The notes under the pieces: model-generated
The model's input: the letters and a program-made list of their open reading frames with translations, nothing else
What the model was told of the DNA's origin: nothing
Databases searched by the model: none
Part shown: in pieces, positions 1-64,000 of the stretch
Layout: every line of letters begins with the position of its first letter
How positions within the stretch are numbered: position 1 is the first letter of the stretch
Made by a program: the position numbers and the translations under genes
Source: Stegostoma tigrinum
Lineage: Eukaryota
Assembly (NCBI RefSeq): GCF_030684315.1
Contig: NC_081355.1
Span: forward strand, 57,645,909 to 57,709,908
Reading direction: 5' to 3'
Length of the DNA: 64,000 bases

Positions 1-528
1 AACACTTAGAATATTCTCCTTTGCAAGAGCAAATAAATAAATTTGAATGTTCACCAGCATACACACATACTGAAAGATGGACAAGAACTCTTATTTGCCC
101 AGGGAGACCCTGTACAAGCGCTTTGATCTTGTTTAACCATTCAATGTAAAGAAGTGCAATATAAACCATTTTACCGTTCCTCGCAAGGAAAAATAAAGCA
201 CGAACAAATTCACGTTTAAGTATTTTTTTTAGAAAATTTGTTCATATACCCTGTTCCATAAAGTAGAAGATTATATATGCAAAGTTCTGTAAGCCTTAGT
301 ACTTCACTTCTACTACTGAATGTTAAGGCTGGAGTCCATGAAAAGAACAACCACTAACCAGAGACAGAGTAACGCAAGCAAAGATTGGTTGTCATTAGGT
401 ACATTACTTGTAAACTATAAGAGTTGGTACTGAAGCAAAAAGGAAAGGGTGGAAGAGGGATGTAATCATAGATAATATGATATAAAACCATGAGAAAGTT
501 GATAGTCCACCAGGAGCTAACTGGTCCA

Positions 529-1301
529 CTACAGATGGGTCAGCTTGGGTGCTTCCTGAATTCTTCCCTGAGACGGATGGTGTGAAGAAAGGTCTGTGTA
601 CGTGGGATGTGGGTCGCAAGGTCCATGGTGATGGTTGCTTGTCATTGGCCCTGCACTGTTATAGTCCATATTTCCAGAGGGAGGATGACCGAGGTGAGTT
701 AGGCTGAAAAGGGAAGGCCCAGAGCTTGGCATGGATTCCACAAAATTTCCTCCAACATAGACTGGGCTACCCTGTAAATGAGGAGTTCCATAGCCAGAAT
801 TACCTTGAAGAGGATGCGTATCGTACTCAGGTGTCACAGTGGCTGTCCCAGCATACCTCTTCTGTGGAGGTGGGCAATTGTTGAGGGGCCCTGGATAAGA
901 CGTAGGAATAGCATAGGTGTTTTGATGAGGTTTATTGAAGGATGTAGGCGAGTGGGGATCATATGGAGCACTGGTTGTCAAGGAATGCATCGAGTTTACA
1001 TATCCTCCGGCAGCAGATGGGGGAATGGGGCTTCTGCAGGGTGACTGTCCACCTGAAGAAGTTAGCATGCCTTTCGCTTTCTGATCCTTTTTGTACTTCA
1101 TTCTCCGATTTTGGAACCAGATTTTAATCTGTCTTTCAGTGAGGTTTAAGAGGTTGGCCATTTCAACCCTCCTTGGCCTACAAAGGTAGCGGTTAAAGTG
1201 AAACTCCTTCTCCAGTTCAACCAGTTGGGCACTGGTGTATGCTGTGCGTGCCCTCTTGGAGGCTGGACCTGGAGGACTCTTTTCACCAGCTGAACTTTCA
1301 A
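529..1301 (-). CDS. hoxa3: HoxA3 coding exon 2 (homeodomain and C-terminal tail)
   Basis: PG3 homeodomain ([58 protein letters not shown]) and C-terminal [13 protein letters not shown]. Acceptor tttgcctccAG at 1303-1302; stop TAG at 531-529. Confidence 0.97.
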
Positions 1302-2789
1302 CTGGAGGCAAAGTAAATAAAGATTGCATCAGTCATTGGGAATTCTAAACGTTTCAAATATGTCATTTAATGTATATTATAAAACTCTTGTGATATTGTC
1401 TAAATTATTGGCAATAACATACACTAACATACCATTCCAAAATCTTAACCATGCATTCTCCACCTGCAAAAATGTATGTAATCTTTACTCATTTCCTAAA
1501 CTATTACACTTAGTAGTAAAGATATAATCATGCATAAACATTAGCAATCCCAACCAGAATGTTATGATTTGAATCACTTATGACAAAATAACACACCAAT
1601 TTGACTCATGTTACAATGACTAGAACAGTTTTTTTTTAAAAGCAGCAATACGTGCCAAGAGCATTGAATTGACATCTTGTATAGACAACTATTTACTACT
1701 TGGGGGCATTCACTCAAACCTAAACCTGACTTCTTTGTTATCTGAACTAACTTACATGCCAATATAAACCAACAACTATAACTCCCTCCTCCATTCCGTA
1801 AGAATTCATTTGCTTATGCCACAATTGTGTCAAACATGATAAGAAACATTATCTTAAAGACAGTTAAGCAACATTTGGCTACCAATATTTGATTATCTGT
1901 TAACTACAAGTAACGGTGAATCAAATCCACTCATCATAATTGCTAATGTTGAAAACACCCAGCAAGCATTTCTGTAGACAAATACAGAACTAAGATATCA
2001 GATCAACATCTTTTCACTAAAACTGGAAAAACATTAGTGATGTGATTTTTTTAAAATAAGTGTAAGGGGAAATGTTCGGGAAAGAATTAGCTTAATAACT
2101 ACTCATCTCCAACTTATCCTAGTACTGATGAGACATTACCAATCTGAAATGTTAACACTGATTCTCTTTGCCTCCTGTTTTCCTCAGCATTTTCTGTCTC
2201 GTGTCATATTTTCAATATCTGAATATGTCATGTTTTGAGTCATGTTACTCCTTCTACTTGCAGTCCACAGAATTATTTAAATTCAAATAAAATTGATGGA
2301 AACTTGTTTTGTGCAACTGACTTAATATAAGTATTTCTGCGTATTTTAATTTGAATCCCACAGATGCACATCTGGTATTTAACCCTGCAAAACCATTTTG
2401 ATTAATACAAGAAGTTCATTTGTCTACAAATCACTTATTTTATCAATTGGAATCGTCTGCATGCATATATTTCTATATGTGTAGATAAGCAATAGGCATT
2501 ATAACTTCGACACTACATGTATCCTATTAAAACTAAGAATTCAATAAAAAAAATTCAGTCCAAAACCTTGGTCTTTTATGTTTAACTGTCAATGAGTAAA
2601 ATGTAAGCAGATTACTTGATATTTAATCGTTTATGTTCTATATGTTTGTCACATCTCCTCAGATCTGTATCATTATATACATATACAAAACACCTATGAT
2701 CCTCTAGGACTCTGGTGAATTTACCTTTTTAAATTAAAACATCATTGTTATATAACTGGAAAATTCAGGATTAATGTGGATTTCTTTTA

Positions 2790-3101
2790 TTTGCCATGCG
2801 ATGTGGGCACCACAGGCAAAGCCATCATTTGTCATTTATCAAGAGTAATCTATTTTGCTTTTTAGGGGATACCAGGTAAGGATAGCTGATTTCCTTTTTG
2901 TAAAGGACATAAGTGAACCAGATGGGTGTTTACAACAATCAATGGTCATTGTTCGGGGATCATTAGGCTAGATTTTAAATTTGAAATTATCAATCAATTT
3001 CACTATCTACCATAGATGGATTTGAATCCATGGCCTCAGGATATTAGTGTGTGTCTTTGGGTTACTAGCCCAATGACATTATCCCTACATCATTGACACC
3101 C
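2790..3101 (-). mobile_element. Decayed, internally deleted tRNA-derived SINE of a common shark family, in the HoxA3 intron
   Basis: The minus strand begins with a tRNA-like head (degenerate A box; B-box-like GGATTCAAATCC). It continues with CTGGTTCACTTATGTCCTTTAC..AAGGAAATCAGCTATCCTTACCTGG and ends with ..GCCCACATCGC. This resembles an abundant elasmobranch SINE (recalled as SacSINE1-like, unchecked). Confidence 0.75.
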
Positions 3102-3645
3102 TGTTTTGTACCAGAGGGAACGTCCAATCATATGGAAGACCAATGGGAGAGAAAAACAGTGAGAAAAAGAAAGGGATGGGTGCTGCAGAGGCAGACGGGT
3201 AGAATGGGAAGAAATGGGTTGGGGGGGTGCGAGAGAGGAATATATTATTGGAGATTTAAATGTTTATGCCATATAGGTATGTTACATCACCTTACAGCTA
3301 TATCATTGTCCACGTATTAAAAAAAACCACATATAAAAAACACCTATTGTCCTATGAGATACATTTGCCCATCTGTTTCTTGGAATTGTAAACTTTAATT
3401 GTCTAATTTATATTGAATAGATATTAATATGCTTCTTTATTAATTAAATGCATTTTTGATTGTTTGATAATGACCCATACGTTATTTTAGGTCAATGCTG
3501 GTAGAATTGAAATGTTTGAGTTGTTCAGATATTATTGAGATGAAGGCAATGCCTATATAGTTCAAGTGGCTCAATTAGCAACTTCACCCACTGTAACAAT
3601 GATACGTCAATTGGTAATCAAAATGTTAGACATGACACTTTATAC

Positions 3646-4108
3646 CTGAACTGGAACTGCTGGTTTTTTGCTTGGCGTTTTGGCGCGACTCTTTCATCCA
3701 GGGGAATATTTGTTTACTGATGGTGGTTTGTGAGGTAAGTGTAGGATTTTTGTTTGTGCTGGCCTGGGTCGAGCTGTTGCTGGTATTCTGGGGTGGTGAG
3801 ACAGATGGTGGTGGTGGTGGTGGAGGAGGTGGTGGCTGCTTCTGTTGCTGCTGCTCTGCAATGACTGGGTGGTGGCTCGGTTGGCTGGCATTGGTTCGCA
3901 TGCAACTTTCATTGATATCGTTGGGTTTGTGATGGGGAACAGTGTTAGCCGGTGACTGCAGAGAACAGGCTGGCCGATGATAGTCATTTTCCACATGGGA
4001 AGAAGGAGGATATTGTTGTTGATTGGCATTGTAGTTAAAACCATTTGCTCCTTGGTATGTGTAACCTCCGAAAATTGCAGAGCTGTCGTAGTATGTCGCC
4101 TTTTGCAT
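3646..4108 (-). CDS. hoxa3: HoxA3 coding exon 1
   Basis: Starts [16 protein letters not shown] (ATG 4108); hexapeptide IFPWMK; donor G|GTATAA at 3645. Phase 1 joins exon 2 in frame, giving about 411 aa. Contains a Q/P-rich tract. Confidence 0.96.
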
Positions 4109-4170
4109 CTCGTTGTTTCCCAATATTTATTTCGCAAAATGACAGGGTCTTGACACCCTTATAGAATAAC

Positions 4171-4207
4171 ATTGGCACCCTGTGTCACGTGACTCTCTTC
4201 TTCCAAT
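4171..4207. promoter_or_regulatory. CCAAT/E-box/CCAAT module just 5' of the HoxA3 ATG
   Basis: ATTGG 4171-4175, palindrome GTCACGTGAC 4184-4193, CCAAT 4203-4207. A splice acceptor (gtctcttgtaaccccAG, 4226-4225) lies just upstream, so the first coding exon probably spans 3646-4224. Confidence 0.7.
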
Positions 4208-7200
4208 GGCCTCTTCGGGTAGACCTGGGGTTACAAGAGACAAAACCATAATGGCGAAATAGTACAAATCCATCTTACTCTCAATAGCAACTGACATGAA
4301 AAGCCATAAAAAGTGTGTGGTAATATTTGGTCACACGGCTTTAGCCCTGGGCAACCTACGTGTAACAATGGTTTAAAACTGACTCTCAGCAGTAACTGCT
4401 CAGTGTGGTTGTGCGGCAAACGATCGATAGCTGCAGAGTCCAGCCTTTGACTTTATTTTGTCTCATCGAGGAAATATAATCCTACATAAAGGTTCATATG
4501 AAACATGGATTTCGGTAGGTTCAACCAAGGACAGCCTTCTTCTTAGGTAGTTGAAAAGAAGAACCACTACTTGTGTATAAAGACTTTTTTTCAAGCCAAC
4601 GTTTAGAGAACGTTAAAACCTTGCATTATGTATATATGTGCAAAACAAGACTCAATTATAAATATGTGATTTGTTACTACTCAAGCTGACATAATACGGT
4701 GAAATTTTAGGCCACTGTGATGAGTTAATGATTTGTTTAAAAGTGAAAACGAAACAAACCAACTTTAGCAGTTAAAACTCTGCATGGAAACACAATATAT
4801 TTAAGCTCTATGTATGCGTTTACTTTGATTCAAATGATTAGCGTTGTGCGCTGTGTTTAAACTCTATTGTTTAAAAAGTATTAAAAGAAAGGTATTTACA
4901 GATGTTTCCGCTGTCTGAATGGTTGTGTTAACGTGCATTTGTACATTCCTCTCCTGTAATAGACACCGCTGGTGTTGTAATGAAACTGTGTCTACAGAGG
5001 AGCGCCTCGTTTTAACATACTGTTTTCGCTTTTCTCACCGGGGACGTGGAACAAACACTACATTAAGTGCACTATGGCTGACATCATGGCATTTAAATTT
5101 GTGTTCGCTTTTGCACCCCAGATTTACCCACAGTGGCAGGCAGAAATGTCTTGCTTTTTGTTGGTTCCACTTTTAGCAGGTCACCATTTGGTCTGGCGGA
5201 AATTTCCAAGCGTTCTTTTAATGTTTGAATTCTACCTGCTAAAAGCATGATGGATCGGGAAGGGAGCAGGAACCTGAAAAACTGGCGTCCTTCTGCATGA
5301 CCACGGTGTGAACTTTTCTTCCAACCAAACGATAATAGGCTCTGTCTCTGAAACTACTCTTAATTTGATGTATTGGGGTCACTGGGCTGGGGGAAAAGTT
5401 GAGCGCCCAATCCACAGAAAGCGCCAGCATCATGACAAACCGGCAGCAAATTTAACACTATTCTATTTACACAGGTCATTTAATTTTCATCTTTAAAAAA
5501 TACAAATCTGATATCTCTTTTAAAGAGTAGTTTAATGTGCGTCGCCCATGAATTAAATTAGTTAAATGGACAAAACAGAATTATTTTCGCATCGGAGGTA
5601 CATAGCTCACCTTGGGCCTATAGATCTTTGTTTCATTTACAAAAAAAATTCAATATTTTGTCACGGATGTACGCTTTTAAGCCAGTTAAGATAACTAGAG
5701 ATCGATTGCCATTAGGAGATTTTTCTTTATTTTAAATAAGATATATGGCCTAGGCGAGCACACCATTGTTTGCTAGGCCTTTCTTCGCTGCCGCCGCACT
5801 CATACAAAGGAGGAGGCACTAGTAAAGCGAGCCCATCCATTTTGTGGGGCTGATAGGAAAATAGTTCAAACTCCGGGTGAATAGGGCTTCACTGCACGTT
5901 TTAAACCTGGTCATTAAAAAAATAAGTTTCCGCGTGTTATGTTCAATTGTTGGCCAACATACATGCTTAAGTTTCTATAAAATGCATTTCACAACATTCG
6001 ATTGAATATGACGTGAACTTGGAGCTGTCTTCAAAGCAATTGTAGTGGTTAGAGCTACAAGAGAAAGTCAACCTGACGTGGTCGGTATAGTAGGGCTGAA
6101 TGGTATTAAGCGTAGCTTTAAAATTGCATTTTGGTGCTTCTGGGACTGAACGTTTGAAACAACGAAAGTGCTTTTGAAAAATCTTTGCACTGTTCCGTCC
6201 CTAAACTGAATAGTCTGCCATTGTTGTGAGTTGGAGCACTGAATGCTCCCGAAGCATTTTGTAAAGTTGAAAACGTTATTTTTAAAAAGCGTGGTTAGCA
6301 GCCAACTGACAAGTGCTGCGCCTGAAGCCATAGGCCTCTGGTTTGGTTTAAGGAGGTGATTCCTATTGTCGAGGACTGTATCACACAAGTTATTGATTAT
6401 GGGTTTCACTTATAAAAGAGTTGTCACTAATTTATTTAAGTTTGAAATATTCTTGCTATATTATCAGTATTCGTTCTCAAGCACGCAAGTATAAACTGTG
6501 AGGGGAAAATGCGGTGGTTTGCTCCTCGTATGGTGAAAAGAGTTATTGGCAATCTTTCATAATCGGTGCCCACACATCAAAATTTTCCTGTACTTCCTCA
6601 GACTTAAGGGGTCTCCGCCATTTTTTTCTGAACAGCAAATACAAGCTTGCTCACCTGTACAAAAGCATCTCATCCTATGCAACTACGACTCAGTATTTCG
6701 TGAACCTATTTCTTCACTGCTCCCGTCGTTTTTGAAAGTATCGCTCGTGTACTGTTCCTATTCTCTCTATATGTTTCAACACGGAAAAGCTTTGTGACTG
6801 TAAACTGACACATTATATTTCAAAGACGCTATGTAACTCTCACATAAATGCTACCCTCGCTGCCAGTCAAACAACAAAGCAGAAAACAACCTCTTTCTCT
6901 ATTGGAGTGAAATGGAGTAATGACAAACTTTTGATTTGTGTCTCTTTAATGTGAACCTTGTCCGACTATTTATCCAGCTAACCCTGGCAGAGATATGTAT
7001 CTGCACATACAATTGCCTCTATAAACAGCTTTCAGCATTCTTCACCACACTACCAGGGTAAGCAGGGTAAAAGAAAAAAAAAGTTGAAAAGCAAGCACTG
7101 AAGCTCAGATTCTACCAGAGCAATAGCAAATGCTTCTAGGTGTATGTGTATAGATGCCTCAGGCGAGACAGTAGGCTGCAATATATTCACAAAACTTGGA

Positions 7201-7311
7201 AAAATGTAGACAACAATATCAGCGGTGCAGGAGAAACAGAAAGTAGAATTAAAAGATTTGAATTCTCAGCCTACGGGTATCAGCCAGGATATGAAAGGAA
7301 GCTATACCATG

Positions 7312-7328
7312 TGAACTCTTCTTGAACC
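7312..7328 (-). promoter_or_regulatory. DR5 retinoic acid response element upstream of HoxA3
   Basis: GGTTCA-AGAAG-AGTTCA on the minus strand is a consensus RAR/RXR DR5, matching the Hox3 5' RARE as recalled. A Pbx/Hox site TGATTTATGA lies at 7347-7356. Confidence 0.85.
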
Positions 7329-10300
7329 GAGATTTAAGTCATATGGTCATAAATCACTGGGACATAAACTCCGCCATTCACCAGTGATAGCCTATTTGTG
7401 TCCAGCTTACCTTAGTCTCTGACGATAGACGCAGACCACGGCACAATATTTGCAGATTCACCAGGGAAATCGATAAGCAGGAGTTTCAAAACTTCCAAAT
7501 TAAGTAGAATGAAGGCAAACAGTTTACTCTTACACGCTGAAAATCACTGATTGACGACAACGACAAATGGGGAAGGGAAAATGGTAGAGCGGCAAAGAAC
7601 AGGCGAGCAGACTCTAGCTTTTGGATGGACAGCCCTGTGATTATGGTAGCGTGCCCTGGTCAGGGAGATAAGACTACTATCAGTTTTCCTGGCTTCTCTT
7701 ATCTAATACCAAAGAAATGGGGTATGTTGCTTATGAATATTGTAGGGTCCAAGCGCGGATTTTAAGTTTGCTGCCTGGCGGTACTGAACAGACAGGCTGA
7801 GTAAACTCCCCCGAAACATAGCGTCACAAGTGAAAATTATGCAAATTAACCAACGCGGAGGACACAAGCACACTGGTTTGGCAATCATTGAATCTTTATA
7901 ATCATAACTTGAATCAAAATCTCACCCTTTGAAACAAATAGCGTTTTAATAATATTGATATTGACACAAAATAAAAGAATACACTATTCGAGTATGCGTT
8001 TAATCTTCCGCGTTGATAGCGCTGTACTAACTTTTATTAACACCTTGTTGTAAAGAAAAGGCTTTGTTTGAAGTACAGCTTGAGAATAGTGCGGAGGAAA
8101 TATGGCACCAGGATGAAAATACAACCTCGTTTCAAACAGGTTCAATTGGTTTTAAAGCAGGGCCCATTTTTTCTTCCCAATTCAATGAAGTAAAGGTGCT
8201 AACAATGCTGAAGTAAAAGTGTTTCAGACATAGGAGCGAAAAGTTACGCAAGGGAAGCAAAACCGAGGCAAAAGAGGCGAGAATTGAAGGAGCTATAGTC
8301 ACCCCTAATGCATACCAATGCTTCTGTCGTTTATGGCTACGTAAGATTTATGACTTCATGCACTAAGGCTGTAAACAGAGCACTAAAGTGAAAACACTTG
8401 CTCCTATCGCTTATTGCGATGCAACTGCATGAAAGGGGAAGCCAAACAGCGTAGGAGGGAAGATAGGGACAAAAATTCACTCGTTTGCAACTTTTCAAGT
8501 AAGCCGCTCGATGTTCTATCTGTAGTGAAGTGCTTTATTGTCAATGAACAGCCCTTGCACTTTCTTAAAGTGCTGAGTTTAACTTTTTCCCTCTTTCTCT
8601 GGCGATCGTAGGAAGGTGGCATTAAGTAACGTCACGAAAGCTGGATTTTTTTTTAAAAATACTGATTATAACCTAGGCTAGTTCAGTGAGATTTAATTAA
8701 GAAGCAGCTGGATAGAAAGTGAAAGTGCCCGGTTTACGTGAGGGTGTCGTCCAACATCATCGGGAACTTGCTGGGTACAGCGAACTAAAATTCTGGATCA
8801 GAAACGGTTTACGCCATTCGAAACTGTCGGCTCTCCCTGCGTCCAGTCGCTAAGTTTTGCAGAGAAAAAGTAAACGATAAGAGCAGGGTTGATTTGAGCG
8901 ATAAGATGCTATGCTGTTATGCAAGGTTTTGATAATTATTACAACTTCCATTTCTAAAACGATCTTGCTCGAGATTGGAAGACCATAACCAAAAGTTTAT
9001 ATTTCCGACAGCCATCTTTAATACTTTGAAGTTCTGCTTGCTATGAATTAGCATCCATTTTATGGCCTAGAATGCATGCTTTATGGCTGTATGTAATTCC
9101 CTCTGTAATTGATACATTTATGTTTATTTTTGACCTATCCTAAAATCTACATATAAAAGCATAGTGTGGTCTCTTTATTTCACTGGTTGTTTGTGGTTGG
9201 GTTAATAAATCCGAGTTCTTAAAACGTTAACGTGTGGGGTTGCAACGATCATAACGTATCTTTAAAATTCAGAATAGTACAGACAACTCACCGAAAGTTC
9301 GTCAGTCTCGCTGAAAAGTATCTGGCTGTAGAATTGTTGTTTAGAATATAGTCTGGAACAGAAATGAGAAACCATTAATTGCCACGAATAAAAAAGAGGC
9401 GTAGGTTGAGTGAGAAATTGAGCAACCCTTCCTTGACTAAATCAAGTAAATCTGCGTGGATTATGAACGAAAATAAACCAACCTGGCTCTTTGAATCAAC
9501 TTTACACGTAACATAGCCCTCTGATCAAAGGAAAAATGCTCTCTGAACAACTTGGAGGCTTTTTGTGAAATATTATGCGAATATTAGAACCCGAGAAAGG
9601 ATCTTGTGGATTTTCTGTGCCTTATCGGTGATAAGACACTTTATGTATGTATCGTTTTCAAGTACATCTGCGCTAATGCAACTCTCATTTGCTGTCACTG
9701 TAAAATACTTGTATTATTTGTGTGTGCTTAACCTTGTCAAATATGCACCAGGACTGGATAATAAATCAGCGGAAAAATACGTGTAACCGAACTAATTAAA
9801 TTTTAAATGTATTTACCAAAATTCTTTGCCCAGTGTTTGCATTCAACTTTGGGCCGGCTGGATGGAGTGGGGCGACACTAAACACTGCCGATATAATGCA
9901 AAAAAATTAAATAGAGAGACCGAAAGAAGAGTTCAAAGTCAGCAAGGACGAAAATACCAACTCCAACAACGTTAATTTCACCGGTATTGTACATTTCGAA
10001 ATATATCAGCTCATGAAATAGTGATATCGTCAATTACATATATTGCATTTAGATATGTGTGGCGACGGGCCGATTATGTAGGACAGGAAATTACTTTAAT
10101 TATTTACAGTGTCTTTTTTTTAATCCACTCCCCACGCCACCCCTTCTGATCTGATTTTATTTTGCGCGATTGGTAGAGTTTCAGTCGGGTACTGATCCGG
10201 CTATCAATAATTGCCACTGTGATTTGTCATATATAAAAATAAGTAAAGCATTCGTTAAAGCAGATTGCATTCGCACGGCTGTCCCAGCACACCGAAAACA

Positions 10301-13083
10301 TAAATCAAATCGCAACACCCTGACCTTTCCTGAGCAGGACTCGCTGGTGGGTGCAATTTTATATAACACTTGCACCCCCAGAATCACATAACGAGTCTGT
10401 TTCCATCATTTTATTCGTCCTGCAGGTACTTTTTTAAAGAAAAAAAGCAGAATTGGCTTATCTGAATCACGTTTTAATTTATTTCGTTAAATTCTTCAGG
10501 TAATCAGTATTCCAGGACAATGACGGCCTGCTAGTAAATAATCCCAGATTCAACCTGTTTTATACTTTACATTAATCAAACGCTAACATAGTGAAGATGA
10601 GCAAGTAGGGGCAATTTTTAGCCAACAATGATTTTTTTAAAATGTCAAACTTTGATGAACAGTCTTATTTTTTCACAAAATCACTACACGTCCCATTTAG
10701 AAGCATAAAATGTAATGTCCATCTATTAAGCGATGTGATTCATTGAGATTTCAACAATACACATAATAACGAAAAATCTAAATAACCTCATTCTAGACAC
10801 ACTACAATCCACAAATTAGCTGACTGGATTTCTAAAATGGACGAAGAACCGTTCATTGAAGCACATTACCTAATGAATAAAATGTCAGACTAAATAAATG
10901 TGTTTATCCTCATGTGATACAGTAGTAATTCCTATTAACAGCTATTAAAGCCAGATATATTGGTGTCTCATTCAATGTTATAAACACAAGATGTTTTGTT
11001 TGTACATATTCGAGCAGAGAGCGGCCATTGACAGGATTTCAATATTCGATTGTTCGTGTTTCAAGGAACAACACATGCATGTGATCCGAGCAATATCCCA
11101 CGAATTAACTTCTTTTTTATTTCCCATCTGGAGGGAAAATATTTTTGGAAATGGATTATGTGCCGAAGCAAAGAGAAAAGGGGGAATCTAACGTGTTCTG
11201 GTACATTCTGACACCCGTAAGCCTTTTCACTGACCTTTGCCTTGAGCAGCAATAACTCACCATATTAATGAACAATCAACGGAAGCATTTGGAATACCTC
11301 AAAATAAAATCCATTCCGCTAAATGCAGCATCTTGTCCTGCTCGCATATATTCCTTCATGTGAAATCCAGTGCCCAGAGTGCAATCTCTTTAGAAGAAAA
11401 TAGCTGGCTCTTAACAGAAAGTGGAAAAGCGTAATCACAGCCGAAGCCAGCATAGGTCTCCGATCCAAATGCCACAATAATGCGCTGTATTATGTGCTCA
11501 CGTGGTCATACGTCAACTTAAATCCTTTTATTTGAATTTGGGAGATAATTAAAGGAGCACCTTTTTCAAGGAAAACCTAACTTTTTACCCAACAAAACCT
11601 AGGAAGTTTCTTAAGTAGAGTTTTGTTGATGTTGCAGAAGGTTGTTCCGCGATAATTCTGTGCAGGAAATCCACGATACGGTAAGTTGTGTCGTCTGTAT
11701 CTCATAGTGTAAAAGACCCCAATCCGAGACTGTAGGCTCAACTACTTGGAACAGATGAATAGCTGTTTGTGACGCATTAAAACCCGCAACGGGTGTTTAA
11801 ATCGACCTGTGAAGAAGGGACAACTTCACATTTTCGATCAAAACAGCCAAGTAAGCAGGGAAGCCCCACAATGGTTAAGCTTCCGTACGAATCTCCCTTT
11901 TCAGAGCGTGCTATTGTACTGGACTTGCTCAACACCCACACGTTACACCATGCTAGTTATTCAAACTAGAAAAGGTTTATAATTACCTGACAAAGACAAA
12001 GCAGTGTCCCAGAAAGCATAGTTGATTTTACTGAATGTAGCACAGGATGAGGAGAGTACTTGACAGCGACCTAACCATTCTGATTTCTTTACCAGTGGAA
12101 TCGTAAATCGTGTCTGTAGGGACCTTCATGCAAAATCTTTGCTTACATGCTTTCTGCCAATTGAGTGATGCGTGGAACTTGTTGTGGAGGAAGAGAGCAA
12201 AATAGACTCCAATGTAATAGATATTGATTGTTATGAGGAACCATTAATGAAAAAAAATCATTGTGTATCTGTGGAATAGAATTTATCTCTTGGTTGTTTG
12301 TCCATGAGATGTGCTCTAGTTTAGTGCAACACATATTGAAAGTTTAGTGTCAAACAGAAAGTGCAGAGAGTTTGATATCAATTCATCCACAACTTCTGTA
12401 TGTCTGAAGTTATTCAAACTATATTTCATCTGAGAGATTCATGATTAACAAGTCCCTAGTCTAAAGTCTTCAATTTGAATTTTAAAACATGTCTTCTTCA
12501 TGGACAACCTGTCTTGAACAGGGACCCTTCTTTCTGTTGCTTATATTTTATTTTGCCCCTTCCACCTTTGCTTCCTTCTATTTATTGTAGTCTTTGAACA
12601 TTTCTGAAGGTCGTTCAATAAACTTTCACTACAATCTGCTGCACCCAGCATAGGCCCGTTTCCTTTATGCACTTTCCTTAGTAGCAAGCATTGCTTGGTA
12701 TCACAAATGATTGAGATTCTTTTAAACGTCCCTTTCTACAGTTGTGGGAAACTTATGTGCGTTCAAAGTTTGAGTTGGACAGCTTAGTATAGCTAATAAT
12801 AAACTGAGTTAAACTATAATCATTACAGCAACTTCAAAGTGTCAGGGCACAAAAGTGAGGCGAATTTTTGGTTTCCCAACATCAGCAAATTTCAGAAAGG
12901 TTATAGACTCTTCATTTTCCCTCCGAACAAAAGGCCATAGTTAAACTCTCAACACAGCGTAAAACATTAATGAATAATTGATGAACGCTATGAAGTTCGT
13001 CATTTTGATACTGAAATAATTTAATGTAAACATATACACACGTAAATATATGGACATACGTATGAGCATATGCATGTCTATAC

Positions 13084-13144
13084 ATAGATAGACAAATAGA
13101 TAGATAGATACATAGATAGATAGAGAGATAGATTGATTGATTGA
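13084..13144. repeat. Imperfect (GATA)n/(GATT)n microsatellite
   Basis: atagatagacaaatagatagatagatacatagatagatagagagatagattgattgattga. Confidence 0.85.
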
Positions 13145-16100
13145 AACTTAAACCGTGTTTCTTTGAAAAATCCAGGAAACGTCCTGAAATTGGAACAGAG
13201 ACGAAATCGATTATTCAGAGACTAAAGTTGGAAGAAATCTTTAGGTCACTGTTATTGAGCAAGTGGAACATATCAAAGCAATAAATCGCTCTCACAGCTC
13301 AAAGAGGCTTGAGGCTAAAATATCCAAAGTTGATCAGTATTCTTGTTATAGTGACTGATATACCAATACAAATTTTAAATGTGCAAAGTTCAACCTTGAA
13401 ATGTTCCAGCGCTCAACTACAATGGAAATGTGTATTAGAAGAAGAGGAGAATCCGAAAAGAAAGGGCTATCAGACTTGGCGCTAAGCAACAACTTCTCTT
13501 GAATCAAGCCATTAATTACGAACTGGGCCGGAATTTATCCTGTTTGCAAAATAGACAGAGATGCAAAGAAACATTCCAGCTTACCTGAGAATTCAGAAAA
13601 ATCCAAACCATCGTCAAAGGATAGATAAAGTCGGCTGTAATGTGCTTTGCAAGAGGGAAGTTTCAACGCATATTGAAGAGTTTACATTTTCCAGGCTGTC
13701 CGTCTGTTTTGACTTTATTGCACTCTGTTTACTCTGGACGGCTTCTCTTTCTGCAAAACCTTTTCAAATTAGATCATCAGAAGGAAATTTCACTCCGTCG
13801 TACTGATTCGGCGCCCTGCAAGTACAAACTGTTTGGCTTATACGTTTCTGCAGACGTCTGGGGTGCCGGGTTTTGGTGAGATCTATGCATTAAAGCGAGA
13901 GAGAGGAAAGGAGCCCCGCAAACAAGCTGGGCCGAATCGAGGGGGAAGAAAACCCTTATGGAATCCGTTCACGTGACTTAAAATAATTGTTAGCAGAATC
14001 TGGATCAAATCTGGTTATTACGTACATACAATAAAGTTTCTGTGGTTCATTGTTAGGTTAGTATGCTTGCAAACTGGCAGTACATTATGCGGAGTTGATT
14101 TAGGAAACAGCTGCTCTAGTCTTGAGGAGAACTAAGTCCCATTACATTATGAAGGTAAGGTTGAAGCCGAGCAGCATGGCAGGGCAAATGGGATTTGCAC
14201 GTTATGCACGAACCACTGCCACACGATTCATTTTACTCTTCATTTTCTTTAAGAATCATTTCGATAAGTGTACGTTATACACTTAAAACTATGGATAAAC
14301 AAATAACATTTTCCCCACTGTTTAAACACGGCTAGATATTATTTATTTATTCCTTAATATAAATACACTGTCTAGCTGAAAACATTCGACCCTGAAACTG
14401 GGAAATAAAAAAAGAAGCAGGACCTGATGCGAGATTTAGGCCGACGCTGATCGTGCTGGAGCATGAGAAAACATTCCAACAGAAGATTGATCGCAGTAAA
14501 ACAATTGTTTTATTTTAATCTATATTGTGTAAACTTCATTCAAAAACTATCTGAAAAGCAAACCAGTCTCGCATCAATGAAGTCCCGTTATTTCCATTTT
14601 AAGAGTGGCCTTGTAAGCAACTCATTTTTGTATGCGGGTGCAATTGACAAACCCATCACAACAAAGCATTAAGGTTGGGTAATTTATTGCACCCCGCAAT
14701 AAAACATCTCTAGTTATCAAACACCCCTTTAAATTAAGCAGAAGGATTGAAAATTGTTACTAATCTGGGATTTGACAAAGACTGCCAACACTACTTAAAG
14801 CCGACAAAATGTTACCTTTAACCGAAATATTGTTCGATATTCTGTTATGGGGTATTGGAAAATTAAAATTATTTTGACGTTTTACTCGACATTCCCACCT
14901 TTGTCTATTCTTACTTGAGAACGTATTTACTTTATAAAAGGCTTAAGATGTGCTTTTCATTTCGGCGTGTTTTCTCGTACTTGTACAGAACGTGTATTTG
15001 AACTGGATTTCAGATGTGTAAATCATAACAAAAGAATTGTTTATTTCTGAACAATTGTTTTTCGTTTTTCGTTAAAATTGCAAATCACATCGGAAAGTCT
15101 TTGCGTTCAGATATGTACACCAAACACAAAGGTGGAACAAACGGAACAGGGAGAATTGTTCTTAGTTGCATTTTTCTTGCCAGTCTCCTAATAATAAAAC
15201 AAAGAAATCTGACATATTTTACTTTCACCTCTAACCGAGAGGGTTCAAACCTTTTCAACATATTTTGTTGTTTACAGCTGTACATTCTGGCGTTAAGTTC
15301 ATATGTGAACGTAAATGGGATAGAGTTGGATACTAGCATTATAAGTACAGACTTTAAGAAAGAGTGCATTGAGGTGTCATTGAAAATTGAATGGTTGCTT
15401 GTAGAAAACATACCAGCCTTCAAATGTGGTTACAAGCGCTTTTATTTAGGCAGTCTGTATGACAACAAACTAACATACCCTATACAATTACAGTAAATGT
15501 TTAATGATTCTCTCCCCAGTTGATTTTAGGTTTCATATCCCTGCAGAGTTCAAAATGAAAGATATATTATTTCATAATATCACAGGGAAAGTTGTCTTTC
15601 CTTTACATACGATAATATAACACTGTTTTAACTAAATCATCTTTATGTTTCTAGCTGAAGTGATTTCTTTGAGGTTGTGGTGAACCCCAAACAAAGGAAT
15701 TCCCCTCGCCTTTTGTTTCTTTAAATAACCACCGACCTGCTACTCTTCAATGACTCCATGACTACCTTTTGCAGCTGGGTGAGACATTTCAACGTAGAAG
15801 GATTCAGCTCTGCCGAGTGCACAGAACCTCTCATCTTATAACAAAGTTGAAAAAAACAAATTACGTTTTCATATGGTAGACACCAATTCCAATGAACTGC
15901 AGCGCCAAACCACCTGTTACACTAAAATAAAACGCCTCCACCTGAAATCAAACATTCAATTTCAGCACAGCAATCAAAACAATATGTTTTACCTTTTAAA
16001 TTGGGATTCTTAGATCACCTCAATGCCCAATTAGACTATCCAGGAACGCGTCTTGATTCTGGACAGAGACAAAAATAGACCTAAAAGGAGCACATTTATT

Positions 16101-18673
16101 GTCGTTTTAAAAAAAACCCATTGCGTATCTGTTGCCGAATAGTAACTTATAATGTATGTGTATTGCTCTTGTTTTAGGAGGTGGGTCCAATTACAGACGT
16201 GCTTTATTGGAATGCCAGCCCGGAAGCTGAAGACATTGTATCAGCCGCTGTGCTATTGCAATTATCTTGTTTTGATTGATCATAGCCAATAGTAAGAATA
16301 ATAAAATGTACTTGACTGGAGTGATGAGACATTTAATTAAGCGCTATGTACTTTTACTAATGATCTTTTATTGTAAATATTAGGAGTGGTACTCAATTAT
16401 GACTGCAAACAATGTACGCTCCTGCATCTAATTTGGTCAGGTATCAACGACAAATGCACCTATTAAATAGCGGCAAGATCTTTAGGAAGATCAAATGTAT
16501 CCTTTCACGAGGGTAAACTCTATCCAACTGAGTATAGGCAATGCAATGGAAATGAAGGAATTCAAGATTTTGACAATAAGCGGAATCATTACCATGTCCT
16601 AAAACACACACACACAAAAAGACAGGTGTTTCTCTACACTATTTGGTCGGATATGTTTTGTTCGGCTCAGGATTGCATATTTTTCCATCTACCAGAAAAA
16701 TTGTACATAGCTAGAATAAGTGTTTCACTTTGCTCGGAATTACATATGTTAGTGCATTTGCTGGAGCAACATAACTCTGCCACTTATTGTAAATCGCTCA
16801 AATTAATGAATCATAGAGGAATTTAACTTATGCCTCTTCATTTCCAAATGCTGGTGTCTACTACAGTTGCCTCTCAGCCCTGCGCATGTAAGAGATGGTG
16901 ATTTATTAACGACAGGAAAATTGAACAAAGCAGCACAGCTACACCGTGGTATCCAGGCATACATACTGTGAACTAGAACATCATCATATGTGTTTGTATT
17001 TGTTGCAATTAATCATGAAAAAATCTAAAATATTACTGACACGCGAGAGACTGACTAAACACCATCACAGACATGCCGTGATTTAAATCTGAATACTAAA
17101 GGGCGCTATTCATCATATTTATGACAGTATTAAGAAATAAAAAAAACTCTAAAAACATATAGAGAATAAAACACATCTTAAAGACACTACTCACCGCAAT
17201 TCGCGTCTGATTTGCGCCTTACCCTTTTCTAAGACAGGTCTTCCAAATATAGACTTATTTTTAAGGAAAGTTCATTTTCACATCAGACTGAAACAGATCT
17301 AGTGCGAATACTGACGACTACATATCTATTCCGGACCGGCTGCATTAATTATTTAATGAGTCACGTGACTGGGGAGATTAAAATTTCAATACATACACAG
17401 AGGAGACGCGTGACCCTTTATCTTGGAGAGTGGAGTTTTTTTTCTCTTTGCTTTACTTCTTAGTTGTATCCTTTTGCTTTGGCTTTCTTTTAGTCTTTGG
17501 AAGTTTGCTGGTAAGTGATAATACAAAAATGACTGGCCTGTGCTGATCCCATGTTTGACAGGTCTGCCATTGTGTAGCCTATAGCTCGAGCTGCTTCAGT
17601 CCAATATTCTTGGGCACTTCTTCAAACTGTCTTTATTGTCTGCCTGTCATTTTGATATTGAACTCGCTGTTACAGTACTCTGCATATATAAGTCACATGT
17701 AAGACCAACTCTTTCATGTGTCCCTTTACATCCCCTAGAGGCTTCTAAATATGACACTAAACCGACTCTTACTAGCCATAGTCGATACTTTATTATACCA
17801 ATCAAATGTGTATTAGTTTTTGCATTGTGTCTGGTATTTGAGACCCTATGATTAACATACTGCATATGCAACGAACATCATGTTCTACAGTTGATTAAAA
17901 ACAGACCATTGAATGCTACGTTTAGTGTCAATCTCGCTTATTATTTTAGATGTGCTTTAAACCCAAACTATCAAGTTTGACTTTGCTGAAATCATACATT
18001 TTATATGCGTGTGCCTAGGTCCAGTCAACAAAAAAGAAATGTTGCATTTTTGTTTATTAAAGCAATTACATATTAATTTCCAAAATGCCGGCCACAGAGA
18101 GCTACACACAAACACATATGGTTCCTCGAAAGCAATCTCATACTTGATACCAAACAAACTCGTTACTCCTCTGTTCAATAATCATAACAATAGACCCTTC
18201 TTAATGGATGCATTATCTCACTGTAACAAGGGAAGAATTTGAACCATTCTTTTAAATCATGCCAACAATGAACTACAAAACATTATTAACTAAACGACCA
18301 AAAACAAGCATTGTTTCTTAGTAAACATAAGAATTGTTTTTAAACAGAATTTTGCAGGTTACATATAAGTTATCAGCAAATACTCTTTTACACAGGCAAT
18401 TGCCACAGAATAAAATGCACTATATAAATTAGTTATAGGTACACAGACACTGTATAAAAAAATTTCTCTCATTATCGCCATGAACTTAAATATGAGTTTC
18501 CAGGATATGTCATTTGGATATCTTTGTACTTTTTTAAAAAAAACAAGATACATTTTAACCACTATCTGCGGGCGTAGGAAATGGTGGAAAGAGCGCTGTC
18601 CATCTTTTTTTAAAGGTCAAGGGTTTGAGGGGTCAGTCTGCACCGCTAAAAGCGGCTAATCGGTCAGAAAATC

Positions 18674-18690
18674 TGTCCTCTCTGTGAACT
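18674..18690 (-). promoter_or_regulatory. DR5 RARE 3' of HoxA4 (PG4 neural-enhancer type)
   Basis: AGTTCA-CAGAG-AGGACA on the minus strand, about 2.6 kb downstream of the HoxA4 stop. Same half-site pair as the conserved PG4 3' RARE (recall). Confidence 0.75.
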
Positions 18691-21301
18691 CACTCTCGTT
18701 GCCCTGCCGTTGACAAACAATGCAACTTTTTATTACAAAAGACCGTTCGATTTACAATAAACTACAAACATCAAAGAGAAAGGAAGTAAAGATGCAAAAG
18801 AGTTTTCATTTGCTGAAAGCAGCTAAACTTTGGCCATATAAAGGATAAGTTTTAATAAACTTGCCCTTTCCAAAACAGGTTTGACGGAAATGGTTGTCCT
18901 TTACTTATGATAACGTACATATAATTTTAATAACATTTGTCTAGCAAGAGACTCGAGGACTGTTCCAACTGGGAAAAAAATGGTCCTCGTCGAGATGGCC
19001 ACAATTTATTCAGGAGAATCCAACGTGTCCACACACTTTTCCAAAAGAACGCCCTTCAGACTTGCTGTTGAAGTATACAAAGAAGTATTTATTGAATGAG
19101 GTGATTAATGATTCTGAGCAAAATCTGGTATTTTCAATCTGTTTAAAATTCCTTTTACAGATAAGCAAGCACGACTGCCTAATGGGGGTGAAGTTTCTCA
19201 TCGTGCAATTCTTTGTCTTTTCATATACTTTTGCAGTCCTCTTAAACCACGATGCAAAATATATTCAAACCGTCTACGCCTGATATTATGAGCAGTTTTT
19301 CTGTCATTGTAAAAGCGCAACAATTCTGGGCAGCAAAATGTATTTTTCCTTCGAAAGGAGATGTAGAAACTGAGTTCGTATAGTCCTTATTGATAGTTTT
19401 GACAAAATGTTTTTGCGAAAATATCTTGGGTTATTACAGCGCACTTCAGTTTTAGACAAGTCATAGGAGGAAATACAGGCAATATGTATATTTTCCCTGC
19501 CGCGAGAGTGGTGCGTTCTGTTCTATTATATTGTTTTCACTAACAAAGCAGCACATTTCTAAGAGGAAAAAGCTAGCAATTAACGAACTTTCTGCTGTGC
19601 ACATTAAATGTTGCTGGGACATACAGATGAATCAAAATCAGTAAGATATTTCTGAAGAAATCCATTGTTTCTTCAAGATAAAACCGCCAATATGCTGTTC
19701 CTTTTCCCTAGTCAGTCTGATGCTTCTGTTGCCTTTTAGCAATCAATAACATAGGTCATAATAGAATTATCATCCTTCATGGTGTTTGTAGTCACGAGTT
19801 ACAATTTTATGTTCTGTGCAGTAACTCTTGCTTAATTATTCAACGTCCTTCCCCTAAGATTAACAAAATGAAGTCGAAGTATATATTGGATATTTAATCC
19901 TGCAGTTTATAGTTTATGAGTCATTATTAAATGTAAGAAGACAAACAATGATTGCACCTTATATTTAAAATGCAGTTACCACATTCCATTATGTAATGCA
20001 TGAGAAAGCACAACTAAATGCAAAGTGGAATTAAAAATAATCCCACGTAATTATACTTTATTTCGGGATCAGAAATGTACAATCTATGGCTATAACAAAG
20101 CTGGGTTTGCCACCTTATCGATGAGTTATTATTTGATAGCCTCACATTTTACTGCATTATTTACGACTGGGTGACGTAGAACTTGATGTGGAAAGGCTGT
20201 AGAAAGACGAATTGTAGATCCATGCAGTAATTTATCCTCTTTCGCCCACTTATTCTACAGAACCACATGAAATATTTTGCTGCTTGTGTATGTGAAGGGG
20301 GAGGGAGTGGGGGCAGCGGGAAAGGTTGTTGAGGGACCTTGGAGGAGGAGTTAGAAGGTTTTATTTTGAAAATAGGAATGTGAACAACAATGTACTGAAA
20401 GCAAATCAGTTAAACGCATAGCCCCGTTACGGATTCGAGAAAACAATTCGCTGAGCGTTCGCAAAATCCTGACTGGAAGTAATTTGTACACATAAAAACT
20501 GAGCTGGTCCACGAATTAACATTTTATTTAAAGCCTGTGGCTTCATTTTACACTGCAATTTTTGTCTTTCGTTTTAGCAACATTTGGCACTGCACATAGC
20601 ACACTGAAATATCCACAAAAAATAATCAAATCTTACCAATGATTTGTATGATTTCGTCACAGTTTGGACTGTACCAAAATTGTTAAATATACAACCACTC
20701 ATTTGAAATCTCTGTATAAGATCCTTGCACATTCGTTATACTGAAATCAGTAACACGACTATATAGAGAATACAGGTTTAAAATAAGACACCTTAAATAG
20801 CGCTGGCGACATAATTTATTTCCTATATATGTAGCATCTGGACAGTTTATTTGCTCTAAAACCATGTTCCACATACACATATATTGCTGCCTTTCTCATT
20901 TTCTAAAACAGACTTATTCTTAAATTCTCACAAATATTCCAACAGACTACACTAGTTGTGATTATGACGCTTACAGTTCCTTACAATATCTATTATTCAC
21001 TGTCCTTTTTTCTCCTTTTGCTTTGAATTATCAGGGAAGAAGCCACTTTGATAGAACGTTATCTCGGTTCATGTGGAGGTAATGAAGGGTGCCGAATGTA
21101 TCCTAGCAAACAGAAAACACTCTGAAAGTCTGCAGGGAGTGAGTTAATAGAACAGTAATGTTTGTCCCTTTTGGGGTTAACAGCACCTACCCTGGAAAAA
21201 AACTTCGCTGCAAGAAATCCCACCTCATTCAAGTCAGTAATGTGGCAAACACATTTTGGTCCAAACTATATTGTGGGAAAAGGGTTGGAGAGACGAAGCA
21301 G

Positions 21302-21627
21302 CTATAGACTTGATGAATTTGGTGTTGAACCATCTGGCTGTGGGCCCTGGGAGGATACTTGTGTTTGCTGGCTTGTAGAAGATGATGAGCTAGCAGAACG
21401 CATCTTAGTGTTAGGCAGTTTGTGATCTTTCTTCCATTTCATTCTTCTGTTCTGAAACCAGATCTTCACCTGGCGTTCAGACAGGCAAAGTGTGTGTGCA
21501 ATCTCAATGCGTCGACGCCTGGTTAGGTAACGGTTAAAATGGAACTCCTTCTCCAGCTCTAATACTTGTTGTCTCGTGTAAGCAGTTCGAGACCGTTTGG
21601 GCTCTCCTCCAGTGTAACTTGGGTTCA
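21302..21627 (-). CDS. hoxa4: HoxA4 coding exon 2 (homeodomain)
   Basis: [71 protein letters not shown] is the PG4 signature. Acceptor ttttgttcAG at 21629-21628. Confidence 0.96.
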
Positions 21628-21842
21628 CTGAACAAAACAAAAAGTATCCAAACATAAATACAGACACAGTCACGAACTGAAAATGGGATTAGGTGCACAT
21701 GAATGAAGGTCCTAAAAGACAAGACTTTTTCTAAAGTGTTCTGACAAAGGCGTACAATCTACTGCAATAAAATGGCTCTGGGCATTTAGGTTAGAAAAGC
21801 ATCAAAGGCACATGGCCAGGAGCAAGATCCAGGGCAATGAAA

Positions 21843-21890
21843 TTTATGGGCGCTGTAATTACCGACCTAACTGTTAGGTGATCGTAAATC
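21843..21890. promoter_or_regulatory. HB1-type homeodomain/Cdx binding cluster in the HoxA4 intron
   Basis: TTTATGGGCGCTGTAATTA (21843-21861) plus ATCGTAAATC, resembling the conserved PG4 intron HB1 element. Confidence 0.7.
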
Positions 21891-21974
21891 TCATGAAAGG
21901 GCTAGTTACAGAAAGGGTTCCGCACATCCGACTTCAATTGAATTTTAATTGTTTCAGTTAGCTTTATTACTTAC

Positions 21975-22392
21975 CGGTTGTAACGTGAATTTTCTTCATC
22001 CACGGGTAAACTATGGGCTCTTTGCTGAGAGTACCTTTCTGGGCACTGGGATTTTTCGCATTCTGGCTACACAAAGCTGGTGTGGCTACTGGGACCACTT
22101 CACAAAGCTGATTCTGTCTCGGTATGTGATTTTGGAGGCTAGCCTGCGACTGCACATGACCCCTTTGCGACATGTCTTGGTTGCCAGTGCCTTGGACATT
22201 GTTGAAGCTGTAGGTCGGCTCTGGGTAGTTTGATTGTGGGTATAGTGCCTCATGATGGAATCCAGGGTCCCGCGGCCGCTCGTAGTATTCAGGAGATTGG
22301 CTTGGTATGTAGTTATTTTGAGAATATTCCTCACAAGGTGGAAATTTTGGCTCAACGTAGTTGGAGTTTATCAAAAACGAACTCATGGTCAT
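21975..22392 (-). CDS. hoxa4: HoxA4 coding exon 1
   Basis: MTMSSFLINSNYVEPKFPPCEEY start; hexapeptide VYPWMKKIHV; donor G|GTAAGT at 21974. About 247 aa when spliced. Confidence 0.96.
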
Positions 22393-22560
22393 TAATTTCT
22401 GAAGTGCAAAATACTAATTTTTCTCGCGTTGTCGTTTTTCTGTTCCATAAAACCCTCCTACTTGCTGTCAAGTGTATAAAGTTAGCTGTTCATGTGATGC
22501 AAACAGCCAATAGGATGAGTGCTCGTGGGTCCCGGATAAGGAAATACACCAATGATGAAT
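22393..22560 (-). promoter_or_regulatory. HoxA4 5'UTR and proximal promoter
   Basis: PG4-type leader (GAAAAACGACAACGCGAGAAAAATTAGTATTTTGCACTTCAGAAATTAATG). E-box CATGTG at 22491-22496, CCAAT at 22507-22511, and a Meis-like TGACAG. Confidence 0.7.
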
Positions 22561-25334
22561 GCATGGAGTCCAGTCAAAAAATCCATATTATCATTCAAAA
22601 TCTCGTTTTCCCCTGAAATGATTTTGTCGCATAAAAAGGGGGAAATTGGAAAAACCAGGAAAACGCTCAGTTTAAAATCATCCAAAATAGATTATGGTGT
22701 TACGATGTTTTATCGAATGCAAATTTTGCAAATACATGTTGACGCAGAAACCATTAGAAGACGGTGTTCAATAGAGATCCGCTACTGTCTGGAATAGTTT
22801 ACTCTTTTCGAAGAAGGCTTCTGCACCAAACAACATGTTTCAGTACATTCTCGGGGATAAACGAAGACAGTTGAGACAATAATTACCAGAGTTCATTGCA
22901 CAAGCTTGTTCTTTTTAGTGCAAGGATGATGTCAAAGGCATTCTAAGGTTCATCGCTTGCAAGAATTTTTGAAAATATTTGGTTTATTTCAATGAAACAC
23001 GAATATTTTAAAGTGTTCGATAAAAGCGAATATCTTTCTGCAGAGGCTAGTATGAACTCAAAGTATATGCCGAAGTGATAAATTACTAAGGCGGCAGTAG
23101 AGGATTTTCTCCCTTTACTGCAGATGTATATATTGCATGAACGTTATGTAATCAGTTGAGATTCTTAGCCTAATAAATCTTAATTAAAATACACTATCAT
23201 AATTGTTCGATTGTAAAACGGCTTATTTAATGAAATATTCTCCTGTTAGTTTTTCAGACGCTTTAAAATTGATTTGCATAAAATAACGAACATTGTGATA
23301 GCTAAGACACCAAATTAAGCAGAAATTAATCGCATCATCTTTGAAAAATACAGAAATCACAACTATTCGGTAATACGATTTATTTGAATGCAAACTCTAT
23401 TCTAAGAATTCTAGCAACCTCTGCTTTCTATTGTGCATTTGAATTTGATAGCAAGACTGTACCTTTTAATCCCTCTGTATAAATAAATGTTAAATACATC
23501 AGTTAGATTTCAGGTGCTGCTGTTATACTCACACATTTAGTCTGTTTCTAGTACAGCATGTTATATGATTAACTGAAACCCGCTTTAAAAGCACTAAAAC
23601 TCCCAACAAGAATTGATAAAGCCTTCAAACGCTCATTCAATTTACCAAGAAGCATAACTAACCTGTCGTTAAAAATGTAACTAATTAGCTTGCCAGATTT
23701 GTTAAAGTGAATAAAGTTTTATAACATTTTTAAGATAGAATTAAGATCCAACTCAACGGTACGCGGTATCAAATTGACCAAGTAGCAAAATGACGATTTA
23801 GGTGCACTGCACGTTACTTTTTTTCAAAAAGTAGCCATAAGCATTATGCCTTCATACCCGAAAAGTAATCGATTCACAACATGAGTTCTTGCCAATCAAG
23901 AATGCATCTTAACACCCTGTTACAATGTTTAGAAGATATTCTGCATCCGGACACAGAATCTAACAATTAGTTATAATGAACCATCCCCAGCCATTACAAT
24001 ACATCGTTGTAGGTACACATAATAACCTAACCAGTTTTGCTGCTGAGTATAATCGTCCACTCGAATACTTTCAACTGAGCATCCAGCACAAAATTAATTG
24101 ACTTCCAGTGCAATTAACAGATGTTCATGTCCACTACTCGCTATACGAAAGGGCTTTGCAGGAAAATCTACATGGGATTAGTCTTAATGTTTTATCTTAT
24201 TCTCCAAGACCATCTTGTGTCACTGTTTACACTTACATAATACAGTTTAAATTGTTACGTAAGTTTTATATGCAGACGAATCCGACTGATTATGCTAAAA
24301 ACTTTATTTTTGCGAAAAAAACCTCATAAAATTTAAATTTCTAAAATTTGCTGTTTTCTTCTCTTTGACAGGCAATGGTTTTTTCTTCTGACCACGTTTT
24401 CTTCTAACCACGTAACTTGGCTGTAAATAACGCTGATGAATAATTATCTGGACCAATGTATGTATTGAAACGTGTTTCGAAAAGAAGGGAAAATTAAGGT
24501 TCTTTTATCATAAACATAAGGCTTTACTTGAGACCAGCGAATGTTGTTCATTCGTCTCTGTAGTCCTTTTTTTCATAATAAACAACGATGGAGCCAGGAC
24601 CCCCAAGTGTTACTTCGCCCGTGTACATTTGACATTTTTACGACTAGAGTCGATTTACAGCCATTTTAAAGCGAAAAGCAATGCGAACGCATCGTACATT
24701 TCCAAAACGTGTATATTTAAGAGCTTATACAAAATTTATACTTCAGAAAGTGTCGAAATTCGGAAATCGGTTTTACATTTAAAAAAATAGCCAAGTTATG
24801 AAGCATGGAGTGAAGATTTGTTTGGCGGTTTAATAAATCAGAAATTAGACTTTACCAGTTTAAATTCTCCTCCGAACAGCAAGCCAGTAGCTTAGATGAT
24901 AAGGAGTGTCATAATTTCTTCATTTACCGACTGAATCCATCAACACGGCTGAGATAGATTGTACCATGATGAAAATGTGATTGCTTTCCCACTCTATCTG
25001 AGGCATATGGTTAAAACAGCCGGTGTCCAACTCACAAACAAAATAAAACAAATAAAATGGCACATTTCGAAGATACATCTTCGAGCAGACTTGCACCACA
25101 TCCCACAGAGCTGCACAACTGTGCGTTTATTGGACTTCAACACGGGAAACAAAACAAAAGATTTTATTCAATGAAATGAGATTTCGTAAGGGATACGCTA
25201 AGCTAAGTTTGGAAGTGACCGAAAAGTGACACCGTGTGCATTTTATTTCTTATTAATCTTATACATTGACAGTCTTTGTTAAGTAACAAGGCGTGCCATT
25301 CGTGAGGCGACATTTTCATATTTGTTAGACGCGG

Positions 25335-25351
25335 TGACCTGAATTTCACCT
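25335..25351 (-). promoter_or_regulatory. DR5 RARE about 2.9 kb upstream of HoxA4
   Basis: AGGTGA-AATTC-AGGTCA on the minus strand. Sequence and distance match the mammalian Hoxa4 upstream RARE (recall). Flanked by YY1-like GCCATT/GACATTTT motifs. Confidence 0.85.
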
Positions 25352-28300
25352 CGGCCTTGGACTTAGCCATTTCTAAAAGGCCTATAGTGCTCTTTCAAAT
25401 ACTAGGGTGTTTTGCCCAGGTCATTACCTTTGTGGAGGGGGCTGCTAGGCAAAATGAGAGTGCTTCAAAAGCCCACTCGATAATCGCCCTTAAATGTTTG
25501 TAAATAAATGCTCCCGATTTCTAGCAAAAATCAATAGATTTGTAATGTTTGGCTTGACGAGTCCCGAAAGCAATTGACGTGGGAACATATCGAGAAATAG
25601 TTAACGGCTTCTGTGATTAGACAAGTTTCTTCTGGAATTTGCAAATTAATTTAACTTGCAAAAGAGTAACACAAAAGACTGCCTTGTTTTACCACTACAT
25701 CTGCAGTTCATTTCAAATTCTTCTCATTGGTGCCTCCATCCACGCGTTCTAGGTACCAAACTTAAATAGACTGCTACTTATTTTTAAAATCGAATCCTAA
25801 AAAAAAGATTTAAGGGGGAAGGGATTTTGAATATGTAACTTCTTGCTTTAAGACAGACAACTTTTTTTTAAAAGCAAATCATCAATCTAACCATCCTAAA
25901 CTATTGTTTGCCGTTTAGGAATACATTTTAATTTCTTGCAAACTAACATAGTGACAAGTGTCAAATTAATAAAACGAAATTATTCGTTTGGAGTAGATTT
26001 CTTAGTTTTCTCGGGAGAAAAAGAAGTCAGATCGTACAAAGCTGATGCGTTTTTTCCTCTTACTTTTTAAGTCTGAGGCTTCAAATATAGTATATCACTT
26101 TCATTTAAATCAATGATCTTTCTATCTGTTGGTTCATTTTCCATCAGGCATTCTCTAATCCTTTCTGCGTATACAGGCATGGGTCTATTTTAAAGCAATA
26201 TTGCAAATTTCAAGTGGAAAGCATGTTGTTTAGAAAAGCATTTCATGGAGTCCGAATAAAGATGGCTTCTTCCTGTACTGATTAATGTACTAGAGGCAGC
26301 CTCAAATGTTGAAGAATCTTCCTTTTGTTAACTTTTAGTATATGATATATAATTTAAAAGGTAGTAGTACATATCACTTCTGTTTTTCTCCGCAAATATT
26401 TTATTTAGTTTTCCATTACCTGTGTGCTAACATTTACATTTTCAAAGGCTCACATTCTCCAGTTCTGCAGCGCAAGAACAAGGCTGCTGTACTACGGAAT
26501 AGCTTTATAAGAGATTTGTATCGTGTTACTCCCAATTTGTCTAGTATAGACAAAAGAAAGTAGTATAACATTCAAACTTTGTGAATCCACTTGATTTTAC
26601 ACGTTATTGTAGCATCGTTAAGTGTATTTTAATTTTATCTTCAACTAAATGGAAAGTATGCAAAGAAATGGTTAGGTTTGGTATCAACTGTTACATCCGG
26701 ATTGCAATAATCTCTGAAGCATTTAGTGCCACGAACAAATCCTGGTCTTTCCTTTTCACTAAAATCTCGTAATCCATACTGAATGGGTTGTAACTGTTTA
26801 TTTCAAACATCAGGAGACATGGTTAATTTTAAATAGTAACAAACTATTTAGATTAGGAATGAAGGTATCATCATGACTGCGTTGACGGAATTTTATATTG
26901 TTGTGGGGGTACATTTTAAGATTCAGAGAAAAAGAGACAAAGGCGCAATCGGATGCTTTCTCACAAAAAAACAAGAGGAGGACCTCAATTAGTGTTATTC
27001 CTGAATTTTTAGCAAGAAATTTTCGAATCTAATCTCTCTGTTCCCGTGAGTCTCGGAGTATTCTTGTGGTATTTAGACCGAACTGAGAGGAATACCATAA
27101 CAGCTCTACATATTTCCAATTAGATTATTTAAACGGGATTTAAACAAATTTGCTTTTGAGATGTCCCCTAATTTTAAATTAATGCCAGTGGATTCACATT
27201 TTCAAAACTGATTCAGATTGAGGAGAAATATCTCCAACTTCAATCTAAATAATGCCGATCTTGTCTGCCAGTCAGACCGTGTACTCTGCTGTATGATGAA
27301 CTCCGACATGCGGAAGACTGCTGTATTGTAATCTCTAACCAAAGAAAGCGAGGAAACGGCGAACCTAACTAAAATAATTCGATTTCTATTTTTGTGAGGA
27401 TGAGTATCTTAATTTTTCGTACAGTCGTTGAAAGTTTACCTGCTGCATATACACAACAGATAGAAAAATTACCGTGGTCGATTTTTCAAGATGAAATACA
27501 ACATGTCTCGATCATGAAAAGAGTATTTTTTTCTTTCCTTTCGTCAGTAATTGAGGTCGTTCAGTCGCTCGGGTTCACCTGGAGTCCATAGCATGATACA
27601 CGAGTAACTCAAAGCTATTTTATCTTTTGTGCTGATAGTCAAGATCGCGCTATAACATTGACATCAAACTCTGTCTGAGCAGATGATTACAAGTCGTGCA
27701 AAACGTAAACTTTTGACCCTCAACTTTTTGACCTACAGTTGTACCGCCCTACCAACCACGGTACAGGGAGCCCTTTTCTCAAAGCACTGCTGAGGACTGA
27801 AATAATATCCCCTTTCGTTCACTGTTTTCATGATGTACTGCTAATTTCAGTTCGGGGAATCCTGAACACACTGTCCCCATCACCACCACCCCCATCGCCC
27901 CCCCCCCCCCCGCCCAACATGCTCCTTCACCCCCACCACAATTGCTTCCTCCCCATAAGTGAAACCTTTCTTTAATCTCAAAAATCGCATGAACCTCAAC
28001 TGTCGGCAAGCTGTTTATTCAAGGGCTCTTTTATTTAGTTGGATGTGTCAAAATGGGTAAGTTTTTACCGTATCGGCCAGCTAATGTAATTATAGATAAC
28101 ACAAAAAACATTAAGTTTTTGGGTTTATTTTAGTATATCCATCCTTTTCTGTTGCACTAATAGAACAATGGAAGTGTGAGCTTCCAGTCGTTGCTCATAT
28201 AAAATGACTGTGAACTTGGTCTAAAGCGAGCTCTGCTGGTGAGTCGCAGAGTGTGCAGATGTAATTTCTGGTAAATCTCTCCCCCTTTCTCTTTCCTGAA

Positions 28301-31300
28301 CGCATACCCTCCTCGATTTTAGCAACGAAAACCCTTAATGGAACAATTCAAATATCCACGATTTAAGTTTTATATTGAATGCAAAAAGTGGCGAGGTTGC
28401 GTTCATAATTTGTTTTATTGCTGTATTAATGTCACATCCTTTAAAAAAAAACGCAATGTGACACAGCTGATATTGCAACTGCAATTATCAGAGGAAATAA
28501 CAAATAAAACATCAAAAATTTAGTTTAAAAATCCTCTTGCGTATTGATTCAATGTGCACATTCCTCAAAAGATTAACTTAAATTTTCCCATCACTTTTTC
28601 AAGAGAACTACAATCCGAACCAATGTGAAGACATTTTTACAATTTATGTTGGCTTTATTACTATTACATAATAATACTTTCTTTAGAGAAGTGGATTGCT
28701 GGTGATTACTTTTCTTCGGAAACAAATTGTTTGAGATAATGAAATTTTTTAAAAAGTGGGTTCGTGTGTTTTTCTCTCCATGCCAAGTTTACTATGATGC
28801 AATGATAACACACAATCCTTCAGCTCTATGATTCAATATCTTGCATTCAGGTAAATGGATCAGTTATTAATGAAGCCATTTACGGAAGAGTTAAATAGAC
28901 CTCAATTTCTACAAGGTAGTTCTCCACCTGAATCTCCGATGCTGAGAAGTTCACCGCAGACTATCTAGTGTCAATTTGCTTCCTCACATTGTTTGCCTGC
29001 TCAGGATCAGTTAACTTCGTAAATGATGAGTACCAAAACACATCATGCAAAACGAGAGCAAGAAATAAAGTGTAAATACAATACAATCCCCGAACCTATA
29101 TAAGCATATTCAATTCTGTTTTTTTTAATCAAACGCCTTCATAGTATTGTTTAGAAGGCGGAGGATTCCATTTAAAAAAGTTCAATGATAACTAACCAGA
29201 TCGTTAAAATCCGATATAGCAATTATCATTGAAACAGAAACCCCGTCTGTAAAAGCGATATTCACCCTGATCATTACGTAACATGGAAAGGAGATGCTAG
29301 ATTATTACGTGCATGACGATATTGCTATGCACATATTGCTAATTATTTCCCTGATAATGAAATACCTTTTTCATACACAAATGAAGAAAAATTAGTGTTT
29401 TATCTTTCAATTTATTTTACTGCGCTAATGAAGGCCAAAACAATTATCTGTTACTTTGCTTCCAAATAGAAAATCACAATGCTGCGGATCCCCTCAATCC
29501 GCTGAAAGGAGGTACATAAAGATTCATCACAATCTCACACAATATGCAGCTGCACAGATTTACAACTGGGAAACTGCATTAAGCTAACAGTAGGTCCAGC
29601 TTTGGATTTCTTCGAGAAGCTCATTTGCAAAGCTTAGGCAAAATTCTATTGTGTCCAAAAGACAAACTAGCATACGTTGCTATTGAAAAATGTGCTGTCC
29701 TTTCGGTGCCCTTAGCAGAGACGAAACGTAAGCACGTCACATTCCAGATTTTATGGCGACCACCTCTCTGTTTTACTACCCGCAACTTGTTATTTGTTTT
29801 GCACTTGTATCTTTCCCGTGCTACGCTTCAGAGAATTGTTGGCAATCCGTGCAATAACTGTTTTTATTTTTTCTCAAGAAACGCAGATTAATGAGCTGCA
29901 GCGTTAAAGACACGATATCTGATAGCTCCGGATTAAGTGCCTCAACCAAAACTTTGCCAATAGCTTAATTTCAGAAAGAGCAAAGACCTTGGATTTAGAT
30001 TTAGACTGGCCAATCAGATTTATTTATTGTATAGAAGACTTACGAGGGAAAACTGAATTGCTGATTACAGATTAAACACTCCATGGTGACAGAAAGTGAA
30101 GAATTTGTTGATAATCTATATTTGACCAATGGAACAAATGAGTTTTAAGCTGCAGATCACATTTCCCTTCAGTGAAAAGGTTGCATGGAGACAATTTGTA
30201 AAATACTCCCACAAGGCACCCGCTCTTTCCTAAAATTGTATCAGTTCACACACACGTACGGTGGCAGCCCTAAACATAGAAAGATGTCTCCTGAAAGACA
30301 ATTTCACACATTTCTCTTCACAAAGTGTTATTCCCCCACGAGACACACAAACACAAAACTTACTTACTATTTGTTTACTAAATTTAGAAACAAGAAAACT
30401 CACTACTCTTGAGGAATACATCACTGCCTTCACGATTAAAGAAAGGTTGGGATTTCACGAAAGGAACTCCACAACGATACGTGAGGGTTACTTTCTTTCC
30501 GCCTAAGGATATTGTTACTAAGTTTAAATAAACAGTTACATGTTTAGTTTGTTTTATTACACCTTGCATTTCTCCCCCCACTCTAGCAGCCCGTCAGCTC
30601 TGCTCCAACACCAGCCCCCACCATAACCTATCTTCTCCCCTCCCAAGCCTGTTATGGAGTTTCGGTTTTTAAACTGAAAAGTTTTCGAGATTTCAGCGCG
30701 CTAACAAATGTACCAATAACACTGACCTTTGCGCAAACTGAAACGAAATAATGGATTATTACTAATGGTTGGGGAGACAACTACAAGTAATTCAATTGCA
30801 AATTTTATAACTGGAATATAAATTGGAACTGAAAGTGCCAGTGTAGCGCTAAGTGAAGCTAAAAAAATTTTTTGCCTAATTATGAAATGGATTTAAGTGT
30901 TCTCATAGATGATAAATTAAACTGTCATATTTAAATGTAAACTAATACGAAGGAAATTGCAACCTATTGACGCGATTGGCATGGCCGATCCGGAACTACT
31001 ATAGCAATATTGGTGCTGATTTCCTTTATTTACTGTTGAATCTTTATTGCACATCGTAAAACAGACCTAATTGTAGTGGAATGTTTTGAGTAGAAATTCT
31101 GCAGGGTAATTGCTTTCTACCGTATTATCCCTTGTAAACGTATGGCCGCCTGCCATCTGCAATCTCTTGTGTTATAGTTTGGGGTTGTCTTCACAGAAAA
31201 TATTGAATAACTAAAGAAACTAAGGAGCATCTTCCAAATTTATTAAATGTTGTACTTTTGATTCAAAGCACCACGTCTTGATGCAGAAAATTATACTCGT

Positions 31301-32424
31301 ATGTCGCCAAAAACACATTAGACTAGCGGAAGCTTCAAAGAATGAAAAGCTGGTCATAAAGTTTATGGTTCGTCAGCCACAACTGTGGGAAACCTGCAAT
31401 TGACCAAAAGCAATGTTGGTGTTACAACAGTCAGATTTAAAGTTGCAGTAACTCTTCCGCTGGCTGTATTTCAAAGGCTTTCCTTTTTATCTGTACCTCA
31501 TTCTAGGCTATTCGGATGAGGATTTTTATGTTCTTCTGTATTAACATTTATTTACAACACGTGTACTTTCATCATTCAAGAGAGGGTTGTCTGTCCCCAT
31601 TAGCGTTTAAACGGAAAATAAGGACAAGACTTTTGAATGCGTGAAATACTGCATGTAACGTATTGCATAATATCTAAGGCAGGCCTATTGCGACGACAGA
31701 AGTTCTGCTGTAACGTTGAAAGTAAGAACTAATTGCAATGTTTTCACAATATGCTTGAAGATATCAGTGGTGTACAATTTCCCAAAATGTGTGACAAATA
31801 ATCTGAAAATACATAACTCTCAACAGTACCAACTGGAGGCAGGAGCATAACATTACCCTCAAGAAAATACAACTGAATAATGACAGCACAGGGATGCAGG
31901 AGAAAGTAAACCAAGTAGAAGAATAACAAAAACGTATTAAGATGTTGAACACTGCCAGGACATTTAATTAACATTACTTGAATATGCTGTAAAATCTTCT
32001 AACACATAAAATACTTTAAAATTCGAACATTTAGTATTCAAAAAGTTACTTCTTTTTAATCTTGCTCATTCATATATTTTTGCCAAAGAGGAGTTCTACA
32101 CTAGCACAAGGAATACAATCAACACCTTGCCCATACATGTTTCTGCCTCAGTGCACCCTGGGTGCAGCTTAAGTCCATTCTACTGGGCCAACACTCCTCG
32201 TGAAATGTAATTATCGTTAATATTTCAACAAAAATTTACCTTCTCTTGCAAGAAAACACAACTTTCCTGTGCATTGGAGTTGTGGAGCTGTGGATAGTCC
32301 TCTGAACATGAAAATTAGCCATTTAAGTGGCCTGTCTGCACACACAATCTGCAAAGGAACCAAATGAAGTCCAGCGTCAGTGAGATTATATGTTATGTAG
32401 AATATACTGTTGGTTGTCAACTCC

Positions 32425-32605
32425 CCAAAACCATAAAACTTACTTTAATGACACCACGTGATTTTTTATAGCCAGTGAGGCTATCAGTCTGTGCTATGGA
32501 TGATTTTACGATCTAATTCATAGACAAAACCCTATTCATTTGGCACCCAAATGTCATATAGCCGGAACTGAGGTGTATAAAAGTTTATTGATTATAACTT
32601 TAAAG
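32425..32605. promoter_or_regulatory. Conserved non-coding block 3' of HoxA5 (Cdx/Hox sites, E-box)
   Basis: CCATAAAA, CACGTG (32455), TTTTATA, TGATTTTACGA and ATAAAAGTTTATTG are densely packed. The sequence is recognised from the mammalian Hoxa5 3' region (recall). Confidence 0.6.
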
Positions 32606-34086
32606 GACAAACACTCAGTAACCAGAAAGCGTAAAAGTGCTGATCCCCCTTGCTGTCAGGAACTAAGAGGCGAATTTTCTGTCCTGCCTTCAAGCGGTAA
32701 GTAAAGTTAACTGTATAAAGTGAAAAATACCTGTTGGGAAAGGTTTACGCTACGCTTTGGTCGAGTGCTTGAGAGAACGTGACTAACGCCTACCTGCGGA
32801 ACAAAGTGGGTGATTTGCTTCAAGACTCCCTTTTTCCTCAGACCAAAACTATAGAGTTTCCGAAAAGTCATGTCTATAAAGATGGTGCGTGTAAATGCAC
32901 GATCAGCAACAATAACAACAACAAAGAAATTGGATGTTAGCGGGAAATGTGTGGTTCAGCAAATAGTGCTGATTTGCGCAGACAGTGCGCATGGAACAAT
33001 GCTGCAAGAGAACCTGTTTAATTTGAATTGCGTAAAAATACTAAATTACCATATGGTACCACGTTTAGGTACTGTATTGGCTATTACTTGCAAAACTCTG
33101 AAATTTGCAGTAATCAAAGATGTAGAAAATCTGCTTGTTGATTGCCCGACTTTATAAGTTTACGCAACTTGATTGCTTGTTGTAAACCCCAGCTGTACGG
33201 GTTTTCCCTCTGGATGACTTGTGCAAAGTTGTACAGATTGGGAGAAGCTCACTTTTTAGTGAGAGTTTTGAACTGAAACTATAATCAACGGAATTATTCG
33301 AAACTGTTTACATCACTGGGCAACAGACACAGCAGAAAAAAAAACTTATCTGGGAGCCAAAGTCCAGGAAAGTTACTATAGAAACTTTATTTTAACTTCC
33401 AGTCAGTTTTAAAAACAAATACAAAAGCTCATCACGAATTTCTTAAACTGCCAGTCTTTTAGGCTATATATTTATCCTTTGTCACAAAAACATACACTGA
33501 CGCTGCGCTAAGAGCCACTTATTGGAGTTCGTGCAAAGTCATACAAAGGCACAGCATAGACATACAGTTCAGAGTCGCAATATCCTTCACAAAATTCACT
33601 GGTCACTAATAACACAGAATAGGTAGCATCTCGGTGATTTAACACTACGATATCAATTACAGAGGACGATGTCCTGAAATTAAATACATATTGCAAGCTT
33701 GGAGCTATTTTGACATTTAGCAACACTAACACTTACATACACTTTTTTGCAGAGTGCAACACATTATTACATTTTAACTGGACGATTTTATACAGTTACT
33801 TCAAGTAACACCGCTTGTATTAATATAAATAAGTTAAACAACTATAATTCACAAAGCTACCCTACTCCTACAACATTGTTGTTACTCCTAGACAATATAC
33901 TGTAAGCAGATTACTTGTACAAGCAACAGTACGACCAGAAAACAGACTAACGATTCAAAGATTGGGATAGGGCAACGTGGAAATGGTTTTCTTCATAGAA
34001 GTAACACGGGAGAGAAGTTTTGGAAGTCAGTACTGTATTGACATTATGCTAATTGGTCAGCTTATACTGCCCAGTACTTCTATTGA

Positions 34087-34449
<363 letters not shown>

Positions 34450-34811
34450 CTAGCCCAGGCATTTCTATGCTAACCCTTGCGCTCTTGCTGTACCTTAATA
34501 CCAAAATTACTTCAGAAACTTAACAGTAACTAGATGTGAAAGTGCCCACTTGGAGAAAGCTGTCCCATAATAAACCACACCTTTTCCTCTCCAACAATTC
34601 TTATTTATTCTTACATTACGGATAGAAAGCTAGACACCTTACTAATAAAAACGCCACCACCCACATAGTTCCAATATATTTGCAACTTTGATAAGATGAC
34701 CCTTCCAGAGATATCTAGAAACATTAGCGTGCACGTTTAATATTTTGATTTTCAACATTCAGAGTAATTCAAGACTCCACCAATGGAAAGATAAGAGAGA
34801 AGGGATTTTAC

Positions 34812-35391
34812 CGTGACTTATGTGCAGTTTTCGCATCCAGGGGTAAATTTGAGGCTGTTGTTGTGCTGTGCTTTGCCCGTTCTGTGAACTTGGAGGGTCG
34901 CTGCTTGCCGGGGTGTCATCCTCAGTACCAGGCGATGTGCCAACCCCATCTCTACTGATGTGACTGCTGCTGCTGTTGCTGGAATTTGAGGAGGTAGTTG
35001 GGCTTGCTATGGAGTTTTTGATTCCGTGGTGGTTTTCGCTAGCAGGCGGACTGACCACGGCGGAACAGGGCAGAGGGTCAGGTGAAGGAGACTGAGTGGA
35101 TGTGGCAGGTTGGTTGTACCTGGTGTCTGCTCCTGCTTCTGGTCCTGCTGCTGCTGTTGTTGCTGCTGCAGAGTAGCTTCGAGATCGTTCACTGGCATTA
35201 AAGTGGTTAGATGCTGGACGGCTAATGCTGAGATCCATCCCATTGTAGCCGTAGCCGTACCTGCTGGAATGCATCGTTGCAGAATCCCTGTATTGCTCGC
35301 TCACCGAGCTATGATCTCCATAATTATGTAACTGGTAGTCCGGGCCATTTGGATAGCGACCGCAGAATGAGTTTACAAAGTAAGAGCTCAT
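34812..35391 (-). CDS. hoxa5: HoxA5 coding exon 1
   Basis: [33 protein letters not shown] start; [15 protein letters not shown]; donor G|GTAAAA at 34811. About 276 aa when spliced. Confidence 0.97.
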
Positions 35392-35610
35392 TTGATTTTT
35401 TTATTTATTTATTTTTACTTGATTTGTGGCTCTTGGTCGCTTGTGCGTCTAGCACCCTGCACAATTTATGATGAATTATGGAAATGACTGGGACATGTAC
35501 TTCGTTCCCTCCTACGTAGGCGCCCAAATATGGGGTACGACTTGGAATCACGTGCTTTTGTTGTCCAGTCGTAAATTCTCACTGATGACCTCTAGAGTTA
35601 AATCCATGCA
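35392..35610 (-). promoter_or_regulatory. Highly conserved HoxA5 5'UTR and proximal promoter
   Basis: Recognised PG5 block gcacaatttatgatgaattatggaaatgactgggacatgtac...ccctcctacgtagg...cccaaatatggggtacgac...cacgtgcttttgttgtccagtcgtaaat; E-box CACGTG at 35549. Confidence 0.75.
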
Positions 35611-35710
35611 CTGTGGCTCCAAACTGGAAGGTTGCGTGTAAGGAAGAGCGTGGGGCGCGCGCACAGGGGCGCGCCGCCGGCTCCCCGCAGTAGCTTTGGG
35701 TTGTCCTTGC

Positions 35711-35724
35711 GCGCCACCCTCTGG
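35711..35724 (-). promoter_or_regulatory. CTCF-like site between HoxA5 and HoxA6 (C5|6 position)
   Basis: Minus strand AGTCT-CCAGAGGGTGGCGC in a small CpG-rich patch (35630-35790). Close to the mammalian C5|6 motif as recalled (AGTCTCCAGCGGGTGGCGC). Confidence 0.7.
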
Positions 35725-37414
35725 AGACTATGAATCCTGTGGTTCGGATAAACGGGGTAATCGGCCTCGGGTCGAATTAAGGCTACCCACAAATTTCAAA
35801 CGTAACCGTTACATTTCGTAGAACAAATCACATGAAACAACGTGGAGAGGCATCTTTCAAAAAAGAAAAGATTCACGCCAGACAATGGTGCATTTGTTCA
35901 ATCCCCACGCAGAGACATTTTAAAAATATGCTGCCGCTGACAGTGTTACAAAGAGGACTTGAGGGTGTCTTGTCACTGATTTGGTTTGATGTTTTTATAA
36001 AGAATAGATTTAATTGTAGTTATAATGTTTTTACCGTCTTTATACGTCTTTGATGTCATCGCAGATTTGCTCAGGGAAAAACGGCGTCTTACACATCAAA
36101 ATGCCATTTTTTCATGTGCTACTCTTCTCAAATTTCTCTTTAGTCCGTGTAGTTCATAGTATTGAGCATTTATTCGCGTTTAGGCGGAAATTTGAAGCCA
36201 TCACGAAGCTAAACTATTGGACCAACCTTTGTGTTCTTAAAAATCAGGTCACGTATATTGAAGATGAATTTAAATCGTTCCAGTTTACTTTCGTACACTG
36301 TACATGTTAAACCAGAATTCCATTTTAATTGTAAAATAAACATAATATTGAGCCTAAATTTACATGGAAACAATTTCTTTACACACAGTTTAGTGTTGGT
36401 TCGATACGATGAAATGCTATGCAAGATCCAACAAAAGAGGGTCCACTTAACAAATAACAATCCATCTAATCAAAACAAGAGCTCTGTGTCCGATGCTGTG
36501 TCTAGCTTCGCTGCAATAAACATGAAGAATATTTCATAATTTACCAGCGGATTCAGCTGCATCTTTAGTTCTGCGTTCAGTGAACATTGCCGTATTTAGT
36601 GGCCTTAGAAGCTAAATAGTCATTCCTACCACGTATACTGTCTATCTTTTTCTCTCTGAAACAAGGACATCTACCGATCAATTTCACAGTGCTAAGTTTC
36701 CTTTCACAGCTTATTTAATACAAAAAACTTTTCGGCAGCTTTAATTGAAGGCTAAACTTTTAGAAATCGGATAGTTTATTTATATATATATTACTGTATA
36801 TATTTAATATAGATTTAAGAAAATTTCACTTGCGAAATTTCAATTTAGAGCAATAGCGTCGCCAGGCAGAATTTATTTATCCCATGGCTGTCAAGTCACA
36901 AGCAAATATATTTGCTTCTCTTGGTAGAGAAAACATGGCACAAGCTACCTAAACACTGTGTCCTCTTCATTTGACAAAAAAACAAAAGCAATATGAAATC
37001 TTGCAGTAAACTATTGACATATACAATATCATATTTATCATTTGCAAATGGCCATATCTACTACGTTCATTATTTGAAGGCTGTCAAATTATATTTAAAC
37101 CTACCCATTGAAACAACTAGAATACTGTTTGAGGAGTAAATCATCACATAGTAACGACTAGAGAAGCAGAGACACACACTTCGCACTTATAAAACAATTA
37201 ATCCTAAATGCCGTATAATTATAGTGTGCTGTGGAATGCAGAGTGTTTTCAACACTTCCTCTAGCACTGATACATTGACACAAGCTCAGACAGAGAGGGG
37301 CAACGAAAACGAACAGAAATACGAATTTTTTTCTGTACTGTTTAGCAGAATGAGCAAATAAGAACTCACTACCAAACAGAAAGGCCCAGACTAACTTCTT
37401 GGGGTTTCGCGCTC

Positions 37415-37741
<327 letters not shown>

Positions 37742-37874
37742 CTATTGCTCAATCTTCCGACTCTAGAAAGTGTGCGGCATTTAACGTAACAATTAACATA
37801 TGCATGCACTCTTTACGTAAAGTTGGCTCGTACTGTCAAGTTTTAACATGTAATTTTCTACTGTAAGTACTCAC

Positions 37875-38304
37875 TAGAACTTGAATTCATTCGTTGCATC
37901 CAAGGGTAAATTGGAGTACTGTACTTCCGGTCGTTTCCTTCTTCATTTAAAATTTTGTTTTGTGCACAATCTGTTTTGTACTGTTGGTCTGAGGAAAAGA
38001 AATCATCCTGGGCTCTGTGCTTTCCACTTCCGGATGGCGAAACACTGGTTAGATCCTTTTCAGGATAGAAACAAGAAGCTCCATATTCATACGATGCCCG
38101 ATTGCAAGCTATTACTGAGTTAGATTGTTGGTAATAACAAGGTGACGAGTAACTCTTATCCTGGAGCGTCGCTGCCCCATAGGAAGCTGGAAAGTGCCTT
38201 AGAGCATCATACCCCGTTGTATAGAGTGGGATCTGTCCGAGGAAGGAGTCCTGGCCACTGGGCAGTGAAACAGGGAAAGTAGGGTTCACAAAATACGAAC
38301 TCAT
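37875..38304 (-). CDS. hoxa6: HoxA6 coding exon 1
   Basis: [24 protein letters not shown] start (ATG 38304); [10 protein letters not shown]; donor A|GTGAGT at 37874. 200-bp intron; about 229 aa. Confidence 0.96.
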
Positions 38305-41300
38305 TTGCTCCACAGTCTGTAGTAATATGATTTGTTATGTATTAGTACACAATGTGGTTTAGCTATTAGTAGTCATCGAGGTGGTTTGTTTCAGGATGGC
38401 CGAGCGCCAAAGCGACAGCAGCAAATATAACCAGCTGATCAGTCTCTGGCCAATAGAAAACGACTCTGGTTCAAAAAATTCCCTGGAGATCCGGCGACCG
38501 AGCTAGCAAAGTTACAAACAACCAAATCTGTTCTGAACTATAACAGAGGTGATTTTAATGGAATATTAGTGACCAAAAGAGAACACTATCAGGTTACAAG
38601 ATATAGCTATGTAATCGTAATTTAGATATATTCATTCGTGGAATCATGACTGTAATATGCATTCACACAATTGATGGATCAACAATAATTAGGAGATAGA
38701 TGTTCGAGAAGGAAGGGTAATAAGAAGTAAATCAACAAATCACTAGTTTTGTAGATGTGTCTTGTAGGTAGATGCACAGAGTAAGTTAGATGGGTAAATA
38801 ATAGTTGAAATAATTTAGATTTTCTATTAGCATATTTTTCAATTTGGATATGTTTTATTACAGGCGCACAATTGCTTTTGCTAGTTTATTTACACTATTT
38901 GGGAAACATCAAACCACAGTCCCTCCACAATATTTTTCTTTGCCCATTTTAAACAAAGAACAATAGCGTCTATAAGTGCTGGGACCCACAACATCGAGTG
39001 TCCCTGAACTGTGCCTTCAGTAAATTCATACCAGCAATAAAATAAAATGGTAAGAGTACATATACAGGGATATGATTTATAGATTTAATTTTGATGTTCT
39101 TACGAAGAAAATCCCAACAGTAGACCGCAACGCAGATTCTCAGCTCTAAAAGATTTCACAGTAATTGTGTGTGGGAGTAATTGTTATTGCACCAGCGTTC
39201 TTCATTAAAGCATGCATGCATATACATGTGCATTTAATATACAAACACCACAACACTTCTAGGGAACACTTCCATTTAACCAACATTCGCCGGGTTTATT
39301 TGAACGGCCAAGCGAGCTCGAAACATAGAGAAGCTCGATTTTATTCTTGATAACCCTACGTATGGCTCACTTCCATTACAATGTTGTTTTAATTGCGTAC
39401 GATTGAAATTCACTAATACTCCCCAAATCCCAACTTCGATTTTCCATAATTGCACACTGTTAAGGTTTTATCGACCATAAAAGAGTGGAATGTTTCCTTT
39501 CGAATAATTAGGCATTTTGAACATCTCAATGGGGACATTTGTGTTTTGGAATAACAGAGCATTTGCTGCGCCCAGACCGCGGCATCAGATCGCAATGAAA
39601 GGACGGAAGCCAAAGGCTCCTTGCTAAAGATCTCATTATCTCGTTAGGTTTCCTTTCCGTCAACAGTGGTCACATCTCTTACTGAAATATCTGAGGTACT
39701 GTAAATAATAGACATACATGAGGAGGACGTGGATATATTTTAGGCAAGTAAGATATTTTAGCCCTCAAGTAAATACTGTTACTGCACCCATACTGCACCG
39801 AACTCGAAACCTAGCAATTAGTGGGCAATCATTACAAATTAAGGAGAATTCGTGAATGCGGTCGTTTAGTAGTTGGATGATTTTACATTTTCGACAGATA
39901 ACAGTTTTTTTTTGGTGTGGATGCCCCATTAGTTAATGCAAGTAGTTAAAATACCACAAGTAGATTAATTTTCAGCCCTGCAAGCTTATACCTGTTTCTC
40001 TTTCCTAATTATAGACTTGCTATTAAAAAAAAGCCAAAAGCTGGTCGAAATCAAAAGCTATATCTGTTCGAAGTGTGAGTATAAATACAGAGCAATTATG
40101 GAGGAAAATGTGCAAGATTAAGCCAGTTCGACCCCTCTTAATGAAAGGCCGACGCTTGCCGCTTTCCTCAGTTTCTGCCCTAAAGCCTCTAACCATGTAT
40201 TATATTTATGCGTTTACTTCCAATTGTATACTGAATTTTAATAAATTCGAACAGTTCTCATCAACGTTGATCTTTTCTGTTAATGGATTTGCTTTGTGTT
40301 TATTTTTGATTTTCGATTATTTGTCACAAACCAGGTCTTAGAAGTAAAGGTTTGATTAGCAAGCTCCCACAATTGCTGCATTCTTTAACATGAAGCATCT
40401 TCACACAAGTTGCGTCGTGCAAATGAACTAAATGCTGAACAGTAAAAGGTGATATTGAAAGATGAACAAAAGAGCTATGCGTAAACCACGGCTATTATTT
40501 TCCAATTAGGTGGAACAGCTAATAGCCACTGCTGCTGCATCGCGTGTTAGGAAAACTAGAGAAAACAAGGCAATATAATGAGACCATCAACACACAGAGT
40601 GGTGAAAATTGCTACTAAAGAGCCCATAGAATATATTAAATAATAACTTGAACACTATGTATCTTCTGGAGTTGAAAGCAATACCGTACAATTTAACTTT
40701 TTTCATCACTAACCTAGAATTGAATTCTATATTTTGCAATTCATACTTTTAAAAATAACATTGCAGTTTCAGAAAATAAAGCGCCGATTAAATTTCCTCC
40801 GACGGTAGGTTACAACTAATTACGAAATGGACTGGGAAAAGCTAAAATACTATCACTGCGATTTATTCTTTCCGTTGACGTATTTCTATTTCCTTCTAGA
40901 CAGCAAACCTTCTGAATGATAAGATAAAATAATAGATTCTGAATCGATGGAATCCGAAACTCAATGTATTCAATGTTAGGAGAGTTGAAGCTAGAGAACG
41001 TCAAATTAAAAAAAAATACAAGAAAGATGGAATATATTCAAATCCACCACTTGTGGACTAGTATTTTGAATGTCGTTTACAAAATAGAAATTTCTCCCCA
41101 AGTCTTATCCGGTCTTGCAGCGACCAGAACAGATACAGCCTAATTAGCAACTGCTGACGGAATGTCTCTTGGTTTACTAGGTGGAATTGGGGCCTAGTTT
41201 GGGCTTGGTGAGCATGACTAAGATTTTAAAAAAACATATGTGTATAAACATTTCTAAAAAATATTAAATACGCATTTAATCCGCTTACTCAATTCATCTG

Positions 41301-43664
41301 AAAGGAAATAACATACCATCTTTGAAATTGTGAATTGCACAGCCGTGCTTCAAGCTTTCCACCCACCTGGCGCTGATATTATTTCTTTTGCTACGCTCAC
41401 ATCTCGTTAACAGGTTGCCACAATTTGAACTATAATTATCGCAAGGAAGCAGTATAAATGTTCTAAAGACTTTGATGTAACTGTAACCCGTTCCAGAACC
41501 GTGGTTCTTCGAGAGTTTAAATGATCGAAAGTTTTTTGCTATCTTTTACATAAATAATGAAGTTGCATTCTGAAAGATTAAAAAAAACTCTGCATTGCTT
41601 TATCACAACTAAACAGGCCTATTCATTAAACTCACCATTCACTGACAACACTTTCTTGTTATGTCATCGGGTTCATTCAAATTCTTCGTTAAATTCGATT
41701 TCATATTCCTTACACAAGGAAAACAATTCCATAGAAAATCTCGAATATCACAAATATGAGTTGTAACCACGCTTTAACCATATAATTAAGGAGGCACCGT
41801 AGATTTAAATTGAGCAAGCTTACTACTTCCCAGTCTTTATCAATAACAAAGTGTATTTGTCCATTTCGATCCATGAATACGCATACCTTGACCGTTAACT
41901 TTAGTATAATTATGGCACACTTATTAATGATCATTACGGATCAAATAACTATTTGGCGCAATGCATTTCATAAGTACAAGTATTGCACTCAAAGCCTAAT
42001 ATAGTATAAGTGACACACCGCGTGATGTCTCGCATTTCCGAGAGCAAAGCCCACAGTTTCACTCATTTCTAAAGCGCAACAAATAATTTAATGCAAAAAC
42101 GCTTTAAGTGCTATTTCAGTCGAGTTCAGTGCGTGCTATTATACAAACAAACTGCTGATTACTGGGCATGTCCACCAAGCGACACATTGAACGGTTAGTT
42201 TAAGAATGCAAGTCAACTACTTCATCAGTAACACATGACTAAGTGAGACGCTGCGCAGCAACACCACAAGTTTGACCACACTCCAAACACACGGTGGCAG
42301 CAACGAGTCCAAGAGGACAGCAAACATTAATAAATATCCACACGAACACACACATCCTCAGTCAGCCGGGTCCAAGTGCCTTAGTGTCAGAAAGACAACG
42401 TCCGCGTTAAGTAAGAAAAACAACAGACAGCAAATTTGCATGCTCAGACCCGAAATAGAATATCTATGATCATTTCTCATTCTTGAGCCGCCTTCACCAC
42501 TGAAATTAACCACAAATAACTGGAGATGATGCTTCACAAATAAACACTAAGGCATACATTAGATTTCTACCAGAAAATGTTTGAACAAAATAGCAAAAGT
42601 AGACACTAAAATTTATTGCATCTTAAACGAAAACTATGCGTAGCAAGAACAGCAATTCAACAGAAATAAATCATTTAAATGAAGAACAGCCACCGTAACA
42701 GATTAATTATTTTCAAATGGAATAAATAGTTTATTTTTCAACTGCAATGAATCTACAATAGATTGTATTACAACGAACCTCACTCCCAGATTCCCCCTAC
42801 ATGACATTTAAAAACTGAACCAATGCTCGTGCGTTACTTTTGTCAAATTGACCCTAATGCAAAACACTTTGAAACGAACAGATCGGCTGTTGGCCAGAAA
42901 CAACCAGAACGTAAGACGTCAAAAACATCATCCACACTCATTTCAAAACAAATAAACTCCAAAAAAAATTGCAAATGCATAACAAACTGCCCTTAAAACG
43001 GCCAGATTACGCTCAATGAATGCTCAATAAACGCTACGTTTCGAGTTATCACAATTCAAAGGTCGTCGGCAATTTTAGCATGATGATCTTTAACTTTGGC
43101 AAAATTAAAGAGCTTTAAAGGTTGTTTTTAACAATAACTTTGCTGAAAGGGCATTTTTGAAATGCTTTTGTTTTGCAGAGCTACAACGCTGAGAATGGGC
43201 CTTACCTTGCTGCTGATTCCACCCCTTGGCCTGGCAAGTCCGGTCTCTGCACAGACCGGCTGTCGTATTTATTGAGCCCCAGTGTCAGTGTTTACAGTCC
43301 CCGTGTCTAGTTTGACAGCTGTCCGTTCAGCTCCATCCCGGGCCCCTGGTTCCCGCATTCCGCCAGCGGCGTTTGGTGACGACCTGCAGGAAACTGCCCT
43401 GCGGATCAGAGCCGGCGCTTTTTAATCCAATGCTCCACCTTCCGTGGAGAAATTCGTAGCTGCCAGACACGGGATCTGTGCTGTAAGCTTGGATGCATTG
43501 AAACTCCATAGGCGAATAATCACTGCACTCGGAGGGGGTAAAAAGAAGAAAATATGCGTTGCTGAAAGCCCGCAAGCTCTCACATCCGAACCAACACGCG
43601 CTAAGCAAAAGAATGCAGTTCTATAGTCGCAAGGGAAATTATAAAAAGTTCATGTTCACGGTTA

Positions 43665-43775
43665 CACTCCACATGACTTTCAGTGGCCAATGGAAAAACC
43701 GAACAACTCGTAAAGTTCTATTGCAAAGTTGTAAATTTTCATAAAACAACAACGGATTTATGACATTTCCCCATG
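43665..43775 (-). promoter_or_regulatory. Conserved element and probable distal promoter between HoxA6 and HoxA7 (H8/7-6 'four-cluster sequence' type)
   Basis: Minus strand GTCATAAATCCGTTGTTGTTTTATGAAAATTTACAACTTTGCAATAGAACTTTACGAGTTGTTCGG..TTCCATTGGCC, with several Hox/Cdx sites, CCAAT at 43687-43691 and CACATG at 43670-43675. A GC-rich stretch follows and ends in a strong donor at 43205. Confidence 0.75.
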
Positions 43776-46358
43776 ACTATTAGGAGGCAGGTCTTAGACG
43801 CCATTTTTAACAAAGAGTCAAGTTAAAATTGTGAAATTATTAAAGATTTTTTCCGCGGTTTAAAAAGAATTTTCTAATTTCTGAAGCTACGGTATTATGA
43901 TCATAACACTCGTTTGTAATTCGTGGTTTTTTTCACAGAAATCATTAGTTTCTGCGTTCAGACGATTATTGTAACGAATCAATTCAGGTTTACGTATCAT
44001 CGCATTTCTTCTCGTTTGCTCGTTTCTTGAATATGTTACATTTTAAAAATGGCAATGAGTTCGCTCTATTTCGTGGGGGAATGAGCTACGAGTTACAATG
44101 CCGCACTGCTTGCATTACAAATAAAGTCTGCGCCTGTCCGAATATTCCTTCCAAGCTCGGCGATGAAGTAGCGACTCGGTTCCTTCTTTATTTGAATGAC
44201 AATTTTTGTTCGTTATGAAACCAGAGACACTAGGATCACTATGTTCTCATCTTTTCCATTTTTCTTAGACTCTTCTGAAAGGGAAATGAGCTCAATCAGG
44301 CATCGGGTCCAGCTTGCTTTCTGAGAACTTTAGCCCATCATCGACCTAACCTTCGCCTTAAATCAGATGCATTACTTGCAAACACGGTCTTATTTAAAAA
44401 TATTCTTGTCAACGATAACTAAGTGAGCGTAATGTGCACAAAGGACCTTGTCATCTTCAGTTTTAATCTGTCTAAAACGTACCCACTTCGTGGACAAAAA
44501 TTATGTATTCATTTGTTTCGGTGAAAAACAGATTGGATGTCAATGAATAGGACTATAATATAAAAATATGCGTTTGTTACTCTGAAATAATTTATATTTA
44601 ATTGCTGCTGTTAATGACACTACTTCTATCTTTTAACGAATCATGGAGCCACTCATTTGGTGGTAAACTGCTCAGGCCAAGAAACGACACACTGTTTATT
44701 CAAGCAACGTTTAATATTTCTCGTTTTTGTTTGTCTACAGAGACTCCATTTAAAGTATACACGGCTGGAACGAATATATGCATTTTAAATAGATTGCACC
44801 TTAAACCTTTAACATCGGTTATTATTTAACAACACATACACATATTACAAAGCAAACTTTCCATTGACAGATACCATACCGAATATGGAACCACAATATA
44901 TCTAGTTGACGATGCTTTTCAGAATTTCTATTATTACATTTGGTTACTGTTTTTCTTTAATTTTATAATTTAGACAGTACACATGTATAAGACAACTGAC
45001 ACAACAGACTTAAAGAAAGACAATTACATCATTCAATAATACATGGCTGCTTGAAATCTTTAGCAGGTATACATTTTAATGCCATCAATCAGAGAGAAAT
45101 ATTGCAATTTTCCCCCTTTATATATAACTTGTTTTGCTTTTTTTACATTATAGTATTTAAGCACGGTACGAAACAACTCCATTCGCGTCAAATGTAAACT
45201 GGTATCTAGGTAGTTATCACTATGATGTGTTATAAAGTGGCTATATAAGCACCTCCTTAAAAAAAAGTACATCAGAATATTATTCACATTTTTGTTCTCA
45301 TATAATGGGTACTGTTTAGAGAAGTGCGCAAAGTCTAGACTCCAAGAACACTCTCTATCAAGAAACGAATATTCAATTCGAACATTTAGGTAGTTTCAAA
45401 AGACGTGCAAGATGTCCACTATTGTGGTTTAGGTAGTTACATTTCATTGCTATGTGATTTGAAAAATCTTCTTCATTTTGTTAACAGAACGGTACATCTC
45501 GGTGTAAAGCGACACACTCAGAGAGCAGTGGAGAAGTAATGTAATAAAAACAATAAAAACGAAGAATTTAATACAAATAAATTATTTTATTCGACTGGTT
45601 AGTTTTCTGTCAATTCTTGCTATGTCTGTTAAAGTGACTCAAGTACTTGGTCTTTGATTGGACTGGAATCAACCGTCTATTATCACGGTATTTTTGTTTT
45701 CTGAACAGTGAGCAGGAATACTTCAATACATGTGAAGAAGAAATATCAGAAGTAAAAAATAAGTTTGAGAAGTAGTTCAGTGCATGAGATATATTTTAAA
45801 ACACGTAGTGGTATTTGAATTTTGCATTATCTAGGTTAAAACTAAAACATTGCGTTTTATCGGCTAACGTTATCCCGTTGATTGCACTGCGGGAGGTTCA
45901 GAATCCAAATCTAATTCATTTTATTTTAATAACAGCGAAGAAGGATTTCGAATTTCTTTCGCGTTCCTTGCAATACTGAGGACAGAGATTCTCAATTAAA
46001 CTTGAGAAAACAAACATTTCAAATTTGACTGCTTCCCTGTAGCATTTGCGGACAAATGTTCTAAACCCTCCACTTTCCCTTTGTTGATGAAAACACGGAT
46101 TCTGAAGTCAATTCCTAGCTCTCTACCAATGCCAATAAAGACTTGATCTTTTAAAAAGAAATAACTGAAACCAAAATCAGTGAACCTCGAATTTTAAAGA
46201 TATGATTTTGAAAGAAGTTATTAAAACACATAGGTAGTATCATGAGTGCTAGCACACATTTCTGAAATAGTCCACGATTGTGGTTAGCTAGTCAAATGTC
46301 ATGGTTTAGCGGCTGCTGAGCAACTTTCTTCGCATAGTTCAGGATTTAGCTGAGAATT

Positions 46359-46652
<294 letters not shown>

Positions 46653-47420
46653 TCATAAATACACAATGCAAGCAGTGCGGACATTCCCCTGTATGTTGTT
46701 TTCAACATCCACTCGTCATCTCTGCTCTTACAGAACCCCTTTGAAATATTTGTGGCTGAACTAAGTATTTAGAGGATTTGCCAAGGGTCTGGTTTAAAAT
46801 GCAAAATGTCTTTTTGGCTCCGAGTGGAACCTTCTTACAGCAAAATGGTTTTTGAAAAGAAAAACAGATTTTCAGTGCAAATCACGTCGTGCTCTTGATA
46901 GTTTATTTACATCCCAGCGGTTGCCGGAGTAACATTGCACCTTGTTTAGAGGTTGGAGTATTAATATTTCAGACACAGGAATGACAGGTAGCGACAATCG
47001 TCAGCTTTTATGTGTGTGTTTTTATTTTTCAAAACGATTCGATTCTAACGCTAGCAATTGAAATGACAATTTCACTCTTGTAGTTCGAGCTCCTATCTTA
47101 TGGCACCGAAGTAATTCGTTTCAAATACGGACTTATATCTACTAAGGGGGTGGGGTGGGGGGGGGATCGCATTACAAGCACCCAAAGATCTTTCACGGAG
47201 TGGAAAACAGAGGGAAAAAAAGCTTCAGTTCTACGACCTTGCCCAATCTGTAAACATACTTTAGACCTGCAATGTATCAGTCCCCATCCATTCAAGAAAA
47301 GACGGTGTTTTTTACCCCGCGTATCAGTAAAGAACATTGCTCTCATTTGATGTTGATAAAAGTGAGTAAACAAGCAATATGTGAGTTGCTGTTAACTTTA
47401 AAGGAACGGAAGTCGAGTGC

Positions 47421-47467
47421 TTTTACGAGGATTGTACTGATTAATTGTGCAATAAAAGTTTTATGAT
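47421..47467. promoter_or_regulatory. HB1-like homeodomain site cluster in the HoxA7 intron
   Basis: TTTTACGA, TGATTAATTG, CAATAAAA and TTTTATGA occur within 47 bp. Confidence 0.6.
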
Positions 47468-47614
47468 TGCTATCTACATACAATACTACGTACATTTGAG
47501 GAACTGGTCCTCAGCTACCATTAAAACTTTTAACTACCTTCAGGATGTAGTGGCGCTCATTTTAACTGGTCATTTGCACGTTTTCTCGTCGCTATGTTAC
47601 ACTATGTCCCATAC

Positions 47615-48008
47615 CTGCATTCCTCATCCAGGGGTAAATCCGGAAATTGCTCTCTGCTTGAGGGTGCACGTTTGTTTGATCCAATTTTTCGCAACCCTGT
47701 TTGCTCAGATCGCTGCAAAGAACTGGAATGTTCTGGTCTAAGGCAGAGCAGCGCAGGTTGTAGGAATCGGAATTTAGGTTATAACCTGTGTTGTACATGG
47801 AAGGGCCGTGATAGATTGCACTGTTAACATTGTACAGGCCGGCCATCGGGGCTGGGAAGGCGCTGGCGCTCGCTCCATAGCTGGATCTTTGTGAGTTGGT
47901 AGCAAAAGCGCAAGAAGTTGCTTCTGTAAAGCCACTCGCGTTCTGGAAAACGGATGTCCCCGCCGTATATTTGGGAAAAAGAGCATTCACATAATACGAC
48001 GAACTCAT
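47615..48008 (-). CDS. hoxa7: HoxA7 coding exon 1
   Basis: MSSSYYVNALF start (ATG 48008); NFRIYPWMR; donor G|GTATGG at 47614. About 208 aa when spliced. Confidence 0.96.
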
Positions 48009-48135
48009 AATTTTGTCTGGTGATTTGTTGGCCAGGACTTCAGTGTCGGTTTTACGAGATAGCGTGATAAATGGTAGCATTACACCCCCGATTTACACCA
48101 AGCACCCATTTTCCTTCGGCCCGACTCATTTCTAT

Positions 48136-48170
48136 TCACGTGACCTGGTCATGTGATCCCTTCACCCAAT
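48136..48170. promoter_or_regulatory. HoxA7 proximal promoter: inverted pair of USF-type E-boxes plus CCAAT
   Basis: TCACGTGACC-T-GGTCATGTGA (48136-48156) is a near-perfect 21-bp inverted repeat; CCAAT at 48166-48170. Confidence 0.7.
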
Positions 48171-49442
48171 AGCATTCGGCATCACAGGTGGTAAATAGCA
48201 TGGTATTCGACTATTTTCAAAAAGATTTTGTGCTAAAATCACGCACAATCTTTTAATGTTGAAAGTATCGATAAGACTGCGTCACCTTAAAAGGTCAACG
48301 TTCTTCTGTTAATTTTTTTTCCAAGCCACTGTGCCATTTATATGTGAAAGGTTTGGGAACGCAGGTATGATTCCAACATTGTTGAGAATAAGATATGCAA
48401 TGAAACTCATACAATTTGGCCGCATATTAAAAGAAGCAGCAATCATGAATAGTAATATACTCGCCCTGGTATAACATTTAGGTGCATCCTACGCTGTTTG
48501 GTTTAAAAGAAAAGGCTGGGTGGAAGAATTGAAAATAAATGAGCAGTTGTATTTCTCTCTTTACTGCCCCCCCCCCCAAATGCTGCACCCGCCCCCCTCC
48601 AACCCCGTGCAGTGGTTTGCTGTATTACGATGCCATTAAGGCATTATACACGGTAAGAAACATTGGGGATTTACTGAATTAAGATTGAATGTACATCTAA
48701 ACTCAAGATTAGAGAATAATCCATGTGGGTAAATTGTAAGGGTTACAGATACAAGAGAAATATTGCAACATCAAAACGCAAAATGGCTGTGATGCTAGCC
48801 TCTGTTACGAACTCTCGGATTTTTGTTTTAACATTTAAGCCTGTTTTTATATTGATTTACTAAAATGGACGAGTTCACTTTGGAGATGACCACATTTCCT
48901 CTGACGGGTTTCAGTGCAACAACTATTCTGTAGAAACCTTTTAGAGTTGCTAGGTAATCTGGTTGGAACCCCGCAGGGGATTTACCCCGGGTATCGTTTC
49001 CGCCTTCTGTTTTACAACTTTTTTTTTCTCTCTCTCGTTTTCTCCCAATCTTCTCGTTAGATCACAGAACTTGACTACGTAGCTGCTGTCCTCAATGTCC
49101 GGGCACATTGTCCAGTTCCTGTGTTTAAGGTTTTCGTTCCTCTCGAGCGGAACAGTTGCTTTTATGTTCCACATTAATGGGCATATTTTGACAGGGTTAA
49201 GCGTAGAAAATCATCGCCAGCATTTACAGCAGCAAGACAGTCTAGCAAGCATGCACCTGGTGCGTTAACAGTAAAGGGTTGTTAAAATAAAAACATGTTT
49301 TTTGCATTTCCGTCTGCGATCCTTTAGGAACTGTTTGCTCTGATATTCTGAAATGTTGTTTTCTTTTGATCTCTGGAGTCTCCGCTGGCATGTCCCAATC
49401 CCTGTGCTAAACAGACTGGCTTTACGCCAGCAGAGACGCTCA

Positions 49443-52294
49443 TCAGGAGATTTTTCTCGCTACCATCGCTCCCCGCTTGTTAAAAGAGTATATTTGCTGG
49501 AAAACGACTGAACGGTCCGCATGTTTCCATATCTCCTGTGCATACCCGCAACGAAACGACGGTAGATGTCCCAGGAAGCGCTCCAGATTATGGTCTGAAT
49601 TCGAAATATTTCCTCTATTAAAATATATTTTATATTTTATGTTTTTTAATCTGGCACAAATATGGTGAGAGTTTATATATAGGATGTCTATCACTGCAGG
49701 CAACGGCGATAGCTACTTATTATCTTCTAAGTCCAGAAGGGAAAAACAGACAGATATCAGAAATCTGGGTTAAGTTCTTAAAAATGAAATATTCCTCTGT
49801 AAAAATGAAATACCGCTACGGATTGCAGTTCGACTGCAAGGAAATAAATCACCAACAATAATCGAGGATGAACAAATCAGAAGAAGGGAACAGTGAAAGA
49901 ATGTATGTTTTCACCAAACCGCTTGCCAGTAAAGTCAACATTTTCATTTGTGTGTTTCTAATCCAAACATAAGAAATGAACGCTGTTAACATTAGGATAA
50001 AGTTTGTTGCTCGACTATGCATCAAAAATATTATTATTTAATAATATGAAATAAATGTTGGAAAAAATAGTTTCTCCTTTTTTTAAAGTTGCTGTTTATT
50101 TCGACCTTTCTCATGGCCCAAAGATTTCCACGCACTGTCAGCCATCGACCATTGCAAATGCACGGCCCCTGAAATGCGTATCCCAACATCGTAATGAATA
50201 CCACAATTTTTTGTGTATTCTATTATTCCAGTAAATAAGTTTCACCACCACTGCTCGAACGTAGAAGGTTTATTGAGCAATAATCTGATTTTTTTTAACT
50301 TTGATTATCTGGGATCTGGAGACGGATTCACCATGGCATTCTATTACCAGCTCGAGCCGGAAGAAGTATGGAGACAAAAAAAAAACTCCACGGATTTTTC
50401 ACATGAATCAGTACATTATTATAGCCATAACTTCAAAGGTTACGATGTATTTTTGAAACAAAATGCAATTGACCCATATGGTTGATCAATAGCCCATGAA
50501 TCGGAGAATTCCCAACTAGTTCTGCTCATTTAGTCTGGAGGCCGAAAGAAAATAAATCATCTGGTGTATTTTGCCAATCCCACATCACTTCTTAATTTCA
50601 CACAGAGACAATTACACAATGTTTCTCCATGCCTTATGTTTTGCTCAAAATTTAAGTGGAAATGGTAGATTTCCGAATTTCTGAAAGTCCATTGTCTTCC
50701 ATATTTCTAGATACAGCTCCTTGTCTAGTCAAGTTTTTTTTCCTTTCCGCATTTGGAACAGCTTGTTATAATTTTATTTTGGTCTGCTTACGGACACGTG
50801 AAACATTAAATAGTATGTTGCATAGTAATGGATTTGTAGCTGGGAAGCCTGTGTAACAATCGACAAAAACGGCACAGTGATCACCAAGCATTCATTAGAA
50901 TTTGTAATCGAATAATAACATAGATATTCTTGACAACATGTTTTGGAATAAATAGATCTCGGATTTCGTTACACATCATTTGCTGTTGTTTTCTACCTAT
51001 TATATGGCTATAAAATTTCCGCCATTCTTTCTATGCAGAGTATTAACGGAAGTACAAGCTTGTTTGCTGTTCTGTCTGAATTCCATCGCGGTTTTGCACT
51101 GTGACGATAAGTATCCGGACTTTATAAATGCATATCGATGTTGAAAATAAAATTGAATGCATTGCACCGAAGTTTCCTTGAGAAGATTAATTAATCCGAC
51201 CGTATTGCACCGAAGTTTCCTTGAGAAGATTAATTAATCCGAGCGTCAGTAGTTTTTATGACTTTCCGCGTTATTTATTGTTATTATTCACGTGATCGTA
51301 GGGGCGTCAATGGTCGAAGAGTTTTTGACTCGAATATACTCATTTTATGGAAGTGAGGAAGCCACCTGTTTCAGTTTCCAAAGAGGCAAGCCATTTGAAA
51401 AAACGCTGGGCAATGGTAACACTTTAACGTATGTGGAAACTTCAGTGACGTTATTTAAATAAACCAGCCGCACTGACACAATACTAACAAATCCGATCAG
51501 CTTTTTCATTCAATCATGCTCAATATGAGCACAATTATACAAAATATTCCCACTGAAAAACGGGCACAATTCAGCGGATATACCGCAGTTTCACCTAACG
51601 TGAAAAATATGACGTGGGAATCTGGATAGAAAAAGAAGATCCAGTATCCACCAAATTGACTTAATTTCTTGACCGAAGTATTAAAAATTTTCTGAAAATT
51701 ATGTTACCAGCCAGTACCTCACATCCAACGAACATTTTACAACATGCTATTAGTAACGCAAAGCAGCCAGATAATAGGTATAGTTTCATAAATGATTACT
51801 AAGCGAAGCCAAGTCATAAATATACTAAAAGGTAATTATATAAAGTTGTATTTATACCTCAGGTTGCAACGTTTAACAATTGGCTCTGAGTGGGAGAATT
51901 TCAGCATTAACAAGTGTGGGTGCATTTGTGCTTAGGTACAGTGTATATGTGCAAGTTTGCTTGAGTTTGTGCGTATTTACATGTGTGTTAATGGATGTGC
52001 ATAAGTGCCCGTGTAACTAGTGTTTTATATATATAAACATCAGCTCTTTTAGGTATGATTAATGCATAATAATTAACGCCATATCAGTTTGAGCTATTCT
52101 TAACTTCCAATCTCTATCCCCTGTTGCACACAGCAGAGCAGATTGAGGAGCAAATTGGAAGATAATCAATTTAAATCGTGGTACTGTACATTAAAAATAA
52201 AACACTGAGGTACAAATGGATTTTTAAACCCTGTGTCAAATGGAATTAATACGTCGACAAATAAGTTGATGGATTCAAAATGAATATACTCCAT
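49443..52294 (-). pseudogene. Possible highly decayed HoxA8 relic (tentative)
   Basis: Start-like (52294-52270), hexapeptide-like (51735-51719) and homeobox-like (49616-49443) fragments occur in the right order and strand. Each is weak and needs indels; see findings. Confidence 0.3.
51161..51246. repeat. 43-bp direct tandem duplication (2 copies, 1 mismatch)
   Basis: ATTGCACCGAAGTTTCCTTGAGAAGATTAATTAATCCGA(C/G)CGT at 51161-51203 and 51204-51246. Confidence 0.95.
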
Positions 52295-52445
52295 CGACCT
52301 CAGTCCATTTTTACAAGTGTCATTTGGGGTAGATGTTTTCATCCTATTTACAACCCACTGCACAAATAAATTCAGGTTTATCGCAGTTAGTACATATTTT
52401 GGCAGCTTCGCGGCACCGTTTTTTAAATTCTTCTGTGGACCACCA

Positions 52446-52459
52446 CTGCCATCTCCTGG
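52446..52459 (-). promoter_or_regulatory. CTCF site between HoxA7 and HoxA9 (C7|9 position)
   Basis: Minus strand CCAGGAGATGGCAG(TG) closely matches the CTCF core CCASYAGRKGGCRS. Same orientation as the 5|6 site. Confidence 0.75.
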
Positions 52460-55415
52460 TGAATATGTAAAATGGCAACTAGGAAAATATAGGCTGAGAA
52501 TGCACGCAAACCCTTTTTAAACTGCGAAGAAGCCAATACCTGTATCGTTTTTCACAATGATCGTTCTTATATCTATAACGTTTAATTGTAAATAGAGTTA
52601 AACCATGCTTCAAAATAGCTAAAAGACCTGTTATTTTTCCACTAGACGCAATAAATTAGTGAAGAGATATTTGAGGGGCCCGTGTTAAAGACGAGACTAA
52701 TAAAGGTCGTTATTTCCGCAGACCCTTTTGTCTAGGCACCCAGACAAAACAAATGGATCGCCTTCTCTGGAAAAATACTGATTGTAGCTGGACAGTTGTA
52801 AACTCATTAAAAAGCGAATTCCAGACGGCTTGCCAGACCCTTCATTTTATTGCAAGTCTCCTTGTGTAGTCTTTGAAGTTCCAGATGCAACAACAGAGGG
52901 CGTCACAACATTATAACCGCTCAGGCTGAGCCCACTTCTTTAAAAAAATATTTTTGAAATCAATTTCGCCATTGTTTAATGAAATAATAAAACAAAACAA
53001 TGATTGAAATGATACTCGAGCGTTAGCCGGCAGATACTGAAGAATACTCCAAATAAAGACCGTCAGTGTCGTGGTTTATGCACTTCGCCCCCTTAACCTC
53101 CAGCGTTTTACACCCAATAAACGCTTACAGCAGTCATTTGCTTTTATTGCGATACACCACTCTGGATTTTACTAACAACAGCCACTGCCAAGACTTCTAA
53201 CTACTCGGGCCTCTCTGCCCAGTTTCCAAATCATCTGAATCCCACTAAATCTATCCAAACTGTCGTCGGGGTCTTTAAAAAAAGTTACTAGGGATCTTAC
53301 AGTTGGAAGGAAAGTTACAAAAAAAAAGCCAAACACTACCCAACATTCTCTTTAGACTAATGTACTTTTCTTCCGAAGAACTCGACAGTGCTGGGTTGAC
53401 TAGTTAAAGAAATGGCGGCAGGGATTTGAGCCAGTGCGACTTTCTAGAATTATTTGCCTCGTTATAATGCGATAAAATCTCAACAATTTTGGACCTCTTC
53501 ACACGGACAAGCAACTCAAGATTATTCATTCCAATTCGTAGCAGAAGTGCTGCATTTCTCGGATAAGTAGCGCACAACAAATCATATATATAACCAGAGG
53601 CCTTGGCCCATGGCCAGGCGACCGATAGAAGTTATTAATGCACAGTTTTGCACGTTCTCAGGTTAATTGGTGATAACCGGGCGTTAAGCTCAATCGCATT
53701 CTGAATCTTTGTCATGAGATCCGTTTCCAAGCCAATGTTGCTAGATCACACCTTCTATTTTCTTCCCTTTTTCATAAACTCCAATGCTATTCTAATTTTA
53801 GTTACCTCTCTAAGTCACGTTATGTCAACAGTGGCGATAACATTTCGTTGCAGTATTTACTAAGGGCAAGCCGAACTTCGAATCACGTTTGCAATGCCAG
53901 ATTTTGTAGCAAAATCCAAAGATTGAATGTGAAGTAGATCACTAATATTTGCAAACATTGTAGTTGGGTTATATTACGGGCACAGTTTTTAATCTTAGTA
54001 AGAGAACTGGGTGGTTTTCATTGCCATGACAATTTGATTCATTAGCTTCATTAACTCGTTCGCCTGACTATTTACGTTTTGATTCGCCTATTTAAAATAC
54101 GGTAAAAGGAAATGTGCACATTTTAACATTTTTCTCCTCGGAATGGAGAACTATGGGCATCCTGCAGTGCTGGTGAAGTAAAAATGTAATTGAGGAGTTC
54201 CATGTCATTCAGAAAGAGAGAGACCATATTTTATATGTAGTCAAACATATATTTTATTAGACAACAAATAAAATGACATTTCATTACAAACAGTATTGTT
54301 TGGTCAATATGACACGAGGTAATCATTTCAAACGTGTACACAAGTGTAAATGTGTTGCTCTACAGTTTTAAAGACGGCCCCCCTCCCCAGTTAAAACACA
54401 TTGGCGGTATATGTTATTTCTATTGCACCCAGGCATTTTACTTGTACACATTACATTTATTGACAATGTTGTTTGTTTACTTATTCCATCGCATAAATGT
54501 GTCAAAACAATTTTAAGGGTGACATTTACACACAAAACATAGGTAGTTACTAGTTATACATATAGGTAGTTTTAAACCAAATCTTACACTTTTCTTTGCA
54601 CCACAACACCGATAAATACAAAGTGTCTGAGAACTTTATTCGTGCTTTTCTCACAACAGACAAGAGTATCGTGTAGCATTATGCTCAGCGCTGCTCTTTG
54701 AAATACAACTTATATTAGCATTCTATGCAAATCAGTTTCATATAATTTCTGAAGAACAACACAATCGTCATGCACCCCGGGCAAGGCCGTTACTCAGTCT
54801 CACAAAGACAGCGAAAGCCTGGAGTTTCTACAGGTTCATTCACAGTGAAAATAATACAATATATGTTCCAAGTTCACCACGAAAATAACATTTCATATGC
54901 ACTAAACAGCCTGTTCTCTTTATATTAAACATCCTGAGTTAAATTGAGATATTCCTTTTTTTGTTTACACGATCTTGACTCGGACACCGCCCAAGCACAA
55001 AGGCCCAGTCACAGGGATAATCACGACAACAGACACAAGGATTCAAGTATATAAGCAGCCTCGTTTGCTGCATGTAAAACAAGTAAATATTAAACGAGTA
55101 CAGTATTACTGAATTACTGTCCACACTGAATAGTCGTGGATTAAGAAAAGGTAGTTTTCATGTAAAGTAAGGTAGATTCCGTAGCCACATACTTAACCTT
55201 GCCGTAAATGTCTCCCCTCTTTGGTTCCCAACTAACAAGTGTATCAGTCTTTTTACCCACCAAATGCAGTCCAGAACGGGCAAAAGAATAAATTGTGCTA
55301 ATGGGATGACAAAATGTACACATAGTCTTTCTGAAGCAGGGCCTAACTCGATTGTAATTGTGAATTAGTCTTTTTTTTTCTCCTTCACACACACACAGTA
55401 ATATTCTAATTCGTG

Positions 55416-55657
55416 TCACCGGTCGTCTTTAGGTCGTTCCTTGTTGATTTTTTTCATCTTCATCCTCCTGTTCTGAAACCAGATTTTAACTTGCCGTTCG
55501 GTGAGATTAAGGACTCTGGCAACCTCATATCTGCGGTCTCGTGTGAGGTACATATTAAACAAGAATTCCTTCTCCAGCTCCAAGGTCTGATGCTTGGTGT
55601 AGGGGCAACGTTTCTTTCTGGTAGATCTTGCATGCAGCCAATTGGCAGAAGGGTTAT
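55416..55657 (-). CDS. hoxa9: HoxA9 coding exon 2 (homeodomain)
   Basis: [74 protein letters not shown]; the STRKK and YTKHQ motifs are A9-type. Acceptor cacttctAG at 55659-55658. Confidence 0.97.
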
Positions 55658-56312
55658 CTAGAAGTGTGAAGGAAACACACTTAATATATTTTCCTTTTAC
55701 ACGCGAGTCAAAATGTTGCAAAGTTCTCATAATCAAAACACTAGTGCAGATAAACAAATCTTAAAAAAAAGCTGAGGTCGTGCTGGATGAATAAGGGTGT
55801 TGCTACACTTCTAAGTGTTTTCACTGACATTTCAACTCAATACGATTCGTCTTGCTCAATGAACAAACTCTATGAAAGGAGCCCAAAATAAATTAGAAAA
55901 AAAAATATTTTGACGGTCTGTAAATTAGACGTAAATAATCCAATACTGTGCCCAGTTGTTCTGAAATTCGAAATAATAATAGTTTGCCCTGCAGCTTTCG
56001 CCCATCATTTTTGTTTGCAACAAATGCACCTGAATTAGAGTTAATTAGATCAAATATCTTTCCCCCTCTCTTCTACAACGAATGGAAATTAGTTCAGTTC
56101 AGATCGGAGTTGTGCTCATGACACTGCCGAAATGTACAGCGTTAAGCTTAACCAATTGTTTGAAAACTGTTTTGAGTTATGTAATTAAATAAAATAACGT
56201 AACACTGGAAACAGATTTTGTCATCTCGCCGTGCAATGTAGGAATATGTAACCGTTTGAATTTAAAATCTTTGTCTGGAAAAGTAATACAAAAATGTGGT
56301 TTCCACACTTAC

Positions 56313-56853
56313 TTGGATCCATGTGTAGCTTATCTGCGTTTGACTCAATCTCTCCATTATTTTCAGTGAAGGAAACCTCGCTCACACGTTTGTCGACAGG
56401 AGAAGGTCCACAAGTATAATCTGAGAGGGCTAACGTGTGTGTTTCAAACGTGGTGCAGTCACTCCTGCGCGCAGCTACAGGCTCGGGCTTGATGCCGTAG
56501 TGTCTACTGGAAGGTAACCCGGTGAAAGACAGGGTTCCCGGCATGGGCTCTAGCCAGGAGCGCATGTACCTACCATCGGGCGCGGCGGCAATTGGCGCCT
56601 GGTGCATGTATGGGTGATAAACAGTGGGCATATTGGCAGAGCTCTGCGCATGAACGGGGCTCCAAGAGGTGCTGAACACGTTGGCTTTGGACTGGAAGTT
56701 ACATGGGGAGAAGTCGGGGTGCTCAGCAAGAGCTGTCTGTCTGGAAGACTGAGCCAGTGGACCCGAGACATATCTGGACGACAGCAGCTCCTCGTTCTCA
56801 TGCATGATAAGAGAGTCGACATAATAATTGCTGATAGTCCCTGATGTCGACAT
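56313..56853 (-). CDS. hoxa9: HoxA9 coding exon 1
   Basis: MSTSGTISNYYVDS start (ATG 56853); DGRYMRSWLEP and HYGIKPEP motifs; donor A|GTAAGT at 56312. About 260 aa when spliced. Confidence 0.96.
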
Positions 56854-56889
56854 TCTCGGCAATGACACCGCAAGCGCCTCTGAAAATAT

Positions 56890-57025
56890 GAAAGAGCAGA
56901 TTTCAATGTAACAACTTACCGCGGCGACAAGTACAGTCTGCTAATATGGTGCAGACGCACTTCCTCACCATTGGATAGGCTCCTCACGTGATTCAAAATA
57001 CAACAATAAAGTATAAATCAATCCG
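56890..57025 (-). promoter_or_regulatory. HoxA9 proximal promoter
   Basis: E-box CACGTG at 56985-56990, CCAAT (ATTGG 56970-56974), Pbx/Hox-like TGATTTATA near 57012-57020, and conserved leader AGTTGTTACATTGAAATCTGC. Confidence 0.65.
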
Positions 57026-58530
57026 CAGCTTGTAACAGGGTCAATCTTTTATAGGGAACATTTTATATAGCAAGCCCGTACGTTTTTTTATGCAAAGGGA
57101 TATAATCACCTCTATATATGGAAGCTGATTTCTTTGTTGCCAGCTGAAATGTGAAGCAAGTATTCGGTTGCAGTTCTTTTTTTAGGGGACTACTTTATAT
57201 CATAATCAATCTTCCCATCAGATGCTCGTTTTTTTTTTAACGAACACCTTATAATCGTTAACCTTCACATAAAAGATTATGGAAAGAGTGAAACTATAAA
57301 CTGCAGAAAATAACAACGAAGAAGCAGATTGGACAGGTATTTATTATTCATGCTTAATAAAATTAAAAACGCATTCTTGACATATAAAAATCGTTGACGA
57401 AGTTTTAAAGCGTACCTCTGAAAAGTAGCGTGTGTACCTGCAGCTGCTAAAGATCTCTCACTTAAAAAGAAAACGAAGCGCCCATAAAGCACATGTGACA
57501 ACCCTCGTTTTATAACAGTTTGAGCAATAAAACTACATGTTAGCAAACTATAGCCATTCTAAAAAGGCTTCTTTTTTCCACCTCCAACAAACCATAGCAA
57601 ACTACAACTTCCGCATCCAACGCGCTCTTTTAGTTGACAGATGCAAATATACAGACAAAATACATTTTTTGGGACGCCGGACAATTCTACCGTCCACTAC
57701 TTCAGGCTCGTGTAGTTTGGCATTTGCTTTAGTCACTCACTGGTACATTCTGTTGACAGTAAATCGGGAAATTCTCCCGCACAGAAAGTATTCGGAAAGC
57801 CGAACTGTGATATGACTAAGATACGTTCCTCTTAATAGCAAATACAAGCAAACGGTTAGATGCAGAAGCAGAATTAAACTTGAGTGATATTGCAGTAAAA
57901 TTAGAAAATATTCTTACTACGCTATAATCGGCCTATTAAACATTGTATGTGCAACTAATTACTATGCCTTAAAAACTAAGTAGGCCTCTCAGACATGCGT
58001 TCAGGGTATAAATATATCTACAGCGATGGACAATTTCACTTATATACAGTTAATAAAATTAACAACTGGGATGGAAACCAGCAGGCCAATACTGTGGCTA
58101 AATGTGACATGATTTTAACGTATATTATTTTTAACTTTTTTTGGAAAATGGATTAAAAATCCAGAAAAGAATCAATCTATAACACAGGTAATAATATGTG
58201 TTGTAGGTGCTTCTTTTTCGGTTAGCCTGGTTAATCAATGCGGTTATAGAATGCATTGTTTCATTTCACGTGAAAGAGATAGGCGTCATTGCATTTGTTC
58301 ATCCAATTCCAGTCCAGAGGATTTAGCAAGCACTGTGACAATATGATACTGGGGTGTGTTCCATTCTGTTAATCCTTTTGAAACATTTTAAATGTATACA
58401 ATAACTCAAAATCCAAGGAAACATTGTCAAAGTTATTCCAATCCAATGAAAAATTCTTCAATTTTTGAAAGACTTAGATCTTTGAAGACAACCAGTAGCA
58501 TGGCTTGGTATCTGCACTATCTAGTTTTCA

Positions 58531-58570
58531 AATGAGGCTAGTGGTCTTAATGAGGCTAGTGGTCTTAATG
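58531..58570. repeat. 18-bp perfect tandem duplication
   Basis: AATGAGGCTAGTGGTCTT x2 followed by AATG. Confidence 0.9.
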
Positions 58571-61500
58571 CGTATTTTATATTTTACAATTTATATGCGA
58601 ACATTTTGAGAATTTCTGCTACAAGTATAATTTAAAAATACCTACGGTGCATCTCGACGGAAGAAACTGTGTTAAATAAAAGCCCCAATCTTCAAAAACT
58701 ATCGTGAAGTTGTTGAGCTGCTTCGTGGATCACACAGCAAAGGAATATCCATAAAACAAAGACAATTTTTTTTAACCTACATTAGACCAAAGTGCTGGCG
58801 ACGGTCGTGAACCGCTTACTGCAGCTTCCCAACACCACCACCCACCCCCACCCCACACCTCCTCTTCCAACATCCGCTGGGTCTATGGACCCTTAATTCA
58901 AAATCTTTACGGTTAACTGAAATATAATTTCCTTTCCTCGATGTTTGGGTCCTCTATATCCCAAACTTTCTTTAGATTCCCGTGCATTCCTTATGGAGAG
59001 GGGGAGAATCATTCTGTCGCCTTTGAGCCAGCATTGACTATCTGGTCAGCGGAGTGTTACAGCGTCTCTGGCGGAGTGCTAAGGTCTAGAGCAAAATCGA
59101 GAACCATTCAAGTCCAGTGTTGAGCCTCAGAAAGAAACCGTTTTGTGTTTCCTGTGCAGATGGCCTGAAATTAGGACTCAAATATAGATTCTATATTTAC
59201 AAACTGAAGTTAGGGCGCTCCGAAACTGCGCAACGTTTAAAAGGGCAGTTCCTCTCTTGTAAATGTAGTTGTATTTAAGCCTAGAGAGAAAAAAAATATA
59301 AAATCAAGCCACCATTAAAATGCCTGAAAAAATTTGCCAACAACCTTGGAATGTGTCGCTTCTTTCTGTGCTGCATAACGATTTATAGATGTGCATGAAA
59401 TGTTTGATTTTAAATGATATTGTTGAATTCGTTACATTTAGCACAGTGAGTTCTCAGACACAAATGAAGCACTATATTCCCGCAAAAACCCCGATAATTT
59501 ATAAAATTTGCCCGGTTGAAACTTACGCCTCAGGCTTTTTGTTAACGTTCAATACAGGAAACTCGCATGTTCCTTACAAATTACAGCTCTGGAGCGAAGC
59601 ATTGTTTAAAAAGAGACTACGCAGAGACAAAAAGCTTCTAAAGTACGTGGATACAATTCACTGAAGGTCTCAGGAGGAAATTAGTATAATCACTCGAAAC
59701 CTCTACAGACTGTTCAGCAATAGTCAAAAATGGTGCAATCGCCCATTCTCAGCTTAAAACCCACACCAGACTACCGGAATTCAGCCTATTGTCATTTTAT
59801 AGCAAGACGAGTGCAGTGATAATGAATCTAGACTGCTGTAGATGCATGTGTTGTTTGGAGTCAGTCAATTTACCTTCAGATTTGTGCTAGGAACATGTGA
59901 ATTGTAAAATATTTTATTAATTCATGCAACCTTTACAGCACCCAAGGCTTCCTTCGAAATGCACGACTCGCATTCGCTTAGAAACTGTGCTCAATACTTT
60001 ATAATGCTACCCATCGAAGACTTATTTACTGAATGCACCTTGTAGACAGAGAGAGAAAAGAAAATCACAAATTAGGTATTTTCTTTTAAAACAATTTCAA
60101 ACCTGGGCTCAGAGCGAACGGTTGAAGTCAGAGACCACATTCGATAGGTGAAAGTTTTTGGCATTCTCACTGTATCGTTTAGAATAAAATTTAACTGCTG
60201 ACGCCTTTACTTCCGTTCAGATAACATCTGTGTGAAGTTGCAAAGCCAATTTGTGGGCTTGGAGAATGCTATGACGACGCGTGTTCAAAGTGATTTCATC
60301 ATTTTCGAGTCTAATTGGCGTATAGCGTATAATTTGGCAAAGATTTACAAGGTATGTGCAAAACATAAAATAAGACTGCCCAAATCCTGCAGGCATCTGC
60401 ACGAGACGGTTCAAATCTGGCCGAGCTGGTCCCGTAGCCACATTCAAGGGTTTAATTTCAGTAAAATCGTGACTGACGAATATCTCAAATGCCAAGTGTT
60501 ATGTTGGATGTTGGTTGCTTACGAAAGGTTGAAACGCTTTCTGGTTCACCCGCATTGATTCGAAATGAAATACTCCATTTACAACTGTGCAAATGGACCG
60601 CATACATCGGCTTTTCAAAGCCAAACCTCTAATTTGAGATTAAAAAGGGAAGTACAAAACTACTGTGGCTCCTTTCTTTTTTACAAAGCCAATAAATCGT
60701 ATAAGCCTCGAGACAATTTTGCGGGCAACCGATAAACTATAAAATTCTTAGTGAATGCTGAATGATACTTAAAGTGTAATATTTTTAATGTTACCATTAT
60801 AGTTGTGAAAACATAACAAGAAAGAAACGCACGAACTCACATTGTTGTGTGTTTAAATTGAGAAAGGCTGTTCTTCATTAATAATATCTAAATAAAACCA
60901 CAATCCACAATTTTCCCAAAAATGTAACAACTAAAGGAATATTTCCGATTTCTTGCCAAAGTGCATCGAAATAAAATACTCCGCAAATGAAAGGAAAGGC
61001 TTTTGGCTAAAGGTCTGTGCTGAACTGCCTTTTAAAAAAGGCCTGGCCACTGTCAGCAGTGATGTTTTGAACAGCACAAACTTGACTGTGCTTTTTCTTT
61101 GTGAATCTTTAAACCATGCCGAAGACAGCTTTCAGCTTCTGCAATCATATTAGGATAACATCACGCCTCGAATGCACAATAGCCAACATTTTCCAGAAGA
61201 TATCCTTTTGTATTATGCTGAAGAAAAAAAAAATCGAGACAAATGTTTTTAACTCACGTAAAGTATCCTTCTACAGTACGGCATGCAGTGATATACCTAA
61301 CAAAGAGGATGATATGATTTAATATTGCAAATGTGCTAGTTATTTTGTTCGAATTGAATGTGAAGTATTTACAATTGTAATTTCAGTTACACGGGTATAT
61401 AGGAAGTTGCAAGTAAAAACAATTCCCACTAAAAGATTCTCACAGCGAATCTGCTGTACTTAGTACAACGTAGCAAGACGACAATCCATATTTATATAAA

Positions 61501-62593
61501 TTATATATATATATGTTTTGTGAAATTAATTTAGTGTTGCATTCATAAATGAGCACAGAATTTTTCCTGTGACAAGGTTTACGTTGTGCAATCGTCTCGA
61601 TTCATAGATTGAAAATTAAGTAATTCCAATCGGATGGTCAACTCAAATCACTAGACCAACAGAATAGAGAGCCATAGTGTTTGTTTACTTGCTTTGCTTA
61701 GATTAAAGCTTCTGTTTGTCTCGTCTAAACAGCCAACATAATGGGACAAGTCTGCTTTCTGTGTTTAGTCTAGTTTCCTGCAGAGGCAGGAGCCGCCGAC
61801 CGAGCAGCGCTTCCACTACACTCCGCCGAGGTCGCTGTTTCGAAGAACAACACAAATTTACGCGCCTAGGCGCCATGTAATGATCATAACCGAGGCCTTG
61901 TGCTTTCAAGTAATTTCTTTGTCTTGCACATAGAGGAATGTATAAGTCTCAATGCGTATCCCAAAACGCTTGGCGCTTTCCTTTTCTATTTTAGATTTCC
62001 ATGGGGAAGTACAGGATCAGTTGTGTATTAAAGCTGCTCCATTTAGAGGATATGAAATTATCATGAAATATTCATCACTGACAAAAGACGAAATCTACAA
62101 TGCATCGATTACGCCGATGTGTAGATGAAATTGCAGTTATTTGCAGTAGTATTGTGCCGACCTGCATCAGTGTTTTAAAATAATCATTCAGCAGCGTATA
62201 TACACTGCCAGGAAATCTGAAATTGATCATATTTAATTTAAACGTGAACTTGATCGTTCTTCGAGAAAAAGAAGCAAATCTAATGTATTACGTTACATTC
62301 ATTAAATTCCAATTAACACAAGGTTAAGGAAGAATGATTCAATGTTTGCACGGCAGAGTATTAGAAGGCTGCTCTTCGCAAAATAATATACAAAGTTGTA
62401 CCAGTTTGAAAACGGTCTCTCGGAAAAAAAACATTTGCTATTCATTTTTTTTTAAAAAACATCGTTATTGTTGACAGAAAACATGCCATTTCACTGTTCG
62501 CCTTAGGAAATCAAAACATTTCACAACTACGTGATTATTAAATAACTGCGGTTTCTTTCCAAACCAGCGACAGAACTCACTGGCGAAGAGGAT

Positions 62594-62677
62594 AACTGCA
62601 GTAATTCAGGCAGTTTCGTGTTGTAGAGATAGACTTGAGCCCCAACAACATGAAACTACCTAAATCACACATCAGCT
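62594..62677 (-). ncRNA. mir196: pre-miR-196 (HoxA-cluster copy, mir-196b position); mature 5p at 62641-62662
   Basis: Exact TAGGTAGTTTCATGTTGTTGGG on the minus strand pairs with CTACAACACGAAACTGCCTGAA (62605-62626) across a short loop. It sits at the expected position 5' of Hox9. Confidence 0.97.
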
Positions 62678-64000
62678 CTATCTCGGCTCTTTAGATTCCT
62701 ATCATTGTACACACAGAGGACAGTCTAAATGTAAATTCAACAAGCTTACCAAACCAAAAAAAACAGTATGTCGTTTCTCGTCACAACCTCGCATGCAGTT
62801 TACCAGTTACGAAATACGTTGCTTTAACCTGCAATGTTGTGGGTCCCTGAAATAATTTCCCAAGTAATTCAGTTCTTGCGTTCCAGGCAGGAATCGTATT
62901 CAAATGAATGGATTTAATTGTAAATTCAGCACGAGAATAATTGTTGGTTCCCCACTAAAAATGGCGGGTTCTTTATTATCGCTGTGCAGGATTTCACGCG
63001 ATCTGAATGCATGTCATTCACTCTAGTGATGATAAGCCATAGCAACTTGTCTGCACTGCAATTATCACGAGTTCAAGGTTTGTCCGAATAAAAGAGCTAG
63101 TCAGATGACATAGCCTTTCGAGATAAATTTTCTTTCCCCCCACCAACCTTGTTCCCAACCCCTCTGCCAAAAAAAGACGACATGGTAACTTCAACTCTTA
63201 TCTATGAAAAACACTATTTTAATTTTAAAAGATAATAGATACAAAATAATGAGAAATAACCTCTTACCTATCAGCTTAAAATATAGGATAATAGGCCTAT
63301 GCATTCGTTCATTTTACAGATCTTACCTTCATCGTAAATGTGTCCAAAGGTCTTATCTGCTGCTTTTTTTCGATCCCTCACTCTGTTCTGATTTTAGCCG
63401 ATTAAAAGATCTGAAACTGTATTGTGCTCAGAGAAAGTCAATTTCCTACATCCGAGCCGTGCTCTGCTTCCTCTGTCTTCGTGGCTGTTCGCTCAACTGA
63501 AACCACTCGTCCAAGACAGCAACAACCCAGATATACTAGCAAGTCATAAAACTCAACAAAAGCCGACAAACGTTACAGCACCATTGCTATATAGCCCAGA
63601 CAAATTACGACCGTCTAGGTAATATTTAAATAGATTGTAACGGTAATTGCCAGTCTTTACACCCACCATTCCTGCTGTAAGCTTCCTCAACAGACAAGGT
63701 AAGAAAGAAATCGAACACGAAATGAGATAAAACAATATGCATGTACCTATCTCAAAGCACTCCGACCAAATACGTTTATTCATCTTTCATGAAAACACAA
63801 GTTTTGAAAACGTACACAGTGCAGCAGCAATAGGATTGAGCAGTATTTGAGTCTTCAAGTGAAAGCATTTCATCTTTGCAAACCCAAATGAATCAATTCT
63901 TTTTTTTCTAAATGTGAAATAACGGCAGTGAATAAAAGGTCCGACGTTCAACTCTTCTGTCCTTGCAACAATGTTTCACATTTAAATGTGATCTGATGTC

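What the first reader, a model, noticed from the sequence alone, without database searches (positions are those of the whole stretch)
49443..52294. Candidate fossil of the lost HoxA8 gene between HoxA7 and HoxA9
Three minus-strand fragments appear in gene order. (a) 52294-52270, ATG-g-AGT ATA TTC ATT TTG AAT CCA, reads M-SIFILNP against PG8 MSSYFVNP, mostly by single-base changes. (b) 51735-51719, ATG TTC GT- TGG ATG TGA, followed by G|GT, resembles the PG8 hexapeptide MFPWMR with a 1-nt deletion and Arg changed to stop. (c) 49616-49443 reads RG..RIQT./LERFL.HLPSFRCGYAQEIWKHADRSV.FQ.....NKR..M..RK against RG....[12 protein letters not shown]...[34 protein letters not shown], with the HL..DRSV register equal to YL..ERQV. 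The implied exon 1 is ~575 bp and the intron ~2.1 kb, with the CTCF site 150 bp upstream. Gnathostome HoxA clusters lack a functional A8, and slow-evolving sharks are where a relic could survive. Caveat: I searched for these motifs, and (c) needs several gaps, so chance cannot be excluded.
Basis: inference. Interest (0 to 1): 0.7.

Follow-up and report, generated by a model that had tools for sequence, protein, structure and literature searches.

The report
Faint HoxA8 relic beside misread fragments
The three gene-like scraps reported between HoxA7 and HoxA9 in this shark-type genome score no better than chance, but a different 96-base stretch right beside one of them resembles half of a Hox DNA-binding domain better than chance in protein-level tests and is possibly (about even odds) a decayed trace of HoxA8, a body-plan gene that jawed vertebrates lost.

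Summary
The letters of (a), (b), (c) are there, but they score at chance against profiles of this genome's HoxB8, C8 and D8. Ranks were (a) 1030 of 8632 peaks and (c) 394 of 7354 or worse; (b) is expected 0.46 times per interval. Nothing between the fragments aligns. The CTCF site lies in a block paralogous to HoxB9–B8 DNA, 5.0 kb 5' of the B8 start, so an A8 start 165 bases from it is implausible.

Just 3' of (c), 49393–49298 (−) reads gap-free as homeodomain residues 27–58 (12–13 of 32 identical). It beats 545 of 545 control chunks with BLOSUM62 and two HMMs; 1–7 of 1500 shuffles of the interval match it. Its 5' extension is mildly supportive (2–5%). DNA-level profiles, PAM250, the 3' tail and exon 1 give no support. 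A start-like motif at 51063 is borderline.

Eight scan notes from other cartilaginous-fish genomes report similar faint A8 relics (unchecked).

The parts
49298..49393 (-). Gap-free, stop-free match to homeodomain residues 27-58 (helix 2 to helix 3), TCQRRLQRSKENNISEYQSKQFLKDRRRKCKK; candidate HoxA8 relic (called c')
   Evidence: Best non-gene tblastn hit in 183 kb, E 0.014-0.061. With BLOSUM62, 0 of 53, 0 of 192 and 0 of 300 controls score as high; four further statistics give the same. 45-46 of 96 nt identical.
49394..49477 (-). 5' extension of c': homeodomain residues 1-26 with small frame-shifting gaps, preceded by a pyrimidine run and AG (49477-49476); overlaps the end of fragment (c)
   Evidence: Anchored extension exceeded by 1.9-4.7% of control positions. 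85 identities and 87 mismatches to C8 over residues 1-58. Acceptor-like sites fall in 16% of 15-base windows.
51027..51063 (-). Start-like motif resembling the first 12 codons of B8/C8, without ATG and with one extra base; borderline, possibly the 5' end of the relic
   Evidence: 0 of 53 in-cluster chunks and 0 of 250 shuffles as good; 2 of 256 mixed chunks. After allowing for 32 windows, 24 of 53 and 30 of 250. No extension. Relatives do not restore the ATG.
51289..51294 (.). E-box CACGTG, 231 bases 5' of the start-like motif (188 without a 43-base duplication private to this species)
   Evidence: 7 of 14 Hox starts examined have one at -121 to -163; none of the 3 PG8 genes does. No difference listed in organism B at 51272-51305.
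52446..52459 (-). CTCF-like core, paralogous to the site between HoxB9 and HoxB8
   Evidence: one mismatch to a recalled consensus; the B site has none and lies in the same aligned block (L002:1448)..
52380..53183 (.). Non-coding block paralogous to HoxB9-B8 intergenic DNA (L002:1364-2215); holds the CTCF site and two aligned AATAAA (52851-52846, 53148-53143)
   Evidence: blastn E 2e-10; nhmmer E 6e-17 and 2e-8. About 3% divergent in organism B against 6-8% for 48.5-51.9 kb.
52270..52294 (-).
51719..51735 (-).
49443..49616 (-).
46359..48008 (-). HoxA7 (flanking gene)
55416..56853 (-). HoxA9 (flanking gene)

Best explanation
The three reported fragments are chance look-alikes in non-coding DNA, while the gap-free stretch 49393-49298 beside fragment (c) matches homeodomain residues 27-58 above protein-level controls and is possibly the decayed homeobox exon of HoxA8. 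Shown: this is the HoxA9-A7 interval. A block shared with the HoxB9-B8 interval, with its CTCF site, marks the 5' side of the Hox8 slot. The slot from that site to the Hox7 start is 4,451 bases here and 7,724 in HoxB. The relic candidate cannot encode a working homeodomain. Inferred: after the HoxA/HoxB split, A8 drifted under relaxed selection, which would explain the conservative replacements and the well-kept second codon positions. It then died, lost part of its locus by deletion and has eroded since, so that only the second half of its homeobox, and perhaps its first dozen codons at 51063, can still be read. It likely has no coding function; the working elements of the interval are likely the CTCF boundary and the block around it.
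For: c' was the top non-gene hit in the first protein-level search of 183 kb. With BLOSUM62, 0 of 53 in-cluster chunks, 0 of 192 flank chunks and 0 of 300 local shuffles reach its score for any of the three PG8 queries; with BLOSUM45, 0, 0-2 and 0. Best-of-24 and mean-of-24 homeodomains, a 24-sequence HMM and a PG8 HMM each give 0 of 545. In 1500 shuffles of the whole 7.3-kb interval, 5-7 (B8) and 1 (C8) reach it; shuffled queries reach it 2 and 0 times in 500. The independent 5' extension is exceeded by 1.9-4.7% of positions. Residues 1-58 span 176 bases against 174 expected. Strand and place fit: the match ends 1,290 bases 5' of the A7 start, against about 1,650 in HoxB. The stretch has no other copy in the genome search. 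An older relic survives in this cluster: both homeobox exons of a HoxA14 remnant rank first in 84 kb.
Against: DNA-level tests are not significant. The residue 1-58 profile puts c' first in the slot, but 1-8 of 53 real chunks and 24-83 of 150 shuffles score as well; best ungapped DNA segments are matched by 26-47 of 53. PAM250 gives 6-10 of 53. The eight codons after the match score worse than 93% of control positions. There is no Pfam hit at E<=10. Identity by codon position is 11-14, 23-24 and 8-11 of 32, a skew that neutral decay does not predict and that picking by BLOSUM score would produce; in the A14 remnant it is more even. Simulated neutral decay reaches this score in 21% of runs at 0.5 substitutions per site, 2% at 0.7 and none at 1.0, while paralogue fourfold sites suggest about 0.7 per lineage. 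Exon 1 is not detected by DNA or protein tests. Whole-gene and whole-locus models are at null level. The paralogue group is not resolved: B10 scores 60, C8 55, B8 and D8 49. I ran about eight families of tests, and four mutually exclusive homeobox positions looked plausible by eye, so at least three are chance.
Confidence: 0.47

Rival explanations
1. No recognisable HoxA8 survives. The gene was deleted or eroded past detection, and c' and the 51063 motif are the best of many chance matches.
For: The slot is 3.3 kb shorter than in HoxB between shared anchors. The chain model of the B8 and D8 loci is at null level (20 of 40 and 11 of 40) while the positive control scores +33.6 against -19 to -26. 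CpG-matched whole-gene tests are null. Planted fossils at 0.5 substitutions per site were found 25 of 25 times, and at 0.7 21-25 of 25 times with few indels. DNA profiles for c' are not significant.
Against: c' beats all 545 control chunks in several protein-level statistics and all but 1-7 of 1500 interval shuffles, and its 5' extension is mildly supportive. Planted fossils at 1.0 were mostly missed (1-6 of 25), so null whole-gene tests do not exclude a relic.
Confidence: 0.43
2. A relic exists but its homeobox lies elsewhere: at 50356-50320, 707 bases after the 51063 start-like motif (D8: 701), or at 49150-48975.
For: The window for residues 13-24 ending at 50323 is matched by 0 of 256, 2 of 53 and 3 of 250 controls; its chain with the 51063 motif by 6 of 256, 8 of 53 and 11 of 250. 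The 48975 site ranks 3 of 1074 bins and 5-47 of about 1400 peaks.
Against: Anchored extensions of both sites are at the 11th-94th percentile of controls. The D8 gene aligned to 51066-50171 is matched by 21 of 186 controls. Neither site has a protein-level signal.
Confidence: 0.07
3. One reading: start at 52294, hexapeptide and donor at 51735-51717, homeobox at 49616-49443.
For: Order and strand are right. (b) is the best hexapeptide-like match in 48200-52600. A homeobox profile started at 49616 is in the top 3-10% of positions, though that position was picked by eye.
Against: Each fragment is at chance. The exon between (a) and (b) does not align and is 150 nt longer than in B8 and D8. The paralogous CTCF site is 5.0 kb from the B8 start.
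Confidence: 0.03

Closest known systems
HoxA14 and HoxB14 pseudogenes of cartilaginous fishes (PMC3707753, passages seen); the HoxA14 remnant of this genome (L012:6323-6631)
   Same: A dead Hox gene read in its ancestral slot and strand, with a gap-free homeobox piece scoring E of about 0.01-0.06 by tblastn.
   Different: The A14 remnant shows two exons, each ranked first in 84 kb, in order around the PG14 intron, 56-57% identical at DNA level and significant in DNA tests (0-2 of 53). c' is one piece, 47-48% identical and significant only at protein level. Coelacanth and lungfish keep A14 (PMC3038165, passages), so its loss is younger.
HoxB8, HoxC8, HoxD8 of the same genome (L001, L005, L003)
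   Same: Slot between the PG9 and PG7 positions; 12-13 of 32 residues shared with c', among them the serine at homeodomain position 35.
   Different: They are intact two-exon genes. c' has Phe for Trp48 and Asp for Asn51, stops and frame shifts 5' of it, no ENNKDKFP-type tail and no detectable exon 1.
CTCF boundary between HOXA7 and HOXA9 (CBS7/9; PMC6917035, passages) and the CTCF position shared between Hox8 and Hox9 across gnathostome clusters (PMC5504073, passages)
   Same: Core motif at 52459-52446 in the A9-A7 interval, with an aligned paralogue between B9 and B8.
   Different: Binding and orthology to the human site were not tested here; no mammalian sequence was on hand.
HoxC9 and HoxC10 pseudogenes of this genome (G000:C204 near 70193-70342; L007:3813-3959)
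   Same: Broken homeoboxes in their cluster slots.
   Different: Much younger: 58-91 bits in the same DNA profile method and tblastn E down to 1e-14, against at most 8.5 bits for c'.

Membership tests
   577 nt against 427/427/454; extensions at the 36th-89th percentile
   165 bases from the CTCF core, against 5,037 in HoxB
HoxA8 pseudogene, relic at 49473-49298 | In the Hox8 slot (3' of the paralogous CTCF block, 5' of the A7 promoter), on the cluster strand | tested here: met
HoxA8 pseudogene, relic at 49473-49298 | Homeodomain similarity above matched controls, protein level | tested here: met
   0 of 545 with BLOSUM62 and HMMs; 1-7 of 1500 shuffles; not with PAM250
HoxA8 pseudogene, relic at 49473-49298 | Homeobox similarity above matched controls, DNA level | tested here: not met
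   1-8 of 53 real chunks and 24-83 of 150 shuffles as good
HoxA8 pseudogene, relic at 49473-49298 | Similarity continues in register beyond the picked piece | tested here: inconclusive
   5' side exceeded by 1.9-4.7% of positions, 3' side by 93%
HoxA8 pseudogene, relic at 49473-49298 | Residues diagnostic of paralogue group 8 | tested here: inconclusive
   B10 60, C8 and A10 55, B8 and D8 49, A7 and B7 43
HoxA8 pseudogene, relic at 49473-49298 | An exon 1 with hexapeptide 5' of it | tested here: not met
   Only a 12-codon start-like motif at 51063 without extension
HoxA8 pseudogene, relic at 49473-49298 | Orthologues in distant lineages converge on Hox8 | not testable with these tools
   Only relatives 6-8% apart covered the slot; their differences at this place were not listed
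CTCF boundary between Hox9 and Hox8/7 (CBS7/9 type) | CTCF core motif in this interval, shared between clusters | tested here: met
   consensus recalled; PMC5504073 passage
CTCF boundary between Hox9 and Hox8/7 (CBS7/9 type) | Bound by CTCF and insulating in vivo | not testable with these tools
   needs ChIP or Hi-C

The most novel reading that the evidence does not exclude
Cartilaginous fishes keep a readable two-part fossil of HoxA8, a gene that no living jawed vertebrate is known to use: an E-box and first codons at 51294-51027, and a near-colinear homeobox at 49473-49298 whose conservative changes record a spell of relaxed selection before death. Pooled across sharks, rays and chimaeras it would give the ancestral A8 homeodomain and show whether the loss came once or twice.
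Probability: 0.25. Interest if true: 0.62.

Novelty: new member of a known kind. Interest (0 to 1): 0.36.

Why it matters
HoxA8 is absent from the mouse, human and coelacanth clusters (PMC3394115 legend; PMC4686793 passage) and, by general knowledge, from all gnathostomes studied. A real relic would show that the gene died in place rather than being cut out whole. It would date the loss against the duplication that made HoxA and HoxB, and would allow the ancestral protein to be reconstructed. Hox relics of this kind are known (A14, B14), so the gain is a new and older member, not a new kind of thing. The negative part also matters for this scan: hand-picked Hox motifs in the right order arise by chance in this interval. 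The A/B paralogous block is a firm, reusable landmark for the Hox8 slot.

Tried and rejected
The three lowest p-values (0.01-0.03) fall on a purine-rich patch at 49194-48997, and for C8 the reversed sequence scores about the same.

Local and glocal DNA profiles, a joint two-exon model, a whole-gene model and a whole-locus chain model were all at null level with in-cluster or shuffled controls. Flank DNA is an unfair control for DNA profiles (CpG ratio 0.23 against 0.85), so one search was redone with matched controls. In one search the (b) window was one codon off and it covered QxFPWM; one search has the exact test.

Promoter plus start models for the 51063 motif: 6-22 of 64 controls as good. 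A 70-base match of the B8 intron to 51926-51857 (E 0.004) was set aside: 2 of 22 control chunk-strands gave E<0.01 with half as many tiles, and the chain test did not support it. Rfam gave only mir-196. No repeats of note apart from a 43-base duplication; no second copy in the genome searches.

Sequencing runs: no RNA holder listed; X15 and X16 laid nothing on 50980-51480, which proves nothing. The two read layouts did not list differences at (a), (b), (c) or c'.

Literature: ten searches (listings seen) returned no listed paper describing a HoxA8 relic; one search was swamped by unrelated genes (25 of 2,565 listed). PMC2746220 (parts 1-2 of 3 read, whole text searched) has no 'Hoxa8' or 'pseudogene'. 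The horn shark, three-lineage, elephant shark and Santini cluster papers were not held. I have a vague, unverified recall that an A8 pseudogene may be mentioned in that older literature, so prior publication is not excluded. No supplements were opened.

Full report
Setting. The window holds HoxA3 to HoxA9 on the minus strand and mir-196 at 62598-62671. The genome also has HoxB, HoxD and a partly broken HoxC cluster. D14, D5, B10 and the eroded C cluster point to an elasmobranch (inference). B8, D8 and C8 are intact, with first exons of 427, 427 and 454 nt and introns of about 425, 230 and 3,740 nt. All profiles were built from these three genes.

Observation. None is above chance. In 320 kb of non-coding DNA on both strands, (a) ranks 1030 of 8632 peaks and (c) 1360 of 7267 or 394 of 7354, by the assumed decay. 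With CpG-matched controls, 53 of 53 in-cluster chunks and 250 of 250 shuffles hold a better match than (a) or either end of (c). (b) is the best of its kind locally but is expected 0.46 times per 7.3 kb. The gap-free core of (c) is 20-22 of 63 nt identical, chance being 26%. Extending exon 1 from (a), or back from (b), gives scores that 36-89% of control positions reach.

Map. Window 52380-53183 aligns with the HoxB9-B8 interval (E 6e-17 and 2e-8; E 2e-10), and the CTCF-like cores at 52459 and L002:1448 fall in register. A CTCF position shared between Hox8 and Hox9 in gnathostome clusters is reported in PMC5504073 (passages), and a human boundary between HOXA7 and HOXA9 in PMC6917035 (passages). 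In HoxB this site is 5,037 bases 5' of the B8 start; fragment (a) is 165 bases from it. From the site to the Hox7 start there are 4,451 bases in A and 7,724 in B. The Hox8 slot is therefore about 52400-48250, and it is 3.3 kb shorter than in B. Relatives differ by about 3% in the shared block, 1.4% in the A9 3' region and 6-8% across 48.5-51.9 kb (table 8, the listed pieces of run X11). The slot is the least constrained part of the interval.

Power. Fourfold sites of 9 same-group paralogue pairs are 55 of 156 identical (from the 20 pairs), about 0.7 substitutions per site per lineage. Planted fossils were recovered 25 of 25 times up to 0.5. At 0.7 they were recovered 21-25 of 25 times with few indels and 13-16 of 25 with many; at 1.0, 1-6 of 25 times (full-length mode scored at 0.5). 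The planted copies were drawn from the profile, so these rates are optimistic. Young pseudogenes (C9, C10) score 58-91 bits. An earlier scan note pointed to an A14 remnant 36 kb beyond the window, which I checked. Both homeobox exons rank first in 84 kb, 56-57% identical at DNA level, and 0-2 of 53 controls match them. This is what a real old relic looks like here.

Whole-gene tests. DNA alignment, local and full-length profiles, a joint two-exon model, a whole-gene model and a chain of the B8 or D8 locus all give null results in the slot. The chain model gave 20 of 40 and 11 of 40 controls as good, while the shared block scored +33.6 against -19 to -26. An evenly decayed, complete A8 at 0.5 or less is excluded; an older or partly deleted one is not.

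The one signal above controls. The first protein-level search gave as its best non-gene hit in 183 kb the stretch 49393-49298, directly 3' of (c): residues 27-58 without gap or stop, 12-13 of 32 identical. With BLOSUM62 none of 53 in-cluster chunks, 192 flank chunks or 300 local shuffles reaches it; BLOSUM45 gives 0, 0-2 and 0; PAM250 gives 6-10, 24-40 and 38-65. Four further statistics, two of them HMMs, each give 0 of 545. Shuffling the whole 7.3-kb interval 1500 times reaches the score 5-7 times for B8 and once for C8, so p is about 0.001-0.005 before, and about 0.01-0.04 after, allowing for the families of tests I ran (my estimate). The 26 codons before it extend in register better than 95-98% of control positions. 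An AG with a pyrimidine run ends two bases before the aligned first codon, the offset of an in-frame AG in B8 and C8; such sites are common (16%).

Against that signal. DNA profiles rank it first in the slot but not above controls (1-8 of 53, 24-83 of 150). The tail is absent, Pfam is silent and the paralogue group is unresolved. Second codon positions are far better kept than first (23-24 against 11-14 of 32), which neutral decay does not give. Either A8 drifted under relaxed selection before it died, or this is a rare chance hit picked by a matrix that rewards second positions.

Other candidates. A start-like motif at 51063-51027 is the best match to the first 12 PG8 codons (0 of 53 and 0 of 250 controls; 2 of 256). 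It favours C8 and B8 (12.5 and 11.4 bits) over PG5, PG6 and PG7 starts (8.5 at most), though D8 scores only 6.7. It fades beyond 16 codons and does not extend. Once 32 windows are allowed for, 24 of 53 and 30 of 250 controls do as well. In organisms B and C three differences are listed in its first 45 bases: two shared ones at third positions of the supposed frame, and one in C only that moves away from PG8. The missing ATG and the extra base stay. Homeobox-like pieces at 50356 and 49150-48975 fail their extension tests. Only one of four such positions can be real.

Mechanism and odds. Shown: the slot, the anchors, the shortening, the chance level of (a)-(c), and the protein-level excess of c'. 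Inferred: relaxed drift, death, partial deletion and erosion of A8, with c' as the surviving piece (0.47). The main rival is that nothing recognisable is left (0.43). The working elements of the interval are likely the CTCF boundary and the shared block. Its two AATAAA are aligned in A and B, and a deep contig of run X14 ends at 53157, nine bases before one of them. This suggests a distal Hox9 poly(A) site; Cdx or posterior-Hox binding is the alternative. X14 is not on record as RNA.

Prior knowledge. Ten library searches showed no paper on an A8 relic, but key cluster papers were not held (see Tried and rejected). Eight notes of this scan report faint A8 relics or the CTCF reading in other cartilaginous-fish genomes. 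They carry no sequence, look-ups by sequence found nothing, and I could not check that they mean the same site. They are leads, not support.

Verdict. A neighbouring relic stands at about even odds. It would be a new member of a known kind; interest 0.36.

Noticed in passing
window 53148-53143 and 52851-52846 (-); L002 near 2179 and 1865: Two AATAAA sit at aligned places in the HoxA and HoxB copies of the shared block. A deep contig of X14 runs from HoxA9 to 53157, and contigs of X17 and X19 end at 54278 and 54257 near another AATAAA at 54258. HoxA9 and HoxB9 may share a distal poly(A) site just 5' of the CTCF boundary.
   Followed up: partly
window 51161-51246: A 43-base tandem duplication that organisms B and C lack.
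   Followed up: yes
L012:6323-6631 (-): HoxA14 remnant with both homeobox exons around the PG14 intron; used as calibrator.
   Followed up: yes
L014 near 6405 (-): A stretch between HoxA13 and Evx1 scores above the A14 remnant with the D14 profile; not examined.
   Followed up: no
G000:C204 (L005, L006, L007, L021/L022): HoxC remnants: an intact C8 in repeat-rich DNA, a diverged open homeobox 3' of it, and broken C9 and C10 homeoboxes.
   Followed up: partly
window 51926-51857 (-): 70-base likeness to the first part of the B8 intron, including a CCAAT box (E 0.004), followed by TTTATG-type sites; out of step with the other anchors.
   Followed up: partly
window 51289-51294 and 50795-50800: Two CACGTG E-boxes in the slot; the first shares 11 bases of context with the HoxA7 promoter box.
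   Followed up: partly
L001:6739-6661 and L003:5257-5176 (-): B8 and D8 share an 80-base element about 340-430 bases 5' of their starts (E 5e-4); no copy was found in the A slot.
   Followed up: partly
window 62598-62671 (-): mir-196 precursor between HoxA10 and HoxA9.
   Followed up: no
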